From an uncultured Candidatus Saccharibacteria bacterium (lineage in GTDB: Bacteria; Patescibacteriota; Minisyncoccia; UBA6257; UBA11618): DNA of 64,000 nt. Under the pieces are notes generated by a model that saw only the letters and a program-made list of their open reading frames with translations, did no database searches and was not told the origin of the DNA. The stretch lies in NCBI GenBank assembly GCA_964362125.1, contig CAYICS010000001.1, forward strand, positions 18,052-82,051. Reading direction: 5' to 3'. Positions 1 to 64,000 of this stretch are shown piece after piece. Numbering within the stretch: position 1 is the stretch's first letter; each line of letters opens with the position of its first letter. The position numbers and the translations under genes are program-made.

Positions 1-206
1 TTCCGATTTTCTTTAGTAGGCGGCCTAACGCCGCTATTTTTCAAAGCCGAGCTGACCCGCTCTTTAGCCTCAGAAAGCGCCTTATCAGCTAAGCCAACGA
101 TATTAAAAGCATGAAGACCGACATGCAAGTCGGTCTCCACTTCTACCAGTCTGGCTTCAACTCCTTCCAGCGCCGCGGCATAAACCCGCGAGAAATTAGT
201 GCCCAT
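1..206 (-). CDS. comM: Mg-chelatase-like AAA ATPase ComM/YifB family, N-terminal part only (gene continues beyond window start)
   Basis: Minus-strand translation from the ATG at 204-206 gives MGTNFSRVYAAALEGVEARLVEVETDLHVGLHAFNIVGLADKALSEAKERV, the characteristic ComM/YifB N-terminus. Not in the ORF track because it is a partial, edge-truncated ORF. Confidence 0.6.
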   Translation of the reverse strand, partial: MGTNFSRVYAAALEGVEARLVEVETDLHVGLHAFNIVGLADKALSEAKERVSSALKNSGVRPPTKENR

Positions 207-534
207 TTTTACACTGCTTGCAGTACCAGGACTCGGGATCGGCTTCTAAAACATCCATCCCAATCTCGCCCCGACACTTCTCACAGCGGCCGTAACCACC
301 CTGATCAATTTTCCTCAAAGCGTCATTAACAGCGCCCAGGCGCTGTTTTAAAGAGAGGCGGGTGGCGTTATTAACTGTCAATTCCTCGGCCTGATCAGCT
401 TCTTCATCATAAGAACGACCTTCGACATCAGTGCCCATATTAGTCACCATCGGATGATGACCCAATTCTTCTTCAAGATAGGCCTTAGTTTTAAGCAAAG
501 TTGTTTTAAATTTTTCCAGATCCTGAGGCGTCAT
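196..534 (-). CDS. DksA/TraR-family C4 zinc-finger protein
   Basis: 112 aa with a C-terminal CxxC...CxxC motif (CEKCRGEIGMDVLEADPESWYCKQC) and a DksA-like coiled-coil N-terminus. Confidence 0.6.
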   Translation of the reverse strand: MTPQDLEKFKTTLLKTKAYLEEELGHHPMVTNMGTDVEGRSYDEEADQAEELTVNNATRLSLKQRLGAVNDALRKIDQGGYGRCEKCRGEIGMDVLEADPESWYCKQCKNGH

Positions 535-743
535 AGAGTTATGTCAATAACTTTAATCAAGTAAACGATTTTGTCAATGGTTTGTTACAGTTTTATCGAT
601 AATAATCGACGCTCTTTGCTCCTCACTGGCAAAAATGTAACCTAAAGCAAAAGCCAAAGAGATAATTAAAATTAATAACAAAATTTTATAAAGCCGCGCC
701 TGCTCCAATTTCAGCCATTGCCAGAGTAAGTGGAGGCGCCGCC

Positions 744-1328
744 TCATCGCCAGGCAAAAGGATTGTCGATGCCGCTGGCGCTGAAGTGAACATGGCAACC
801 GGTTTCGCCCGTAACATTGCCAGTCCGCCCCACCAAAGCAATTGGTTCACCAGCTACCACATACTGCCCCACTGCTGCCAAATTTTTCTGATTGTGGGCG
901 TAACTGGTGCCAATACTATGACCGTGATCGATGGCCACCAGATTGCCATAGCCATGATTCCAGCCGATACTGGCTTCACTAACCAAACCACTGGCGGCGG
1001 CGTAGATAGGATTGCCGCAGCGGCTGGCGATATCAACTGCATTGCCATCGTGCAACTCACCCCAATTGCGGCCAGTAGTGGGAATAGCCAAAGCCACCTC
1101 TTTGGTCACAGGATTAATAAATTCTGCCGGGCCGCTGGTGGCTTCAAGGGCTGCCGGCGTGCTCTCTAAAGAAAGAATGGCCTCTGTCTCTCCCGGCCCG
1201 CCCAACTTAACAGCAGTTGCCGGTTGCTGGAAGTATCCAAAAAATAGTAAATTTAAGAAAGAGGCGGCTAAGACAAAAACAGCCACTAAAACGGCTTTCC
1301 TCGCCAAAAAACCTAATTTTCTGATCAA
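744..1328 (-). CDS. M23 family metallopeptidase (murein endopeptidase) with signal/TM anchor
   Basis: Hydrophobic N-terminus; M23 motifs HGHSIGTSYAH and GETGCHVHF (the HxH motif). Confidence 0.65.
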   Translation of the reverse strand: MIRKLGFLARKAVLVAVFVLAASFLNLLFFGYFQQPATAVKLGGPGETEAILSLESTPAALEATSGPAEFINPVTKEVALAIPTTGRNWGELHDGNAVDIASRCGNPIYAAASGLVSEASIGWNHGYGNLVAIDHGHSIGTSYAHNQKNLAAVGQYVVAGEPIALVGRTGNVTGETGCHVHFSASGIDNPFAWR

Positions 1329-1340
1329 CTTACTAATACC

Positions 1341-3278
1341 TTGAAATCTAGCAAATTAAACCCGAAACAGCAAGAAGCGGTCAGCCACGGCTCTGGGCCG
1401 CTTTTGATTGCCGCCGGCGCCGGCTCAGGCAAGACCCAGACCCTCACCAACCGCCTCCAATACCTGATTAATACCCTCAAAATACCACCGGGAAATATTC
1501 TCGCCATTACTTTCACCAATAAAGCCGCTGATGAGATGAGAAAAAGGGTTCACATTGGTCAATTGTCAAATACTAAAGGTCAAATGTCATTTATAGGGAC
1601 TTTTCATTCTTTTGGAGCGAAAGTTCTCCGGGAAAACTGTCATCATTTCAACCGCACGCCCCGGTTCACCATCTTTGATGAAGACGACTCGCTGACGCTC
1701 TGCCGGCAAGTCTGCCGGAATCTTAATCTGGATAAGGAGAAATATAACCCCATCGATCTGGCGGGGCAGATTACTGAATTTAAAAATGAGTTGATCCGGC
1801 CTGACCCGACCACAGTCGAAGGCAAAGTCTTCTACGATTATGAAGCTAGTTTGGAAGAAAATAACGGCTTTGATTTTGATGACCTGATTGAAAAGCCGAT
1901 TAAACTATTGCGGGAGAAAGCCGGGATTTTAAAAAAATATCAGGAGCAGTATCAATATATTTTGATTGATGAATATCAGGATGTGAACGCGGCCCAGTAT
2001 CAGTTGGTGAAATTGCTGGCGGGAGAGCGAGCCAACCTCAGTGTTGTCGGCGATGATCAGCAGGCCATTTACGGCTGGAGAGGCGCCGACTTCCGCAACT
2101 TTCTTAACTTTGACAAAGACTGGCCAGCGGCCAAGGTGGTCCTGCTGGAAGAAAACTACCGCTCCACTCCCAATATTCTCCGGGCAGCCAACGAAATCAT
2201 AAAAAACAATAAATTTCAGCGACCGAAGCGCCTCTGGACGCAAAAACCAGAAGGGGAGCCGATCGTCCTTTTCGCTGCTCAAGAAGAACACGAAGAGGCC
2301 GATTGGCTAGCCGGAAAAATCCGTCAACTTTGGCAAAACCAAGGCCATGCGCTGGAAGGCATCGCCCTTATTTACCGCACCAATGCTCAATCGCGGGCCC
2401 TGGAACAGGCTCTGATTGCTGAAGAAGTCCCCTATCGTATTTTCGGCGGCATCAGATTTTACGAACGCAAAGAAATTAAAGATATCCTCGCCGGCCTGCG
2501 CCTGGCCCAAAACCCCAAAGACCAATTAAGTATCGAGCGGCTAGTCAAAAATTTCCCTCAAAGCAAAACCAAATTGCTGGTGGAACAATTGCCGCGGCTG
2601 GCTCAGGAACTAACCCTGATCCAGTTAATCAACTACTTTCTCAACCACACCGACTATTTTCAATATCTGGAACGCCGCTTCCGCAACTCTGAAGAACGAG
2701 AAGAAAACGTCAAAGAGTTAATCAATTTTGCCGCCAGCTTTGTCGACCGGGGCTTAACCGCTTTCTTGGAGCAGGTAAGTTTGGCTCAGGCCCAAGATGC
2801 TCCGGCCGGGGAGCGGGGAGTGAACTTGATGACCATTCACCTGGCTAAGGGGCTGGAATTTGATACGGTTTTTATCGCCGGCTGCAACGAAGGCACCCTG
2901 CCTCACCATCGCTCTTATAACACCGAAGAAGAATTGGAAGAAGAGCGGCGGCTGATGTATGTGGCCGTCACCCGGGCCAGCCAGCGGCTCTTTCTCTCTT
3001 TTAATAAAATCCCCTCTCGCTTTCTCTATGAAATCCCGCCGGAGCTGGTTCTCTTCATCAACCAAAATGGCCGGGCGCCGGCTCGCGGCCGCGAAGGCTG
3101 GTCAGCCGGCCGAAGCCCTGGCGAAGGTTGGTCAGCCAGCCGAAGCAGTGACGGGGGCTGGCCTGCCAGCCGAAGCGATGACGGGGGCTGGCCTGCCAGC
3201 CGAAGCGATGACGGGGGCTGGCCTGCCAGCCGAAGCCTTGGCGAAGGCTGGGAGGAAGAACTGTGGATTGATTATTAA
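1341..3278 (+). CDS. uvrD: ATP-dependent DNA helicase UvrD/PcrA with a repetitive C-terminal extension
   Basis: TTG start; Walker A GAGSGKTQTLTNR, UvrD motifs (DEYQD, GDDQQAIYGWRGA, YRS, VAVTRA). The C-terminal ~60 aa is built from 30-nt tandem repeats. Confidence 0.85.
   Translation: MKSSKLNPKQQEAVSHGSGPLLIAAGAGSGKTQTLTNRLQYLINTLKIPPGNILAITFTNKAADEMRKRVHIGQLSNTKGQMSFIGTFHSFGAKVLRENCHHFNRTPRFTIFDEDDSLTLCRQVCRNLNLDKEKYNPIDLAGQITEFKNELIRPDPTTVEGKVFYDYEASLEENNGFDFDDLIEKPIKLLREKAGILKKYQEQYQYILIDEYQDVNAAQYQLVKLLAGERANLSVVGDDQQAIYGWRGADFRNFLNFDKDWPAAKVVLLEENYRSTPNILRAANEIIKNNKFQRPKRLWTQKPEGEPIVLFAAQEEHEEADWLAGKIRQLWQNQGHALEGIALIYRTNAQSRALEQALIAEEVPYRIFGGIRFYERKEIKDILAGLRLAQNPKDQLSIERLVKNFPQSKTKLLVEQLPRLAQELTLIQLINYFLNHTDYFQYLERRFRNSEEREENVKELINFAASFVDRGLTAFLEQVSLAQAQDAPAGERGVNLMTIHLAKGLEFDTVFIAGCNEGTLPHHRSYNTEEELEEERRLMYVAVTRASQRLFLSFNKIPSRFLYEIPPELVLFINQNGRAPARGREGWSAGRSPGEGWSASRSSDGGWPASRSDDGGWPASRSDDGGWPASRSLGEGWEEELWIDY
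3091..3250 (+). repeat. About 5 tandem copies of a 30-bp repeat (ggctggcctgccagccgaagcgatgacggg-like) encoding GGWPASRSDD units at the UvrD C-terminus
   Basis: Direct reading: three perfect copies and two degenerate ones. Confidence 0.8.
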
Positions 3279-3293
3279 ATACGCTATAATAAA

Positions 3294-3980
3294 ATGATGC
3301 TCAAAAGAATTCTGATTATTACTCTAATTTTAACAACCACTGTTTTTATCGCCTTTGCTCAACCCGGCAGTCAGATCCAAAAAACGACAATCGAAAAAAA
3401 CATCGAGGAAATACAGTACCTAGGAGATTCTCTAAAAGAAAGAGTTAAATTAGTGGTCGACGGACAAATAACTGAGGCCAGAGAAAGAAAAGAGATGATG
3501 GAGGCCGGACGACCTCAAACTAATATCATTGGTCACGAAAGGGTTTTAGACAACTTCATCAAAAAATTACCCCAACCAAAAACAATCGATCAGCGACTGG
3601 CTTGGTGGAAAAAAGTAAAGGAGAAAATTGATCAATTAACCGAGGATAAATCTTTGGCCAATCACCTCCAAGCCCATGCTAATCGATATCTGCTCAATAA
3701 AGAATTTGATGAGGATGTGGGCCGCTATAACAATCTCCTTCGCGAACTCCAGACAAGGGGTTATCTTAAAGGCCTCTCCCCAATGCTAAAGTCTGATTTA
3801 ATAAAAACTGCTCAAGAGGCAGAAATAGCCCGCCTCCGCGCTGAACAAAGACGGCTGGCCCGACAGCAAGCAATCTCTCCACCAGCTACACCCAATATTT
3901 TCCAAAGATTTTTTAACTTCTTCACCAGACCGCCGGCCTTGCCCGGCGGCGGAGGCGGCCCCCGGCGGATTGGGAGATAA
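3294..3980 (+). CDS. hypothetical secreted coiled-coil protein with C-terminal PALPGGGGGPRRIGR tail
   Basis: N-terminal signal peptide, helical charged body, Gly5 and basic C-terminus. A protein with the same C-terminal motif is at 46423-47205. Confidence 0.4.
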   Translation: MMLKRILIITLILTTTVFIAFAQPGSQIQKTTIEKNIEEIQYLGDSLKERVKLVVDGQITEARERKEMMEAGRPQTNIIGHERVLDNFIKKLPQPKTIDQRLAWWKKVKEKIDQLTEDKSLANHLQAHANRYLLNKEFDEDVGRYNNLLRELQTRGYLKGLSPMLKSDLIKTAQEAEIARLRAEQRRLARQQAISPPATPNIFQRFFNFFTRPPALPGGGGGPRRIGR

Positions 3981-4084
3981 TGCCGCACCGACTTGGTCAA
4001 CATTCCAAAGCTGATTAAATTTGTTAATGAGAAAGGCTTTGATGAAAAACGGGCCTGGAAGACAGAATTTGAAAAAAATGCGGC

Positions 4085-4576
4085 CTAGGAATCTAGACCG
4101 CCTCTCTCTCGAATCTCTGCTATGATCTCAGAACAAGGAGCGAATCCAAGAGAGAGAAAATTCTCTAGACAATCGCCCTCAAAATCTGGCAATCGTCCCT
4201 CTCTATCTAGATCCAGCTTCTGCCGGGCTTCAGAAAAGAATTTCTCCCAAGATTTGAGAAAAAGTTCAGCAATGGCGATTACTTGTTCTTCACCACCACG
4301 ATTGATGATTTCGGGGATTATCCCCTGATCATCTTTCTCAATCTCGGGAATCGGGTCAGTCTCAAACGGCGGCACTCCGCCTAATTTGATAAGCCGACCC
4401 AAGTCAACCCTGTTTTCCTGAGACAGTCCTTCACCTAACGCTATTCTTGGCTTTAGTTCGTTCAAGAAAGAAAGCCAAGAGGCGCACCAGCCGGTCGCGA
4501 GATTAAGCAAAATCTCGTTTCCTTCCCGAAGCACAATGTCAATCTTTCTCTCCCAAACTGTCATGTCAATAGTCAT
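4085..4576 (-). CDS. hypothetical cytoplasmic protein (163 aa)
   Basis: Long ORF with no recognisable motif; divergent promoter-like TTGTCA/TATGAT sequence in 4637-4665. Confidence 0.3.
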   Translation of the reverse strand: MTIDMTVWERKIDIVLREGNEILLNLATGWCASWLSFLNELKPRIALGEGLSQENRVDLGRLIKLGGVPPFETDPIPEIEKDDQGIIPEIINRGGEEQVIAIAELFLKSWEKFFSEARQKLDLDREGRLPDFEGDCLENFLSLGFAPCSEIIAEIRERGGLDS

Positions 4577-4680
4577 AAACGATTCCTCCCTTATTCGAGA
4601 TTGGTTGAGAAGTACTAATTTAATTATAACAGAGAATCTGGCTTTGTCAATTGCAAAACGTGTGGTATGATTAAAATCTA

Positions 4681-5031
4681 ATGAGATGTTATTTCCTCCT
4701 TCTATTGTCTATAACGTTGTTTTTCTTATTATCTATACCACTACCAATTCACTCCCAAGGAAGTAAGCAGACTGAACAACCCGGCCGGCCCCTCAGACCA
4801 AAAGACTCTCTTGACGATATTGAAACAGCCCGGAAGGCACGCCTGCGTCATGAAATTGAATACAAAAAGAAGCTCGCGGAAATTAACGAATTAAAAGATC
4901 GCGAAAAAAATTTAAAGCAAAGTATCGCGGCTCGTATCAGGTATCGTGAGGAATATTTGAAAACGGTGCGCGGTATTTCAGAAAAAGAGAGGGTAAAGCA
5001 AATATCTTTACTTAATAAAGAGATAGGGTAA
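4681..5031 (+). CDS. hypothetical small secreted coiled-coil protein
   Basis: Signal-peptide-like N-terminus (LLLLSITLFFLLSIPLPIHSQG), Lys/Glu/Arg-rich helical remainder. Confidence 0.35.
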   Translation: MRCYFLLLLSITLFFLLSIPLPIHSQGSKQTEQPGRPLRPKDSLDDIETARKARLRHEIEYKKKLAEINELKDREKNLKQSIAARIRYREEYLKTVRGISEKERVKQISLLNKEIG

Positions 5032-5113
5032 TATCAAAAACAGTTTGAGAATCTCACAAGTGATATAGCAGACATTGAAGTTAGGACTGCGCCGCGATTA
5101 AAATCTCTAGAAG

Positions 5114-5143
5114 TTGACAAAAGCTGCCTTTTTTATTATAGTT
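5114..5143 (+). promoter_or_regulatory. sigma70-like promoter (TTGACA, then TATTAT/TATAGT) upstream of the 5180 gene
   Basis: TTGACA at 5114-5119 and AT-rich -10 candidates at 5134-5143; a strong SD (AGGAGG, 5167-5172) precedes the ATG at 5180. Confidence 0.3.
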
Positions 5144-5179
5144 CTGAATAGAACAACCAACAAACTAGGAGGTGATTAG

Positions 5180-5755
5180 ATGACAACCGCTATGATAAAG
5201 TCGCCGGGAGGCTACTACTACGATGCGGCTACCGACGGCAAAGGCGAAACGGGGATTGGTGTTTTGTGGCTGGCGGCATATGCTGATCCGGCTCGCATTA
5301 CCGATCTGCTTATCGAGCTCATTAGCTTGATGACAGAGCCACTGACCGTAACCTTGGAGGCCGAGATCCCTAATCTAAGCCTCAAGGAAAAGTTTACCTG
5401 CCGGAAAACGTCAGGCCAGAAAATCAAAGCCGCCCTAAAGGACCATCGCCAACTTATCGAAGGAGACTTCCATTTCAGTCTTCTTGTAGAAGAAAACAGG
5501 GATGAGGGCCGGGCCGTCTACCTTACCCAAGAAAAGTTCTTCTACATCTGGAGCGACGAAGCCGATTCAAAAAATCCCCTTCCCAGCTATCAGCCTTTTG
5601 AGACGGCGTTTTCCCGAAAAGGATTAGTGCCGAACGAAGTCAATTTTGAACTTTACGATGGCTTCGATGGCCGCCGTCTCCTGCAGAATCAGCCTTGGCT
5701 GTTCTCTGCTGAATTTCACGATCTGGTGCAAAGACTGAAGGCAGAAAAAGTCTGA
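5180..5755 (+). CDS. hypothetical protein (191 aa)
   Basis: Clear RBS aggagg, ATG start, followed by an intrinsic terminator. Confidence 0.5.
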   Translation: MTTAMIKSPGGYYYDAATDGKGETGIGVLWLAAYADPARITDLLIELISLMTEPLTVTLEAEIPNLSLKEKFTCRKTSGQKIKAALKDHRQLIEGDFHFSLLVEENRDEGRAVYLTQEKFFYIWSDEADSKNPLPSYQPFETAFSRKGLVPNEVNFELYDGFDGRRLLQNQPWLFSAEFHDLVQRLKAEKV

Positions 5756-5757
5756 CG

Positions 5758-5798
5758 TCAGTCCATCTCAGAGAAAGGAGGGTGGACTGATTTTTTAT
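5758..5798 (+). terminator. rho-independent terminator
   Basis: tcagtcca ... tggactga stem followed by TTTTTTAT. Confidence 0.5.
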
Positions 5799-5816
5799 AT
5801 TTGTCATAATTAGCTT

Positions 5817-6800
5817 GTGAGACTAAAAGCGGTCTTTTTGTTGGCTCTAATTTTTATATTCTTACTCTCGAACTCTTTTTTTATAGCGGTAGTGAGAGCT
5901 GATGACTATGTTTTCCCCAAAGAGCTGGATATGTGGTTAGAGAGAAAAATTGTTGAATTAGAAAGGGCCAAGCAGCCCTTGCTAAAAAACTATCGGGAAA
6001 ATAGAAGGAGGATCGAGGCTATTAATCAGACAATTAAAGACCTGCGAGAAGCTAAGGGGGTCACCGAATTTCTGCTCGATCCCAGCGCGGCTGCTGGAAT
6101 GGACTTGAAAAATATAAAAGACCCCCAAGAAAGAAAACGACAATTGGACTTACTTCAAGAACGATTGAATAAAGATCTTGCTCAATCAGATAAACAAGAA
6201 AGGAATCTGCTAAGGAGCGACAAAGCCACGTCTCATCAAATAGAGAATCTTCACCGAAGCCGAGCTCAAGCAGATGGTTTAAGAAAATATTTGGAAAAAT
6301 TTAAGTCGGGATTGGCCAGTCTCGATCCAGATCAATGGAAATTTAATGCCAATACTAATTGGATAATTGAGGGTCTGGATGATGCCTTGGGAAGAATTGG
6401 CTCGGGCCCCGGCGGTTTTGTTGAAGGAGTTCGCCATGGTTTAAGAAACTTGGCTTTTGGTGAAGAGGGTTTTATTGATCTTAAAGTGGTCCAAGCTGAA
6501 TTAAAAAAGTTGACTGATGGTCTGAGGAAAGCCGGAGAATATAATGTTGGCAAACCGATTATTAAGGTAATTCGTGTGGGCGGAAGAGCTCTTCTGGTTG
6601 TCGGAGTTATTGCTGACGCCGGCTTTACCATCCTTGATATCTATACCTTTGAAGGAGATTTCCTTCACAAATTGGCCTACGCCGGCGACCAATTTTTCTA
6701 TATTCCTTTTACCCCGAAGATTGGACTGACTGAGAATTTATTTAAAATCAGCGCCGGGGGCGGGATTTGGATTCACTTAGACAAAAAAAAGAGTGGTTGA
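5817..6800 (+). CDS. hypothetical secreted protein: N-terminal TM/signal, long coiled coil, Gly-rich C-terminal domain
   Basis: Hydrophobic N-terminus LLALIFIFLLSNSFFIAVVRA; a charged heptad-like middle; GSGPGGF...GGGIWIH near the C-terminus. Confidence 0.4.
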   Translation: MRLKAVFLLALIFIFLLSNSFFIAVVRADDYVFPKELDMWLERKIVELERAKQPLLKNYRENRRRIEAINQTIKDLREAKGVTEFLLDPSAAAGMDLKNIKDPQERKRQLDLLQERLNKDLAQSDKQERNLLRSDKATSHQIENLHRSRAQADGLRKYLEKFKSGLASLDPDQWKFNANTNWIIEGLDDALGRIGSGPGGFVEGVRHGLRNLAFGEEGFIDLKVVQAELKKLTDGLRKAGEYNVGKPIIKVIRVGGRALLVVGVIADAGFTILDIYTFEGDFLHKLAYAGDQFFYIPFTPKIGLTENLFKISAGGGIWIHLDKKKSG

Positions 6801-7197
6801 GTTATTGAAACAAATCGAAAATTTGGAAAAATGCCTTAAGGCCTATGAAGGCTCGGGCGGCGGCTATTGTGAAACTCCGCCTCTTTTTGGTATTGGCGAA
6901 AAACGAACCAAATTTATTAATACCAAAGAGGAGGCGGCTGAACAAGAAGAATACCTAGACCGCTACTATGAACAATTGCTTAAGGCACTTGACGATTTGA
7001 AAAAACATAATGCTGAAAAAGAAAAGCCGACGTCAGAATCGTCGCGTCAAGAAAAAGAGGACGACCCGCCCTTAAAAGACCAAAACCTGATGCCCCCTAT
7101 TCCAGCTTATCCATCTAAATCACCAGGATTAACAACTTACAATCAAGATCGGCTTGGACGCTGGCTTAACTTCTTTGATCGTCTGTTGTTTAAATGA
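6793..7197 (+). CDS. hypothetical acidic protein
   Basis: ORF overlapping its neighbours by 4-8 nt (operon-like coupling). Confidence 0.3.
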   Translation: MVELLKQIENLEKCLKAYEGSGGGYCETPPLFGIGEKRTKFINTKEEAAEQEEYLDRYYEQLLKALDDLKKHNAEKEKPTSESSRQEKEDDPPLKDQNLMPPIPAYPSKSPGLTTYNQDRLGRWLNFFDRLLFK

Positions 7198-7940
7198 AAC
7201 ATCTCGGTCAGCATTTCCTTAGAAATCACTCTGCTATTAAAAAAATAGCGGCGGCTTTGGAATTAAAAGAAGGTGATGTCGTTGTTGAAATCGGCTCCGG
7301 ACACGGGGAGTTGACCAACGAATTAATAAACCACCCTATCGAAGTCACCGCCATAGAAAGAGATAAAAACTTGGCGAAAACCCTTGAGTCAAATGTCAAA
7401 AGTCAAAGGTTAAAGGTTATTGAAGGCGACATTCTAAAACTCCTCCCGCAACTCACCTACAACCTACAACCTATCACCTACAAGCTTGTCGGCAACATTC
7501 CCTATTACCTCACCGGCTATTTATTGCGCCTAATAGGGGAGCTGGAATACAAGCCGTCGCTCATAGTTTTCACTCTTCAAAAAGAAGTAGCCGAACGGAT
7601 TGCGGCTAAACCGCCCAAGATGAATAAATTAGCCGCCTCGGTTCAATTCTGGGCTGAGCCGGCAATTATTGATTATCTCCAGCCCGCTGATTTTTCCCCG
7701 CCGCCAAAAGTACATTCGGCTATAATCCGTTTACGCCCTAAACCCCATACCCTAAACCCTAAACCCTATTATCAAATGATTAATCTGCTATTCAAACAGC
7801 CAAGAAAAACAATCAAAAACAACCTCCGCGGCACAGGACTGGAAAACCATTTTAAAACACTTAACCTCACCGGCCAAGAAAGACCGCAGGACTTAGATTT
7901 AGAAAAATTAATACAACTATCTCAGTTTATAAAACTCTAA
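7194..7940 (+). CDS. rsmA: 16S rRNA (adenine1518/1519-N6)-dimethyltransferase KsgA/RsmA
   Basis: HFLRNHSAIKKI...VVEIGSGHGELT SAM motif, NIPYY motif, C-terminal RKTIKNNL. Contains in-frame heptamer arrays (cctacaa-like at ~7458-7490; CCCTAAA at 7736-7769). Confidence 0.85.
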   Translation: MKHLGQHFLRNHSAIKKIAAALELKEGDVVVEIGSGHGELTNELINHPIEVTAIERDKNLAKTLESNVKSQRLKVIEGDILKLLPQLTYNLQPITYKLVGNIPYYLTGYLLRLIGELEYKPSLIVFTLQKEVAERIAAKPPKMNKLAASVQFWAEPAIIDYLQPADFSPPPKVHSAIIRLRPKPHTLNPKPYYQMINLLFKQPRKTIKNNLRGTGLENHFKTLNLTGQERPQDLDLEKLIQLSQFIKL

Positions 7941-8160
7941 ACTCTAAATAAAAGATTTAGGGTATAGGGTTTAGGGTTTAGGGTATAGGGTATTTATAAA
8001 GCTCTAAACTCCAAGCCCTAAGCTCTAAACAAACTCAAAACTCAAAAACGTTTTTGGATTTTGGATTTTGGTTTTTGGAATTTGTTTAGGATTTAGAGCT
8101 TTAGTTTATTTAAGGTTATCCACTAACTACTCACTGCTTCTTAACTTATAATTAAGAGTA
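7937..8160. repeat. Intergenic spacer built entirely of degenerate heptamer tandem repeats (ctctaaa, tttaggg/tataggg x5, aaaactc, attttgg x3 ...) arranged as a long imperfect palindrome
   Basis: 7-bp register holds for about 180 bp. Symmetry centre at aaaaacg|tttttgg (~8048). Contains a telomere-like TTTAGGG run. Confidence 0.8.
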
Positions 8161-8904
8161 ATGGGGCTAACAACAAGATTTGGCCTGGTATTTGGTATTG
8201 CCCTAGGACTTTTTGTTGTCTTAGTAATTTTTGGCAACCTCATTGGCCCGCCCACCCGACCCAATTTAGATCGGGTAGCCGGCGCCCCCGGCCTCCAGAC
8301 TGTGTATAACTTCCAGCAGATTGTTGCTCCCAGCCGTTACTTTAATCCTGTTACCAATCAAAACCTGACTAAAAGCTTGGCGGCTGTTATTGGCCGCAAT
8401 ATCGTAGAATTAAACCCGAAGGGGCCGCGGGCCTTCGATAGTCAGGGACAATTTTTAGGGGTGGCGGAAGCTGATGACGTGGCTGAAGCGGCACTGGCTG
8501 AAGCGCTCAAAAATTTTGACCAAAGTTCCTTCCGGCCGGCCATTGACCGGGAGCAAATAAAAATCAGTGATCAGCAGACAAAAGACAGCTACAAAAAATC
8601 CTTAGCCGCCATTCTTGAAAATCACTTCCTCAACTCTCCTTTGCCTTGGCGCAATACTTCTCCGGAAACGGCTGTACAAATCATCGGCACCTATAACGTT
8701 CTCCTCAACCAACTTTATAAATTACCAGCGCCGCCGGAACTGGTTGATTATCATCGGGAATTACTAAGTGTTTTCACTGGCCAGAAATTGGTGCTGGAAG
8801 CTTTTAAAAATTCCGAAGCTGATCCGCTGCGGGCAATTTTGGCAGCTGAAATGGTGAAAAATCTTAATCAGGAACTAAAGAGTCTGCTAAAAAACCGACT
8901 ATGA
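8161..8904 (+). CDS. hypothetical membrane-anchored protein (first gene of the T4SS-like cluster)
   Basis: N-terminal TM helix LVFGIALGLFVVLVIFGNLIG. Confidence 0.4.
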   Translation: MGLTTRFGLVFGIALGLFVVLVIFGNLIGPPTRPNLDRVAGAPGLQTVYNFQQIVAPSRYFNPVTNQNLTKSLAAVIGRNIVELNPKGPRAFDSQGQFLGVAEADDVAEAALAEALKNFDQSSFRPAIDREQIKISDQQTKDSYKKSLAAILENHFLNSPLPWRNTSPETAVQIIGTYNVLLNQLYKLPAPPELVDYHRELLSVFTGQKLVLEAFKNSEADPLRAILAAEMVKNLNQELKSLLKNRL

Positions 8905-10322
8905 TCAAAAAAACCCTGACAATTTTTCTCCTGCTGACGATCTTGATTCCGGGAATCATCCGGCCTCACCCAGCCGAAGCTGGGCTGGATGATGTGGTGG
9001 AAAAACTGGCCAATGCCGCTGATGCCATCACCGGCGGCATGGGATTCTTTGTGGACTTTTTTGTGAAAACAGCGGTGGAGGTGGCTAAAAAACGGCTTTT
9101 AGATGCAGTCGTGGACCAAATTATTGTTTCGATTGAAGGCGGCGGCCAGCCAATGTTTGTTCAGGATTGGAAGGGCTTCTTGGAACAATATGTCAATGTC
9201 GCCACCGGCGATGTAGTAGAGGCCCTGGGTTTAGGGGCTGTCTGTCGGCCCTTCGGCATCCAACTCCAGCTGGCCTTGTTTCAACCACCCCGCTTCAGCA
9301 ACCAGATTACTTGTACCCTTGATCAAATTGTCGGCAACATCGTTAATTTCTATGAAGATTTCCGCCATGGCGGTTTCATCGCCTACCGCGAGATCTGGCA
9401 GCCGCAAAATAACTTCTACGGCGCCCTGCTGATGGCGATGAACGAAAAGAATAAAAGAATCTTTGCCAACATCTACGCCGCCACCCAAGAGGCGGCGGCC
9501 GGCAGTGGTTATCTGGGCATCAGAAAATGTGATGCCACTGGCCGCTTCTGCTACATCCAAACTCCCGGCACCCAAGTGGGCGCTCTATTGGCTAAGGCCT
9601 ATGGCTCTAAAATCGACTGGCTGATTAATACCCGCGACTTGGCTGGCTACACCGCGGCTGTGGCTGATGCCTTAATCATCCGCCTGACCCGCGAAGGCGT
9701 CTTCGCTCTGCGCAGTTACGCCCAAGACCTGCCTTCTTCTCAAGAAATCTACGCCCGGGCCACTGGAGAAATTCCTGACGACCGCGATCGCTGTGCCAAC
9801 TTAACCGGCACCTTCCTTGAAGACTGCCGTGCCGCCCAAATTATTGAAGAAGGTAATCTGCAAAGCAACCGACGCGCTCTCATTAACCAAATTAACCTCA
9901 CTCTCAGACCACTGCAGTCAGCTGAAGAAAGTTTGCGACAGTCTTTAGCTAAACAAGAAAGTCTGGTTAACGGCCTGACTGAATTAAGACAATGCCAACT
10001 GGGACGGGGCCAGCAGCGAGGCGATACAGAAACTGAACTGGAAACAGCCAACAATCAATTGGGCTCTATTACTCTGGAATTAAGTGATATCAACAGCATC
10101 ACTACCAGCATCTTGAACACCCGGCTGGAACTGGAAAACCCGCCCACCCCCAACCCCTATGTCTTAACTCAAATCTTCAGGCAAGCCGAACCCCTGCTTA
10201 ACCCGCCTGAAGCTAATCGTCTCAAAATTGATAAACAAGCCCAACTGACAACTATCACTGCTCAAGTTAACCCCCGTCTTCAGAAGATACCTGTAGAAAT
10301 ACAACGATGCGCCAACAACTAG
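8901..10322 (+). CDS. hypothetical secreted protein (473 aa) of the T4SS-like cluster
   Basis: Signal peptide MIKKTLTIFLLLTILIPGII...AEA; multiple Cys; C-terminal coiled coil; start overlaps the previous stop. Confidence 0.4.
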   Translation: MIKKTLTIFLLLTILIPGIIRPHPAEAGLDDVVEKLANAADAITGGMGFFVDFFVKTAVEVAKKRLLDAVVDQIIVSIEGGGQPMFVQDWKGFLEQYVNVATGDVVEALGLGAVCRPFGIQLQLALFQPPRFSNQITCTLDQIVGNIVNFYEDFRHGGFIAYREIWQPQNNFYGALLMAMNEKNKRIFANIYAATQEAAAGSGYLGIRKCDATGRFCYIQTPGTQVGALLAKAYGSKIDWLINTRDLAGYTAAVADALIIRLTREGVFALRSYAQDLPSSQEIYARATGEIPDDRDRCANLTGTFLEDCRAAQIIEEGNLQSNRRALINQINLTLRPLQSAEESLRQSLAKQESLVNGLTELRQCQLGRGQQRGDTETELETANNQLGSITLELSDINSITTSILNTRLELENPPTPNPYVLTQIFRQAEPLLNPPEANRLKIDKQAQLTTITAQVNPRLQKIPVEIQRCANN

Positions 10323-13264
10323 TTTTCAGTTTAATATTGCTTTTACTGATACCCCTGACAGCCTTGGCCGCTCAAGACAGTGTGGCTAGTTTGGCCAGTG
10401 AAGCGGCCGGCGGCTTGATGGGTATTTTTGGCGGGCTGACACTGGAGATGCTGGAATTTATCCTCTCTTATGTCAATCTGGCCATCAGCTTTATTGGCGG
10501 AGCGGTCTTTGTCCTGGCCGGGCTGTTCATTCAAACAGCTCTCTTACTCAACGCCACCATCCTTGATAACGAATGGGTACTGGTCGGCTGGCGCATTGTC
10601 CGCGATCTGGCCAACCTTGGTTTTGTCATTGCCATCATCATTATTGCCTTTGCCACCATGCTTCAGTTGGAAAACTACGGAGCGAAAAAAATGTTGGTGA
10701 TATTAGTGATGGCGGCGGTCTTGATTAATTTCAGTTTGGCCATCGCCGGCGTCTTTATTGACTTCTCCAATGTCTTTACTGCCTTGTTTGTGAAAAAAGC
10801 CATCGGCGGCGGGTCGGCCGATGCCTTTTCTTTGGATAATCTCAATCGTTTTGCCGGCAATCTGGCCTATGCCTTCTCCCCCCAAAAACTGCTCGAGACC
10901 AATGATAATCCCGATATCTACAAATCTATTGGGACTTCAATGGCAGGGATGATATCGCTTTTTGCCTCAACCTTTTTTCTTTTTCTTTTTACCACCCTGG
11001 CCGCCTTGTCAATGCTGGCAATCGCTTTAATGCTGTTGGTGCGCTATGTCAATCTCAGCCTCCTGCTGATTCTTCTGCCCGGAGCGGTGCTGGCCCTGAC
11101 CCTGCCTAAAATGGAAAAGTACTGGAGTCTTTGGGTTAATAAATTCTTCAGTCAGATCATCTATCTCCCGGCAGCTACTTTCTTTATTTACCTGACTATT
11201 ATCTTTGTTGATCTTAAAGCCCAAGCGGAAAAATCAGGGATGGCGGCTGAGAGTCGCCAACATCTGGCTTTTCTGGTTGATCAGCAGAGCGGCAATGCTT
11301 TTTCTGGTTTTCTCGGCTTAATGGCCCAACCCTTTGCTCACATTGCCCAGATGATTGTGGTGATCTTTATCCTGACTTTGGGAATGAAAACAGCCGCGGC
11401 TGTTGGTGATGGCGGCGCCGCCGCTATTGTTGGTATGTTCAATACTGCCCGGGGCTGGGTGATGGGTCAGGTTAAGGGTCGGGCCAAACAAGCTGGCGGA
11501 CTGGCCGCCCGAGCGGCTCTGCGGACCGGCGGCCCGGAGAAAGGGCTGGGCGCCCGGATGACCAACTTGATGGCCCGCATTCCCGGCTTGCGCCGCCTAG
11601 CAGCGCCCTTACAAGGATTTATCTCCGGCTCTAAAGAAAATATTGATCGCTACGCTAAAGAATACGAACAAATGGGCAAGCAGGGCGCTCTTAATATTGC
11701 CCGCAGTCCGGGATTGTTGGGTGAACAGAATCCGGAGCGGCGAACGGCTCTGGCCCGGGTGATTGCTGAAAAAGGCTGGCTTAGTGAAGAAGGTGGTGGT
11801 AAAGGCCTAACTGCCAAAGAATTTGAGCCGTTCCTGACCACTGCTGAAAAATGGGGGGTGAAGAAAGAAGATTTGCTAAGAGTGGCTCCCCAGCTTTATT
11901 CAGCTTTTGGTTACAAATCTGATCCAGCTGAGCTGGATAAGCTGGTGGCTGAGCTTTATAGAACTGACGAAGATGTTGACAAGATTAGCGCCGGCGCTTT
12001 GGAGAACCTGGAAATTGTCAGTCGCCTCACATCTCAACAAACCAAGCGAATTATTCAGCGCGGCAGTTATGAAAAGAGACGGACTTTAATTAGAACCCTC
12101 AATCGGCTCGATGAGCCGCTAATGCCTGTGGAGATGAGCCGGAAACTAGCCATTATGGTTCAAGGATTCAAAAATCTGAGAACCACCCCTAACTTAAGCG
12201 GGATTAGAGAGGTGCCGGACTTGATTACCAAAGCTGAGGCAGCGGCAGGAGCGGTTTGGCCGGCAACGACAGCGGCAACTCCGCCGCCAACCCTGCCTCT
12301 GCCGCCGGCGCCGCCAGTTCCAACCAGACCAGATACCACGCCGGCGACGCCATTAGCCGGCTGGCCGGCTGGCAGGCCCACAGTCCTGCCTCAACCTGAA
12401 CCAACCCCACCAATCTTGCCTCTACCCCCAACCCCGCCGACTGCAGGCCCGGCGCCGACCCCCCCAGCTCCGCCAACACCACCTCTGCCGCCAATAGCGC
12501 CACCTCTACCACCGGCGCCAACGACGCCGCCAGCCCCTCCCAGCAGACCAATTCTATCAACACCTCCGGCTTCTCCTACTGCGCCGCCGGCAACACCACC
12601 CGGGCCTCCGGCACCGCCACTACCACCAACACCGCCAACACCAACACCACCAGCTCCAACTACTCCACCCACTCCACCGGTCCCGCCAGCTCCGCCTGCC
12701 TCTCCGACACCCTTAAGACCGCCTGCGCCCCCAACTCCACCGACTGCGCCGCCAGCTCCGCCAGTACCACCTACTGGGGGGCCGCCTACTCCTCCAACTC
12801 CGCCGGCTCCAGTAAGGCCGGGACCACCGGCTCCTCCACCAGCGCCGCCAACGCCAACGCCGCCGACACCACCACCCCCACCAGCGCCAATACCGCCGGC
12901 GCCGCCAGTTCCAACCAGACCAGATACCACGCCGGCGACGCCATTAGCCGGCTGGCCGGCTGGCAGGCCCACAGTCCTGCCTCAACCTGAACCAACCCCA
13001 CTCACTCCACCAACCCCACTCACTCCCCCGACTCCACCAGCTCCTCCTCCAGCAGTTAGGCCGGCCGCTACTCTTCAAGAACGAATTGAATATGCTCGCT
13101 GGAAAGTTAACGCCTCGCGTCAAGATCTAGAACACTTGCAAGAAACTGTGCCCAATCCCCAGCACACAGTCATTACCTCAGCCCGCCAAAACCTGCGCCG
13201 GGCAGAAAGAGAATTAGCCCGACTCCAACAACAAACCTCCCCTGATGGTTTACCAATCCAATGA
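10307..13264 (+). CDS. VirB6/TrbL-like polytopic membrane protein with a ~270-aa Pro/Thr/Ala-rich linker and C-terminal coiled coil
   Basis: Signal peptide plus about 7-8 TM helices in the first 400 aa; low-complexity PTPP/PAPP region 12240-13060 containing a perfect 107-bp internal direct repeat. Confidence 0.45.
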   Translation: MRQQLVFSLILLLLIPLTALAAQDSVASLASEAAGGLMGIFGGLTLEMLEFILSYVNLAISFIGGAVFVLAGLFIQTALLLNATILDNEWVLVGWRIVRDLANLGFVIAIIIIAFATMLQLENYGAKKMLVILVMAAVLINFSLAIAGVFIDFSNVFTALFVKKAIGGGSADAFSLDNLNRFAGNLAYAFSPQKLLETNDNPDIYKSIGTSMAGMISLFASTFFLFLFTTLAALSMLAIALMLLVRYVNLSLLLILLPGAVLALTLPKMEKYWSLWVNKFFSQIIYLPAATFFIYLTIIFVDLKAQAEKSGMAAESRQHLAFLVDQQSGNAFSGFLGLMAQPFAHIAQMIVVIFILTLGMKTAAAVGDGGAAAIVGMFNTARGWVMGQVKGRAKQAGGLAARAALRTGGPEKGLGARMTNLMARIPGLRRLAAPLQGFISGSKENIDRYAKEYEQMGKQGALNIARSPGLLGEQNPERRTALARVIAEKGWLSEEGGGKGLTAKEFEPFLTTAEKWGVKKEDLLRVAPQLYSAFGYKSDPAELDKLVAELYRTDEDVDKISAGALENLEIVSRLTSQQTKRIIQRGSYEKRRTLIRTLNRLDEPLMPVEMSRKLAIMVQGFKNLRTTPNLSGIREVPDLITKAEAAAGAVWPATTAATPPPTLPLPPAPPVPTRPDTTPATPLAGWPAGRPTVLPQPEPTPPILPLPPTPPTAGPAPTPPAPPTPPLPPIAPPLPPAPTTPPAPPSRPILSTPPASPTAPPATPPGPPAPPLPPTPPTPTPPAPTTPPTPPVPPAPPASPTPLRPPAPPTPPTAPPAPPVPPTGGPPTPPTPPAPVRPGPPAPPPAPPTPTPPTPPPPPAPIPPAPPVPTRPDTTPATPLAGWPAGRPTVLPQPEPTPLTPPTPLTPPTPPAPPPAVRPAATLQERIEYARWKVNASRQDLEHLQETVPNPQHTVITSARQNLRRAERELARLQQQTSPDGLPIQ
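12304..12410 (+). repeat. 107-bp perfect direct repeat, copy 1 (encodes PAPPVPTRPDTTPATPLAGWPAGRPTVLPQPEPTP)
   Basis: Identical to 12895-13001. Confidence 0.85.
12895..13001 (+). repeat. 107-bp perfect direct repeat, copy 2
   Basis: Identical to 12304-12410, 591 bp downstream, inside the same CDS. Confidence 0.85.
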
Positions 13265-13994
13265 TTACTCTGATTACTCTCCAAAAAAGCAAAAATCAAT
13301 GTTTGGGGGTGAGACCCCCAAACATTCATTCAAACAAATGATTGCTCAAGAGAAAGTAGAAAAACTTCATCTGGTCTTCAGCGCCCTCCCCCAAGAGGCG
13401 CAGGATTGGCTGGGCTCAGAAGAAGCGGCCCGGCTGACTGAAGAAATTAACAGCCGCCATGGCCTGACCAGCGGCCAGGAGTATCTGATCCCGGAATTAT
13501 TATTCCGCTTGGTCACTGATGATTTAGCGCCTTCAGAATTTACCGCTGCCCTAAAAGATGCGCTAAAACTCGACCTTGAAACCAGCCGGGTTGTCACCAA
13601 AGAAATCAGAGAGAAAATTCTTGAACCCATTGCCCAGCCGCTGGGAATTTTAGGCATTGACTTGGGGCAGATGGCTTATGTAAACCTGACCCCGCAACCT
13701 CCCACAGCACCCGCACCGAGCGCCCCACCCCCAACCATCAACCAACCTCCGTCATTTCCGCCCCCTGATCAACCATTCATTATCCACCAAGAAGGCGTGG
13801 TGGCGCCGATTGGACCAATCAGACCCATCAATCCCATTGGTCCAACGGGCCGGACACCGCCCGCCAATCCTCCTAAAGTTATTATTGAACGAGTGGTCCA
13901 TTACAATCCCCACCTCACGCCCCTCACCCGGATGCAACCCCAAATAAAGGTCGGAGGGAAAATAAAAGTTCCTAAGTCGAGATGGTTTGTTTAA
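13245..13994 (+). CDS. hypothetical protein with Pro-rich C-terminal half
   Basis: ORF; likely true start at MFGGETPK (~13299). Confidence 0.35.
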   Translation: MVYQSNDYSDYSPKKQKSMFGGETPKHSFKQMIAQEKVEKLHLVFSALPQEAQDWLGSEEAARLTEEINSRHGLTSGQEYLIPELLFRLVTDDLAPSEFTAALKDALKLDLETSRVVTKEIREKILEPIAQPLGILGIDLGQMAYVNLTPQPPTAPAPSAPPPTINQPPSFPPPDQPFIIHQEGVVAPIGPIRPINPIGPTGRTPPANPPKVIIERVVHYNPHLTPLTRMQPQIKVGGKIKVPKSRWFV

Positions 13995-14010
13995 AAGCGA
14001 CACCAATGCG

Positions 14011-14064
14011 CACACGAATACACACGAATGACACGAAAATTTTCGTGTGTGCCCTTTCGTGTGG
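14011..14064. promoter_or_regulatory. Array of CACACGAA motifs in both orientations, including the perfect palindrome acacgaaaattttcgtgt, upstream of the virB3-like gene
   Basis: cacacgaat acacacgaat gacacgaaaattttcgtgtgtg ccctttcgtgtgg; candidate operator/promoter for the virB3-virB4 operon. Confidence 0.45.
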
Positions 14065-14088
14065 GCTTTAGCCGGGCTATTCGCATAC

Positions 14089-14553
14089 ATGCAGTACCAA
14101 GTTCCCCAATTTATCGATGTTGAAGAAAAAATTGTCGGCCCACTGACCCTGAAACAATTCTTCTACCTGGCCGGCGCCTTCCTCATTCTTTTCTTTCTTT
14201 TCTTCATCTTTAAATTATGGCTGTGGCTGATTTTGGCGGTGATTATCGGCGGCGGCGCCATCGCCTTGGCTTTTGTCAAATACAACGGCCGGCCGTTGAC
14301 GATCATGATCAGGGCGATGCTGAGCTATTTCTGGCGGCCCCGCCGTTACAGCTGGCAGACCACCGGGCGTCCTTTAGGCGGGAAATTGGGGGAATTGGAA
14401 CTACAGCTAAAAACTTCCACTCAACCCATTGCTAAAAGAGAGCGGGGGTGGCTGGGTCGGATTTTTGGCGGCGGCAAAGCCGAAGAAAAATTCGAAATTT
14501 TAAGAAAAATCAGCGGCGAAAAAGAAGTCGCCCGGAGAATAGATTACAGATAG
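14089..14553 (+). CDS. VirB3-like T4SS protein (PrgI family; two TM helices)
   Basis: VPQFIDVEEKIVGPLTLKQFFYLAGAFLILFF matches the PrgI/ConD/VirB3-like signature (kI.GpltlrQf.yl), and it sits immediately upstream of virB4. The ORF-track start at 14047 is probably an over-extension. Confidence 0.5.
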   Translation: MQYQVPQFIDVEEKIVGPLTLKQFFYLAGAFLILFFLFFIFKLWLWLILAVIIGGGAIALAFVKYNGRPLTIMIRAMLSYFWRPRRYSWQTTGRPLGGKLGELELQLKTSTQPIAKRERGWLGRIFGGGKAEEKFEILRKISGEKEVARRIDYR

Positions 14554-14830
14554 ATGTACTAAGCCATAAGCCATAAGCCGTAAGCCATAAATCCTAAACT
14601 CTAAATCCTAAACAAATGACAATCATCCAAACTACAAATTCTAAACCCGAGTTTGGGATTTATGATTTAGATATTAGAATTTGTTTAGAGATTACCTGCC
14701 CGCCATCGGCCTGAGCCGAAGGCACTGGCAGGCGGGGAGATTAGAGCTTAGAGCTTTATAAATACCCTACCCCCTAAACGCTAAACCCTAAACGCTAAAC
14801 CCTAAACCCTAAACCCTAAACCACATACCC
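14554..14830. repeat. Heptamer-periodic spacer between virB3-like and virB4: (TAAGCCA)4, (TAAATCC/TAAACTC), ... (CCCTAAA/CGCTAAA)7, with an embedded 44-nt GC-rich hairpin element
   Basis: 7-bp register maintained. The telomere-like CCCTAAA run at 14786-14825 is the reverse complement of the 7965-8000 run. Confidence 0.8.
14694..14738. repeat. 42-44-nt GC-rich palindromic element, copy 1 (cctgcccgccatcggcctgagccgaaggcactggcaggcgggg), flanked by gagatta direct repeats
   Basis: Near-identical copy at 48027-48068 (2 substitutions plus a compensatory change in the inner stem). Confidence 0.7.
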
Positions 14831-15445
14831 TTGACCAAAGAAACTTTACCCACTCAAGAGCTGATCCCAATTGAAGATATCAAAAACGATACCCTGATTT
14901 TAAACAATGGCGGCCTGCGGAAAATTCTGCTGGTCTCGGGAGTGAATTTAGAATTGAAGTCAGAACAGGAACAGGAACTGACGATTCTCACTTACCAGGA
15001 TTTGATTAACTCCCTTGATTTTCCTATCCAGCAGCTGATTCACACCCGGAAACTTAATATTGAAGACTACCTGCGGAAAATTGGTCTGCGTCAGCAAAAC
15101 GAAAAACAACCCCTCTTGAAAAATCTTATTGAAGACTACCAGAAATTTGTCGGTGATTTTGTCAGCCAAAATCCCATTATGACCAAAAGTTTTTTCCTGG
15201 TTGTCCCTCATCAACCCCTGGCCAGCTTAAAACAAACAGGGAGGGCAGTCCGGAAAGGAGTCCTCGGCATCTTCCGCCGCCAGCCAGGGACTTTGATTGA
15301 AGCCGCTGAAGAAGACTTCCGGCAATTAGAACAAAAAGTTGAAAAAATTATCAATAACTTGGCCCAGATCGGTCTGCGCGCCCTGCCCCTTAATCGCGAA
15401 GAAATTTCCGAACTGCTTTACAATCTCTATAACCCAACTAATTAA
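14831..15445 (+). CDS. VirB4/TraE-like protein, N-terminal domain fragment (204 aa)
   Basis: IEDIKNDTLILNNGGLRKILLVSGVNLELKSEQEQELTILTYQDLINSLDFPIQQLI matches the N-terminus of Gram-positive VirB4 homologues (PrgJ/TrsE/ConE). Ends at TAA 15446-15448, 3 nt before the ATPase ORF. Confidence 0.5.
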   Translation: MTKETLPTQELIPIEDIKNDTLILNNGGLRKILLVSGVNLELKSEQEQELTILTYQDLINSLDFPIQQLIHTRKLNIEDYLRKIGLRQQNEKQPLLKNLIEDYQKFVGDFVSQNPIMTKSFFLVVPHQPLASLKQTGRAVRKGVLGIFRRQPGTLIEAAEEDFRQLEQKVEKIINNLAQIGLRALPLNREEISELLYNLYNPTN

Positions 15446-15448
15446 ACC

Positions 15449-17144
15449 CATGCCTGAACCACAACCCATTAAAGACATCATTGCTCCACCCGAGATTGTC
15501 ATCCAATCCAACCAACTGCAGGTAGGGAAGAAATTGGTGCGGACACTGTTCTTCTTTACTTATCCTCGTTATTTGGCAGCCGGCTGGTTTCTGCCTATCA
15601 TCAACGCTCCAGAATTGATGGATGTCGCCATCTACCTCCACCCCATTGATACCGCCACCGCTCTCAAGAACTTGCGGCGCAAGGCCGCCCACATTGAGGC
15701 CCAGGTTATTGAGCAGGAAGAAAAAGGACTGGTGCGCAGCCCGATGCTGGAAACCGCCCTGCGGGATGTCGAGAGTCTGCGGGACACCTTGCAACAGGCC
15801 ACGGAACATTTGTTTAATGTGGCTGTCTATATCAGTTTCTATGCTGATACAGCCGAAGAATTAGACAAAGTCGAGGCCCGGGTTACCAATCTCCTCGAAA
15901 GCAAGTTGGTGGTGGTAAAAAATGCCCTCTTCCAGGAGAAAGAGGCTTGGCAATCAGTCCTGCCCTTGGCCAACGACCAATTACTAATTCATCACCCGAT
16001 GAACTCCGGGCCGGCCTCCACTTTATTCCCCTTTGTCTCGGCTGATCTAACTGGCGCTGACGGCATCCTTTACGGCATCAACCGCCACAACAACACCCTG
16101 ATTATTTTCGACCGCTTCTCTTTGGAAAATGCCAATATGGTGATTTTTGCCAAATCCGGCGCTGGCAAATCTTACGCCACCAAACTGGAAGCCCTGCGCC
16201 AGTTAATGTTTGGCGTGGATATTCTCATCATCGACCCGGAGGATGAATACCAAAGTCTGGCTGAGGCGGTGGCTGGCAGTTATTTCAAAATTTCCCTGGC
16301 TTCCCAACACCACATTAATCCTTTTGATATTCCGGTTCTGCCTGAAGGCGAAGATCCGGGCGATATTTTAAAATCACATCTGGTCACTTTGGCTGGTCTG
16401 ATCAAAATAATGGTGGGCAAAGTCAAGCCTGAAGAAGAGGGGATTTTAGACCGGGCCCTGATTGAAACCTACGCTCTCCAAGACATTGTTCCGGGAAAAG
16501 ATTTTAGCCGCAAAGAAGCGCCCCGCCTTTCCCAACTCCAGTCAGTTTTGGAAAATATGGAAGGCGGAAAAAGCCTGTCCCAGCGCCTCTACCGCTTTAC
16601 CGAAGGCACCTATGCCGGCTTCACCAACCTCCCCACTAATGTCGATTTGAAAAATCGCTTTATTGTTTTTTCTATTCGCGATTTGGAAAACGAATTGCGG
16701 CCGATCGCTATGTACCTGATCACTCATTATATCTGGAATATTATTAAAGCTCAGCAGAAAAAACGGATTCTCATCATCGATGAGGCCTGGTGGCTGATGC
16801 AGTACCCCGATGGCGCCGCCTTCCTTTTTGGTTTGGTGAAACGGGCGCGTAAATATCTCTTGGGGGTGACCACCATCACCCAAGATGTTGAAGATTTCCT
16901 GCTCTCGGCCTATGGCCGGCCAATTATCACCAACTCTTCTCTGCAATTGTTATTGAAACACTCGCCGGCGATGATGGATGTGGTGGCTAAAACTTTCAAT
17001 CTCACTGAGGGGGAACGGAATTTCCTTTTGGAAACAGCTGTGGGGCAGGGCTTATTCTTCGCCGGCCTCCAGCATGCCGTCATCCAGGTGCTGGCCTCGC
17101 CTTTAGAAAATCAAATTATCACTAAAAAACAAACCAGCCCATGA
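15449..17144 (+). CDS. VirB4-like T4SS ATPase, central and C-terminal domains
   Basis: VRTLFFFTYPRYLAAGWFLPII signature; Walker A FAKSGAGKSYATK; Walker B ILIIDEAWW; C-terminal TTITQDVEDF. Confidence 0.75.
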
Positions 17145-17464
17145 GCAACAATAAAATTTCAGGAATTGAGGCCTTCTTCTTAATCAGTCTCTGCCTGATT
17201 TTTGACCTAATAGATTTAGTGGCCTTAGGCATTGATTTGATACCGGTGGTGGGATTGCCTATAGGAGAAAGTTTGAAATTTATCAATAACTTATTAATCT
17301 CGCTGACGGTGATTTTTTGGCTTACAATTAGAGGAGTTCGCTCTTATTGGTTTTGGGCCGGCAGTCTCGTGGAAACTATCCCGGGCATTAATAGTCTCCC
17401 CACCAGAACTATCACTGTGGTTATTACTCTCTATGCAAATAACAAAGAAGTGGCAACAACTTAG
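17141..17464 (+). CDS. small hydrophobic membrane protein (107 aa)
   Basis: Three predicted TM segments; translationally coupled to virB4 (overlap ATGA). Confidence 0.35.
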   Translation: MSNNKISGIEAFFLISLCLIFDLIDLVALGIDLIPVVGLPIGESLKFINNLLISLTVIFWLTIRGVRSYWFWAGSLVETIPGINSLPTRTITVVITLYANNKEVATT

Positions 17465-17474
17465 TTTAGTTTCT

Positions 17475-17520
17475 CTTATGGCTTATGGCTTATGGCTTAT
17501 CTATGGCTTATGGCTTATAG
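17475..17520 (+). repeat. (TTATGGC) heptamer tandem repeat, 3 perfect and about 3 degenerate copies, covering the start codon and N-terminus of the next gene
   Basis: tcttatggcttatggcttatggcttatctatggcttatggcttatag; each unit contains an ATG. The reverse complement (GCCATAA)4 is present at 14560-14590. Confidence 0.85.
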
Positions 17521-18032
17521 CTTCTGCCGGCGAGCCGCCTGTCTTAATCCTCACCTGGCAGGCTGATAATTATGCTCCCAGCCCCTATCAAGGCAAAAAA
17601 CTGCCCAGCGCCGGCACCCCCATCAAGGTGGCTTTGCAAGTTTTTCAACATCGATTGGTCGGTGACATTACTAATAAAGAAATCCGCTGGTTTTTAAATA
17701 ATCAGCTGGCGGCCGCTGGCATTGGCCGCACCACTTTTACTTTCAATGCCCCCGGCTTAGGTGAAGACGGGGTGGTGGTCAGGGCTCAGGTGCGGGATTA
17801 CCACGGTCAGGAGGAAGATGGTTTTGCGGCTATTCCCATTGTCCAGCCTGAAGTGGTGATTGATCAATCGGCCCTACCCACCCTGCAGGGGCTTTTCTAC
17901 TTTTTTAACATCAACAGCGAAGCAGAACTGGAAACCAGCTGGCAGGACAATAATCATAACATCACTCTCAGAGCCCACCGTCGGACCAATCCCTTAGAGT
18001 CGGCCCAAGCCACCCTTTTGAAAAAACAATGA
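17478..18032 (+). CDS. hypothetical protein with repeat-encoded hydrophobic N-terminus (MAYGLWLIYGLWLIASAG)
   Basis: First in-frame ATG lies inside the heptamer array; the ORF-track start at 17433 overlaps the upstream gene. Confidence 0.4.
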   Translation: MAYGLWLIYGLWLIASAGEPPVLILTWQADNYAPSPYQGKKLPSAGTPIKVALQVFQHRLVGDITNKEIRWFLNNQLAAAGIGRTTFTFNAPGLGEDGVVVRAQVRDYHGQEEDGFAAIPIVQPEVVIDQSALPTLQGLFYFFNINSEAELETSWQDNNHNITLRAHRRTNPLESAQATLLKKQ

Positions 18033-19090
18033 GAACTACCATCGCCGTCATTGTCACTGTCATTGTCATGGTCGTGGTCGTAATCACGCCTGCCTTCGCT
18101 TTGGCTCAAGTGGAAACCTGCGGCCCCACACCTCAAGGCAACTACCGCCTTTGTTCGGCCATCCCGGGCATTGAAGAAGTCACTGGCATAGCTGATTTGA
18201 TTAAACAGTTTTTCAGATTTGCCTTGGTGGCTGGCGGGACAGTGGCTTTTATACTGGTCATCATCGGCGGCATCACTCTGATTTTGGAGAGCGGCAATGT
18301 GGTCAAACAGGGTCAGGCCCGGGCCCGGATTACCAGCGCCATTGTTGGTTTGCTGCTGCTGATGGGCTCAACCTTAATTCTCTACAATCTCAACCCCGAG
18401 TTAATTACCATCGAGGAGCCGGGCCTACCCGAACCTTCAGAAGCCAGGGATTTAGAAGAGATGGCTGGGGCCTTGGGGAAAAATTTGACGGGCAGGGCGG
18501 TGATGATTGAAGCACGGCACCAACAGTTTATTGAAACTCAGCTTACAAAAAGAATGGATGAGGAAAAAAATTTATCAGAACAAGCGACTTTAATGAGACA
18601 GGAGATTACTGTTTTGGAAAATGCCGAGGGACTGACTGCTGACCAAAGACAACGGCTGGCCCAATTAAAAACTGAAGCTCCAGCCGCTGAAAACAAATTA
18701 TTACGACTCAAACAAGATCGTCTTTCTGCCCAATTAACCCAAGTTCAAGATCAAATTAACCAGATGGTGGATAAATCACAGCAGAACTGGAAAGGAAGAT
18801 CAGTGGGTTTCTTTGGTCAGTGGTTAGGTGGCGGGCGCTCTTTCACCCAAGCCGCCCATTATGCTGGTTTGAAAGAAACGGAACGGGCAAAGTTTGATCA
18901 ACTATTGGGAAACAGAGCGAGTTTGGTAAAAGAACTGCGCCAAGTGGAACAACAATTGGGTATTCCCCAAGCCGAGGATTTGGGCAGGCAAGAATCAGAG
19001 CAGGCTGTAGAGCGAGCTCGGGAGTTAATGCGAAGTATCCCACCATCTAAATACGAAGGGGGTCGTCCTGGTAGTAGAAGTCTCTATTAA
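18029..19090 (+). CDS. putative T4SS pilin-like (VirB2/TrbC-like) membrane protein with a long C-terminal coiled coil
   Basis: Long signal peptide; Cys pair CGPTPQGNYRLC; two hydrophobic helices separated by a short charged loop (FALVAGGTVAFILVIIGGITLILESGNVVKQGQARARITSAIVGLLLLMGSTLIL); then about 200 aa Gln/Glu/Arg-rich coiled coil. Confidence 0.35.
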   Translation: MRTTIAVIVTVIVMVVVVITPAFALAQVETCGPTPQGNYRLCSAIPGIEEVTGIADLIKQFFRFALVAGGTVAFILVIIGGITLILESGNVVKQGQARARITSAIVGLLLLMGSTLILYNLNPELITIEEPGLPEPSEARDLEEMAGALGKNLTGRAVMIEARHQQFIETQLTKRMDEEKNLSEQATLMRQEITVLENAEGLTADQRQRLAQLKTEAPAAENKLLRLKQDRLSAQLTQVQDQINQMVDKSQQNWKGRSVGFFGQWLGGGRSFTQAAHYAGLKETERAKFDQLLGNRASLVKELRQVEQQLGIPQAEDLGRQESEQAVERARELMRSIPPSKYEGGRPGSRSLY

Positions 19091-19092
19091 AA

Positions 19093-19872
19093 ATGAGAAA
19101 GTGGTTAATTATTATCGTCATTATTCTGATCCTGATCTTTTTAGGAGTTATTTTTTACCTGGGCTTAAAACAAACCAGGGTAGAGTTGCCGGCGCAAGTG
19201 GTCGGCCAGCCGACACCAGAACCGCCCCTGATCCCAGTAGTGACCAACCTCAAAGAAGCGACGCTAGATGAAAAAAAGACCTATCAAATAGAACTGGCCC
19301 AGAAGGCAGTAGAGCTCCCCCCAACACTGAATCTGCTTGATGTCGCCGCTCGCCCCTATAAAAAGGACCAGTTGTTAATCATTGAAAAACCCTCGGGATT
19401 TTTAGAAACCAACGCTTGGGTTTATCACCAAAAAAACGGGGTTTCAATTCCGCTTTTCCAAGGAATTATTGGTCTGTCCTTAAACTGGTCAACTGATGGC
19501 GAGCAAATGCTTAAGTTTCAAATTGAACCCGAGACGCGGCGGCCTAATTTAACTTTAATTAACCAAAGCGACAACTTAGAATTGGAATTGCCTTGGGTGA
19601 CATTCCCAGAGAAATGTTTAATAGAAAAAGAGGCCCTCTACTGCGCTGTGCCCTTGGAACTGCCGGCTAATCTGAGGTGGCCTGACGATTATTGGAAGCG
19701 CCGCTTTTATCCGCAAGACCGCTTGGTCAAGCTGGTGATCAAAAATTCCTCGATTGAGACACTCGACGACGGCCTTAGCCAACTAATTGACGCTGTTGAT
19801 TTAAAGCTGATTAAAAACGAACTCTACTTCACCAACCGCCGCAACGGCAAGGTTTATAAAATAAATATTTAA
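19093..19872 (+). CDS. hypothetical single-pass membrane protein (last gene of the cluster)
   Basis: N-terminal TM helix WLIIIVIILILIFLGVIFYLGL. Confidence 0.35.
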   Translation: MRKWLIIIVIILILIFLGVIFYLGLKQTRVELPAQVVGQPTPEPPLIPVVTNLKEATLDEKKTYQIELAQKAVELPPTLNLLDVAARPYKKDQLLIIEKPSGFLETNAWVYHQKNGVSIPLFQGIIGLSLNWSTDGEQMLKFQIEPETRRPNLTLINQSDNLELELPWVTFPEKCLIEKEALYCAVPLELPANLRWPDDYWKRRFYPQDRLVKLVIKNSSIETLDDGLSQLIDAVDLKLIKNELYFTNRRNGKVYKINI

Positions 19873-20309
19873 AGCAGTGGTTTCACCACCACACTCCGTT
19901 CTGACCTTTCGCCGGCGCTTTCGGTAGTGACATCGGGTCTGGTGGCTAATTCAGTGTGGATAAGACGGCGCTCGTAAGCATTCATTGCCGGCAACTTGAC
20001 CTCGGTTCTGGTCAGCATCACTTTTCGGGCGGCGGCCCGGGCCAGATCAATAATAATCCGCTCCCGCTCCCGGCGGTAATTGTTGATATCAATAAAAACA
20101 TTCTGCTCTAAACCCTGCTTCCTGCCCGCCAACCGCGCCAAATGAGTCAGGTCACCAATCAGCTTGGGCACCCAGTCTCTGAACCAGTCGCCTTCATTAA
20201 TAAAAATCGCCAAGCGCCGGCTCTCTTTTTCCAAATCAACTTTAAAATCACGAAAACCGGCCAGTGCCAACATCTTTTGAATTGCTTCTTGAATCTGTTC
20301 CATAGCCAT
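19869..20309 (-). CDS. jag: Jag/KhpB RNA-binding protein (KH plus R3H domains)
   Basis: R3H motif MNAYERRLIHTELA; located downstream of yidC as in most bacteria. Confidence 0.7.
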   Translation of the reverse strand: MAMEQIQEAIQKMLALAGFRDFKVDLEKESRRLAIFINEGDWFRDWVPKLIGDLTHLARLAGRKQGLEQNVFIDINNYRRERERIIIDLARAAARKVMLTRTEVKLPAMNAYERRLIHTELATRPDVTTESAGERSERSVVVKPLL

Positions 20310-20934
20310 AAACTATTTTATTGATATACAACTGCTGGCCGATCGAGAATAAGGTGGTGGTTAACCAGTAGAAACCGACAGCTGAAGGCAGGTAGGCAAG
20401 AATAGTCAATGTCAAAACCGGACCGATAAAAACCATATTTTTAGCCATTGGATCAGCCTTTTGTTTGGGGAGACTCAACCGGCCCTGAAAATACTGAGCC
20501 ACAACCGACAAAACCACTACCATTATACTGGTTTCTTTTAAATCTATCAAGCCCAGCGACCAACTGTTTAAATCCGGCGGCGGCTGTAAGAAAACCCGGT
20601 AGAGGGCGATGAGAATCGGCAGTTGAATTAAAAGCAAAAGAAAGGTGGTGAGGGGATTGATTTGGTGACGGCGATAAAGCTCCAGCATAGCCTGGGCCTG
20701 CTTCTCCCGATTGTCTTTATGTTGGTTTTGGATTTTTTCTAACTCCGGCCGCAGTTTCTGGAGGGCGGCCTGACTCTTAAAACTTTTATAAAAAAGCGGG
20801 AAGAGCACAATTCTCACAACCAAGGTTAATAAAATAATCGCCACCCCCAAGTCCTGGAAGGCCAGATTATTATAAAGCCAAACTAAAAGATAAAATAACG
20901 GCTCAACTAGGATTTTGTGAAATAAACCACTCAT
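20248..20934 (-). CDS. yidC: membrane protein insertase YidC/Oxa1 (short form)
   Basis: LLVWLYNNL...VAIILLTLVVRIVLFPL...ELYRRHQINPL conserved YidC core; rnpA-yidC-jag synteny. Confidence 0.8.
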   Translation of the reverse strand: MSGLFHKILVEPLFYLLVWLYNNLAFQDLGVAIILLTLVVRIVLFPLFYKSFKSQAALQKLRPELEKIQNQHKDNREKQAQAMLELYRRHQINPLTTFLLLLIQLPILIALYRVFLQPPPDLNSWSLGLIDLKETSIMVVVLSVVAQYFQGRLSLPKQKADPMAKNMVFIGPVLTLTILAYLPSAVGFYWLTTTLFSIGQQLYINKIVYGYGTDSRSNSKDVGTGRFS

Positions 20935-21208
20935 TGATTTCTTTTTGACTTAAACGATCAGCCCTAGTCTGGGCAATAATGAGATAATCAGCCACCGGCC
21001 ACTGTTTTAATACTAACTCAGCAGCCTGAAATAACCTACGCCGCAGACGATTTCTCTCAACACTATTTTTAGCCGAGACGATGACGCTCAGGCGGCTAAA
21101 AGAGCGGGGGGAAGAGAAGATTTTGATGGTAAAATAAGGGCCGCGAACTACCCGGCCTTTTTGATGAGCAACTTCAAGGATGGGCAAACGAAATTTTTTA
21201 GACAACAT
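20903..21208 (-). CDS. rnpA: ribonuclease P protein component
   Basis: KKFRLP...RNRLRRRL motif; position between rpmH and yidC. Confidence 0.8.
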   Translation of the reverse strand: MLSKKFRLPILEVAHQKGRVVRGPYFTIKIFSSPRSFSRLSVIVSAKNSVERNRLRRRLFQAAELVLKQWPVADYLIIAQTRADRLSQKEINEWFISQNPS

Positions 21209-21221
21209 TTTTTAGACAATA

Positions 21222-21356
21222 TTACAAAGCCAAACGATACCGGCCTTTACGGCGCCGCCTTCTTAAAACCCGCTGGCCGGTGCTTTTCCGCATTCTTTTA
21301 AGAAAGCCGTGACTGCGGCTTCTTTTTCTTTTACTGGGTTTAGTAATTCTAGTCAT
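21222..21356 (-). CDS. rpmH: 50S ribosomal protein L34
   Basis: Translates to MTRITKPSKRKRSRSHGFLKRMRKSTGQRVLRRRRRKGRYRLAL (44 aa). Absent from the ORF track because it is under 60 aa. Confidence 0.85.
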   Translation of the reverse strand: MTRITKPSKRKRSRSHGFLKRMRKSTGQRVLRRRRRKGRYRLAL

Positions 21357-21449
21357 AAAAACGAGCTTAGCAGGTTATCCCCAACTTATCAACATTTTTT
21401 CCCAACCTGTCACTCTTGACCAACTCTTAACCCCATCTAAAATGAACTT
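21357..21449. promoter_or_regulatory. dnaA upstream region with adjacent DnaA-box variants TTATCCCCA (21375-21383) and TTATCAACA (21386-21394)
   Basis: Each is one mismatch from the TTATCCACA consensus. Confidence 0.5.
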
Positions 21450-22811
21450 GTGGATCTTAATCAGCTTTGGCAAAAAGCGTTAGGTGAGATAGAACTGCAA
21501 ATTTCCCGACCAAATTTTGCCACCTGGTTAAAAAACAGCTCTATTATTGATCGACGGGAGGGAACGGTGGTTATTGGTCTGCCTAATAACTTCGCCAAAA
21601 CCTGGGTAGAAGACAAATATCATAAAATTATCTTGGGGACCTTGAGGAATTTAGATGAAAATATCCGCCGGGTAGAGTTCATCCTCATCACCAGCCAAGT
21701 CCAACCAATGATTATCAGTCAAAAATTTAATATTGAAACCGGTCCCCAATTGGCTTTTAACGAATTAAATATCGACCCCAGCACCAATCTGAATCCCCGT
21801 TATAATCTCCAGTCGTTTATTGTTGGCTCTTCCAATGAAATGGCCTTTGCGGCGGTAACAGCAGTGATTAGGGAGGTGGGCAAGAAATACAACCCGCTTT
21901 TTATCTACGGCGGCGTGGGGGTAGGGAAGACTCATCTCATGCAGGGCCTAGGTAATGACATAGTGAAGGTTTATCAAGATAAGATAAAGGTGAAATACAT
22001 CTCATCGGAAAAATTCACCAATGAGGTGATTTGGGCGATTAAAAACAAAAGAATGGAGACAATGAAGGAAAAATACCGCACCGTCGATGTTTTGATTATT
22101 GATGATATTCAATTTATCGGCGGCAAGGCCAGTACCGAACAAGAATTCTTTCACACCTTTAACGCCCTTTATGAAATCAATAAACAAATAGTGATTTCCT
22201 CCGACCGCTCCCCCAAATTTATTCCTATTTTAGAGGATCGTTTGAAATCAAGATTTGAGGGAGGAATGGTGGTGGACGTCGGCTTTCCCGATTTTGAATT
22301 GAAGGTGGCGGTTTTAAAAGAAAAACTAACAGAGAGGGGGACGAGCCTCAATGAAGATGTGGTTAACACCATTGCCCATAAGGTGAAAAAGAGTTTTCGG
22401 GAGTTGGAAGGTATTCTTAATAGAATCCTTTTCTATCAACAAGTGAAAAATTTAGAAATTACCTCCCGGGTAGCGGAACAAATAATGAGTGAGGTGGTAA
22501 AAACCCCCCAACGAAACATCAGTCCGGATTTTATCATCAAAACCGTGGCCGATTATTTCGAAATCTCTGTGGCTGATTTAATCGGCCACTCCCGCAAACG
22601 ACAGGTGGTGGAGCCAAGGCAAATTTCCATTTACCTCTTGCGCGATCTCCTTGATTTGTCGTATCCCTTTATTGGGGAGAAGCTGGGGAAACGTGATCAC
22701 ACCACCATTCTCTACGCTTACGACAAAATGTCCCAAGAATCAGTTAAAAACCAAATTCTTAATCAAAAAATAATGATGATTAAAGATATTTTGGAAAAGT
22801 CTTATATATAA
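21450..22811 (+). CDS. dnaA: chromosomal replication initiator protein DnaA
   Basis: AAA+ Walker A GGVGVGKTHLMQ, box VII, C-terminal DNA-binding helix-turn-helix (HTTILYAYDKM). Confidence 0.9.
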   Translation: MDLNQLWQKALGEIELQISRPNFATWLKNSSIIDRREGTVVIGLPNNFAKTWVEDKYHKIILGTLRNLDENIRRVEFILITSQVQPMIISQKFNIETGPQLAFNELNIDPSTNLNPRYNLQSFIVGSSNEMAFAAVTAVIREVGKKYNPLFIYGGVGVGKTHLMQGLGNDIVKVYQDKIKVKYISSEKFTNEVIWAIKNKRMETMKEKYRTVDVLIIDDIQFIGGKASTEQEFFHTFNALYEINKQIVISSDRSPKFIPILEDRLKSRFEGGMVVDVGFPDFELKVAVLKEKLTERGTSLNEDVVNTIAHKVKKSFRELEGILNRILFYQQVKNLEITSRVAEQIMSEVVKTPQRNISPDFIIKTVADYFEISVADLIGHSRKRQVVEPRQISIYLLRDLLDLSYPFIGEKLGKRDHTTILYAYDKMSQESVKNQILNQKIMMIKDILEKSYI

Positions 22812-22988
22812 CTTAATAAAACTTAATAAAATGTGAATAAAAACTATAACCCACAACCTATAACATAAAGATTATAATTACTTACCCAATTTATCCCCAA
22901 GTTTAAAAATTAAAAAAGCTGAAAAATATAAGAAAAAATAACTTATCAACAAATTCAAGTACTACTACTACGACTACTAATTAAATAT
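22812..22988. promoter_or_regulatory. candidate oriC: AT-rich dnaA-dnaN spacer with DnaA-box-like 9-mers
   Basis: TGTGAATAA (22832-22840), TAACCCACA (~22848), TTATCCCCA (22891-22899), TTATCAACA (22943-22951); AT-rich tracts; gene-strand switch at rpmH|dnaA. Confidence 0.55.
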
Positions 22989-24101
22989 ATGAAAGTAATA
23001 TTGTTTAAAGAAAATTTAAAAAATGGTTTAATGGTGGCGGAGAAGGCTGTGGCCGAAAATGCCAACCTCCCCATTCTTAAAAATATTTTACTAAAAACCA
23101 CTGATAATAAAATTCAGATTGTCAGCACCAATCTTGAATTAGCTATTACCAAATTAATTTCCGGAAAAATTATTGAAAATGGCTCTCTTACCATTCCCTT
23201 TAACACTTTTTATAATATTGTTAATAACACCACTCACGATCGCATTAACTTAGAAAAAAACAATAACAATTTTATTTTTAAAACCGATAACTACCAAGCT
23301 AAAATTCAAGGGGTGGCCGAGGATGAATTTCCCATCATTCCCAAATTAGAAAACACCGATCACTACCTGGAGATGGATCCGGTAATTTTTAAGGACGCTC
23401 TTAGTCGGGTGATTCATGCCGCTCAAATTTCGGAAATCAGACCAGAAATCAGCGGTATCCTCTTCGATTTTCAGATGACCATTTTGAAACTAGTGGCCAC
23501 TGATAGTTTTCGTTTGGCGGAGAAAACTTTAAATAGCAGCCAGTTTAAACATAATCTCACTAAAAATTTTCGGGTGATTGTCCCTCTCAAAACTGTTCAG
23601 GAGTTGGTGCGGGTTTTTCCCAACGACCAAAATATCAAAATTTATCTTGATAGCAACCAAATCCTTTTTCGCAACAATGATATTGAGGTTATTTCCCGGC
23701 TCATTGATGGCACCTATCCCGATTATGAACCAATTCTTCCCAAAGATATTGAGACAGAATTGCTGGTTAATCGTGATCATTTCATTAACGCCATTCGTTT
23801 GGTTAATAATTTTAGCGGTAAAACCAACGATATCCGGTTGGCAGTTAGAGACGATCAAAAGGTTTTGGATGTCTATTCTGTTAATCAGTTTTTGGGAGAA
23901 AATAACTATCTCATTCCCACTAAAACCACCGGCAGTAATTTCCAGGACACCGCCTTTAATTGGCGCTACCTCCTCGATGGTCTGAGGGCGATTGGTGAAG
24001 AAAATGTTTTCTTTGGGGTGAATGGTAATAATCGGCCGGCCATTCTTAAACCAATTGAGGACAAAAGTTTCTTTTATGTCTTAATGCCCATTAGGACTTA
24101 G
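22989..24101 (+). CDS. dnaN: DNA polymerase III beta subunit (sliding clamp)
   Basis: Three-domain clamp; N-terminus MKVILFKENLKNGL...; immediately downstream of dnaA. Confidence 0.85.
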   Translation: MKVILFKENLKNGLMVAEKAVAENANLPILKNILLKTTDNKIQIVSTNLELAITKLISGKIIENGSLTIPFNTFYNIVNNTTHDRINLEKNNNNFIFKTDNYQAKIQGVAEDEFPIIPKLENTDHYLEMDPVIFKDALSRVIHAAQISEIRPEISGILFDFQMTILKLVATDSFRLAEKTLNSSQFKHNLTKNFRVIVPLKTVQELVRVFPNDQNIKIYLDSNQILFRNNDIEVISRLIDGTYPDYEPILPKDIETELLVNRDHFINAIRLVNNFSGKTNDIRLAVRDDQKVLDVYSVNQFLGENNYLIPTKTTGSNFQDTAFNWRYLLDGLRAIGEENVFFGVNGNNRPAILKPIEDKSFFYVLMPIRT

Positions 24102-26416
24102 GATCTAAAGAAGAAAATCACCTCTTTAGTTTGAGAGTTATTACTGCTATCAAAGGCTTTAATTAAAAGTTTATTTTGATTTTCCAGGGGGGCGGCGATG
24201 GTGTTTTGGTAGTGGACTTCTCGTCCCAAGCCCGAGCTTTTTTGCTCAATCAACTGATTGTTAAGATAAATTTCCATTTTAATCAGTTCATTTTGAGTTT
24301 TAATGATGGTGTCGATGTTTAGGTTGCCGCTGACTAAAAATTGTCCGCTTTGCGGCGAGACAATTTCAATACTGATAGGGCCGCCGGGACCAGTGGGGCT
24401 AATCAGTCCGGCGTTTTCCCGCGCCCATTCCAAAACCGGCTTTTCCCAATTTTCAAATTGAGGATCTTTTTTGGGGTCGGCGGGGGCCGCTCCTTGAGGA
24501 TTATTTTTACTGACATGATAAAGGATTTCGTGAATTTCGTTGTTGACCAGATATTGGCCGTTGAGCGCTGGTTTATCAGTTAAAATAATTTCCGGGCGCA
24601 GGAAGGTTTCCTGAGAATAATTTTTTAAAACTTCATTCATAAAAGCCGACCAAATTGGCACTGCCGCCAAAATACTGCCGCCTCGGCGCTGCATGGGGGC
24701 GTTGTCATTGTTGCCGGCCCAAACTCCCGCCACCAAAGATGGGGTGTAGCCAATGGCCCAGGCATCGCGGTAGTCATCGGTGGTGCCGGTTTTTAAAGCC
24801 ACCTCCTGATTGGGGAAGATGGTTAGGGCCAAACTGTTTTGAAAAAGGGGCGACCGGGCTTGGGTGTCACTTAAAATATCGTTGATTAAACGGACTAATT
24901 GCGGTTCCACTACCGGCTCTGGCTGATCTTTAAATTCCTCAATAATCTTTCCCTGCGAATCCATCACTTGAAGAATAATTGATTGTCGACGCCTCACCCC
25001 ATCCTGACTAAAAATTGAATAGGCGCTGACTAATTCGGCTAATTTCACCTCACCTCCGCCTAAAGCCAAAGATAGTCCATAACGGCTTTTTTCAGTGAGG
25101 GTGGTTATTCCCATTTTTTTGACGGCGGCCAAAGTCTCATCAAGGCCAGCTAGGTACAGAGTCTTGACCGAGGGAATGTTAATTGATTGAGCCAGTCCCT
25201 GCCGCATGGTGACTGGCCCCCGGAATTTTTCGTCAAAGTTTTGGGGCTTATAACTTTTCTCGGGTTTTTCCGTGGTGTCAAATTCTGTTTCCAGATCGAA
25301 AAGTACTGTCTCAGGAGTGTAACCCTTACTAAAAGCGGTTAAATAAGCAAAGGGTTTAATGGCTGAGCCGGGCTGGCGCAGGCCTTGAGTAGCCACATTG
25401 AAGTTGCCGTCAATTTCTGTGTCAAAGTAGTTGCGCGAGCCCACCATAGCCAGTACCTGCCCGGTTTTGCCGTCTTCAGCTACCAAAGCGGCGTTGGTGC
25501 CTTGATATAATTCGGTGTTGCGGCTGGCGCCGTCAGCCGCCACCTTTTCTGCCAACTCCTGCAGCGGCCAGTCAAGAGTGGTAGTTACTTTCAAACCAGC
25601 GCCGCGCACATAATCTTCTCCATATTGATTGATTAAATAATCTTGAACAGCAATGACAAAATGGGGCGCCTTAATCCTCACTGCCGGCGGCGCCAGAGGA
25701 ATTTCTTTGTCTTTGTCTGCGGCTAATTGCAATTGGTCCAAAACAAAATCTTTTCTGGTCAGTAATTCGTCCCGGTGGGCGCCCCAAGGTGAATAGTAGC
25801 TGGGGGCTTTAGGCAGACTGACTAATAAAGCAATTTCCTGCGGCTCTAAATCTCTAGCGCTTTTATTAAAATAAGTTTGGGCAGCCGCCTCGATGCCATA
25901 GGCATTACTGCCATAGGGGATCTGGTTGAGGTAGAGTTCTAAAATCTCGTCCTTATTATATTTTTGTTCCAGGCGCCAGGCGAGAACCAGCTCTTTAATT
26001 TTTCTAACCAAAGTCCGCTCTGGTTTGAGAAAGACGTTTTTGGCTAATTGCTGGGTGATAGTCGAGCCGCCTTGGACGACCCGGCCGGAACGAAGGTTGG
26101 CCAAAGTCGCTCGAAACACCGCCCGCCAATCCACCCCGCCGTGTTTATAGAAATTTTGATCTTCGATGGCCAGGGTGGCCTTTTTCACTAGTTCAGGAAT
26201 CCGGTCAAAAGGCACCACCGTCCTTTTTTGCTCGCCATAGAGCTCGTAAAGTAAAATTTCACCAGTGCGATCGTAAATTTTAGTTGATTGAGCGATTTGG
26301 CGTTCATCAAAAATCTCCGGATTAGGGAGGGTCTTAAATAAAAAGGCGGCGTAACCAGCAATCATCAGTCCTGTAAGAATTATTAATCCCGCCAGTCCTA
26401 TGAGAATTTTTTTCAT
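24098..26416 (-). CDS. class A penicillin-binding protein (transglycosylase plus transpeptidase), PBP1A-like
   Basis: N-terminal TM; GT51 motifs EDQNFYKHGGVD, GGSTITQQLAKN; transpeptidase SAIKPF (SxxK), SxN and KTGT motifs. Confidence 0.85.
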   Translation of the reverse strand: MKKILIGLAGLIILTGLMIAGYAAFLFKTLPNPEIFDERQIAQSTKIYDRTGEILLYELYGEQKRTVVPFDRIPELVKKATLAIEDQNFYKHGGVDWRAVFRATLANLRSGRVVQGGSTITQQLAKNVFLKPERTLVRKIKELVLAWRLEQKYNKDEILELYLNQIPYGSNAYGIEAAAQTYFNKSARDLEPQEIALLVSLPKAPSYYSPWGAHRDELLTRKDFVLDQLQLAADKDKEIPLAPPAVRIKAPHFVIAVQDYLINQYGEDYVRGAGLKVTTTLDWPLQELAEKVAADGASRNTELYQGTNAALVAEDGKTGQVLAMVGSRNYFDTEIDGNFNVATQGLRQPGSAIKPFAYLTAFSKGYTPETVLFDLETEFDTTEKPEKSYKPQNFDEKFRGPVTMRQGLAQSINIPSVKTLYLAGLDETLAAVKKMGITTLTEKSRYGLSLALGGGEVKLAELVSAYSIFSQDGVRRRQSIILQVMDSQGKIIEEFKDQPEPVVEPQLVRLINDILSDTQARSPLFQNSLALTIFPNQEVALKTGTTDDYRDAWAIGYTPSLVAGVWAGNNDNAPMQRRGGSILAAVPIWSAFMNEVLKNYSQETFLRPEIILTDKPALNGQYLVNNEIHEILYHVSKNNPQGAAPADPKKDPQFENWEKPVLEWARENAGLISPTGPGGPISIEIVSPQSGQFLVSGNLNIDTIIKTQNELIKMEIYLNNQLIEQKSSGLGREVHYQNTIAAPLENQNKLLIKAFDSSNNSQTKEVIFFFRS

Positions 26417-26424
26417 AATATTTT

Positions 26425-26466
26425 AATTTATAAATCAAAACCCGCCCCGATGTCCATCGGGGCGGG
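26425..26466 (-). terminator. intrinsic terminator for the small acidic ORF (perfect 12-bp stem cccgccccgatg/catcggggcggg, then a T-run on the minus strand)
   Basis: Perfect inverted repeat at 26441-26466; minus strand reads hairpin then TTTTGATTTAT. Confidence 0.55.
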
Positions 26467-26489
26467 TTGGGTGTCAATTTTAGGTGTTG

Positions 26490-26615
26490 TTAGGTACCGT
26501 CGCCATCGCTGTAATCGTCTTCTTGAAAATCATCTTCGTAGGCAGTTTCGTCTTCGAGTTCTTCCTCATTATCAGTTCCCTCCTCCACATCTTCATTGTA
26601 GTAGTTGTAGACCAT
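26490..26615 (-). CDS. very small, highly acidic hypothetical protein (41 aa, MVYNYYNEDVEEGTDNEEELEDETAYEDDFQEDDYSDGDGT)
   Basis: ORF bracketed by a 3x10-bp repeat at its 5' end and an intrinsic terminator at its 3' end. No obvious SD, so it may be non-coding. Confidence 0.25.
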   Translation of the reverse strand: MVYNYYNEDVEEGTDNEEELEDETAYEDDFQEDDYSDGDGT

Positions 26616-26645
26616 ATGACACAGTATGACACAGTATGACACAGT
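26616..26645. repeat. 3 perfect tandem copies of the 10-bp unit ATGACACAGT abutting the small ORF start
   Basis: Direct reading. Confidence 0.85.
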
Positions 26646-26703
26646 TGGTTAACGACCTTTAAAATTTCGAATTATCAGAAGTATAGTAGGATGATTTTGT
26701 TTG

Positions 26704-27180
26704 TCAATACTTCTGTGGATAACCCCCCGCACCAGTGATGGCAATGGCAATAGCGTCCGAGGTATCATCAAGTACTTTTAAACGGGGTTGGCCAAGGATT
26801 AAAGCTGTCATCTTGGCCACCGCTTTTTTGTCAGCGCCGCCATAGTTGGTGACCGCTTGTTTTATTTGTTGGGGAGTGTATTCTAACAGGTCGGCGCCAA
26901 AATTCAAGATGCCGGCAATAATAACCCCCCGGGCCTGGGCCACTTCAATGCCGGTTTTAATATTTTTGGTAAAAAATAGTTTTTCCACCACCACTGCCTC
27001 GGGCCTGGTTTTTTGGAGAAGTTTTTGGAAATCTTTGGCTAAATAAAACAGCTTTTGGTTGGGGTTTTTAGTTTTGATTTCAATGGCGCCGGCCGCCAGT
27101 AATTTTAAATGACTGCCTTGTTTTTCAATCAGCCCCCAACCAGTTCGGGAACTGCCCGGATCAATGCCTAAAATTTTCAT
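26704..27180 (-). CDS. ruvC: crossover junction endodeoxyribonuclease RuvC
   Basis: MKILGIDPGSSRTGWGLIE start; catalytic Asp/Glu spacing typical of RuvC. Confidence 0.85.
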   Translation of the reverse strand: MKILGIDPGSSRTGWGLIEKQGSHLKLLAAGAIEIKTKNPNQKLFYLAKDFQKLLQKTRPEAVVVEKLFFTKNIKTGIEVAQARGVIIAGILNFGADLLEYTPQQIKQAVTNYGGADKKAVAKMTALILGQPRLKVLDDTSDAIAIAITGAGGYPQKY

Positions 27181-27240
27181 ATTAATACCTGATTTGATGC
27201 CGCTTGCTATGTTCGGCCATTGCTATGCTAAAATTATAGT

Positions 27241-28314
27241 ATGCCCAGGAGATCTTTGGCTACCCTTGTTATTTTTATTTTTATTTTTAATCTAGGCAAT
27301 GGTTTTTTATTAGTTAAAGCCCAGACCGCCGCGGTTAAGGAATTTGATAGGAAATTGAGTCGATTCGAAGCTGAGTTGAGTGGAGCTCCAGATATTGAGG
27401 CGGCGAAAAAAATTATTTTTGGTTCAGGGTTAAGTCTTGAAGATTTTCAGCGGGCGCTTGAAGCTGCCAGCTCTGAAGAATTAACTCCGAAGGAAAAGGC
27501 GGCGATTAGGGAATTAGAGAGACTGACTGATGAATATAATAAAAGCCAGATTACTCAACAACAAATTACTCAACAACAATATGAGCAGTCAATTTTTAAT
27601 TTAAAAGATTTGCCTTGGTATATTAAGGCCTATATTGTTTTTTCTGGGATTGTTGTCGCTAGCAAACTTTCCAAGGAGGTTGCCCTGAAATTAATCCCGG
27701 GGCTAAATAATTTTTTTGAAAACCGGAATTTTGCCAGACAATACGAACAGATGAAGCGTTTTTATGATTTTGCCAAAGCGCGGCAGTTAACCGAGATGGT
27801 GAGCGAGGCCGAACGGTCCCGGGCCTTTGTCAGGCCGCCTCGTCGTCTTTCGGGGCCAGCCAAACCTAGTTGGCTCTCAAAATTGGGAAGGTTTGGTAAA
27901 GGCTTAAAATTGTTGGGAAAGGCGGTGGGTGTGGTGGGGGCAGTTACTGCTCCACCGTTAGTGGCGTTGGATCTAAAAAATTGTCAGGAGTTAAATAACG
28001 AAGTAAGGGTTATTAGAAATCGGTGGGGATTAATCTTATTGGATTTAGAAAATTTTCCTGAGAGGCGGGAGGAAATAATAGCCAATCTAAACACAGTTAA
28101 AGAACAAATCAAAAGTCTTGAATTAGATATGTTTTTGACTAGCTGTTTCCTCCAGCCGGGCTTTGATAGAACCAAAGACGATTTCTTTAAAATTCCCAAG
28201 ATTAAATCACCCAAAGAAAGAGAAGCAGAACTTTGGCAAGAAGAACAGAAGAAGATCCAGGAATTTGTAGAATATTTAAGAATAAATGGTTTGAAACCCA
28301 AAACTAGAAGATAG
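27241..28314 (+). CDS. hypothetical secreted/membrane coiled-coil protein
   Basis: Signal-like N-terminus; QITQQQITQQQ encoded by an 18-bp duplicated unit; an internal TM segment. Confidence 0.35.
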   Translation: MPRRSLATLVIFIFIFNLGNGFLLVKAQTAAVKEFDRKLSRFEAELSGAPDIEAAKKIIFGSGLSLEDFQRALEAASSEELTPKEKAAIRELERLTDEYNKSQITQQQITQQQYEQSIFNLKDLPWYIKAYIVFSGIVVASKLSKEVALKLIPGLNNFFENRNFARQYEQMKRFYDFAKARQLTEMVSEAERSRAFVRPPRRLSGPAKPSWLSKLGRFGKGLKLLGKAVGVVGAVTAPPLVALDLKNCQELNNEVRVIRNRWGLILLDLENFPERREEIIANLNTVKEQIKSLELDMFLTSCFLQPGFDRTKDDFFKIPKIKSPKEREAELWQEEQKKIQEFVEYLRINGLKPKTRR

Positions 28315-28370
28315 AATAGAACTATTTTTTTCCACTTCAAATATTTACCAGCCGATGATAGGGTAAAGTT

Positions 28371-29714
28371 GTGTTTCCTATTGAGGGCAAACTTTCCGGT
28401 CTGCAGAAAGAAGCTGAGGAGCGGCAACGGCGGCGCTTGGAAGATCAGCTGGCCGTCCTTCAGCAAAAACTAGTTAATTTGCCTTTAGTTAAAGAAGCTA
28501 TTGCCGCCTTTGATTTTCAAAATCAGCCCATCTCTGCCCTCTTGGACATTACTTTTGCCGGCGCTTTGGCCAACCGCGCCTCAGATGCGCATTTTGAGGT
28601 TGAGGCCGACAGCATCAAAATTCGCTTTCGCATTGATGGTCAGCTTAATGATGTGGCGGCCATCTCTCTGGAGTACTACAAACTTCTTCTTTCTCGAATT
28701 AAAATTCTTTCCAATTTAAAACTCAATGTCACTGATCGGCCCCAAGATGGCCGCTTTAGTTTTCATTTGCCTGATAAAGATGTGGAGATTCGGGTATCAG
28801 TGGTGCCGTCAGAATACGGCGAGACGGTGGTTATGCGGTTGTTGGATCCTGATGCCATTGGGATCAAGTTGGAAGATTTGGGTTTGCGGCCAGACGACCT
28901 GTTGGCGCTTGAGGAAGAATTATTTGCGCCCAACGGCATGATTCTTAACACCGGTCCCACTGGTTCGGGGAAAACCACCACCCTCTACGCCTTTCTTAAA
29001 AAACGGCAGACACCGGAAATCAAAATCATTACCATCGAAGACCCGATTGAATACCATCTGCCGGGCATCGAGCAGACCCAGGTTTTTCCTGATGGTGAAT
29101 ACAGCTTTGCTAATAGTCTGCGTTCAATTATTCGGCAGGACCCGGATGTGATTTTGGTGGGGGAGATTCGCGATCAGGAAACCGCTGAGATCGCCACTCA
29201 GGCCGCTTTAACCGGCCATCTGGTTTTTTCCACTGTCCACGCCAATGAGGCCGCTGGCGCCATTCCCCGACTGCTTGACTTGGGTATAAAAAATACCAGC
29301 ATCGGTCCGGCTCTGAATTTGGTAATGGCTCAGCGCTTGGTGCGGCGGCTTTGTCAGCAGTGCCGGCGGCCAAAAGACCCGGCGCCAGAGCTGAAAATCA
29401 GTTTAGAAAAATTTTTGGCCAGCCTGCCGGCGGCTGTGGATAAGTCTGGATTGGAAATTAAAATTTTTGAGGCTGTTGGTTGTCCTCAATGCAATCACTC
29501 CGGCTACTTAGGCCGGATTGGCGTCTTTGAATTGCTGAAAATTGAGGCCAATATCGAAAGTTTAATTGAAAGACAGGCCAGCGAAACAGAAATTCAGGAG
29601 TTTGCTCTAAAACAGGGGATGATTACCCTCCAAGGCGATGGTCTGATCAAAGCCCTTCGTGGTATAACCACATTAGAGGAGGTGGAGATGGTGACTGGCA
29701 AATTGAAAATTTAA
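28371..29714 (+). CDS. GspE/PilB-family type II/IV secretion ATPase (short, lacks N1 domain)
   Basis: GTG start; Walker A TGPTGSGKTTTLYA; Asp box; Walker B VILVGEIRD; His box; C-terminal tetracysteine CQQCRRP...CPQC. Confidence 0.8.
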   Translation: MFPIEGKLSGLQKEAEERQRRRLEDQLAVLQQKLVNLPLVKEAIAAFDFQNQPISALLDITFAGALANRASDAHFEVEADSIKIRFRIDGQLNDVAAISLEYYKLLLSRIKILSNLKLNVTDRPQDGRFSFHLPDKDVEIRVSVVPSEYGETVVMRLLDPDAIGIKLEDLGLRPDDLLALEEELFAPNGMILNTGPTGSGKTTTLYAFLKKRQTPEIKIITIEDPIEYHLPGIEQTQVFPDGEYSFANSLRSIIRQDPDVILVGEIRDQETAEIATQAALTGHLVFSTVHANEAAGAIPRLLDLGIKNTSIGPALNLVMAQRLVRRLCQQCRRPKDPAPELKISLEKFLASLPAAVDKSGLEIKIFEAVGCPQCNHSGYLGRIGVFELLKIEANIESLIERQASETEIQEFALKQGMITLQGDGLIKALRGITTLEEVEMVTGKLKI

Positions 29715-29721
29715 AAAAATA

Positions 29722-29872
29722 AAAGAGCCATCTCTCTGGGGGCGCGCTCCAGTCTTGGCTGGAGCTTTGGTTCCCTTTTAGATAAAAGAGTTTAGAATTA
29801 TCCCGAGGAGTGACCCAGCCGGAGCCGAGCCATCCAGAAAGCTAAGAATAACTCCTGCCCCCAGAGAGATGA
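29722..29872. other. candidate structured element/ncRNA: perfect 15-bp long-range inverted repeat (catctctctgggggc / gcccccagagagatg) enclosing about 120 nt with internal hairpins
   Basis: Arms at 29725-29739 and 29858-29872; inner stems gctccag/ctggagc and aggagt/actcct. Intergenic between pilB-like and ruvB. Confidence 0.3.
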
Positions 29873-29932
29873 CCCTTTCAAACTATAGGATTATAACATA
29901 CTCATTCCCCAAAAGTCAAGGGGATAATTTTC

Positions 29933-30910
29933 ATGACTGAATTACCCATCGATAGTCTGCTCCGGCCCAGTTATTGGCAAGACTATGTCGGTCAGGAGAA
30001 AATCAAGCAAAATCTCCAGATAATTCTTGAAGCTGCCAAAAAGCGCGGTGAAGCCTGCGACCACCTATTATTTTATGGTCAGGCCGGTCTTGGCAAGACC
30101 ACCCTCGCCTACCTCGCCGCCAAGGAGTTGGACTGCAATCTCAAGGTCACTTCTGGCCCGGCCATTGAGAAAATGGGAGATTTGGCGGCGATTTTAAGCA
30201 ACCTTGAAAATAATGATGTCCTTTTTATTGACGAGGTCCATCGTTTAAATAAGACGATTGAAGAGGTGCTTTATCCGGCGATGGAGAGCCGCAAACTGCA
30301 TCTGGTGATCGGCAAAGGACCGGGGGCGCGCTCAGTAGCCATTGATTTGCCGCCCTTCACTCTCATTGCCGCCACCACCAAGGTTCATTTGATCTCCGGG
30401 CCCCTAAGATCGCGCTTTGGCGCTTCTTTCAAGCTGGATTTCTATGAATTAAATGATATTGAAGCTATTATTCGCCGCTCGGCCAAAATTCTCAATATGC
30501 GTCTGAGCCCAGAAGCAGTGACGATGATTGCCCGGGCGGCTCGTTTCACTCCCCGGGTGGCTAACCGTCTTCTCAAGCGAGTCCGCGACTATGCTGAGGT
30601 TCACAATCAGCCCCAAGTTGATCTGGCGGTAACCAGTAAGACTTTTGATCTCTTGGAGATTGATGAGTTGGGACTGGAGCCGGCTGACCGGCGGCTTTTG
30701 GAAATCATTATCAGAAAATTTAATGGGGGGCCGGTGGGAATTAATTCTCTGGCGGCCGCCCTCAATGATGAGGCGGAGAATATCGAGGAAATTTCCGAGC
30801 CGTATTTAATGTCTCTGGGATTTTTATTACGAACCTCTTCAGGCCGGATGGTGACCCCGGCCGCTTATCAACATCTCAGTCTGCCGCCGCCCTCTAGTGC
30901 CTTGATTTGA
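29933..30910 (+). CDS. ruvB: Holliday junction branch-migration ATPase RuvB
   Basis: Walker A GQAGLGKTTLA, DEVHRL, sensor motifs and winged-helix C-terminus. Confidence 0.9.
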   Translation: MTELPIDSLLRPSYWQDYVGQEKIKQNLQIILEAAKKRGEACDHLLFYGQAGLGKTTLAYLAAKELDCNLKVTSGPAIEKMGDLAAILSNLENNDVLFIDEVHRLNKTIEEVLYPAMESRKLHLVIGKGPGARSVAIDLPPFTLIAATTKVHLISGPLRSRFGASFKLDFYELNDIEAIIRRSAKILNMRLSPEAVTMIARAARFTPRVANRLLKRVRDYAEVHNQPQVDLAVTSKTFDLLEIDELGLEPADRRLLEIIIRKFNGGPVGINSLAAALNDEAENIEEISEPYLMSLGFLLRTSSGRMVTPAAYQHLSLPPPSSALI

Positions 30911-30982
30911 CAAATCCCTTTAATTTACCTATAATATATATAGGACTTCAAACTTAACCAATCAAGAGAAAGGAGCTTAGCC

Positions 30983-31717
30983 GTGTTTGGCAGAAACAAG
31001 GACAGGGGGTTTTACTTGTCTGATCCGGAGTCGGGGAGTTCGCTCAAGTTGATGATGGTTCATGTTCCACCTGAAAAATTGTCTGAACTGTTCTCGGAAA
31101 TGGCCCGCCGGTTGGGTCAAACAGTGGAGGTGGTTTTATATTCCACTCATCATATAGAGCCATACCGTCGCCGCTTCTACGAGTTGCTGGCCGGGTTTCA
31201 TTGTTCTTCTAAGGAACGCCGTCAGGCCCAGAACAAGTTTGGGTCGGTGTTGGAGTATCAGATCTGGCAGCGAGACGCTGTCGACACTGATTTTCTTATG
31301 AAGACCTTGATGCGTTCCCGGCTGTTGTTCCTCAATGACAGTCATTGCGAAATTCAGGTCAGTGGTGTCGCTGAGGGAAATCTCGACGAAAAAACCCCGG
31401 CCTTCATCAAGTTGCTCAGCGAGCGCTATCTCCACGTCTTTGATGTTGACTTTGGCCCTTACTACCCTCTCCTGCGCCGGTTTCGTCTCAAGTCTGATCC
31501 CAACTTCGGTGAGCGGGAGCCTTTCTTGGGGCGAGGTTTCTTGGAGAGAGCTCATGGTTCTTACCAGCAGGAATTCCAGGCGCTAGTGAGACGCCTTGAT
31601 GCTGAGTGGCAGGGAGGACTTAGTCGCCGCACTCTCCTTGGGATGGAGCCGCTCTCGATTAAACAGCTCTTCCGCGAGCCCTCCAGTCTCCACCGGTTCC
31701 TACGGGAAGTCTCGTAG
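30983..31717 (+). CDS. hypothetical protein (244 aa)
   Basis: GTG start after an AAAGGAG RBS and a TATAAT-like box. Confidence 0.4.
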   Translation: MFGRNKDRGFYLSDPESGSSLKLMMVHVPPEKLSELFSEMARRLGQTVEVVLYSTHHIEPYRRRFYELLAGFHCSSKERRQAQNKFGSVLEYQIWQRDAVDTDFLMKTLMRSRLLFLNDSHCEIQVSGVAEGNLDEKTPAFIKLLSERYLHVFDVDFGPYYPLLRRFRLKSDPNFGEREPFLGRGFLERAHGSYQQEFQALVRRLDAEWQGGLSRRTLLGMEPLSIKQLFREPSSLHRFLREVS

Positions 31718-31728
31718 GAGCCTTTTTT

Positions 31729-32184
31729 TTGTTGCTCAATAGTCGGGGTTCTATTAATATATCAAGAATGGTTTCGGAATCAGTTGGTGATACCAAAAAA
31801 TTAGCCCAAAAATTAGCCCGATCTAAAAAAAGGATTTTTGCGCTGGTGGGAGAATTGGGATCGGGCAAAACCACTTTTGTTCAGGCATTTTTGCGCGCCC
31901 AAGGCGTCCGCAGCCGCATCACCAGCCCGACATTCGTGATTATAAAAAGATTTAAGATTTATGATTTAAGATTTAAGAACGCCTACCATATTGATTGCTA
32001 TAGATTAAAAAATTCCAAAGAACTGCTCAAGCTCGGCCTAAAAGAAATTCTCGCTAATAAGCACAACATTGTCTTAATTGAATGGGCGGATAAGATTAAA
32101 AGTTTATTACCCAAACGCGGCGTTCAGTGGATTTATTTTGAGCACAGCAGGATTGCTAAAGAAAGGAGAATTATTATAAAATAA
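31729..32184 (+). CDS. tsaE: tRNA threonylcarbamoyladenosine biosynthesis protein TsaE
   Basis: P-loop GELGSGKTTFVQ, SPTF, IEWAD motifs. Contains an in-frame (GATTTAA)4 heptamer array at 31949-31976. Confidence 0.75.
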   Translation: MLLNSRGSINISRMVSESVGDTKKLAQKLARSKKRIFALVGELGSGKTTFVQAFLRAQGVRSRITSPTFVIIKRFKIYDLRFKNAYHIDCYRLKNSKELLKLGLKEILANKHNIVLIEWADKIKSLLPKRGVQWIYFEHSRIAKERRIIIK

Positions 32185-32188
32185 AGCA

Positions 32189-32449
32189 ATGCCGGTTATC
32201 ACTAAGAAATTTATAAAAGAGGCTGTTTTAGAGGCGGTTGAGCCGTTAGCTAAGTCGGTTCAAAAAGACTTCCATCAAGTTAATCAAAGGCTGGATATCT
32301 TGGAGAATAAATTTACCGATTTACTAACGAAATTAGACGAGATACTGACTCTTTTTAAGAAACTTGACGAAGAAAATACCTTTCTTTCTGTTCAACTGCG
32401 AAGATTAGAAGATCGGGTGGCTCGTCTGGAATCTCAATACCGGAAATAA
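32189..32449 (+). CDS. hypothetical small coiled-coil protein
   Basis: ORF between tsaE and the polA 5'-nuclease; heptad-like Leu spacing. Confidence 0.3.
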   Translation: MPVITKKFIKEAVLEAVEPLAKSVQKDFHQVNQRLDILENKFTDLLTKLDEILTLFKKLDEENTFLSVQLRRLEDRVARLESQYRK

Positions 32450-32451
32450 AA

Positions 32452-33324
32452 GTGAAAACCCTCCTTTTAATAGATGCTCACGCTCTGATTTATCGTTTTT
32501 TTCATGCCTTGCCGGCTCTAACCACGCCCGACAACCAGCCCATCGGCGCTGTTTATGGTTTAGCCAATGTCATTTTAAAAATCCTCCGCGAGCATCAACC
32601 TGATTATCTGGCCGCCTGTTTTGACCGGCCGGAAGAGACTTTTCGGCGAAAAGAATATGCGCAATACAAAGCCACCCGGCAGGCGCCGCCTGATGAGCTG
32701 ATCTCCCAATTTAAGATCAGCCGTGAGCTTTTGGATAAATTCCAGATTCGGGTGGTGGAGATGCCGGGCTTTGAAGCTGATGATTTAATCGGCACTTTGG
32801 CGGAGAAATTTAAAAAGGAACCCAATCTGAAAATTGTGATATTTTCCGGCGACCTCGATCTTCTGCAGTTGGTGGAAAACGATAAAGTAGTGGTGGAATT
32901 TCTCAAAACCGGCATCAGCGACACCATGACCTATGATGAAAAAGCCGTGGCAGCCCGCTATGATTTAAGGCCTGAACAACTGCCCGATCTCAAGGGTTTA
33001 TTGGGCGATGTTTCTGATAATATTCCCGGGGTAAAGGGAGTGGGGCCGAAAACCGCAGGCCCCTTGATTAAAAAATACGGCACGCTGGAAAATCTTTTTG
33101 AAAATCTTTGGCAGGTGTCGGATAAAATTGGTCTGAAATTAACTGATAAAAAAGAGGAGGCGTTGTTTTCTAAAAAACTGGCCACTATTAAAAGAGATGT
33201 GCCGCTGTTTGTCCAGTCGCTTAATGACTTGAAATTAGAAGCGATTGATAGGGGTGGTTTAGTTAAATATTTCGAAAATTTGGGATTTATCAGTTTGATA
33301 AAAAGATTGAACTCAACTAATTAA
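32452..33324 (+). CDS. polA: DNA polymerase I 5'-3' exonuclease (FEN) domain as a stand-alone ORF
   Basis: LLLIDAHALIYRFFHA, GFEADDLIGT, helix-hairpin-helix GVKGVGPKTA motifs of Pol I 5'-nuclease; stop at 33322-33324. Confidence 0.8.
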   Translation: MKTLLLIDAHALIYRFFHALPALTTPDNQPIGAVYGLANVILKILREHQPDYLAACFDRPEETFRRKEYAQYKATRQAPPDELISQFKISRELLDKFQIRVVEMPGFEADDLIGTLAEKFKKEPNLKIVIFSGDLDLLQLVENDKVVVEFLKTGISDTMTYDEKAVAARYDLRPEQLPDLKGLLGDVSDNIPGVKGVGPKTAGPLIKKYGTLENLFENLWQVSDKIGLKLTDKKEEALFSKKLATIKRDVPLFVQSLNDLKLEAIDRGGLVKYFENLGFISLIKRLNSTN

Positions 33325-33345
33325 ACGATCGTCTAATTAGTTGAG
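33309..33345. repeat. palindromic element centred on CGATCG (actcaactaatta-aacgatcgtc-taattagttgagt) overlapping the 5'-nuclease stop codon
   Basis: Perfect 13-bp arms; related CGATCG-core palindromes at 40113, 47552 and 63441. Confidence 0.6.
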
Positions 33346-33398
33346 TAGTTGAGTAATAGTAAGTAATAGTAAAATAATTAGGTAACTAGGCTTCTAGT

Positions 33399-33442
33399 AA
33401 AAATAAAAAACCCCGGGTCGCGGCTCGATAGCCGCGCCCGGG
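33399..33442 (-). terminator. intrinsic terminator for the antisense small gene (ccccgggtcgcggct / agccgcgcccggg stem, then a T-run on the minus strand)
   Basis: Hairpin at 33411-33442 preceded on the plus strand by AAAAATAAAAAA. Confidence 0.55.
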
Positions 33443-33463
33443 ACCGCCGGTGGTCGTCCCGCA

Positions 33464-33670
33464 TCAGGCGCCCCATTTTCTTTTTGTAGGGGCTTCTGCT
33501 TGCAAAAAATCTGCAATCCGGAAGGCCGCTGGGTTGTTATCGGCGATCAATTCCACCGATTCAAAATCCCAATGACCTTCTTTCTCTTCACTTCGACTTA
33601 CATAAACAGTCATTTTGCCCTTTTCCCCGGGCACAGCCGTCAGGATTCTAAGAATCACTGGCGTGTTCAT
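33464..33670 (-). CDS. hypothetical small protein (68 aa) encoded antisense between the two polA halves
   Basis: ORF with its own terminator; no homology recognised. Confidence 0.3.
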   Translation of the reverse strand: MNTPVILRILTAVPGEKGKMTVYVSRSEEKEGHWDFESVELIADNNPAAFRIADFLQAEAPTKRKWGA

Positions 33671-33741
33671 CTCTGTCCTCCAAAGAACTTTGATATCTTG
33701 CCGAAAGTTCCGAATTCCGGCATTATATTAAGACTAGCAAT

Positions 33742-34869
33742 ATGGTTAAAAGTTTGTCAATAGGCCCGGTTTTAGAGGCAATGCGCCGGCGTGGAATCTT
33801 GGTTGACCGCGAAAAGTTAAAAGTCAAAAGTGAAAAGTTAAGAAAAGAAATTAGGAAATTGGCGGCAGAAATTAAGAAATTAGCGGGCGAAGATTTTAAT
33901 CTCAATTCGCCCCGGCAGTTGTCGCGGATTCTTTTTGAGAAATTAAAGTTGGTTAAAGGCGGCCGCCGCACCAAAACCGGCCTCCGCTCCACCAGCGAGG
34001 CGGCTTTGGATAATTTGCGCGGCAGCCATCGGATTATTGACAAGATTCTCCAATACCGCGAGCAATTCAAACTACTTTCCACCTATCTTGAGCCGTGGCT
34101 GAAATATAGTCGGGCCAGCCGCGACGGCCGCATCCACCCCACTTTTCTTCAGGATGCCACCGCTACCGGCCGCCTCACTTGCCAAAATCCCAATCTGCAG
34201 AATGTCCCCTCACAATTACGTGAGGTTCTCGTGGCGGCTGCTGGCCACACTTTGATTTCTGTTGATTATTCCCAGATTGAACTGCGGGTGCTGGCTACTG
34301 TCACCAAAGACCCGGCTTTGCTTGAGGCCTTTGCCAAAGATTTGGATATTCACCAGCTGACAGCCAGTAAGGTTTTTAATGTACCACTGGAGAAGGTCAC
34401 TAAAGAGCAGCGCAATCTGGCCAAGACTTTAAACTTTGGCGTCATCTATGGAATGGGAGCAGCTGCCTTTGCCCGCGTCTCTGGCTTGAGTCGCAAAGAG
34501 GCCGAACAGTTTATCGAAGAGTATTTTCTGGAGTTTAAAAAGGTTCGGCAGTGGCAGGAGAAAGTAAAATGGGAATTGCAACAGAATGGTTATGTTGAGA
34601 ATTTAGAAGGCCAGCGGCGAGAGCTTGGCCCGGGAGAGGAACGAGCGGCTATCAATTTCCCTATTCAGAGTTTGGCAGCTCATATTATCAAGCTAGCGAT
34701 GATCAAAACCGCTAAATATCCTTTATTGCTTTCCATTCACGACCAATTGGTCTTTGAGATAGAAAAAGGTAAAATAAAAGGGAGCAGCGCCGCCATTAAA
34801 GAAATTATGGAATCAGTTTATAAACTGGCAGTGCCGCTCAAGGTTAATGTCACTTTGGGGAGTTGGTAA
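33742..34869 (+). CDS. polA: DNA polymerase I polymerase domain (no 3'-5' exonuclease domain) as a separate ORF
   Basis: Family A polymerase motifs: DYSQIELRVLA (motif A), RNLAKTLNFGVIYGMGA (motif B), SIHDQLVFE (motif C). Confidence 0.8.
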   Translation: MVKSLSIGPVLEAMRRRGILVDREKLKVKSEKLRKEIRKLAAEIKKLAGEDFNLNSPRQLSRILFEKLKLVKGGRRTKTGLRSTSEAALDNLRGSHRIIDKILQYREQFKLLSTYLEPWLKYSRASRDGRIHPTFLQDATATGRLTCQNPNLQNVPSQLREVLVAAAGHTLISVDYSQIELRVLATVTKDPALLEAFAKDLDIHQLTASKVFNVPLEKVTKEQRNLAKTLNFGVIYGMGAAAFARVSGLSRKEAEQFIEEYFLEFKKVRQWQEKVKWELQQNGYVENLEGQRRELGPGEERAAINFPIQSLAAHIIKLAMIKTAKYPLLLSIHDQLVFEIEKGKIKGSSAAIKEIMESVYKLAVPLKVNVTLGSW

Positions 34870-35953
34870 AACAGAAACAGCGCCGGCGGCCGCACTGGAA
34901 AAAGCTTTATTTGGAGCTTTGGTGGCGGTAATGGGCGAGGCGATTGTTGTTTATGACCGGAGTTTTAAGGTGAGTGTTTTCAATCAGCGGGCCGAGGATA
35001 TTTTTCGGATTAAGGCCAGTGAGATAGTCGGCCAGAATTTTACCCTCGAGCGCGCCCAGGAAGCAAAATGGCAGGCTCTGTCACCGGTGATTTATGCGTC
35101 GCTGGCGCCAACCGTAGTGCGATTGTCAGAGGTGGGTGTTTCTCCTGAGGTTTTAAAAATTATTTTAGAAAATCCCCACCGCGAGTTGGAGACGGCCACG
35201 ATTGAGGTGGGCGATCACTTTCTAAAAATTATTAAAGATAAGAGCCGCGAGGCCGAACTTTTAAAAGCCAAAAGCGAGTTTATCACCATTGCCGGGCATC
35301 AATTACGGACACCGACGACGGCAGCTAATTGGGCTTTTGAAAATCTTAAAAAAGTTTCTGGATTAGATACTGAGGCCCAACAATTAATTGACACTGGCTA
35401 TAAAGCCGTCCAAGCGGCTTTGAAAATAATTAATGATTTATTAAACGCCGCTCAGATTGAAGAGGGCAGATTTGGTTTTCAGTTTCAAGATGTCAATCTG
35501 GTGGAATTTTTGGATCAGGTTTTAGCCGGGGCTTTGCCAGCGGCCAAAGAGTCCAAAATAAATATTTACTTCGATCGCCCCGAGGAAAATGAAGTAATAA
35601 TTTCAGCTGACTCCAACCGGCTGGCGATGGCGGTTACTAACCTGATTGATAATGCTATTAAATATAATGTTTCTGGGGGTGAGGTGACAGTGAAATTAGA
35701 GGTAAAAGACAGTCAGGCGCAGGTGAGCGTCAAAGACACTGGCGTCGGAGTTAAAGAAGAAGACATTGCTAAACTGTTCAGCAAATTTTTCCGTGGCGAA
35801 AATATTAAGAAAACCGTTCCCACTGGCTCTGGGCTAGGTCTTTACATCGCGAAAAACATTATTGAGGCGCATAAGGGTAAAGTTTGGGTGGAGTCAGTGC
35901 CAAATAGAGGCTCTACTTTTTATTTCTCCATCCCTCTAAAAGTTAAAAGTTGA
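34847..35953 (+). CDS. sensor histidine kinase (PAS-like N-terminus, HisKA plus HATPase_c)
   Basis: H-box ITIAGHQLRTPTT, N-box NLIDNAIKYN, G1 DTGVGV, G2 GSGLGL. Confidence 0.75.
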   Translation: MSLWGVGKTETAPAAALEKALFGALVAVMGEAIVVYDRSFKVSVFNQRAEDIFRIKASEIVGQNFTLERAQEAKWQALSPVIYASLAPTVVRLSEVGVSPEVLKIILENPHRELETATIEVGDHFLKIIKDKSREAELLKAKSEFITIAGHQLRTPTTAANWAFENLKKVSGLDTEAQQLIDTGYKAVQAALKIINDLLNAAQIEEGRFGFQFQDVNLVEFLDQVLAGALPAAKESKINIYFDRPEENEVIISADSNRLAMAVTNLIDNAIKYNVSGGEVTVKLEVKDSQAQVSVKDTGVGVKEEDIAKLFSKFFRGENIKKTVPTGSGLGLYIAKNIIEAHKGKVWVESVPNRGSTFYFSIPLKVKS

Positions 35954-35962
35954 AAGTTTAAA

Positions 35963-36334
35963 GTGAAAAATGACAATTTAAAATTTAAAAATGAGTTTAA
36001 AATCAGGCTTTATAGATGGGTTTTGAGATTAGTTAAATTCATTGACAAATTACCAAGAGATTCTACTTGTGAGATTATGGGCAAACAATTACTTAGGAGT
36101 GGAACGAGTATCCTTGCTAATTATATAGAAGCTCTTTCTGCGAGTTCAAAGCGTGATTTTATCAATTTTTTCACTCATTCCTTGAAATCTGCCAATGAAT
36201 CAAAGCTTTGGCTTACTCTCTTAAGAGATATGATCAAGGGCGACGAGAAAGAATTAGCTTGGTTATTGAAAGAATTGGTAGAGATTGCTAATATTTTAGC
36301 TTCAAGTTTGTTGACCTTGAAAGGCAAGAGGTGA
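35963..36334 (+). CDS. four-helix-bundle protein (TIGR02436 / 23S rRNA intervening-sequence-protein family)
   Basis: Characteristic LRSGTSILANYIEA...SLKSANESKLWLTLL motifs; the gene is flanked by matching 9-10-mers. Confidence 0.6.
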   Translation: MKNDNLKFKNEFKIRLYRWVLRLVKFIDKLPRDSTCEIMGKQLLRSGTSILANYIEALSASSKRDFINFFTHSLKSANESKLWLTLLRDMIKGDEKELAWLLKELVEIANILASSLLTLKGKR

Positions 36335-36391
36335 TTTTTTAACTTTAAACTGTCATTTTTAATTTTAATTTTTCAATTTTTAACTAAATTT

Positions 36392-37243
36392 ATGCCCGAG
36401 CTGCCGGAAGTACAAACAACTGTTGATTTTTTAAATAAAACTGTCCGGGGGAGGAAGATTGTTGCTGCTTGGTATGATTGGAAAAAACTGAAGCCGGTTG
36501 AAAAAGCGGTTGGTTATAAGATTAAAAACGTCCGTCGTGTTGGGAAGAATATATTGTTTTATCTCGGGGATTCGGATCGGGTCCTATTGGTTCATCAGAA
36601 GATGACCGGGCATATTTTGATTGGCAAGTGGAAAGTTGACGGCAAAAAAATCACGCCAATCTCGCCGCTGGCCTTAAAAGAACGCGTCAATGACTATATC
36701 CACTTTATTTTGACTTTAGATAATGGTCAGATGATTGGCTTGTCAGATTTGCGCAAATTCGGCAAAGTGGCTTTTGGTTCGCGCGAGGAAATTGAAAAGT
36801 CTAAAGAATTGCGTCAGCTCGGCCCGGATGTCTTAGCGGTTTCTTTTGAAGAATTTGCCAAGCGAGTCGCCAGCCGCAACAAAACCATTTACCAAGTTTT
36901 AATGGATCAGACAGTTATATCAGGTATCGGCAATATCTATGCCAGCGAAATTTTGTTTGTGGCGCGGATCCATCCTTTCAAATCAGCCCGCCGGTTGAGT
37001 AGGAAAGAATTAAAAGCTCTTTGGCAAGCCAGCAGAAAAATTCTTAAGCTGGCTCTCAAGCTCGGCGGCACTTCCATTGCCGACTATCGTATGCCCTCCG
37101 GCGAGTCCGGTTATTATCAGAAAAAGCGGTTGATCTATCAGCGCGAAGGCGAAAAGTGCTTCAAGGGTTGCGGCGGGGTCATCAAACGCGCTAAAAAAGG
37201 AGGGCGGTCGGCGTTTTATTGTCCTAGATGCCAGAGGTTATGA
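36392..37243 (+). CDS. mutM: formamidopyrimidine-DNA glycosylase (Fpg/MutM)
   Basis: MPELPEV N-terminus (catalytic Pro2, Glu3), H2TH motif, C-terminal zinc finger CPRCQ. Confidence 0.85.
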   Translation: MPELPEVQTTVDFLNKTVRGRKIVAAWYDWKKLKPVEKAVGYKIKNVRRVGKNILFYLGDSDRVLLVHQKMTGHILIGKWKVDGKKITPISPLALKERVNDYIHFILTLDNGQMIGLSDLRKFGKVAFGSREEIEKSKELRQLGPDVLAVSFEEFAKRVASRNKTIYQVLMDQTVISGIGNIYASEILFVARIHPFKSARRLSRKELKALWQASRKILKLALKLGGTSIADYRMPSGESGYYQKKRLIYQREGEKCFKGCGGVIKRAKKGGRSAFYCPRCQRL

Positions 37244-37959
37244 TTATCTTTCTCTATGGCCCCGACAGCTATCGGCGCCAGCAAAAACAGCGGGAAATAA
37301 TAGAAAAATACAAAGCCAAACACTCGGCTTTGACTATTGACAGGTTTGATTTGGACGAGGAAGGCGCCCCTGACCGATTGAAAGAATTTTTAGAAGCTCG
37401 GTCGCTTTTTGGCGGGAAGAAACTAGCTATAATTTCCGGCTGGGATGATCAGGCGGCTGTTTTAGACGATGAAAGTCTGGTTTTATTAGTCTCAACTGAA
37501 AAAGGCGATCCGCCCAAAGGCGCAAAAGCCGAAGAATTCAAAAATTTAGAAGGGGCTGCTTGGGAAAAGTTTATTAATCAACAGGCTGTTAGCCGGCAGT
37601 TAACATTAAGTCCACAGGTTATCAACGGTTTAGTCACAGCTTATCAAGGGGATTCGTGGGGGCTGATTACAGAGCTTGATCAGCTTACTCTGTGCAATTT
37701 TCAATTACCAATTTTCAATTTTCAATTAAGGTATGATTTTATAGATTTAATCAAACAAATTTCTTGGAAAGGCGACTTATCCACAAAAATACCGGCTTTG
37801 GAAATCCTTCTCCACAACGAGGATCCCGGCAAAATCTTTAATCTCTTGGCCGCTTTCACCGGCAGCAGCCAAAAAATCCAGATGGCTGACTATGATGTAG
37901 CGGTAAAATCGGGAAAATTAGATTATGAAGCGGCGCTTATTGATTTTGTATTAAATTAG
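37228..37959 (+). CDS. putative DNA polymerase III delta subunit (HolA-like, short)
   Basis: N-terminus IIFLYGPDSYRRQQ resembles holA (iyllyGed.yl). Contains an in-frame (AATTTTC)5 heptamer array at 37696-37730. Confidence 0.35.
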   Translation: MPEVMIIFLYGPDSYRRQQKQREIIEKYKAKHSALTIDRFDLDEEGAPDRLKEFLEARSLFGGKKLAIISGWDDQAAVLDDESLVLLVSTEKGDPPKGAKAEEFKNLEGAAWEKFINQQAVSRQLTLSPQVINGLVTAYQGDSWGLITELDQLTLCNFQLPIFNFQLRYDFIDLIKQISWKGDLSTKIPALEILLHNEDPGKIFNLLAAFTGSSQKIQMADYDVAVKSGKLDYEAALIDFVLN

Positions 37960-37974
37960 CATTATAATTATAAT

Positions 37975-38187
37975 ATGCCCGCAAAAATAACAACCACTAA
38001 TTTTGTTGAGGCCAAGAGGGCTGTAAATAAAATTAAACAACTATTGCCTAAACTTACAGAGTCAGAAAAGTTGACCCTGGAGTTGCTTCTAGACCAAGAA
38101 GCAATGGATAACTTAGAAAAAAGCCTGAAAGATGCTAAAGCGGGAAGGATTATATCTTTAGATGAGGCCAAGAGGCAGCTGCTTTAA
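37975..38187 (+). CDS. putative antitoxin (70 aa) of a type II TA pair
   Basis: Small helical protein immediately upstream of, and coupled to (ATG overlaps the stop), the RelE/ParE-like ORF. Confidence 0.45.
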   Translation: MPAKITTTNFVEAKRAVNKIKQLLPKLTESEKLTLELLLDQEAMDNLEKSLKDAKAGRIISLDEAKRQLL

Positions 38188-38471
38188 TGGGTTATTTTAT
38201 TGCTTTTACTAAACACGCGATTAGATTTATGAAAAAATTAGACCCGCAGACGCGGGCTTTTTTGTTAAAAGAAGTCGAGAGATTAAAATTCAATCCTCAT
38301 CAATTTCCAAAACTTTCAGGTAGAGCATCATTTCTCCGCTCCTATCATACTAATTTTCGGGGAGTTGCTTACAGAATCGTTTTTGAAATACGAGAATCTG
38401 CGAAGGAGATTTTAGTTTATTTGGCCGCGCCCCGGAGCAGAGTGTATGAGTTGCTTAAAAGGCTTTTTTAA
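38187..38471 (+). CDS. RelE/ParE-family toxin
   Basis: 94 aa; typical RelE/ParE fold signature (FTKHAIRFMKKLDPQTRAFLLKEVERL ... YRIVFEI...EILVYLAAPRSRVY). Confidence 0.6.
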   Translation: MGYFIAFTKHAIRFMKKLDPQTRAFLLKEVERLKFNPHQFPKLSGRASFLRSYHTNFRGVAYRIVFEIRESAKEILVYLAAPRSRVYELLKRLF

Positions 38472-38505
38472 TATAATTTGACAAATTTGTAGCCCCCCCT
38501 CTACG

Positions 38506-38652
38506 CCGCTTTCTCCGGTGAGGCGGCCCGTGATGGCTTTACAATGGCCATTGAGGATGCGGGAATGGATGTGGATTATGTTATAGAGGACTATAATTCC
38601 GATACCAAAACTTCAGTGACGGCCGCGTTGTCGCTCCTGAAGAGATTGTGAT
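38506..38652 (+). pseudogene. remnant fragment of a LivJ-like ABC substrate-binding protein gene
   Basis: Translates to PLYAAFSGEAARDGFTMAIEDAGMDVDYVIEDYNSDTKTSVTAALSLLKRL, resembling the N-terminal region of the intact SBP at 48989-50110; no start codon and only 49 codons. Confidence 0.35.
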
Positions 38653-38668
38653 TAAGAGGGTGGAGTAA

Positions 38669-38911
38669 TTATTTAGCCGCGGCTACTAACTTACTCAGCC
38701 TCGATTTCAATCTGGCAGCTTTGTTGGAGTGGATGATGTGAGTTTTAGCCGCCTTGTCCAATTTTTTGAAAGCCAAAGACAAATCCCCGGGGGAGAGGGA
38801 TTTTTTGAATTTTTTAATGGCTTCCTTCATAGCCTTCTTTTTGGCCAAGTTGCGTTCATAGCGCCGTTGGCTTTGGCGCAAAGCTTTTTGGGCTGATTTA
38901 GTAATCGGCAT
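38669..38911 (-). CDS. rpsT: 30S ribosomal protein S20
   Basis: Lys/Arg-rich 80 aa; KSAQKALRQSQRRYERN signature. Confidence 0.8.
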   Translation of the reverse strand: MPITKSAQKALRQSQRRYERNLAKKKAMKEAIKKFKKSLSPGDLSLAFKKLDKAAKTHIIHSNKAARLKSRLSKLVAAAK

Positions 38912-38925
38912 AAGTTTATATAGGT

Positions 38926-40740
38926 TTATACAATATCAGAAAGATGTGGTTCATGCAACTTCTTAATGATGGAGGCCGGGATGATGCCCAGCTTCTTGTT
39001 ATAGCGAGCCTGAATTTTTCGGCGCCGCTCAGTTTCAGTAATTGTTTTTTTAATGGAGTCAGTGAGGAAGTCGGCGTAGAGGATTACCTCGCCTTTGATG
39101 GAACGTGAAGCTCGGCCAGCCATTTGCATCAAACTGCGGTGATTGCGCAAAAAACCCTCTCGGTCCGCGTCAAGAATCGCAACCAGAGAAACTTCCGGCA
39201 GATCCAGCCCCTCCCGTAAAAGATTGATGCCCACCAACACATCGACATCGCCCCGCCGCAATTGATTGAGAATTTTCGGTCGCTGCAGAGTTTTGATTTC
39301 CGAGTGCATATAATTGGCGCGGATGCCCCGGGCCAAGAGAAATTCTGTGAGGTTTTCCGAGGCGCGTTTGGTGAGAGTGAGAGCCAGGACTCGTTCGTTG
39401 TTGCGGACACGCTTGGTGATTTCTTCAATCAGATTAGCTACTTGAGAAACCGCCGGCCGGACAATAATTTTTGGATCAAGGATGCCGGTGGGGCGAACCA
39501 ATTGTTCCGCCACCCGGCCGCGCTCTAATTCATATGACCCGGGAGTGGCCGAGACACAAATTGTCTGGCCAATGCGTTGGTTGAATTCTTTAAAAGCGAG
39601 CGGCCGGTTATCAAAGGCTGAAGGCAGACGAAAACCATAATTCACTAAAGTCTGCTTGCGGCGCCGGTCGCTTTCCTGCATCGCCCGCAGTTGAGGAATG
39701 GCAATGTGGGATTCGTCAATAAAGAGCAGAAAGGGGCGGGGGAAGTAGTCAAGTAATGTCAGCGGCGGCTCGCCGGGCTGGCGAAAATCTAAATGGCGGG
39801 AGTAATTTTCAATTCCGTGGACATAGCCTTTTTTCTTAAGCATCTGCAGATCAAAAAGAGTACGGCGTTCCAGCCGGTCGGCTTCTTCAAATTTGCCGGC
39901 GGCCTGCAGTTCGTCCATTCTCTCTTCCATTTCAGTCTTAATGTTGCGCAGAGAGAGATTAAAGAGATGCTGGGGAGTGACCCAAAACTTTGCTGGATAA
40001 ATATCCAGCAAAGTTTGACTTTTGACAGTTGACAATTGATCATTGACCAATTGAATTGTTTTAATTCTTCTTTTTTTGATCTCGATTTCTAGTTTTTCAT
40101 CGGTTACCAAATGTACTTTTACTAAAGTAATTCTACGATCGTGGAGATAGTTTAGTAGAGCGAATTGACCGAGCGCGGGTTCTTGGTTGGGGCGAGCTTT
40201 TTCATAACGGAGGAATTGCAGATGGCGCTCAATGTCTTTTTCGTTGATTATTTGCCCGACGCGCATTTTCAAGCGGGCTTTGCGATAGTTTTCCGGACTG
40301 CCGAGGCCGTAGATGCAGGAAACAGAAGCGATCACAATTGCATCCGGCCGCGACAAAACACTTTGAATGGCGGCGTGGCGCAGTTTATCAATATCCAGAT
40401 TAATCCGGGCGTCTTTTTGAATATAGGTTTGAGTCAGCGGTAGATAGGCCTCGGGTTGGTAGTAGTCGTAAAAAGAAACAAAATAGTGGACAGCATTGCT
40501 GGGGAAGAAGTTTTTGAATTCCTGATAGAGCTGGGCGGCGAGAGTCTTGTTGGGAGAAATGATCAGTGTTGGCAGGTCGGTTTTGGCAATCACCGAAGCC
40601 ATGGTGTAGGTTTTGCCTGATCCGGTGACGCCCAAAAGCACCTGGTCTTTCAGGTTTTCGTCGAGGCCGCCAATTAGCTTTTTAATAGCTTGAGGCTGGT
40701 CGCCTTTGGGCTGAAATTGAGAAATTAGATGGAAACTCAT
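38926..40740 (-). CDS. uvrB: excinuclease ABC subunit B (UvrB)
   Basis: Walker A GVTGSGKTYTMA, beta-hairpin region, DESH box (IDESHIAIPQ), helicase C motifs. Contains half of a CGATCG palindromic element in frame at ~40113-40140. Confidence 0.9.
   Translation of the reverse strand: MSFHLISQFQPKGDQPQAIKKLIGGLDENLKDQVLLGVTGSGKTYTMASVIAKTDLPTLIISPNKTLAAQLYQEFKNFFPSNAVHYFVSFYDYYQPEAYLPLTQTYIQKDARINLDIDKLRHAAIQSVLSRPDAIVIASVSCIYGLGSPENYRKARLKMRVGQIINEKDIERHLQFLRYEKARPNQEPALGQFALLNYLHDRRITLVKVHLVTDEKLEIEIKKRRIKTIQLVNDQLSTVKSQTLLDIYPAKFWVTPQHLFNLSLRNIKTEMEERMDELQAAGKFEEADRLERRTLFDLQMLKKKGYVHGIENYSRHLDFRQPGEPPLTLLDYFPRPFLLFIDESHIAIPQLRAMQESDRRRKQTLVNYGFRLPSAFDNRPLAFKEFNQRIGQTICVSATPGSYELERGRVAEQLVRPTGILDPKIIVRPAVSQVANLIEEITKRVRNNERVLALTLTKRASENLTEFLLARGIRANYMHSEIKTLQRPKILNQLRRGDVDVLVGINLLREGLDLPEVSLVAILDADREGFLRNHRSLMQMAGRASRSIKGEVILYADFLTDSIKKTITETERRRKIQARYNKKLGIIPASIIKKLHEPHLSDIV
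40113..40140. repeat. degenerate copy (left arm plus core) of the CGATCG-centred palindromic element (tactaaagtaattctacgatcgt), in frame inside uvrB
   Basis: 22-mer identical to the left half of the 63441-63478 palindrome; followed by tttagtagag as in the other copies. Confidence 0.6.
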
Positions 40741-40780
40741 AGAAATTGAATTTTAAGCGGCGATTTGTTTTACTATTATA

Positions 40781-41365
40781 GTGATTTACAGCCTCAGGGG
40801 CAATCTGGCGGCTAAAAAAGAAGGATTTGTTGTAGTTGACGTAGCTGGCTTGGGGCATAAAGTTTATGTGGCGCCGCGGATTTTAGAGAAACTGCCGGGG
40901 ATCGGGGAGCCGGTACAGCTTTATTCCTATCTTAATGTCAGGGAAGATGCTTTGGATCTCTATGGCTTTCTTCGGGAAACAGAGTTGTATTTTTTTGAAA
41001 AATTATTGACCATCAGCGGTGTCGGTCCCAAGTCGGCTTTGGCAGTGATGGCAGTGGCAACGGTTGACCAGTTGGCGGCGGCCATTAACGAAGGCAAGCC
41101 GGATCTGCTGGTGCGGGCGCCCGGGGTTGGCAAAAAGACGGCCGAGAGGATAGTCTTAGAGCTGCGCGGTAAACTGCCGACTCTGAAATCTGAAGAAACA
41201 GTCCGGCTGATGGAGGCTGATATTGATGTTGAGGAGGCGTTGGTGGGGTTGGGCTACAGCCGTTCTGACGCCCGGAAGGCAATTGAGAAGCTGGATGGGA
41301 AGACGAAGGGATTGGAAAGTCGGCTGAAAGGCGCTCTCCGGCTTTTGCAGACGAGAAACATCTAA
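40781..41365 (+). CDS. ruvA: Holliday junction DNA helicase RuvA
   Basis: OB-fold N-terminus MIYSLRGNL..., two HhH motifs (ISGVGPKSALAV, APGVGKKTAERI), C-terminal domain. Confidence 0.8.
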   Translation: MIYSLRGNLAAKKEGFVVVDVAGLGHKVYVAPRILEKLPGIGEPVQLYSYLNVREDALDLYGFLRETELYFFEKLLTISGVGPKSALAVMAVATVDQLAAAINEGKPDLLVRAPGVGKKTAERIVLELRGKLPTLKSEETVRLMEADIDVEEALVGLGYSRSDARKAIEKLDGKTKGLESRLKGALRLLQTRNI

Positions 41366-41384
41366 ACATTTAAAGATTTAAAAA

Positions 41385-42626
41385 ATGCGCGATTTTTTTA
41401 ATCGTCTTTTAGAGAAATTTAGAGATATTCCCCTCCTAAAAGTTTTGTATAAACTGCCGTTGGCGCCGTGGTTTTATCATACCTTTCTGGCTTTTATCGG
41501 CGCCTGCATTTATGGATTTCCCGCCAGTAAAATTTTTGTGATTGGCGTGACTGGCACCAAAGGCAAATCAACTGTCATTGAGTTGATTAATGCTATTCTT
41601 GAGGCGGCCGGTAAAAAAACCGCTCTCCTTTCTTCGATTTGGGTGAAAGTCGGCGATAGTTCCCAGCTTAATCCTTTTGGCAATACCATGCCCGGCCGTT
41701 TTTTTATTCAAAACTTTTTAAGTGAGGCGGTAGAGGCTGGTTGCCAGTACGCAATTGTGGAAACAACTTCCCAAGGCGTGGCTTTGAACCGCCATCTGTT
41801 TATTTATTGGCGGGCCGGCGTCTTTACTAATCTCTCGGCCGAACATATTGAGGCCCACGGGTCTTTTGAAAAATACCGCGAGCAGAAACTAAAATTTTTC
41901 CGCTATGTCCATTCATTGGGCGGCAGGATTTTTGTTAATCAAGACGACCGCAACCATCGATACTTTAAGGAAGTGGTTGGCAACAAAACTTGGTTGTATG
42001 GTAAAAGTGATTTGGGAAGCACGTTGGTGGGGGATTTTAATAGATATAATGTCGGAGCGGCGGTGACGGTGGGGCAGTGGTTAGGAGTTAGTGAAGAGGT
42101 TATTAAAAAAGCAGTTGCGGAATTCCCGGGCGTGCCGGGACGGATGGAGTTTATTCAAAAAAAGCCCTTTGTGATAGTGGTGGATTATGCCCACACCCCA
42201 GATTCTTTGCGTAAAGTTTATGAAACTCTGCGGGCGATTAGTCATCCGGAAATTCCTACAAAACTAATCTGTGTTTTGGGGTCGGCTGGCGGCGGCCGCG
42301 ATCGGTGGAAGCGACCGGAGCTGGGCAGAATTGCCAGCGAAATGTGCGATCAGATTATTTTAACCAACGAGGATCCTTATGATGAACCACCTAGCCAGAT
42401 TTTATCTGAGATAAAATCTGGAATTTCTAATGTCCAATTTTTAATTTCTAATGTTCACGAAATTTTAGACAGACAGGAGGCGATTAGAAAAGCTATCAGC
42501 TTGGCCCAGCCGCGGGATACAGTGGTGATCACTGGCAAAGGTAGTGAGCAGTTTATTCATTTAGCCAACGGTCAGAAGCTGCCCTGGAGTGATAAAGAAA
42601 CTGTTAAGGCAGTGATTAAGGGATAG
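41385..42626 (+). CDS. Mur ligase family protein (MurE-like UDP-N-acetylmuramoyl-tripeptide synthetase, lacks the N-terminal domain)
   Basis: P-loop VIGVTGTKGKSTV; middle and C-terminal Mur ligase domains (DYAHTPDSL, GSAGGGRDRWKRPELG). Confidence 0.6.
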   Translation: MRDFFNRLLEKFRDIPLLKVLYKLPLAPWFYHTFLAFIGACIYGFPASKIFVIGVTGTKGKSTVIELINAILEAAGKKTALLSSIWVKVGDSSQLNPFGNTMPGRFFIQNFLSEAVEAGCQYAIVETTSQGVALNRHLFIYWRAGVFTNLSAEHIEAHGSFEKYREQKLKFFRYVHSLGGRIFVNQDDRNHRYFKEVVGNKTWLYGKSDLGSTLVGDFNRYNVGAAVTVGQWLGVSEEVIKKAVAEFPGVPGRMEFIQKKPFVIVVDYAHTPDSLRKVYETLRAISHPEIPTKLICVLGSAGGGRDRWKRPELGRIASEMCDQIILTNEDPYDEPPSQILSEIKSGISNVQFLISNVHEILDRQEAIRKAISLAQPRDTVVITGKGSEQFIHLANGQKLPWSDKETVKAVIKG

Positions 42627-42644
42627 TTTTGTTATAATTGAATA

Positions 42645-43970
42645 ATGAAGTTGACTTTCTATGGCGGTGTTAAAGAAGTCACCGGCGCCAATTATTTGCT
42701 GGAGTCCGGAGATACGAAAATTTTAATTGATTGCGGCCTGAAGCAGGGCAGTAATTATGTGGAAAGACAGAACTGGGAGCCGTTTCCTTATAAACCAACA
42801 GAGATCGAGGCGGTTTTTGTGACGCATACCCATATTGATCACATCGGCCGCCTCCCCCTGCTTTCCAAGAGGGGATTTAGAGGGAAAATTTATTCCACCC
42901 CGCCGACTAAAGAGGCCGCCGCCCTACTGTTGCTGGATTCAATTCATGTCTTGGAGCAGGAGGCCAGGAAGCATAATAAACCGCCCCTTTGCACCGAGGG
43001 TGACGCCCGGGTGGTGATGGAGGCTTGGCAGACAATTGATTACTACCAACCGCTGACCATTGGGAATTTAAAAGTTTCCCTATATAACTCCGGCCATATT
43101 CTCGGTTCGGCCAGTATTCTTTTTGACGATGGTAAAACTAAAATTGTTTTTTCCGGCGATCTGGGTAATAGTCCGGCGCCTCTGCTTGGTGATAAAGATA
43201 ATCTGCCGGAATGCGATTATGCGGTGATGGAATCAGCTTATGGCGGCCGGACGCATGAGGATTTGGAACAGCGCCAGGAAATTTTGGAGGATTTAATAGA
43301 GGAAACTGCCAAGGCCGGCGGGGTTTTAATGATTCCGGCTTTTGCCATGGAGCGGACGCAGGAGATGCTTTATGAAATTGACAAGCTGGCTGATGAGGGG
43401 CGGATCCCCCGGGTGCCGATATTTTTGGATAGTCCCTTGGCCATCCGCCTCACTGATGTTTACAACCAATACAAAAATTATCTTAAAGCTGATGGGGAAA
43501 TCCATTTCAAATTTAAAGATTTAAAAATGACGATGACTACCGAAGAGTCAAAGGCCATCGCCCGGACGCCGCCGCCTAAAGTAATCATCGCCGGTTCTGG
43601 TATGTCCAATGCCGGCCGGATTTTATTTCATGAGAAAAATTATCTATCAGACTCCCACAACACTTTATTGATTATCGGCTATCAAGCCACCGGATCGCTG
43701 GGCCGGCAATTACTTGACGGCGCCAAAGAAGTAAAAATTCTTGGCGAAAAAGTGCCGGTGCGGGCGCGGATTAAAGCCATCGGCGGCTATTCAGCTCATG
43801 CTGACCAGCCGCAGTTGCTCGACTGGCTTAAACCCCAACGGCAACTGCTTAAAAAAATTTTCGTGGTGCAGGGCGAAGATGATCAAAGCGCGGCTTTAGT
43901 CCGGAAAGTCAGAGACGATCTGGCTATTGAGGCAATAATTCCTGATATCGGGGTGAAGTATGAATTATGA
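42645..43970 (+). CDS. MBL-fold beta-CASP family hydrolase (RNase J/CPSF-like RNA-metabolising metallo-beta-lactamase)
   Basis: HTHIDHIG (HxHxDH) motif, Asp/His beta-CASP motifs, about 440 aa. Confidence 0.6.
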   Translation: MKLTFYGGVKEVTGANYLLESGDTKILIDCGLKQGSNYVERQNWEPFPYKPTEIEAVFVTHTHIDHIGRLPLLSKRGFRGKIYSTPPTKEAAALLLLDSIHVLEQEARKHNKPPLCTEGDARVVMEAWQTIDYYQPLTIGNLKVSLYNSGHILGSASILFDDGKTKIVFSGDLGNSPAPLLGDKDNLPECDYAVMESAYGGRTHEDLEQRQEILEDLIEETAKAGGVLMIPAFAMERTQEMLYEIDKLADEGRIPRVPIFLDSPLAIRLTDVYNQYKNYLKADGEIHFKFKDLKMTMTTEESKAIARTPPPKVIIAGSGMSNAGRILFHEKNYLSDSHNTLLIIGYQATGSLGRQLLDGAKEVKILGEKVPVRARIKAIGGYSAHADQPQLLDWLKPQRQLLKKIFVVQGEDDQSAALVRKVRDDLAIEAIIPDIGVKYEL

Positions 43971-43995
43971 ATTATGAATTAGGAATTATGGTATA
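43961..43995 (+). repeat. (ATGAATT)3-AGGAATT-ATGGTAT heptamer array spanning the stop codon of the MBL gene and the TGGTATAAT promoter of the next gene
   Basis: Direct reading; an extended -10 TGGTATAAT at ~43988-43996. Confidence 0.7.
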
Positions 43996-44003
43996 ATTTT
44001 TGT

Positions 44004-44576
44004 ATGCCAACGCGGCACAAAATAAAATATAAAATTTGTATTTCCGGAGCGGCGGAAACCGGCTACTGTTCAGCCGACGCTTTAGAAAAAGCTGAAGAGT
44101 TAGGCAAGTTGGTGGCGCAGGCTGATATGGTGCTGGTTACCGGCGCCACCACTGGCACGCCCTATTGGGCAGCCAAGGGCGCCAAGTCAGCTGGCGGCAC
44201 GGTTATTGGTTTTTCACCGGCGGCCTCGGAAACGGCCCACATCAAGACCTATCATCTGCCCATTGATTATCATGACACCATTGTTTTTACCGGCTTTGAA
44301 TACTCCGGCCGCAATCTTCTTTTAACCCGCGCCGCTGACGCAGTGATTATTGTCTGCGGCCGGATGGGCACACTCAATGAATTCACCATTGCCTTTGAAG
44401 ATCAAAAACCAATTGGGGTGCTGGAAGGAACAGGCATTACTGCTGATCATATCCGGGAGATAGTGGAGAGATCGCATCGCGGCCCGGGCAAGATTGTCTA
44501 TTCTCGCAACCCCAAAGAATTACTGAAAGAGGTCGTACAGCTGATTGATAAGGATAAAGCGATTAATCATCGATGA
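44004..44576 (+). CDS. TIGR00725/LOG-like (SLOG) Rossmann-fold protein
   Basis: ICISGAAETG...LVTGATTGTPYWAAKGAKSAGGTVIGFSP pattern typical of TIGR00725/LOG-family proteins. Confidence 0.45.
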   Translation: MPTRHKIKYKICISGAAETGYCSADALEKAEELGKLVAQADMVLVTGATTGTPYWAAKGAKSAGGTVIGFSPAASETAHIKTYHLPIDYHDTIVFTGFEYSGRNLLLTRAADAVIIVCGRMGTLNEFTIAFEDQKPIGVLEGTGITADHIREIVERSHRGPGKIVYSRNPKELLKEVVQLIDKDKAINHR

Positions 44577-45703
44577 GAAGGCAAACATTTTTATCGGCCG
44601 GATTGCTTTCTGGAGCGATGGTGGGCGCCGGAGTTTTTTCTTTGCCTTATGCTTTTTCTCAATTGGGATTGGCGCGGGGTGTGCTGTGGCTTACTTTTTT
44701 TGCTTGGGTGATGATTGTTTTTCACCTGATGTACGCTGATATTTTATTGCGCACTCCCGGAAAACATAATTTTGTTAGCTTGGCCAAAATTTATCTGGGC
44801 GATTTGGGAGAGTGGGTGGGTTTTATCCTGACAGTGATTCAGATGGTGCTGATTATGGTGATTTATTTGATTTTATTTCTGCGCTTTGTCGGGTTGATTA
44901 TCTCTTTTAGCAATCCTCTGGTTGAACTGGCGGCAGTCTTACTTTTCTGGCTGGGCGGTTCTTTGGCTATTTATGCTGGCCTGCGGCAGTTGGCTTTAGT
45001 GGAAGCCGTGACTTCTGGAGCCATCGCTGTTGTTGTGGCTCTAATCTTCCTTTATGGCTTGCCCAATATCGACGTGGCGGCTGGCTTGCAGCCGGTTGTT
45101 GGCGGCTTGGGTTTGGTAGTGGGGCCATTGTTATTCGCCCTCTCCGGCCGGGCGGCGGTGGTGGAGTTGATTAATTACGCCCGCAAGCAGGATGTGAAAA
45201 AAGTCATCGTCGGCACCGTCATTACCGTCGCCATCTTTTATTTCCTGTTCGTGCTGGGAGTTTTGGCGCTGACTGGCGGAGTAGTCAGTGATGATACAGT
45301 TTCTGGTTTGGTGGGGAAACTGCCGCTGGGCTCAATAGTTTTTATCAGTTTAATGGGACTCTTAGCTCTTTGGCATGCCTATATCATTATCGGTTTTGAC
45401 ATTAATAATATCTTGACAGTGGATTTTCGCTGGCCGCGCTGGTTGGGTTTGGTGGTGGTGGTGATTTTACCAATTTTTATTTATTTGAGCGGCTGGCGGG
45501 ATTTTTTTGGTTTGGTGTCCTTGGTGGGCGGTTCGTTTTTGGCAGCCGAAGGGATTTTTGTGGGAACGATGTGGCTGAAGTTGAAGCGTCACGGCCCCAA
45601 AACAATTTTGCTCAAAGGCGTGCCGGCTTGGTGGATTTATTTGCCGATAATTGTTTTTGTTTTGGTTTTTGTTAATCAATTGACGATTCAGTTTTTGAAA
45701 TAA
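44573..45703 (+). CDS. amino-acid permease-like membrane transporter (about 11 TM)
   Basis: N-terminus LSAGLLSGAMVGAGVFSLPYAF typical of aromatic/amino-acid transporter families. Confidence 0.45.
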   Translation: MRRQTFLSAGLLSGAMVGAGVFSLPYAFSQLGLARGVLWLTFFAWVMIVFHLMYADILLRTPGKHNFVSLAKIYLGDLGEWVGFILTVIQMVLIMVIYLILFLRFVGLIISFSNPLVELAAVLLFWLGGSLAIYAGLRQLALVEAVTSGAIAVVVALIFLYGLPNIDVAAGLQPVVGGLGLVVGPLLFALSGRAAVVELINYARKQDVKKVIVGTVITVAIFYFLFVLGVLALTGGVVSDDTVSGLVGKLPLGSIVFISLMGLLALWHAYIIIGFDINNILTVDFRWPRWLGLVVVVILPIFIYLSGWRDFFGLVSLVGGSFLAAEGIFVGTMWLKLKRHGPKTILLKGVPAWWIYLPIIVFVLVFVNQLTIQFLK

Positions 45704-45707
45704 AAAA

Positions 45708-45734
45708 GCGCGGCTAGGCGAGCCTAGCCGCGGC
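45708..45734 (-). terminator. hairpin (cgcggctagg cgag cctagccgcg) followed on the minus strand by a T-run; overlaps the stop of the minus-strand gene
   Basis: Perfect 10-bp stem; minus strand continues CTTTTTTATTTC. Confidence 0.45.
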
Positions 45735-46313
45735 GGTGATCTCTTTGGCGATGGTGCCGGGTCTTTCCTTTGGCACTCGGTCCAGCGCCGGGCGCTTGAT
45801 GCCATTGCGCCAGATGATGGGCGTGAATCGATCCAGGTATTGCGAGCCGGTGAGCAGGAGGTGTTGCTTAATTATCGTTTCCGGGTAATGGGTGACTACT
45901 GCAATACCCTCGTCAACAGTCAGGGGAAGCCGGCAGTTGCCAACCGACTCGAAGGTGACACCGAAAAGAAGATAGACAGTGGTTTTGGGTAATTGGATTT
46001 TCGGGCAGTTGCTGAGACTCTCGATGCTAATCATCATTTCTCCCCGTTCACCATCGAGTACCACCCGCCTCATCTTCTTCGGAATTGACATCAGCCGTTC
46101 AGTAACGACTATTAGCAGCGGAATAGAATTTTTTATTTCTATTCCCTCTGTTTTTCTCAGGTAGTCGTCTATTACTGATCGCAATGGCTCAATGAATTCT
46201 GTCAGGAATTGACTTTGACTGAAACCGGCGGCTCGATGGTAGTTGCGTTCAATCAATGTCTTAGTCTGACGTTCAAAGGCCGAAATAAGGCGCTCTCTGA
46301 TTTCCATCGCCAA
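45714..46313 (-). CDS. hypothetical protein (199 aa)
   Basis: ORF converging on the permease gene; no recognised motif. Confidence 0.35.
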   Translation of the reverse strand: MAMEIRERLISAFERQTKTLIERNYHRAAGFSQSQFLTEFIEPLRSVIDDYLRKTEGIEIKNSIPLLIVVTERLMSIPKKMRRVVLDGERGEMMISIESLSNCPKIQLPKTTVYLLFGVTFESVGNCRLPLTVDEGIAVVTHYPETIIKQHLLLTGSQYLDRFTPIIWRNGIKRPALDRVPKERPGTIAKEITAAARLA

Positions 46314-46422
46314 TCTCCTTGTTTTGTGAGACGTCTACTTGTTAAATTATAAAGATATTTTTTATAAAAGTCAAGTCTTTTGTTTTCTATGATAAAAATA
46401 TATATGCCGCTATAATAAAGGC

Positions 46423-47205
46423 ATGGGTCGCTTCATCCTGATAATTGTTTTGAGTCTGGTTTCTACTTTAGTTTTTACTTTCCGGGTGTTGGGGCAGGAA
46501 AGCGGCCCCAAGCGAACGCCGCCCCATCCAGATTATTTTTTTGAAAAGCTCGAGAAGATATTAGGTATCGCTTTCGAGAGGGGCCAAGTCTCCTACTTTT
46601 TTTATATCGATGATGAGGGCACAATTACCCATATTGAATATAATGATCTAGATTCGGAAATGAGATTTATAATGCCTTTGGAAACTTTTATAGAACGCCG
46701 CTTGTCAACTGAAGAAGATCGGGCAAGCTTCAGGCGGCTGCTTGGTCAATACCGGGACGCTGTTCGCTACCAGAATTTAGTTGAGGCTTATAATCAAGGG
46801 GGACAGCTGTTAAGGAATTTGCAAGGCAGATTAAAAAATATGAGGAAAATGATTATAAGAATTATCGGAATAGAAAATACAGAAAATCTTCAAGAATTAT
46901 TTGATTCGGCCAAGGTAGGTAATAAGGCTTTTGAGAAGTACTTGTCTAAACTGCTGAATCCTCGTACCGATGAGCCGTTGGCAGAGGAGGATAAACAGAG
47001 ACTGCGTGATTATTTTCGGATTTTAGAATTGGGAAATCAAATAGAGGCATCAAGACAGAAGCTCCTACCAAGAATTGACTGGTTAAGAGCAAGAATTCTG
47101 GGATTGCCGCCTCCGCCACCATCCAGAAATCAACCAGCTATTCCTCGACGTCGGCCGCCGAATCTGCCCGGTGGCGGTGGTGGTGGTATACCGAGATTAA
47201 GGTGA
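46423..47205 (+). CDS. hypothetical secreted coiled-coil protein with C-terminal PPNLPGGGGGGIPRLR tail
   Basis: Signal peptide; same unusual C-terminal motif as the 3294-3980 protein; its stop overlaps the start of the downstream Wzy_C-like gene. Confidence 0.4.
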   Translation: MGRFILIIVLSLVSTLVFTFRVLGQESGPKRTPPHPDYFFEKLEKILGIAFERGQVSYFFYIDDEGTITHIEYNDLDSEMRFIMPLETFIERRLSTEEDRASFRRLLGQYRDAVRYQNLVEAYNQGGQLLRNLQGRLKNMRKMIIRIIGIENTENLQELFDSAKVGNKAFEKYLSKLLNPRTDEPLAEEDKQRLRDYFRILELGNQIEASRQKLLPRIDWLRARILGLPPPPPSRNQPAIPRRRPPNLPGGGGGGIPRLR

Positions 47206-48299
47206 TTAAATTACTAGTCTGGATTGGCTTAGCAATTGTTATCGGATTATATATCAGGCCTAAGTGGATTTATGGTTTTTTGGCGATTGGGGGAGTGATT
47301 GAGGCGTTAATTGGTTTTGGCCAATTTCTTCAGCAGAAAAGTTTGGGCTTGCAATTTTTCGGCGAGCCGGTTTTAAGTCCGCTTAATCCAGATGTGGCGC
47401 GGATTTTTATTGACACCGGCGGCTGGCTTGCCAGCCGCGGCCTTGGCGAAGGCTGGGGGAGATTACTGCGCGCCTACGGCACCTTTCCTCACCCTAATAT
47501 CTTGGCGGCATTTCTTGTTCTCGCTATAATTTCTTTTAACTATCTATCTACTAAACTTATTCGACGATCGTCGAATAAGTTTAGTAGCGGTGGATTATTT
47601 TTTGGGACAGCAGGGATTTTTATTTTATGGCTTGGCCTGATTCTCACTTTTTCCCGCGCCGGCTGGCTGGCGGCTTTGATTATCACTTTGTTTTACCTGA
47701 TTGACCGCTGTCCGACAGTGGTCAGATGGCGGCTGGCTGCCATAGTTATTATCACAGTCATTGGTCTTGTTGTTATTTTCCATTGGGCTGTTTTGCCGCG
47801 GCTGGCTTTTACCGACAGTTTTGTTATTCAGGAAAGAATTAGTGATTACCAGCGCGCTTGGCAATTAATTAAAGAAAAGCCGTTCTTTGGTCATGGTTTG
47901 ACTTTGGCAATGGCAGAGAGGCCGATTCATAATTTGTATCTGACTATTGCTGTTGAAATTGGTCTTTTCGGTCTGGCGGTGTTTTTGGTTTTTGTGATTT
48001 TTACATTAATTGAAAATTGGAAATTGCCTGCCCGCCATCGGTCTGAGCCTCAGGCACTGGCAGGCGGGAAAATTGGAAATTCCCCAGCAGCAATAATGCT
48101 CGTGGCATTATTGCTGCTGGGTCTGTTTGATCATTTTCTCTGGACTTTGCGGCCGGGCTTGGCTATGCTGTGGTTGGTAATTGGATTGCTATGGCAGTCT
48201 GATCGCTCTCGTAGTTCAATGGATAGAATATCTCCCTCCGAAGGAGGTGATGCAGGTTCGATTCCTGCCGAGAGCACAAACAAAAATACGGATGTCTGA
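47202..48299 (+). CDS. O-antigen ligase/Wzy_C-family polytopic membrane protein; the 3' part of the ORF reads through two palindromic repeat elements and the tRNA-Arg gene
   Basis: Multiple TM helices; FSRAGWLAALIITLFYLI Wzy_C-type motif. The true stop is uncertain: the ORF covers 48205-48276, which folds as a canonical tRNA. Confidence 0.5.
   Translation: MIKLLVWIGLAIVIGLYIRPKWIYGFLAIGGVIEALIGFGQFLQQKSLGLQFFGEPVLSPLNPDVARIFIDTGGWLASRGLGEGWGRLLRAYGTFPHPNILAAFLVLAIISFNYLSTKLIRRSSNKFSSGGLFFGTAGIFILWLGLILTFSRAGWLAALIITLFYLIDRCPTVVRWRLAAIVIITVIGLVVIFHWAVLPRLAFTDSFVIQERISDYQRAWQLIKEKPFFGHGLTLAMAERPIHNLYLTIAVEIGLFGLAVFLVFVIFTLIENWKLPARHRSEPQALAGGKIGNSPAAIMLVALLLLGLFDHFLWTLRPGLAMLWLVIGLLWQSDRSRSSMDRISPSEGGDAGSIPAESTNKNTDV
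47552..47591. repeat. perfect 40-bp palindrome ctactaaacttattcgacgatcgtcgaataagtttagtag (CGATCG core), in frame inside the Wzy_C-like CDS
   Basis: Variant of the 63441-63478 palindrome with compensatory changes on both arms; encodes STKLIRRSSNKFSS. Confidence 0.8.
48027..48068. repeat. 42-nt GC-rich palindromic element, copy 2 (cctgcccgccatcggtctgagcctcaggcactggcaggcggg), in frame inside the CDS and flanked by a 13-bp direct repeat aaaattggaaatt
   Basis: Copy of 14694-14738; the flanking direct repeat resembles a target-site duplication. Confidence 0.7.
48205..48276 (+). tRNA. tRNA-Arg (anticodon CCG)
   Basis: Manual fold: acceptor gctctcg/cgagagc; D-arm gttc-aatggata-gaat; anticodon stem tctcc/ggagg with loop cTCCGaa; variable loop tgat; T-arm gcagg-TTCGATT-cctgc; discriminator A. 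No encoded CCA. Confidence 0.8.
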
Positions 48300-48318
48300 C
48301 ATCCGTATTTTTGTTTGT
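48277..48318 (+). terminator. perfect 21-bp hairpin (acaaacaaaaatacggatgtc tga catccgtatttttgtttgt) immediately after the tRNA
   Basis: Perfect inverted repeat with T-rich descending arm. Confidence 0.5.
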
Positions 48319-48475
48319 CTAGGAATCGAACGGAAAGGGGTCGGGAAACGGGAGTTTCCCGTGTCGGAAGGCAGCGACCCCGACCGCAGTCGGGGGAGTG
48401 CTGGGAAACCGAGGGTTTCCAGATGGTGAGATAGCGAAGCCCCGCAGGGCGGGGCGAGCGTCCTGCCGAGAGCGC
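48319..48475 (+). other. GC-rich multi-hairpin region ending in a degenerate copy of the tRNA-Arg 3' end (tcctgccgagagcgca); candidate ncRNA or integration-site remnant
   Basis: Stems gggaaa/tttccc, ctgggaaacc/ggtttccag, gccccgc/gcggggc. 14/17 match to the tRNA 3' end at 48456-48472. Confidence 0.25.
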
Positions 48476-48568
48476 ATAATATAAAAAAGCTTGACTTCTG
48501 GCTTAAATTATGCTATACTTATATATAGCAGTAGTTTTGACAGGAAACTCTTTTTGGAGGCTCTGAAG

Positions 48569-48901
48569 ATGAGAAACGTTTTGGCGGTGCTGTTGCTTTT
48601 GGCCGGCAGTGTCGAAGCCCAAGAACGGCGGTTCCGGGATTGGGTCTTGACCAGCGAGGCGCCCCAGCAATTCCGGGTGCGGCGTCCCCAGAGACCGCCG
48701 CGGCTGTTGGGGATTATTCCTCATCGGGCGGAAAAGGGCTGGGGCGGTCTGGGCTGGCATGGCAGCTGGCACAGCTACAACCCTTTCTGGGATACCCGCA
48801 AGTCCTTTGACGGCTACGATGGTCAAGGAGGAAAATGGCGGGAAGTGGTCGAATTCAAAAATGGTTTTCCCCGCCGCAACTTCAGGCGCGTTGCCCGGTA
48901 G
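48569..48901 (+). CDS. small secreted Arg/Gly/Trp-rich hypothetical protein
   Basis: RBS GGAGG, ATG 48569, signal peptide MRNVLAVLLLLAGSVEAQ, terminator right after the stop. The ORF-track minus-strand ORF 48503-48928 is the mirror frame. Confidence 0.45.
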   Translation: MRNVLAVLLLLAGSVEAQERRFRDWVLTSEAPQQFRVRRPQRPPRLLGIIPHRAEKGWGGLGWHGSWHSYNPFWDTRKSFDGYDGQGGKWREVVEFKNGFPRRNFRRVAR

Positions 48902-48907
48902 CAGGTG

Positions 48908-48958
48908 AGGCGTCCCCTCTCCAACCAAGGTCGGAGAAGGGAGCGCCTCTTTTTTTTC
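48908..48958 (+). terminator. rho-independent terminator (aggcgtcccctctcc ... ggagaagggagcgcct then T9)
   Basis: Imperfect 15-bp stem followed by TTTTTTTTT. Confidence 0.55.
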
Positions 48959-48988
48959 TCCGCCGATTCTTTTATATTAAAGCTCATC

Positions 48989-50110
48989 ATGCGTTATCTC
49001 CTAGGCCTGATTGTTTTAGCAGTAATTGCCGCTGGCGCTTACTATCTTTTAACTTTCTCCCCCGCTCTTGAAGCCCCTCCAGAAACTAAAGCGTCATCGC
49101 GTCTGGGCTTTGTCGGCCCGCTTAGCGGCGAGTCAATGCCTTTTGGTCTGCCAATAAAAAATGCTGTCTCTTTGGCAGTTAATGATTTAAAAACTCAAGG
49201 CCGGGACATTGAGGTTTTTTATGAAGATGGTCAGTGCTCTGGCGAAGCGGCTATCCAAGCCATCAATAAATTGATCTCTACTTATCAAGTTAATCTGGTA
49301 ATCGGCGGTGTCTGCAGTGGTGAGACAACCGCTATGGCGCCGCTGGCCGAACAAAACAGATTGATTCTATTTTCTCCTTCAGCTTCCAGCGCCAACATAT
49401 CCCATCTGGGTGATTTTGTTTTTCGCAATGTACCTTCGGATAGTCAGAGCGGCTTCACTATGGCCGAAATACTTGGCCCTCAATACAAAAAAGTCGCCGT
49501 CTTTTCCGATAACAGTGAAGAATCTTTAGTTTTTCGGGGTATTTTTAAAGATCGTTTTACGGAATTGGGCGGGGAGTTGACTATTGATAATGTAATTCCG
49601 CCAGACACTAAAGAAAAAGATTTAAAGAAGTCGATTAAGACCAAGTTCAAAGAAGCCACTACCACCGAAGCCATTATTATTAATCAACATACCGAGCGGC
49701 TGGCGGGATTTTTGGCAAAAGAGATTAGGGCGCAGAAAATTAAGTTGCCGATTTATGGTACACCTATTTTCGCCAGCCCCAAGTTTTTGGAGGCAGTCGG
49801 CAATGCCACCAGTTCCATCGCTTATCTGGCTCTGCCTGAATTAGACCAAGGCAACTTACGCGTTCAAGCTTTTCTTCAGGACTATCAGCGCTTCTACGGC
49901 CCGCCCTTTCAGGAATTTTATATGGCGGCTGCTTATGATGCAGTCAATCTCTTGGTTCAGGCAGTGGCCGTGGCAGGCAATGACAGTTTGAAAATCCGCG
50001 ATTATCTTTATAACCTAGCCCAATATGATGGTCTAATTGGTAAATACTCCTTTGATCTTAATGGCGATGTTGTCGGCATCAAGTTTGTTTTAAAAGAATT
50101 AGGGCAATGA
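48989..50110 (+). CDS. ABC transporter substrate-binding protein, LivJ/branched-chain amino-acid-binding (type 1 periplasmic binding fold) family
   Basis: Signal/TM N-terminus, then GFVGPLSGESMPFGLPIKNAVSLAVNDLKTQG...QVNLVIGGVCSGETTAM pattern of Leu/Ile/Val-binding proteins. No adjacent permease or ATPase genes. Confidence 0.6.
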   Translation: MRYLLGLIVLAVIAAGAYYLLTFSPALEAPPETKASSRLGFVGPLSGESMPFGLPIKNAVSLAVNDLKTQGRDIEVFYEDGQCSGEAAIQAINKLISTYQVNLVIGGVCSGETTAMAPLAEQNRLILFSPSASSANISHLGDFVFRNVPSDSQSGFTMAEILGPQYKKVAVFSDNSEESLVFRGIFKDRFTELGGELTIDNVIPPDTKEKDLKKSIKTKFKEATTTEAIIINQHTERLAGFLAKEIRAQKIKLPIYGTPIFASPKFLEAVGNATSSIAYLALPELDQGNLRVQAFLQDYQRFYGPPFQEFYMAAAYDAVNLLVQAVAVAGNDSLKIRDYLYNLAQYDGLIGKYSFDLNGDVVGIKFVLKELGQ

Positions 50111-50514
50111 CTTTTCGTTTTCTTATCTACCTTCTTATCGTGGCCTTCTTATTGAATTTTGCTTGGGAGTTTTTTCAGGCATCCTTGTTTAGCTTTGGTA
50201 CCCCTAAGAGTTTTTGGTGGTGCGCCCTGCGTGATGCCTTGATGGTGCTGGCGCTTTATTTGGCAGTGGCGGCGGTGGTGAAGAACTGGCGCTGGGGCCG
50301 CCGGTTGTCGCGGCCGCGGCTGATCTTGCTTTGGGTTTTAGGCGCGGTCTGGGCAATTGCTTTAGAGTATTTTTCTTTGGAGTCAGGCCGCTGGGCTTAC
50401 ACCAGCGCTATGCCGCTGATCCCGTTTTTGAAAGTGGGATTACTGCCAGTACTGCAGTTAATTATTTTGCCGATTGCGGCTATTTTATTAACCCGGAGAA
50501 ATTTAGTTGATTAA
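50107..50514 (+). CDS. hypothetical small membrane protein (4 TM)
   Basis: Hydrophobic ORF coupled to the SBP gene (ATGA overlap). Confidence 0.35.
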   Translation: MTFRFLIYLLIVAFLLNFAWEFFQASLFSFGTPKSFWWCALRDALMVLALYLAVAAVVKNWRWGRRLSRPRLILLWVLGAVWAIALEYFSLESGRWAYTSAMPLIPFLKVGLLPVLQLIILPIAAILLTRRNLVD

Positions 50515-50516
50515 CT

Positions 50517-51794
50517 ATGAAATTCATCGCTGACCTGCAAATTCACTCCAAATATTCTCGGGCAGTGTCGCCGGAGATGATTTTGGAAGAATTAGACCGC
50601 TGGGCTGATGATAAGGGGATTTTGGTGATGGGCACCGGTGATTTCACTCATCCTGCCTGGTTCACCGAGTTAAAAGAAAAACTGGAGCCGGCTGAACCCG
50701 GACTTTTTAAGTTAAAGCCGCAGTATAAACGCAAGACCATCAAAGGCACTTTAGCCGAGACTCGTTTTATGCTGACAGCCGAGACCTCTCATATTTATAA
50801 AAGAGGCGGTAAGACACGAAGGGTGCATCAACTGATTTTCGCGCCTGACATCAAAACCGCGGAAAAATTAAATACGCAACTGGGCTGGATTGGCAATCTT
50901 AAGTCAGATGGCCGGCCGATTCTGGGGATGGATTCCGAGGAGTTGGTGAAGGTGGCGGTTGGTATTAATCCGGACATTACTATTATCCCTGCCCATATTT
51001 GGACACCCTGGTTCAGTGTTTTTGGTTCTATGTCCGGCTTTGACACCTTGGAGGAATGTTTTGGTGATCACGCCAAATATATTTTTGCTATTGAAACTGG
51101 TCTCTCCAGCGACCCACCAATGAATTGGCGACTTTCCAAATTAGATAATATCTCCATTGTTTCAAATTCCGATTCCCATTCCCTCCAAAAAATCGGCCGC
51201 GAAGCCAATGTTTTTGATTGCGAGCTGTCATACAAAAACATCATCGATGCTATTAAGAATCGCGATCTTAAAAAATTTTTATACACCATTGAATTTTTTC
51301 CGGAAGAAGGCAAGTATCACTATGACGGTCACCGGCTTTGTGGTATTTGTTTTTCTCCGGAAGAGTCAAAGCAAAATAGCAACAACTGTCCTAAGTGCGG
51401 CCGGCCATTGACTATCGGGGTTTTAAATCGGGTGGAGCAGCTGGCCGATCGGCCTGAAGGTTATCGCGACCCCAACCGCGTCCCCCACAAAAGTCTAATT
51501 CCTCTCGATGAAGTGATTGCCGAAGCTTTGGCTGTTGGGGTTAATACTAAAAGCGTCGAGAAAGAATATGAGAACTTGATTAAAGCCTTCACTTCGGAGT
51601 TTAATACTTTATTAGAGGCGCCGGTTAGTCAGATCGCCGCTGTCTGTGGCCGGGCAGAAATTGCCGAAGCCATTGATCGCCTCCGCCAGGGGCGGGTTAA
51701 GATTAAACCGGGTTTTGATGGTGAGTTTGGTAAAATAAAGATCTTCGATGAATCAGAAAGAAGAGCTATTCAATCACATCAGAGGCTTTTTTAA
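50517..51794 (+). CDS. PHP-domain nuclease, endonuclease Q-like (TIGR00375 family) with C-terminal zinc ribbon
   Basis: N-terminus MKFIADLQIHSKYSRAVSP...GILVMGTGDFTHPAW matches the EndoQ/PHP N-terminus; CGIC...CPKCGRP zinc finger near the C-terminus. Confidence 0.5.
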   Translation: MKFIADLQIHSKYSRAVSPEMILEELDRWADDKGILVMGTGDFTHPAWFTELKEKLEPAEPGLFKLKPQYKRKTIKGTLAETRFMLTAETSHIYKRGGKTRRVHQLIFAPDIKTAEKLNTQLGWIGNLKSDGRPILGMDSEELVKVAVGINPDITIIPAHIWTPWFSVFGSMSGFDTLEECFGDHAKYIFAIETGLSSDPPMNWRLSKLDNISIVSNSDSHSLQKIGREANVFDCELSYKNIIDAIKNRDLKKFLYTIEFFPEEGKYHYDGHRLCGICFSPEESKQNSNNCPKCGRPLTIGVLNRVEQLADRPEGYRDPNRVPHKSLIPLDEVIAEALAVGVNTKSVEKEYENLIKAFTSEFNTLLEAPVSQIAAVCGRAEIAEAIDRLRQGRVKIKPGFDGEFGKIKIFDESERRAIQSHQRLF

Positions 51795-51936
51795 AGATCT
51801 GGCTACTTACGCCGGCTATGGTCTTTTAATTGCCTTGGTGGTGGTCTGGATTTTTTCCGAAACACCTTGGATGCGGATTTTAGCTATCGCCGTACTCTTA
51901 TTTTTATTAGTACAATTTGTTAAGATAAAGAAGTAA
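51748..51936 (+). CDS. hypothetical small membrane protein (62 aa)
   Basis: Two hydrophobic helices; low confidence. Confidence 0.2.
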   Translation: MNQKEELFNHIRGFFKDLATYAGYGLLIALVVVWIFSETPWMRILAIAVLLFLLVQFVKIKK

Positions 51937-52661
51937 TGCGCTTCTTTAATTTTTTCGACTTTCGTTTCCGTCAGATTAAAATCAACCAGATTATTCGGCA
52001 TTTTATTTGGGCGGATTTGGCTTTGCTGGCCGGCTGGGGTTTGATTGAGCCGGTGTTTGCCATTTTTATTTTAGAAAGGATTGCCGGAGCGACGGTGGTG
52101 ACTATTGGTATTGCCGCCGCCATCTACTGGCTCACCAAGTCTGTACTCCAAGTGCCGATTGCGGTGATGCTGGATAAAACTGATGGTGAGAAAGATGAAT
52201 ATTGGGTGTTAACTACTGGTCTTTTGTTGGCTGGCTTAACTGCCTTTAGTTTTGCGTTAATTGACCAGATTTGGCAATTGTATTTAGTGAAGGTGCTGCA
52301 TGCCGCCGCCTTTGCCCTTTATATTCCTTCTTGGTACAGCATCTTTTCCAATCACTTGGATAAAGGCCATCGCTCTCTGGAATTTTCTTTAGACAGTACT
52401 GCCATCGGCATTGCTGCCGGCATCACTGGTTTTTTCGGCAGTATCTTAGTAAAATACTTTGGTTTTGCCACAATTTTCATTATTGCCGGTGTAATGTGCC
52501 TTCTTTCTGCGAGCATCATTTTTTTTAGTCCGGAGATGATTTACCCAAACGCTCATACCAGAGGTAGGGGCAAGCCAGGCGGCAGACGCCGAGTCAGATT
52601 AGGCAGGCGTGGTAATAGCGCCATTCTCGGCGACCACACCCCGAAGAATATTAATAAATAA
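51936..52661 (+). CDS. MFS-like half-transporter/truncated membrane protein (6 TM) with Arg-rich tail
   Basis: Six TM helices with the spacing of an MFS half; possibly a truncated remnant. Confidence 0.3.
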   Translation: MRFFNFFDFRFRQIKINQIIRHFIWADLALLAGWGLIEPVFAIFILERIAGATVVTIGIAAAIYWLTKSVLQVPIAVMLDKTDGEKDEYWVLTTGLLLAGLTAFSFALIDQIWQLYLVKVLHAAAFALYIPSWYSIFSNHLDKGHRSLEFSLDSTAIGIAAGITGFFGSILVKYFGFATIFIIAGVMCLLSASIIFFSPEMIYPNAHTRGRGKPGGRRRVRLGRRGNSAILGDHTPKNINK

Positions 52662-52680
52662 TATAAATAGATTGTTAATA

Positions 52681-54432
52681 ATGGATAACAGCGAGATTGC
52701 TAAAATTTTGAGAGAGATTGCGGGATATCTGGAGATGCAGGAGGAGTTGGTGTTTAAGGTTAAGGCTTACGATAAAGCCGCCCAGACGATTGGTAGCTTG
52801 AAGGAACCGGTGGTCGATATTTACAGCCGGGGCGGCGTTAAAGCTCTGACAGAAATTCCGGGCGTGGGGCAGGGTATTGCCGAAAGAATTGAAGAACTGC
52901 TGAAAACCGGAAAATTAAAATACTACCAACAATTAAAAAAGAAAGCGCCAGTAGATTTATCAGAGCTGTTGGCAGTGGAGGGACTGGGGCCGAAGAATAT
53001 CAAAAAACTTTATCAAAAGCTGGGCATTACCAATCTTAGAGAGTTGGAGAGAAAAGCGCGCAAGGGCCGAATTCGCCAGCTTGAGGGTTTTGGTATAAAA
53101 AGCGAGCAGAAAATTTTGCGAGCTATTGAATTTTTAGAAAAATCCAGCGGCCGGTTTTTACTGGGCAGCATTATCTCGATTATCCGAGATATCGAGGCCA
53201 GGTTGAAGAAGCTGAGATTTGTAAAAAAAGTGGTGGTAGCCGGTTCTTTTCGACGGCGCAAGGAAACAATTGGTGATATTGATTGGTTGGTAACAGCCGC
53301 CTCGGAAAAAGATACTGAGAGGATCTCGGAGTTTTTTGTTAAACTGCCAGAGGTGAAAGCAGTGATAGCTCAAGGGCCTACCAAATCGATGGTGCGTCTA
53401 AAAAACGGTTTGGGTATGGATTTGCGGGTGGTGCCGGAAGAATCTTACGGCGCCGCTCTCAATTATTTTACTGGCTCCAAAGACCATAATGTGGCGATGA
53501 GGCAGATAGCCATTGAAAAAGGGATGAAACTCAACGAGTATGGTTTATTCAGGGGCAAACGCCGGGTAGCGGGAAAAACCGAGGCAGAAATTTATGAAAA
53601 ACTGGGCTTGCGCTATATCGAGCCGGAACTGCGGGAGATGACTGGGGAGATAGAAGCCGCTCGTGAAAATAAATTGCCTAATTTAATCGGATTTAAAGAT
53701 TTAAAAGGCGACCTGCAGGTGCAGACTAATTGGACTGACGGCGCCCATTCGATTGAGGCAATGGCTCAGGCGGCTGTGGCCGCCGGATTAGAGTATATTG
53801 CCATCACTGACCACACCAAGCGGCTGGCTATGACCGGCGGGCTAAATGAGAAACAAGTACTGAAGCAGGGAGAAGAAATAGATAGGATAAATTCCCGCCT
53901 TCGCCAAGGATTCGGCGGGCAAGCAAAATTCCGGATCCTGAAGGGCTCTGAATGCGACATTCTCAAAGACGGCTCAATGGATTTGGAGGATGAGGCGCTG
54001 GCCAAGTTGGATGTGGTGGGTGGCTCGATCCATTCTTATTTTAATTTACCTAAAGCCGAGCAGACCAAACGGCTTATCAGGGCAATGCGTAATCCGCATG
54101 TGGATATTATTTTTCACCCTAACGGCCGGATCATTAACCAGCGGCCGGCTTATGAATTGGATTGGGATGAGATTATTAAAGTGGCTAAAGAAACGGGGAC
54201 GGTGATAGAGATCAATGCCTATCCTGACCGCTTGGATATCTGGGACGAATTGATCCGCAAATGCGTTACAGCTGGCGTGAAAATGGCCATTGATTCTGAT
54301 GGTCACTCTCAGCATCACTTTTCTGTGTTAGAATACGGCATTGCGCAGGCCAGAAGGGGTTGGGCGAGTAAGAACGATATTATCAACGTCTGGCCCGTGG
54401 AAAAGATGCTAAAAATGCTGAAAAATCGGTGA
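52681..54432 (+). CDS. DNA polymerase X family protein with C-terminal PHP (3'-5' exonuclease) domain (PolX)
   Basis: HhH motifs (IPGVGQGIAERI, VEGLGPKNIKK); Pol beta-like nucleotidyltransferase GSFRRRKETIGDIDWLV; PHP motifs (HTKRL..., HPNGRI, DSDGHS). Contains an in-frame copy of the 17-mer atttaaagatttaaaag at 53693-53709. Confidence 0.8.
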   Translation: MDNSEIAKILREIAGYLEMQEELVFKVKAYDKAAQTIGSLKEPVVDIYSRGGVKALTEIPGVGQGIAERIEELLKTGKLKYYQQLKKKAPVDLSELLAVEGLGPKNIKKLYQKLGITNLRELERKARKGRIRQLEGFGIKSEQKILRAIEFLEKSSGRFLLGSIISIIRDIEARLKKLRFVKKVVVAGSFRRRKETIGDIDWLVTAASEKDTERISEFFVKLPEVKAVIAQGPTKSMVRLKNGLGMDLRVVPEESYGAALNYFTGSKDHNVAMRQIAIEKGMKLNEYGLFRGKRRVAGKTEAEIYEKLGLRYIEPELREMTGEIEAARENKLPNLIGFKDLKGDLQVQTNWTDGAHSIEAMAQAAVAAGLEYIAITDHTKRLAMTGGLNEKQVLKQGEEIDRINSRLRQGFGGQAKFRILKGSECDILKDGSMDLEDEALAKLDVVGGSIHSYFNLPKAEQTKRLIRAMRNPHVDIIFHPNGRIINQRPAYELDWDEIIKVAKETGTVIEINAYPDRLDIWDELIRKCVTAGVKMAIDSDGHSQHHFSVLEYGIAQARRGWASKNDIINVWPVEKMLKMLKNR

Positions 54433-54489
54433 AGTGATGGGGACGCCCGTTGCTTTTTGCGATGATCAGGAATAAAATCAAATAGATTA

Positions 54490-54972
54490 ATGATGATTGA
54501 TACTCGGAGATCTGAAAGTTATACCAAAATCATCTCTGCCGGCATTATAGTTTTTCGGCGCACCCAAGAAGGGCCGCGGTTTTTGCTTTTGTATCGGGGT
54601 CGGGGGATTTGGGATTTTGCCCGGGGGCGGATGGAAGGTGGAGAGAGAAGTTGGCAGACCGCTTTCCGCGAAGTGCAGGAGGAAACCGGCCTGTTGCGGT
54701 CGCGGCTGAAAATGCTGCCCAACTTTAAGGTTTATGAAAAATTCCCTTACAAACGCGGCAAGCAGAATGTTTTTAAGATAGTAATTTTTTATTTAGCGGA
54801 AACCAGACAGATGGAAATTAAAGTTTCTTTTGAGCATCAGGGCTATGGCTGGTTTTCTTATAATGAAGCCCGCCGTTTGCTTTCCCGTTATCGCCAGCGT
54901 CAGGAAATTTTACACAAGGCCTTTGATTATATCAGACGAATATTCCCGGAGAGGCCAGAGAAGTTAGTATAG
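54490..54972 (+). CDS. NUDIX hydrolase
   Basis: Nudix box GRMEGGERSWQTAFREVQEETGL. Confidence 0.75.
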   Translation: MMIDTRRSESYTKIISAGIIVFRRTQEGPRFLLLYRGRGIWDFARGRMEGGERSWQTAFREVQEETGLLRSRLKMLPNFKVYEKFPYKRGKQNVFKIVIFYLAETRQMEIKVSFEHQGYGWFSYNEARRLLSRYRQRQEILHKAFDYIRRIFPERPEKLV

Positions 54973-55528
54973 AAATACTGACAAAATTGGAGGTGTAAGA
55001 GATGGCGGTGAAGTACCTATTTTTGATATGGGCCGCGCCTAAAACGCTGATGGCTAATTCATCAGGGATGATGGGGGCGGCAATCATTAAGCCGCCGATG
55101 ATGGCCAAAGAGTAGCGCATCATCCGCGAGCGGAAAACGTGGCGGAGGCGGTGCCAGATAGTTTGGTGCGCCAGCAGTTCCACCACGTCTTCCGAGAGAT
55201 GATTACTGACAAATCGGAAAATCATCAGGTCTCCCAAAACAGCGCCGGCCGCTCCCAAGGCCGCCACTAAAAAAATCGGGTTTGTTTTAGCCAGTTCCAG
55301 AAGGGCGATTAAGGCGGGAAAACCGGTGAAGATGGAAGTAAAAAACATTCCGGCGATAAAAGCCGTAATTAATCCGGCGTTGGGAAAGATAGCCAGTAGT
55401 TTTGAAATCAAGCCCTGCTGCCAGATGAAAATGCCGATGGCAATGCCAAAACCGGCAATGACCAAATCTTTTTTAAGATTAGGATGATGTGACTGTTTGG
55501 ACGATTTTTTTGAACGCTTGCGGCTCAT
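54932..55528 (-). CDS. hypothetical polytopic membrane protein
   Basis: About 5 TM helices; the 5' end overlaps rplT, so the true start is probably an internal Met. Confidence 0.35.
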   Translation of the reverse strand: MSRKRSKKSSKQSHHPNLKKDLVIAGFGIAIGIFIWQQGLISKLLAIFPNAGLITAFIAGMFFTSIFTGFPALIALLELAKTNPIFLVAALGAAGAVLGDLMIFRFVSNHLSEDVVELLAHQTIWHRLRHVFRSRMMRYSLAIIGGLMIAAPIIPDELAISVLGAAHIKNRYFTAISYTSNFVSISILTSLASPGIFV

Positions 55529-55829
55529 TTTGGGCCAGCTCGGCCAGCATCTTCCGGTTGAGTTGGATATTTTTGGCTTTGAGGCCGGCTATCAATTTAT
55601 TATAACTCAAACCTTCAGACCGCGCACCAGCGCCAATCTTCACCTGCCAAAGTCGTCGGAAGTTACGCTTTTTTTCCTTGCGGCCGCGGAAGGCATGAGA
55701 CCAGGCGTGGAGCAGGGCCTCTTTAGCCGCCCGCTCTTTGGATTTGCGGCTCCAGCGAAAACCCTTGACATATCTTAATAGTTTTTCACGTTTCTTAGTG
55801 GCGATTTTTCCCCGTTTGACTCTAGTCAT
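55479..55829 (-). CDS. rplT: 50S ribosomal protein L20
   Basis: MTRVKRGKIATKKREK...FRRLWQVKIGAGAR conserved L20 sequence. Confidence 0.85.
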   Translation of the reverse strand: MTRVKRGKIATKKREKLLRYVKGFRWSRKSKERAAKEALLHAWSHAFRGRKEKKRNFRRLWQVKIGAGARSEGLSYNKLIAGLKAKNIQLNRKMLAELAQNEPQAFKKIVQTVTSS

Positions 55830-55847
55830 GTTGTTAGGGTATAGGGT

Positions 55848-56024
55848 TTAGTTTAGATAGGATAGGATTGCTTTTCGCATTTGGCCCTCAAGGGCGACTG
55901 TGCCCTTTTTTCGATTGAGTTGCTTGCCGGATTTTTTGGCGCGAAAGTGATCTTGCGCCATTTTCCGGCGCAGGATTTTTCCGGTTTTAGTTATTTTAAT
56001 CCGACTACTTACAGATTTACGCAT
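55848..56024 (-). CDS. rpmI: 50S ribosomal protein L35
   Basis: MRKSVSSRIKITKTGKILRRK...; infC-rpmI-rplT operon order. Confidence 0.75.
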   Translation of the reverse strand: MRKSVSSRIKITKTGKILRRKMAQDHFRAKKSGKQLNRKKGTVALEGQMRKAILSYLN

Positions 56025-56526
56025 GTTTATCATTAACAATTTGAATATTGATGCCGCGGCCGCCAAATTTAGGCGACGAGATGACTCGATGGGGGCCGAT
56101 CATTTTGAGAAATTTTGATAATCGTTGATAAGCCCAGTCCCGGTTGTATTTTTCCCGGCCTCGTAAGACTAAGACGATATTGATGGGATGGTGTTCGGCT
56201 AAAAATTTTTTAGTTTGGTTAGCTTTCGTTTCTAAATCATGATGAGCGGCGCGGGCTGTGACCTGAATCTGTTTGATCGCCTGGACCTTATGACCAACCC
56301 GCTGCTTCTTTTCTTTCTTTTCCTGAAGATAACGGAATTTGTCATAGTTCATTATCCGCGCCACCGGCGGCTTGGCCAGGGGCGCGATTTCAATTAAATC
56401 CAGGCGGCGCTCTTTGGCCAGTTGTAAAGCCGCGTCGCGCGGCATTACCCCCAGGCTTTTTCCCGCCTCATCAATGGTCAGCAATTCCGGAGCGGTAATT
56501 TGGTTGTTGATTCTCAGTTGGTGGAT
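56017..56526 (-). CDS. infC: translation initiation factor IF-3, probably initiating at a non-canonical ATC codon
   Basis: Conserved IF-3 N-terminus LRINNQITAPELLTIDEAGKSLGVM lies upstream of the ORF-track start (56484) and in frame back to ATC 56524-56526, just after an in-frame TAA. Confidence 0.7.
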   Translation of the reverse strand: MHQLRINNQITAPELLTIDEAGKSLGVMPRDAALQLAKERRLDLIEIAPLAKPPVARIMNYDKFRYLQEKKEKKQRVGHKVQAIKQIQVTARAAHHDLETKANQTKKFLAEHHPINIVLVLRGREKYNRDWAYQRLSKFLKMIGPHRVISSPKFGGRGINIQIVNDKHA

Positions 56527-56581
56527 AAAGAAAAGTTAGCAGAGATTGATTTTTTAGTCAAGGGCGGTTAAAGTCAGAAGC

Positions 56582-57499
56582 ATGCCTAAGTATGTTTTTC
56601 TTCATTTATTACTGATGGCCGCGCTTTATACCAGCGTCTTTGGCTTTATTTCGCTTTTATTCGGCTTGATTGATTATGCCATTCCCGATCCATTAGTTCA
56701 TTTTTATCAGGGTATCCCCGGGGGCTTCCATTGGGCCTTGGCGTCGCTGTTAATAGTTTTTCCAGTTTATCTGTTGGTTAGTTGGTTGCTGCAGTGGGAG
56801 TTTCGACGTCAGTCCCAATGGCAGCAGGGTCTGTTTCGGCGCTGGCTGATTTATTTCACTTTGTTTCTAGCGGCGTTGGTGATTATCGGCGACCTGATTG
56901 TTCTAATTTCCAACCTTTTGGAAGGGGATTTAACCAGCCGGTTTGTGCTCAAGGCGCTGGTAGTTTTGGCAGTGGCAGCGGTGGTTTTTGTCTATTATAT
57001 TTTTGACCTGCGCCGGCGGGAGACGGCTTTCAGCGCCGGGGTTAAAACTTTTCATTGGCTGGTAATAGCGGCGGCGGTGGTTTCAGTGGCAGGCGGGTTT
57101 CTGGTAGCCGGCTCTCCATTGCAGCAGCGGGCAATGCGCTTTGACGAGCGGCGAGTGAGCGATTTGCAAAACATCCAGTGGCAGATTGTTAATTATTGGC
57201 AGAGGAAAGGGGGATTACCGGCGGCTTTGGAGGACTTGCGTGACGAAATATCCGGCTTTGTGCCGCCAGCCGATCCTCGCAGCGCCGAGGCTTATGAATA
57301 CAAAATTCTTGGAGATTTATCTTTTGAATTTTGCGCGGTCTTTGAAACCGAAGCGATGGGCGGGACGATAAGCGGCGCGGCCAAGCCGTTTCCAGTCAGC
57401 CAGTCTGACGTTTGGAGTCATGGCCGAGGCCGGGTTTGTTTCCAGCGGACTTTGGATCCGGAATTATACCCGCGTGCGCCGAAAAGAGAAAAATTTTAA
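56582..57499 (+). CDS. hypothetical polytopic membrane protein (305 aa)
   Basis: 6-7 TM helices in the first 190 aa, soluble C-terminal domain. Confidence 0.4.
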   Translation: MPKYVFLHLLLMAALYTSVFGFISLLFGLIDYAIPDPLVHFYQGIPGGFHWALASLLIVFPVYLLVSWLLQWEFRRQSQWQQGLFRRWLIYFTLFLAALVIIGDLIVLISNLLEGDLTSRFVLKALVVLAVAAVVFVYYIFDLRRRETAFSAGVKTFHWLVIAAAVVSVAGGFLVAGSPLQQRAMRFDERRVSDLQNIQWQIVNYWQRKGGLPAALEDLRDEISGFVPPADPRSAEAYEYKILGDLSFEFCAVFETEAMGGTISGAAKPFPVSQSDVWSHGRGRVCFQRTLDPELYPRAPKREKF

Positions 57500-57508
57500 T
57501 AAGCGAAG

Positions 57509-57829
57509 TGGTGGAAGTGGGGAGTTTGACCTCCCGTCCGAAACTTTTCCGCCAGATAGTTCTACAAGCTTAGTCCTTCGATAAACTCGGGACAAATTTT
57601 GCCGCTCAACTTCTGTTTTCAGCCACGGCCCTCTGAAAACATAGCTTGATTTATAACACCGCTGAATCGCCTATCAAGCTTCAGCGAGCGATGCCGCTTT
57701 AGGCAAAAGCCAAAGCGGGAGTTCGATTAAATGCGTTGGCAAATAATCTTTTTGCAACGGATTTAGGAGACGTTGCCGCTCCGCTTGCCTATCTGGTTTC
57801 AATGTTCCGTCGAAGCCTTTGCCACTCCC
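57509..57829 (-). ncRNA. ssrA: tmRNA (ssrA)
   Basis: Minus strand: 5' GGGAGUGGCAAAGGCUUCGACGG (canonical GGGG.UGA..GGNUUCGACGG), 3' GGACGGGAGGUCAAACUCCCCACUUCCACCA (T-arm plus acceptor plus encoded CCA; G3:U70 pair). Internal tag frame GCCAACGCAUUUAAUCGAACUCCCGCUUUGGCUUUUGCCUAA gives ANAFNRTPALAFA*. Confidence 0.85.
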
Positions 57830-58232
57830 TTTGTTTGATGGCGGCGCGCTTGTCCTGTTTCTTTCTGCCCCGCCCCAAGCCCAATTCAATTTTGATCAGG
57901 CGGTTCTTATTATACACCCGCAAGGGGAGCAGAGTCAAGCCGGCGCGCTGGATTTTTCCGATCAATTCTTTAATCTCGGATTTTTTCAAAAGCAGGCGGC
58001 GCGATCTCTTGGGGTCATAGTCAGCTGGAGTATTGGCTGGCTGATAAGGCGGGATATCGGCGTTGATCAGCCAAAGCTGATTGTCTTTGACCGCGGCAAA
58101 AGATCCGGCCAGATTGATCCGGCCGGTTTTAACGGCTTTAACCTCAAATCCTTTTAGTTCAATCCCCGCTTCGTAGGTTTCCAGAATCTGATAGTCAAAG
58201 CGTGCCCGTCGGTTTTCAGCGATGACTTTCAT
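57789..58232 (-). CDS. smpB: SsrA-binding protein SmpB
   Basis: Conserved SmpB core (ENRRARFDYQILETYEAGIELKGFEVKA...) and basic C-terminal tail. The last 41 nt overlap the tmRNA 5' end. Confidence 0.85.
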   Translation of the reverse strand: MKVIAENRRARFDYQILETYEAGIELKGFEVKAVKTGRINLAGSFAAVKDNQLWLINADIPPYQPANTPADYDPKRSRRLLLKKSEIKELIGKIQRAGLTLLPLRVYNKNRLIKIELGLGRGRKKQDKRAAIKQREWQRLRRNIETR

Positions 58233-58256
58233 GGTTATTTCGATTATAATGGGAAA

Positions 58257-58988
58257 ATGCGTTTATCGCCATCCACACTCAATCTTTTCTTGGAGTGCCC
58301 CAAGTGTTTTTATATGGAGTTGAAAATGGGCATTCACCGGCCCCAGGGGCCGTTTCCGTCTTTGCCCGGCGGCATGGATGGTTTGATTAAAAAATATTTT
58401 GATAAATATCGGCTCTTGGGTCAAATGCCGCCGGAAATTGAAGGCCGAGTGGAGGGAGCCCAGCTTTTTCCCGATGTGGAGGTTTTGAATCAATGGCGCA
58501 ACTGGCGCACCGGTTTGTCTTATCAAGATAAAGAAACAGGAGCTACTTTAAGCGGCGCCTTGGATGATTGTTTGGTGCAGGATAAAAAGTATATGCCGAT
58601 GGATTATAAAACCCGCGGCTATGATGTAAAAGAAGGCGGGGAGAGATTTTATCAAAATCAGATGGACAGCTATGATCTGCTCCTGCAAAAAAACGGCTTT
58701 AAGACCGCGGGTTGGGCGTGGTTGATATATTGGATTCCAAAAGAAATTCAAAACTCAAAAGGCAAAACTCAAAACTACAACTCAAAGATTAAAAATACGG
58801 CCAGTCTTTTTGAAGAAAATAATAGCAATAGCGCTTGGGTAAGGTTTGTGATTGATCCCAAGAAAATGAAAACCGATGCTGATTCGGCTCTAAAGGTTTT
58901 TCGCGATGCGGTGAAGTTATTGGAGGGGCCGATGCCCAAAGCTCATTCGGTTTGTACATTTTGCTCTTGGGCCAGCGCGCCCAGCTAG
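58257..58988 (+). CDS. PD-(D/E)XK nuclease superfamily protein, Cas4-like with 4 Cys (stand-alone; no CRISPR array nearby)
   Basis: N-terminus SPSTLNLFLECPKCFY; catalytic D...D / MDYKT (D/E-x-K) motifs; C-terminal CTFC. Contains an in-frame (CAAAACT) heptamer array at 58749-58787. Confidence 0.5.
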   Translation: MRLSPSTLNLFLECPKCFYMELKMGIHRPQGPFPSLPGGMDGLIKKYFDKYRLLGQMPPEIEGRVEGAQLFPDVEVLNQWRNWRTGLSYQDKETGATLSGALDDCLVQDKKYMPMDYKTRGYDVKEGGERFYQNQMDSYDLLLQKNGFKTAGWAWLIYWIPKEIQNSKGKTQNYNSKIKNTASLFEENNSNSAWVRFVIDPKKMKTDADSALKVFRDAVKLLEGPMPKAHSVCTFCSWASAPS

Positions 58989-59075
58989 CAAGTTATTGAT
59001 ATAGGTAAGCCGGTATGCTATCCTATTTAAAGTTCTGTATTTCAAGCGTTGCGGCGAATATGAGATGAAATTTAT

Positions 59076-59090
59076 TTGACACGTTGTCAA
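59076..59090. promoter_or_regulatory. perfect palindrome TTGACAcgtTGTCAA (candidate operator overlapping a -35-like TTGACA) upstream of the 59127 gene
   Basis: Direct reading; followed by the RBS AAGGAG at 59113. Confidence 0.4.
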
Positions 59091-59126
59091 TAAATTTAAG
59101 TCCGGCGCCGCAAAAGGAGTTTGGCC

Positions 59127-59756
59127 ATGAGTACAGTTTCTGTGGATCAGCGGTTCGCTTTACTGGCTGCCATTGGCGCCAACGCCCACTGGGACGATCT
59201 TTCAAGAGATGGGGTCCAGTTGGGCATCAAAGAAGCGCAACGGGCAGGAGAGGAATTCACCAGGTTTGTGAAGAATGGTTTTCGGATGCAAATAGTAGGT
59301 GATTTCTTCACCCGAACAGAAGATTTTACCATCTCAATCCCAGCCCTTACCCGCCCCACCCTCGAGGAGATTCGGGCAAGATATGATTGGGTCAGAAAGA
59401 TCACAAGAGACCTGTCGCCAACCGAGGCAATAATGATGGAGTTGGGGACTCTTCTTCGTCCCAACGAAGAAGAGATTAACAGAAAGGAATATCGCCCCCG
59501 TCATATCCCCTTCACTTATTTGGGGCTTCAGCAGGGAATGTGGCTTATTGAGCATCAGGATGACCAAGAATTAGCTCCTGTCAAGGCTCTTTGCGGCAAG
59601 GTTTCTATTGACCTTCTTGGTATAGAAGTGCTTAGCTCAAAAGGCTTTAGTTTCTTCCCGTGCCTCGATGGTAATAGCGGGCCGTGGGAGTTGATTTGGA
59701 GTTATGCTGAGGTTGGTCTGTCCCGCAATATTCGCGTTGCCCGTCCTTGCCAGTAG
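59127..59756 (+). CDS. hypothetical protein (about 210 aa); codon usage appears AGA/AGG-rich relative to neighbouring genes
   Basis: RBS plus ATG, own palindromic operator and terminator; no recognised domain. Confidence 0.4.
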   Translation: MSTVSVDQRFALLAAIGANAHWDDLSRDGVQLGIKEAQRAGEEFTRFVKNGFRMQIVGDFFTRTEDFTISIPALTRPTLEEIRARYDWVRKITRDLSPTEAIMMELGTLLRPNEEEINRKEYRPRHIPFTYLGLQQGMWLIEHQDDQELAPVKALCGKVSIDLLGIEVLSSKGFSFFPCLDGNSGPWELIWSYAEVGLSRNIRVARPCQ

Positions 59757-59774
59757 CTCCTCCTCACGCTCTTT

Positions 59775-59818
59775 CGCCCTCGTCTCCGATCCAGTCGGAG
59801 GCGGGGGCCTATTTTTTA
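59775..59818 (+). terminator. rho-independent terminator (gccctcgtctccga ... tcggaggcgggggc then T6)
   Basis: Stem with one mismatch followed by TATTTTTT. Confidence 0.5.
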
Positions 59819-59837
59819 GTTTGCGCCAGCGGCTGTT

Positions 59838-60173
59838 TTGGGGTATTATTTTTTTATGACAACAGCCATCAAAACTCCGGAACTGGAGGCGGCGATTAAG
59901 AAAATAGTGGAAGAATATCAGCCGGAGAAGATTATTTTATTCGGCTCTCGGGTGCGGGGCGAGGATCGGCCGGACAGCGATTATGATTTTATTATCGTGA
60001 AAGATACCAAGACGCGTTGGATTCAGCGGGCTTTTGAGTTGCCGGATGTGCCGATTCATGCCGATTTTTTCATTTACACGCCAGAGGAATTTGAGCGGAT
60101 GAAGGAAGGAAGTATTTTTATGTTGAACGCTTTAAAAAATTATGTAGTTTTGTACGACAAAAATAAAAAATGA
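59838..60173 (+). CDS. minimal nucleotidyltransferase (MNT, NTP_transf_2)
   Basis: GSxxxG...DxD motif: LFGSRVRGEDRPDSDYDFIIV; overlaps the HEPN gene by 4 nt. Confidence 0.75.
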   Translation: MGYYFFMTTAIKTPELEAAIKKIVEEYQPEKIILFGSRVRGEDRPDSDYDFIIVKDTKTRWIQRAFELPDVPIHADFFIYTPEEFERMKEGSIFMLNALKNYVVLYDKNKK

Positions 60174-60589
60174 TTAACTATAGAGAAATAGCTCATCGTT
60201 GGTTATATCAAGCCCTTTTTGACCTTAATAACGCTAAGAAACTTTTCCCTGAAGGTAATTTTTCCTACACTTGTTTTTTCTCTGAACAATCGGCCCAAAA
60301 AGCTCTTAAGGGGTACTTGATTTTTAATAGAAATATAGATATTAATATTCACGCAATCAGTAAACTTCTGATGAGAGCCAGCCAGCTTGACGGGTCATTT
60401 AAAAATTTTATTGATGAAGGAAAAGGATTAGATAAGCATTATTTAAGCACTCGTTATCCTGATGCGCTTCCTGATCCTTTGGTACCATTTGAGGCTTATA
60501 CTAAAGAAGAAGCGCAGACAGCTATTGCTAGCGCGCAGAAGATTTTTGATCTCTGCCAAAAATTAACCGGCTATGCTAAAGATAAATAA
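60170..60589 (+). CDS. HEPN domain protein (partner of the upstream MNT; HepT/MntA-type module)
   Basis: pfam05168-like pattern CFFSEQSAQKALKGYL...NIHAISKLL and the conserved RY motif (LSTRYPD). Confidence 0.65.
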   Translation: MINYREIAHRWLYQALFDLNNAKKLFPEGNFSYTCFFSEQSAQKALKGYLIFNRNIDINIHAISKLLMRASQLDGSFKNFIDEGKGLDKHYLSTRYPDALPDPLVPFEAYTKEEAQTAIASAQKIFDLCQKLTGYAKDK

Positions 60590-63431
60590 AGATTTTAACC
60601 TGCCCAAAGTTGAGGAAGAGGTTTTAAGTTTTTGGAGAAAAAATAGGGTGTTTGAAAAATCGCTTGCCCTTCGACAGGCTCAGGGCAAAAAACACTACGT
60701 GTTTTTTGAAGGCCCGCCCACGGCCAATGCCAAGCCGGGGATTCATCATGTTCTGGCAAGGGTTTTCAAGGATATAATTCTTCGCTATAAAACGATGAGC
60801 GGTTTTTTTGTGGCGCGCCGCGCCGGCTGGGACACCCATGGCTTGCCGGTGGAAATTGAGATTGAAAAGAAACTGGGTTTTAAAAACAAACAGGATATTG
60901 AAAAATACGGCATTACCAAGTTCAATAAACTGGCGCGAGAGTCGGTCTGGCAATATAAAAAAGATTGGGAGGATTTAACCGAGCGCATCGGCTTTTGGCT
61001 GGATTTGGAACACCCTTATATCACTTACGAAAATCAATACATCGAAAAGCTCTGGGGGATTTTTAAAGAGATTGATAAGCGGGGATTGCTTTATAAAAGC
61101 CATAAGGTGGTGCCGTGGTGCAGCCGTTGCGGCACGGCTTTGTCTTCGCATGAATTGGCGCAAGGGTATGAAGAAACAAAAGACCTGGCGGTCTTTGTTA
61201 AATTTCCAATATCCAATTCCCAATTTCCAAAAACTTATATTTTTTCTTGGACGACGACGCCCTGGACTTTGCCGGGGAATGTGGCCTTGGCCATAAATCC
61301 GAAGCATAAATTTGTGAAGGTTCCTGATCCAGAGGAAAAGGGAAGTTGGTTAATTTTGGAAAAAGAAAGCGTCCACCGTCTCTGGCCCAAAATCGCTTCT
61401 TCGCAAGAAGCGATTATTGGGGTAAAAGAGTTGCTGGGATTAGAGTACGAGCCGTTGTTCAAAATCCCCGCCCTTCAATCCCCCACTTCTTATAAAATTT
61501 ATCCGGCGGATTTTGTGACAGCCGATGAAGGCACGGGCGTGGTCCATACAGCCGTGATGTATGGAGAAGATGACTATGAGTTGGGCAAAAAAGTCGGCTT
61601 GCCGCAATTTCATACTGTTGATGAGCAGGGCCGGTTCATTAAAGAGGTACCGGTTGTCGGGGGAATGTATGTGAAGGCGCCGGAGACGGAAAAGAAAATT
61701 ATTGAACACCTTAAAGCCCAGAGCTTATTGCTTAAGGTCGAACCATACACTCACGATTACCCTTTCTGTTGGCGCTGCGGCACACCCGTGCTTTATTATG
61801 CTCGCGATTCCTGGTTTATCGCGATGAGCAAATTACGCAAGGAGTTGCAGGCGGCCAATAAAAAAATCAACTGGATTCCCGGACATTTGCGCGAGGGTCG
61901 ATTTGGTGAATGGTTGAAAGAAGTGAAAGACTGGGCGATCTCGCGAGAACGATATTGGGCGACCCCGCTGCCAATTTGGATTTGTGTAAAATGTGACAAT
62001 AAAGTTGTAATAAGTAGTAGTAAAGAGATTGAGGAACGCGGCGGCAAGCCGCCCAAAGATTTACACCGTCCGTATATTGATGATGTTGTTTTGAAATGCC
62101 CGGAATGCGGCGGAGAAATGCGGCGGGTAAAAGAAGTGATGGATGTTTGGTTTGATTCGGGAGCAATGCCTTTTGCCAGCGGCGAATATCCGGAAAGATA
62201 TCCAGCTGATTATATTTGTGAAGCTATCGATCAAACCCGCGGCTGGTTTTATACGCTTTTGGCCGTCGGCGTTTTAATGAAAAAAGGGACGCCTTATAAA
62301 AATGTTATTTCTCTTGGGCATGTGCTTGATAAGCAGGGCCGGAAGATGTCTAAGTCGTTGGGCAACACCGTTGATCCTTGGCAGATGATTAATAAATACG
62401 GCATTGATGTTGTCCGTTGGTATTTCTACACCATCAACCCACCGGGGGAGCCAAAAAGATTTGATGAAGGAGATCTAAATTTGGTTTATAGAAGATTTCA
62501 TTCTTTGGTTTACAATTCTTATCTATTTTGGGCGTCTTATAGTATCGATGCTAATCTACGAATGAATGCGAATGATACGAATAGCAATGCGAATGTTTTA
62601 GATCGCTGGATTCTAGCGCGGCTTAACGAGACGACGGCCAAAGTTACAGAGCGGCTTGATGATTATGACATTGGTACAGCGGCTAAGGCGATTGAGCTGC
62701 TGGTAGATGATTTATCCCATTGGTATATTCGCCGCTCGCGGAGGCGACCGGAAGCATTGCCAGTGTTGGGCTATGTTTTACTGGAAATCAGCAAGCTGAT
62801 CGCTCCCTTTACGCCGTTTTTTGCCGAAGCATTATTTCAGTCTCTAAACCCTAAACCCTACACCCTAAACCCTTCTATTCACTTGACCGATTGGCCCAAG
62901 GCCGACAAAAAGCTGATTGATAAAAAACTGCTTGGTCAAATGGCCCAAATCCGGCAGTGGACCAGCCAGGCGTTAGCGGCGCGAGCAGAAGCCGGCATTA
63001 AGGTTCGTCAGCCGCTAGCTAAATTAAAAATTTCCGCCCGAGGCGGATCCCATGCCTACCGGCAGGCAGGCGTCTCTGGCGGAAAAAATGAAAAATTAAA
63101 AATTAATGAGGAGTTATTGAATATCTTAAAAGACGAAGTAAATGTAAAAGAAATTGTTTTTGACAATAAGATCAAAAATGAGATTGAGCTGGATATAAAA
63201 ATCACTCCCGAACTCCGTCAAGAGGGAATTTATCGAGAGCTGGTGCGGCTGATTCAGGATTTCCGCAAAGAGAAAAAACTAAAGCCGCAGGATAAGATTA
63301 AACTGCGCGCTGAATTGCCGGAAGATATGTTAGAAGTGGCGCAAAAGAATGATGAGCAACTACGAAAAGAAGTTAATGCTATTAAAATAGATTATAAGAA
63401 GGCTGGTAAGGTTGACTTAGAGTTGACTTAG
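60573..63431 (+). CDS. ileS: isoleucyl-tRNA synthetase
   Basis: HIGH-type motif PPTANAKPGIHH; KMSKS; CP1 editing domain; C-terminal zinc-binding region. Contains an in-frame CCCTAAA run at 62844-62872. Confidence 0.9.
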   Translation: MLKINKDFNLPKVEEEVLSFWRKNRVFEKSLALRQAQGKKHYVFFEGPPTANAKPGIHHVLARVFKDIILRYKTMSGFFVARRAGWDTHGLPVEIEIEKKLGFKNKQDIEKYGITKFNKLARESVWQYKKDWEDLTERIGFWLDLEHPYITYENQYIEKLWGIFKEIDKRGLLYKSHKVVPWCSRCGTALSSHELAQGYEETKDLAVFVKFPISNSQFPKTYIFSWTTTPWTLPGNVALAINPKHKFVKVPDPEEKGSWLILEKESVHRLWPKIASSQEAIIGVKELLGLEYEPLFKIPALQSPTSYKIYPADFVTADEGTGVVHTAVMYGEDDYELGKKVGLPQFHTVDEQGRFIKEVPVVGGMYVKAPETEKKIIEHLKAQSLLLKVEPYTHDYPFCWRCGTPVLYYARDSWFIAMSKLRKELQAANKKINWIPGHLREGRFGEWLKEVKDWAISRERYWATPLPIWICVKCDNKVVISSSKEIEERGGKPPKDLHRPYIDDVVLKCPECGGEMRRVKEVMDVWFDSGAMPFASGEYPERYPADYICEAIDQTRGWFYTLLAVGVLMKKGTPYKNVISLGHVLDKQGRKMSKSLGNTVDPWQMINKYGIDVVRWYFYTINPPGEPKRFDEGDLNLVYRRFHSLVYNSYLFWASYSIDANLRMNANDTNSNANVLDRWILARLNETTAKVTERLDDYDIGTAAKAIELLVDDLSHWYIRRSRRRPEALPVLGYVLLEISKLIAPFTPFFAEALFQSLNPKPYTLNPSIHLTDWPKADKKLIDKKLLGQMAQIRQWTSQALAARAEAGIKVRQPLAKLKISARGGSHAYRQAGVSGGKNEKLKINEELLNILKDEVNVKEIVFDNKIKNEIELDIKITPELRQEGIYRELVRLIQDFRKEKKLKPQDKIKLRAELPEDMLEVAQKNDEQLRKEVNAIKIDYKKAGKVDLELT

Positions 63432-63440
63432 ATTTGTTGT

Positions 63441-63478
63441 AAGCTTTGCTATTAAATTACTAAAGTAATTCTACGATC
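63441..63478. repeat. perfect 38-bp palindrome tactaaagtaattctacgatcgtagaattactttagta (CGATCG core) between convergent ileS and trpS, followed by tagtaga-type heptamers
   Basis: Direct reading; same family as the 47552 and 40113 copies. Confidence 0.8.
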
Positions 63479-63532
63479 GTAGAATTACTTTAGTAGATTA
63501 GTAGAGATTAGTAGAGTATAGTAGAGTAGTTT

Positions 63533-64000
63533 TTATAACAATCCAAACCTTTCTTTCACAACTTTAATTTTCTCGTTGGCAATTTTATTTGCCAGTTTAC
63601 TGCCGCGCAGGGCGATTTTTTCCAGCTTTTCCGGTTTAGCCAAGAGTCGCGCTTTTTTGCGCCGGAACGGCGCAAAATGTTTAGTAATTAATTTAGCCAG
63701 CGCTTTTTTGAAGCGGACATAAGACTTGCCTTCAAATTCTTTTTCAATCTCCGGGATTTCGCGGCCGGTTAAACCAGAATAGATTGTCAGCAGGTTGCTG
63801 ATCCCCGGCTTGAGTTCCGGGTCAAATTTAATTTCCTTGCCAGAATCAGTAACCGCCGCCTCAATTTTTCCGGCGATGGTTTCTGATTCGTCATCAAGAA
63901 AAAGACAGCCAGCCGAGTCAGACTTGGACATTTTCTTTTCCGGATCGGTTAAGCTCATCAAGCGCGTTACCTTGGTTTGCAGCGGTTGAGGTTCAATAAA
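63533..64000 (-). CDS. trpS: tryptophanyl-tRNA synthetase, C-terminal part (gene continues beyond window end)
   Basis: KMSKS motif (KMSKSDSAG) and the TrpRS C-terminal helical domain. Confidence 0.7.
   Translation of the reverse strand, partial: FIEPQPLQTKVTRLMSLTDPEKKMSKSDSAGCLFLDDESETIAGKIEAAVTDSGKEIKFDPELKPGISNLLTIYSGLTGREIPEIEKEFEGKSYVRFKKALAKLITKHFAPFRRKKARLLAKPEKLEKIALRGSKLANKIANEKIKVVKERFGLL

Follow-up and report, generated by a model that had tools for sequence, protein, structure and literature searches.

The window, by which we mean the whole 64-kb stretch of DNA analysed here, carries four plus-strand ORFs between smpB and ileS, as the preliminary description of this DNA had stated (Table 1). 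At its 5' end, the tmRNA match from Rfam runs into the smpB ORF; ARAGORN, when run on the window, did not detect this tmRNA. At the other end of the region, the HEPN gene overlaps the start of ileS by 17 nt.

Table 1. Features of the region around smpB and ileS, in window coordinates (VR, variable repeat; TR, template repeat).
Feature	Position	Strand	Basis or remark
ssrA (tmRNA)	57509-57829	-	Rfam RF00023, 125 bits, E 1.9e-48, full-length model
smpB	57789-58232	-	Pfam SmpB, 6.3e-51; divergent from the nuclease gene
PD-(D/E)XK nuclease gene	58257-58988	+	Pfam PDDEXK_1 (PF12705), 2.5e-9
Insert A, variable-protein cassette (promoter, leader, CDS, terminator)	58976-59816	+	blastn of L042 against the window
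Promoter-like site, TTGATA-17-TATCCT with TG before the -10 hexamer	58996-59024	+	consensus scan; putative function
Structured 5' leader	59048-59120	+	same architecture in 22/22 unique loci
Palindrome TTGACAcgtTGTCAA, tip of hairpin P2	59076-59090	+	
Variable-protein gene, 209 aa	59127-59756	+	no Pfam match
VR-equivalent segment, last 44 codons and stop	59622-59756	+	alignment with VR/TR pairs of L013, L015-L017
GC-rich hairpin and T-run, intrinsic terminator	59776-59818	+	15 pairs, 10 of them G-C; hairpin proper 59776-59808
Ancestral ileS upstream spacer, now 5' of the MNT gene	59817-59855	+	36 nt of spacer 97% identical to L042
Insert B, MNT-HEPN pair	about 59856-60572	+	junction by comparison with L042
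MNT nucleotidyltransferase gene, first gene of insert B	59856-60173	+	Pfam Polbeta/NTP_transf_2, 7.6e-11 / 6.3e-10
HEPN gene	60170-60589	+	Pfam PF05168, 5.7e-26
ileS	60573-63431	+	

Comparison with empty sites places the insertion points to within a few bases. In the nearest relative, L042 (86% protein identity in the nuclease and 79% in IleS), the nuclease gene is followed by a 41-nt spacer and then by ileS with no insert between them, and ileS likewise lies directly 3' of the nuclease gene in L044, L045 and L039. By blastn, positions 1-1030 of L042 correspond to window positions 57933-58975 and positions 1035-1070 to 59817-59852, and the MNT start codon (ATG) in the window occupies the place of the ileS ATG in L042. 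Because L042 runs straight from the nuclease through the spacer to ileS, we recognize an insert A and an insert B in the window. Judged from these alignments, the block arose by two separate insertions, which still flank a 97%-conserved stretch of ancestral spacer, rather than as a single cassette. The ancestral order would thus have been smpB on the minus strand, then the PD-(D/E)XK nuclease gene, a short spacer and ileS, and two independent insertions would have broken it. The earlier proposal of an accessory block therefore holds for three of the four genes, which are missing from all four of these relatives, but not for the nuclease, a core gene; with the inserts parted by ancestral spacer, the idea of one compact anti-phage or abortive-infection islet finds little support.

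The product of the first gene is, as previously described, a stand-alone 4-Cys PD-(D/E)XK nuclease, with cysteines at positions 14, 17, 233 and 236 forming a CxxC pair at each terminus (CxxC...CxxC), a further Cys105 and a D116-Y-K118 motif. It matches phrog_31195 (1.3e-46) and no sequence in the PDB. Full-length homologs number more than 1000, the best 120 of them at 49-86% identity, under source names that include Paceibacterota, Harrisonbacteria and Niyogibacteria and, from some sources, the label 'Cas4'. The likeness to Cas4 and AddB-type Fe-S nucleases lies in the PDDEXK_1 domain, the D...DYK motif and the four terminal cysteines; the difference is that the window nuclease has no cas neighbours and keeps a conserved place beside smpB and ileS. 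All recovered contexts (six besides the window, from loci within L036-L045) show it adjoining smpB and/or sitting directly 5' of ileS. We rejected a Cas4 identity: although the domain and the cysteine pattern are present, the seven recovered contexts contain no cas genes, and matches to the PADLOC Cas4 models are weak (E 1e-4 or worse). With this conserved position and more than 1000 homologs, the nuclease is, as far as sequence and synteny can say, a lineage-wide core gene unrelated to either insert and not the islet member it had been taken for. Its conserved syntenic association with smpB and ileS makes a housekeeping role in DNA repair or recombination more likely than a Cas4 function.

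Elements that target ssrA insert at its 3' end. The tmRNA gene does stand beside smpB, as had been claimed, but the argument that the block exploits it as an integration site fails on geometry, because the block is on the 5' side of smpB and the 3' end of ssrA (57509) is on the far side. We rejected an ssrA-targeting island on this ground, together with the insert boundaries at 58976 and 59816 and with Pfam matches and gene content that include no integrase within the block.

Insert A carries the gene that the preliminary description had left without a family. A word-indexed search returned 5 homologs of its product, while a profile search returned 380 representatives (~380 clusters), whose profile alignment has a conserved core at about residues 57-207 and variable N-termini. 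The protein has no match in Pfam, NCBIfam, PADLOC or PHROGs; a Pfam search with 78 family members was uninformative (two PhiKZ_gp91 matches were weak and judged to be noise), the family profile found nothing among PDB sequences, and we found no relatives in viral contigs. With only 6 sequences, AF2 gave a poor model (pLDDT 56), and we therefore used the model built with 78 sequences (pLDDT 94.8, pTM 0.80). In this model, the 209-aa protein is predicted to consist of an N-terminal three-helix domain (about residues 1-50) and a C-type-lectin-like domain (about 60-209), and Foldseek returned no significant match for it in the PDB or BFVD. The deviant Arg-codon usage attributed to this gene did not hold up: its codons are ordinary (AGA 5, CGG 4, CGC 4, CGT 3, AGG 1, CGA 1), as is its GC3 of 0.512 (z +0.2 against 58 window ORFs). 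The outlier is the HEPN gene, with the lowest GC3 of the 58 ORFs (0.295, z -3.2).

The genes that accompany the homologs connect this family to diversity-generating retroelements (DGRs), which are common in CPR bacteria (DGR clade 2; PMC8144416, PMC5758913). In nine loci (L013, L015, L016, L017, L019, L020, L021, L028 and L033), a bAvd gene on the minus strand and then an RT gene on the plus strand lie downstream of the homolog, and in L031 a bAvd gene follows the homolog before the contig ends; Pfam matches to these linked genes reach 6e-26 for RVT_1 and 1e-15 for bAvd. Mismatches between VR and TR fall largely at template adenines: 20/23 in L013, 16/18 in L015, 15/18 in L016 and 21/23 in L017. 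The family also includes orphans. L016 and L030 are syntenic (PolX, variable protein, [TR-avd-RT], NUDIX, L20) and differ only in that L030 lacks the RT module, which shows that orphan variable-protein genes exist. In four orphans (L001, L010, L023 and L030), divergence from heterologous TRs is adenine-biased (p 1e-5 to 2e-9).

Known DGR variable proteins with the C-type lectin fold include Mtd of Bordetella phage BPP-1, TvpA of Treponema denticola and TaqVP of Thermus aquaticus. With these and with the CPR DGR set (clade 2, architecture B3), the family shares a VR at the extreme C-terminus followed by a GC-rich hairpin. The ten homologous loci, L031 included, follow the CPR layout of target, TR, avd on the opposite strand and RT, and the window host is itself a Candidate Phyla Radiation (CPR, Patescibacteria) bacterium, like the hosts described in PMC5758913 and PMC8144416; it stems from Hainich groundwater and is probably a Paceibacterota. 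The window protein departs from the known variable proteins in sequence, resembling neither a solved structure nor a Pfam family, and in its small size (209 aa) and N-terminal three-helix domain; FGE-sulfatase and DUF1566 matches are likewise absent. A further difference from known DGR systems is the conserved structured leader 5' of the gene, for which we found no counterpart in Rfam or the literature searched. By homology, the window gene is a member of a DGR-type variable protein family, as distinct from a demonstrated target. This membership displaces the suggestion that it is a new defence component.

Upstream of the gene, the promoter-like site of the window matches a conserved TTGACA...TATGnTA in the upstream-region alignment of homologous loci, and the structured leader lies between it and the gene. 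Stem P1 pairs 59048-59055 with 59107-59114, a GAU:GUC mini-helix pairs 59064-59066 with 59100-59102, hairpin P2 spans 59069-59096, and the Shine-Dalgarno sequence AGGAG (59115-59119) abuts P1. Across the 22 loci, 92.1% of cells are paired and 9/19 pairs have double changes; 0/500 shuffles reach the observed value, and slid controls give 25-40%. These figures come from an N-padded alignment built by hand from the MFE fold of each sequence, which leans towards structure, and the double changes in P2 derive mostly from the window sequence. The structural alignment was built by hand because indels misalign P2 in the raw MAFFT alignment, from which RNAalifold recovered P1 only. The MFE structure of the window sequence reproduces the fold and is modestly better than its shuffles (z -1.88). 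Regex searches and alignment found one instance per locus, always 5' of the homolog; a regex match in L046 was rejected as chance, as it falls within an unrelated phage ORF, away from any homolog. Searches of the window leader and those of four homologous loci against Rfam 15 gave no relevant match even at E up to 10. A tRNA-like T-arm was rejected on the grounds that the stems do not pair, and an integron attC-like site on the grounds that the element is single-copy in each locus and abuts the Shine-Dalgarno sequence.

Most homologs contain a segment further upstream (anti-P1) that can compete for the 5' strand of P1; this pairing is absent from the window and from two other deeply diverged orphans; the window leader, having no such alternative, may be constitutive. 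The leader resembles translational riboswitches and attenuators in its conserved junction nucleotides (GAUGAAA, UUCAAGUC), its covarying stems, the position of the P1 3' strand against the Shine-Dalgarno sequence and the alternative P1 pairing in most homologs, but it differs from known cis-regulatory RNAs in matching no Rfam family and, in the window version, in having no alternative upstream pairing. We tentatively suggest that it could represent an undescribed riboswitch-like or protein-binding RNA class dedicated to CPR DGR variable-protein genes, in which anti-P1 would offer a mutually exclusive fold and its decay in the window and the two orphans would link the switch to DGR activity.

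Insert B is an overlapping MNT/HEPN pair, as previously described: the two ORFs share 4 nt (ATGA) and have Pfam matches to NTP-transferase and HEPN families. The MNT protein carries the GSX10DXD motif (GSRVRGEDRPDSDYD, residues 30-44) and scores 29.8 bits against the NCBIfam MntA_antitoxin model, below its cut-off of 60. The HEPN protein has R54-x6-H61 in place of RX4HXY, together with a ...YxxxRYPD motif, and its closest solved structures are TT1696 (3.9e-14), 1WOL, TM0613 and the sacsin HEPN domain. Class I HepT/MntA systems have a HEPN protein of the DUF86 (PF01934) or PF08780 family with RX4HXY (PMC7641770), and the window pair differs from them in lacking DUF86 and RX4HXY and in its sub-threshold MntA score. 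What it shares with Class II modules (PF05168 with PF01909; TT1696, TM0613, ST 1WOL) is the upstream MNT gene, the 4-nt overlap, GSX10DXD and the HEPN matches to PF05168 and TT1696; what sets it apart from them is its position, squeezed in between ileS and the ileS control region. By sequence, the pair is Class II HEPN/MNT (PF05168/PF01909), a class for which toxin-antitoxin activity has never been biochemically validated (PMC7641770). Of the earlier assignment to a HepT/MntA-type module, the toxin-antitoxin-like pairing and the GSX10DXD of the MNT protein thus stand, while the HepT identity of the HEPN protein does not.

Taken together, we consider the locus best explained, with a probability of roughly 0.75, as an orphan-type DGR variable-protein cassette (insert A) and a Class II MNT/HEPN pair (insert B) beside a core nuclease. 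The preliminary description had instead joined these genes into one possible anti-phage or abortive-infection islet; in such a module, the lectin-fold protein would be the sensor and the HEPN protein the effector, with the MNT protein and perhaps the nuclease taking part. For other bacteria, it has indeed been proposed that DGR-diversified lectin domains act as the antigen sensors of conflict systems (PMC10907252); the homolog in an unrelated locus (L001) is also followed directly by an MNT gene and a HEPN-superfamily gene of the HepT/DUF86 class; and this is the single MNT/HEPN pair in the 64-kb window, such that adjacency is not trivially expected. We nevertheless give a joint module only a very slim chance: the two inserts arrived separately and are split by a terminator as well as by the ancestral spacer, the HEPN genes of the window and L001 belong to different families, tblastn found no MNT/HEPN relative in the other loci (about 14 distinct ones with usable downstream sequence), PADLOC has no model matching the unknown or the HEPN protein, the nuclease is core, and toxin-antitoxin genes (YafQ, PIN/RHH) are dense just past the window. 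Within insert A, the palindrome TTGACAcgtTGTCAA is present where it had been reported, and it had been read as an operator. As a DNA operator for a dimeric repressor, with its TTGACA doubling as a -35 box, it would offer perfect 6-3-6 symmetry and a consensus -35 hexamer, and it lies 37 nt before the start codon. However, a suitably spaced -10 element is missing downstream of it, a conserved promoter is already present upstream, and composition alone yields 33 perfect 6-3-6 inverted repeats in the window, although the exact TTGACAcgtTGTCAA pattern is expected 0.15 times by chance. Because such dyads are common, the significance of this one comes solely from the hairpin kept at the same place in 21 other loci, where the sequence varies to CGCA-loop-TGCG and the pairing is retained inside longer stems of a larger fold with compensatory changes. 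An operator is thus highly improbable, and the palindrome is better described as the apex of a covarying leader hairpin.

Within the preferred reading, the state of the window copy has to be considered separately. Its VR-equivalent segment retains the scaffold residues G, FP, L, W, L, W, L and RVA, whereas others that are invariant in DGR-linked homologs have changed (R to P, W to Y and G to I). No TR was found in the 64-kb window, where the best non-self match is 58 nt at 74% identity (38086-38138, E 0.12), and tblastn queries with two family-linked RTs and one Avd had no match in the window or in L003, a locus reaching 4 kb past the window end; the region around the gene without TR, Avd or RT extends 59 kb upstream and about 8.7 kb downstream. 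Against heterologous TRs, the window segment mismatches at 59-71% of adenines versus 44-57% of other positions, a weak adenine bias that falls short of significance (p 0.02-0.13). Since no TR, Avd or RT lies nearby and the segment bears no clear adenine signature, we think that the window copy is probably an orphan with a frozen binding surface. It is possible, but rather doubtful, that the gene is instead an active remote target, with a DGR elsewhere in the genome rewriting 59622-59753 and the downstream GC-rich hairpin serving as the retrohoming signal. Non-phage DGRs are known to have targets at distances above 100 kb from the RT (PMC5758913), metagenome surveys are blind to such targets (PMC8144416), and the window samples just 64 kb of a genome estimated at about 1 Mb. 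The ORF is intact, most scaffold residues are retained, and the hairpin lies 19 nt past the stop codon; the terminator, which had been correctly recognized, occupies the position of the GC-rich inverted repeats that have a role behind DGR variable repeats (PMC5758913), and hairpins are found at the same place in homologs. Beyond the missing TR, RT and Avd and the non-significant bias, two observations speak against a remote target: public assemblies contain no variant of the protein or its VR segment, all copies from well H51 (at least 8 contigs) being identical, though assemblies collapse diversity, and the window lacks the anti-P1 element found in the leaders of most DGR-linked loci.

If the orphan reading is adopted, the components would fit together as follows. 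Insert A would be a self-contained cassette of an extended -10 promoter, a ~95-nt leader ending at the Shine-Dalgarno sequence, the 209-aa protein and a hairpin terminator. In the family, the last ~44 codons of a ~150-aa C-terminal domain serve as the VR, rewritten from the TR by adenine-specific mutagenic retrohoming through bAvd and RT, a process that the homologs demonstrate. The variable protein itself would be a cytoplasmic or cell-associated ligand-binding protein whose N-terminal helical domain couples it to a partner, and the leader RNA would set its translation or stability. Insert B appears to have landed exactly between the ileS upstream spacer and ileS, and because of this position MNT, HEPN and ileS probably now form one transcription unit, in which, by analogy, the MNT protein would nucleotidylate and restrain the HEPN protein.

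A speculative 'defence islet' is thereby replaced by a concrete, testable picture. A family without annotation anywhere is now tied to DGR targets in ultra-small groundwater bacteria, and the locus, read as an orphan, shows that DGR-type targets can persist without the mutagenic machinery, raising the question of what role a once-hypervariable binding protein has after freezing. As insert B demonstrates, an essential tRNA-synthetase gene can be parted from its control region by a Class II MNT/HEPN pair that has settled exactly between the two. Finally, the leader is a candidate regulatory RNA that is conserved, covarying, absent from Rfam and open to direct probing; if the proposed class is real, expression of a hypervariable binding protein would respond to a specific signal.

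The interval between smpB and ileS holds four plus-strand ORFs (ORF list and sequence), and the four genes, palindrome and terminator hairpin named in the preliminary description are all present as claimed. That description is largely accurate as observation, while its reading of the genes as a small anti-phage islet that includes a novel component for the most part lacks support. When the interval is compared with its closest relative, L042 (86% and 79% protein identity for the nuclease and IleS, respectively), the nuclease is a core gene and the rest of the block consists of two insertions. In L042, the nuclease stop is followed by a 41-nt spacer and the ileS ATG. The limits of the inserts were taken from blastn of L042 against the window, which yields three blocks and therefore two inserts. 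Insert B sits at the very boundary between ileS and its ancestral upstream spacer. MNT starts where L042 has its ileS ATG, and the 3′ end of HEPN runs 17 nt into the present ileS. MNT, HEPN and ileS are a proposed single transcription unit.

Coordinates of genes, leader helices, blastn blocks and inserts (window positions)
Feature	Window positions	Strand	Evidence or content
tmRNA gene (ssrA)	57509-57829	-	Rfam
smpB	57789-58232	-	ORF list
Nuclease	58257-58988	+	Pfam PDDEXK_1, 2.5e-9
Variable-protein gene	59127-59756	+	Pfam: none
MNT	59856-60173	+	Pfam Polbeta / NTP_transf_2, 7.6e-11 / 6.3e-10
HEPN	60170-60589	+	Pfam HEPN PF05168, 5.7e-26
ileS	60573-63431	+	ORF list
P1	59048-59055 with 59107-59114		Window leader
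GAU:GUC	GAU 59064-59066, GUC 59100-59102		Window leader
P2	59069-59096		Window leader
L042 1-1030	57933-58975		80.6% identity (blastn)
L042 1035-1070	59817-59852		97.2% identity (blastn)
L042 1093-2443	60587-61931		75.4% identity (blastn)
Insert A	58976-59816		Promoter, leader, variable-protein gene, terminator
Insert B	about 59856-60572		MNT-HEPN

Over 1000 full-length homologs of the nuclease were recovered, and among the top 120 listed, identity is 49-86%. It lies divergent beside smpB and upstream of ileS, or of argS and ileS, in L036-L038, L040-L041 and L044-L045, and immediately before ileS in L039 and L042-L043, where smpB is absent or not recognized on the contig. Conservation at this position, proposed earlier as the test of accessory status, is thus found for the nuclease, which is not accessory, and not for the other three genes. 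In a relative with 63% identity, smpB and the nuclease are separated by an inserted HicB-like antitoxin gene (L044 1310-1573, L045 1204-1467), another small gene of the addiction type, here at a different junction of the conserved row. The 36-nt spacer before MNT is 97% identical to the L042 ileS upstream spacer (window 59817-59858 versus L042 1035-1081), whereas identity in the coding DNA on either side is only 75-81%. The spacer, in which TTGCGC-17-TATTAT ends some 8 nt short of the ATG, is a candidate conserved promoter or leader of ileS.

The tmRNA gene is missed by ARAGORN and recovered by Rfam. The usual integration point is the tmRNA 3′ end; here, this end points away from the block, so the argument that ssrA acts as an integration hot spot does not apply. 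The smpB ORF and the 5′ end of the Rfam match share 41 nt (57789-57829), while a DUF5671 membrane-protein gene (56582-57499), found with PolX among the neighbours in this region, stops 10 nt short of the tmRNA 3′ end (57509). The DUF5671 and PolX genes, taken with the names attached to nuclease homologs, assign the organism to the Candidate Phyla Radiation, probably to Paceibacterota. Beyond trpS, about 2.5-3.8 kb past the 3′ end of the window, a locus that extends the contig (L003, 14417-15660) carries a cluster of YafQ toxin, DUF6364, PIN and RHH genes, and this chromosomal neighbourhood therefore gathers toxin-antitoxin-like modules.

Among the 58 ORFs of the window, the variable-protein gene is ordinary in composition (GC 0.499, GC3 0.512, z +0.2), and its Arg codons, previously described as unusual, are unremarkable. 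The compositional outlier is instead HEPN, which has the lowest GC3 of the 58 (0.295, z -3.2), whereas MNT, the operon partner that overlaps it, has a normal GC3 (0.505). By this measure, the two halves may have different histories.

A word-indexed search recovers only five homologs of the 209-aa variable protein, a putative lectin-fold protein (41-54% identity), while a profile search over 1.84 billion representatives recovers 380. The family shares a conserved core (residues about 57-207) with variable or swapped N-termini, and Pfam gives nothing meaningful for any of 78 members. Its AlphaFold model, built with these 78 sequences, reaches a pLDDT of 94.8 and a pTM of 0.80; it was used in place of a model with 6 sequences, which gave a pLDDT of only 56. 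Nine loci have, after the homolog, a bAvd-like accessory gene on the opposite strand and then a reverse transcriptase (RT) of ~330 aa, and in L031, bAvd follows the homolog before the contig ends (Pfam: RVT_1 6e-26, bAvd 1e-15). The loci with genes of such diversity-generating retroelements (DGRs) comprise 4/5 genome loci (Saccharibacteria, Minisyncoccia, Paceibacterota) and six metagenome loci. Within four aligned loci, the last 131-136 nt of the gene, the variable repeat, recur about 440-510 nt downstream as a template repeat (TR), and 20/23, 16/18, 15/18 and 21/23 of the mismatches fall at TR adenines. A downstream copy with mismatches concentrated at its adenines is the defining signature of a DGR, and we take this context to settle the role of the family. 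The layout is that reported for DGRs of the Candidate Phyla Radiation (PMC5758913, PMC8144416).

Several of these loci have further features. A second, paralogous lectin-domain target, with neither leader motif nor N-terminal helical domain, follows the RT in L015 (7708-8160), L026 (6708-7160) and L028 (5439-5810); that of L015 has ~81% DNA identity to the first target across 530 nt. One homolog, in L009, is directly preceded by the C-terminal portion of a large serine recombinase (1-855; Zn_ribbon_recom, Recombinase), a hint that integrative elements carry some of the copies.

The window copy has no template repeat within the 64 kb and no RT or Avd either there or in the 4 kb added by L003. 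Orphan copies without DGR machinery are real: L030 is syntenic with L016 (PolX, variable protein, [TR-avd-RT], NUDIX, L20) and lacks the RT module only. The two segments (L016 4998-7457, L030 3998-5289) represent a natural gain or loss of mutagenic machinery beside a retained target. In the orphans L001, L010, L023 and L030, divergence from the TRs of other genomes is mainly at adenines (p 1e-5 to 2e-9), while in the window copy, as in L014 and L025, the adenine trend against heterologous TRs is only weak (59-71% mismatched at A versus 44-57% elsewhere, p 0.02-0.13). No variants of the window protein occur in 15 billion public sequences, a weak test as assemblies collapse variation, and the identical protein is found on at least eight contigs, all from assemblies of Hainich groundwater well H51. 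We favor a frozen orphan (probability about 0.6) and consider it rather unlikely that the copy is the remote target of an unseen DGR. Downstream of the gene is a hairpin of 15 pairs followed by a T-run (59776-59808). It resembles a good intrinsic terminator and is also placed where DGR targets have a GC-rich inverted repeat. Three independent assemblies of the same population (Logan contigs L005, L007 and L008) break exactly 49 nt past the variable-protein stop, inside this hairpin, which could be an assembler artefact at the inverted repeat or local heterogeneity.

Upstream, the palindrome TTGACAcgtTGTCAA (59076-59090) had been taken for an operator. This reading is weak because 6-3-6 dyads are common by chance (33 in the window) and no -10 element follows TTGACA. 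The "operator" is instead part of an RNA hairpin, P2, of which the palindrome is the tip. All 22 unique loci share one upstream layout, with a promoter (TTGACA...TGnTAnnnT) followed by P1 5′ (GCUGCGGY), an A-rich linker, GAY, NA, P2, YAA, RUC, P1 3′, AAGGAG and AUG. The same architecture is read from the dot-brackets of ~19/22 single-sequence MFE folds, and P1 retains 7-8 of 8 pairs in every sequence. At the palindrome position, other loci have CGCA-loop-UGCG, such that the pairing is kept and the sequence differs. When 20 distinct sequences are structurally aligned by hand, each according to its own fold, 92.1% of cells are paired and 9/19 pairs show changes on both sides, most P2 double changes coming from the window. 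None of 500 shuffles reaches the observed values, and pairing falls to 25-40% in a slid-partner control. A regex for the motif matches once per locus, always before the homolog, and once in the window; a single viral match was rejected as spurious. The leader has no Rfam match, and the literature searched on DGRs together with riboswitches gave no description of such a leader.

In 15/21 loci, an anti-P1 segment (YRCCGYAGCR) about 30-47 nt upstream of the P1 5′ strand (13/15; 63-77 nt in L013 and L017) can pair at least 9/10 bases with that strand instead. Such mutually exclusive helices beside the ribosome-binding site suggest a switch. Anti-P1 occurs in L020, L021, L011, L015 and other loci. 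Precisely those three copies that are deeply diverged and have no DGR do not keep it intact: it is missing from the window (58950-59045) and degenerate in L014 and L025. Columns 27 and 64 of the leader alignment (window 59066 and 59100) correlate perfectly in two states: 12 sequences combine GAU with GUC, and 8 combine GAC with AUC (U·G to C·A). Isosteric wobble covariation could account for this, as could a mere split into two clades.

The downstream pair had been labelled HepT/MntA-type, which names the right superfamily and the wrong class. MNT contains the GSX10DXD motif and scores below the NCBIfam MntA cut-off. HEPN has R54-x6-H61 with no RX4HXY motif and no PADLOC match, and among solved structures it is closest to TT1696, 1WOL, TM0613 and the sacsin HEPN domain. 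Class I (HepT/MntA) pairs PF01934 or PF08780 with PF01909, whereas Class II, which lacks the RNase motif and is biochemically unstudied, pairs PF05168 with PF01909 (Yao et al. 2020); the label is thus wrong in class, the present pair belonging to Class II.

That the variable protein and MNT/HEPN form a sensor-effector unit is a reading to which we give very little weight. It draws on L001, in which a homolog is directly followed by MNT and a HEPN-superfamily gene, and on the 64-kb window holding only one MNT/HEPN pair. However, a terminator and the ancestral spacer divide the two parts, which are separate insertions, the HEPN genes of the window and L001 are from different families, and toxin-antitoxin genes are dense nearby. 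Moreover, tblastn finds an MNT or HEPN relative in no other locus (about 14 distinct loci with usable downstream sequence). In the L001 segment (1688-3150), the homolog precedes MNT (2556-2843), which the source annotation wrongly places on the opposite strand, and the HepT at 2830-3150 is of Class I; as in the window, there is no RT. The interesting content of this locus is instead a stand-alone member of a DGR-target family together with a conserved leader RNA outside Rfam.
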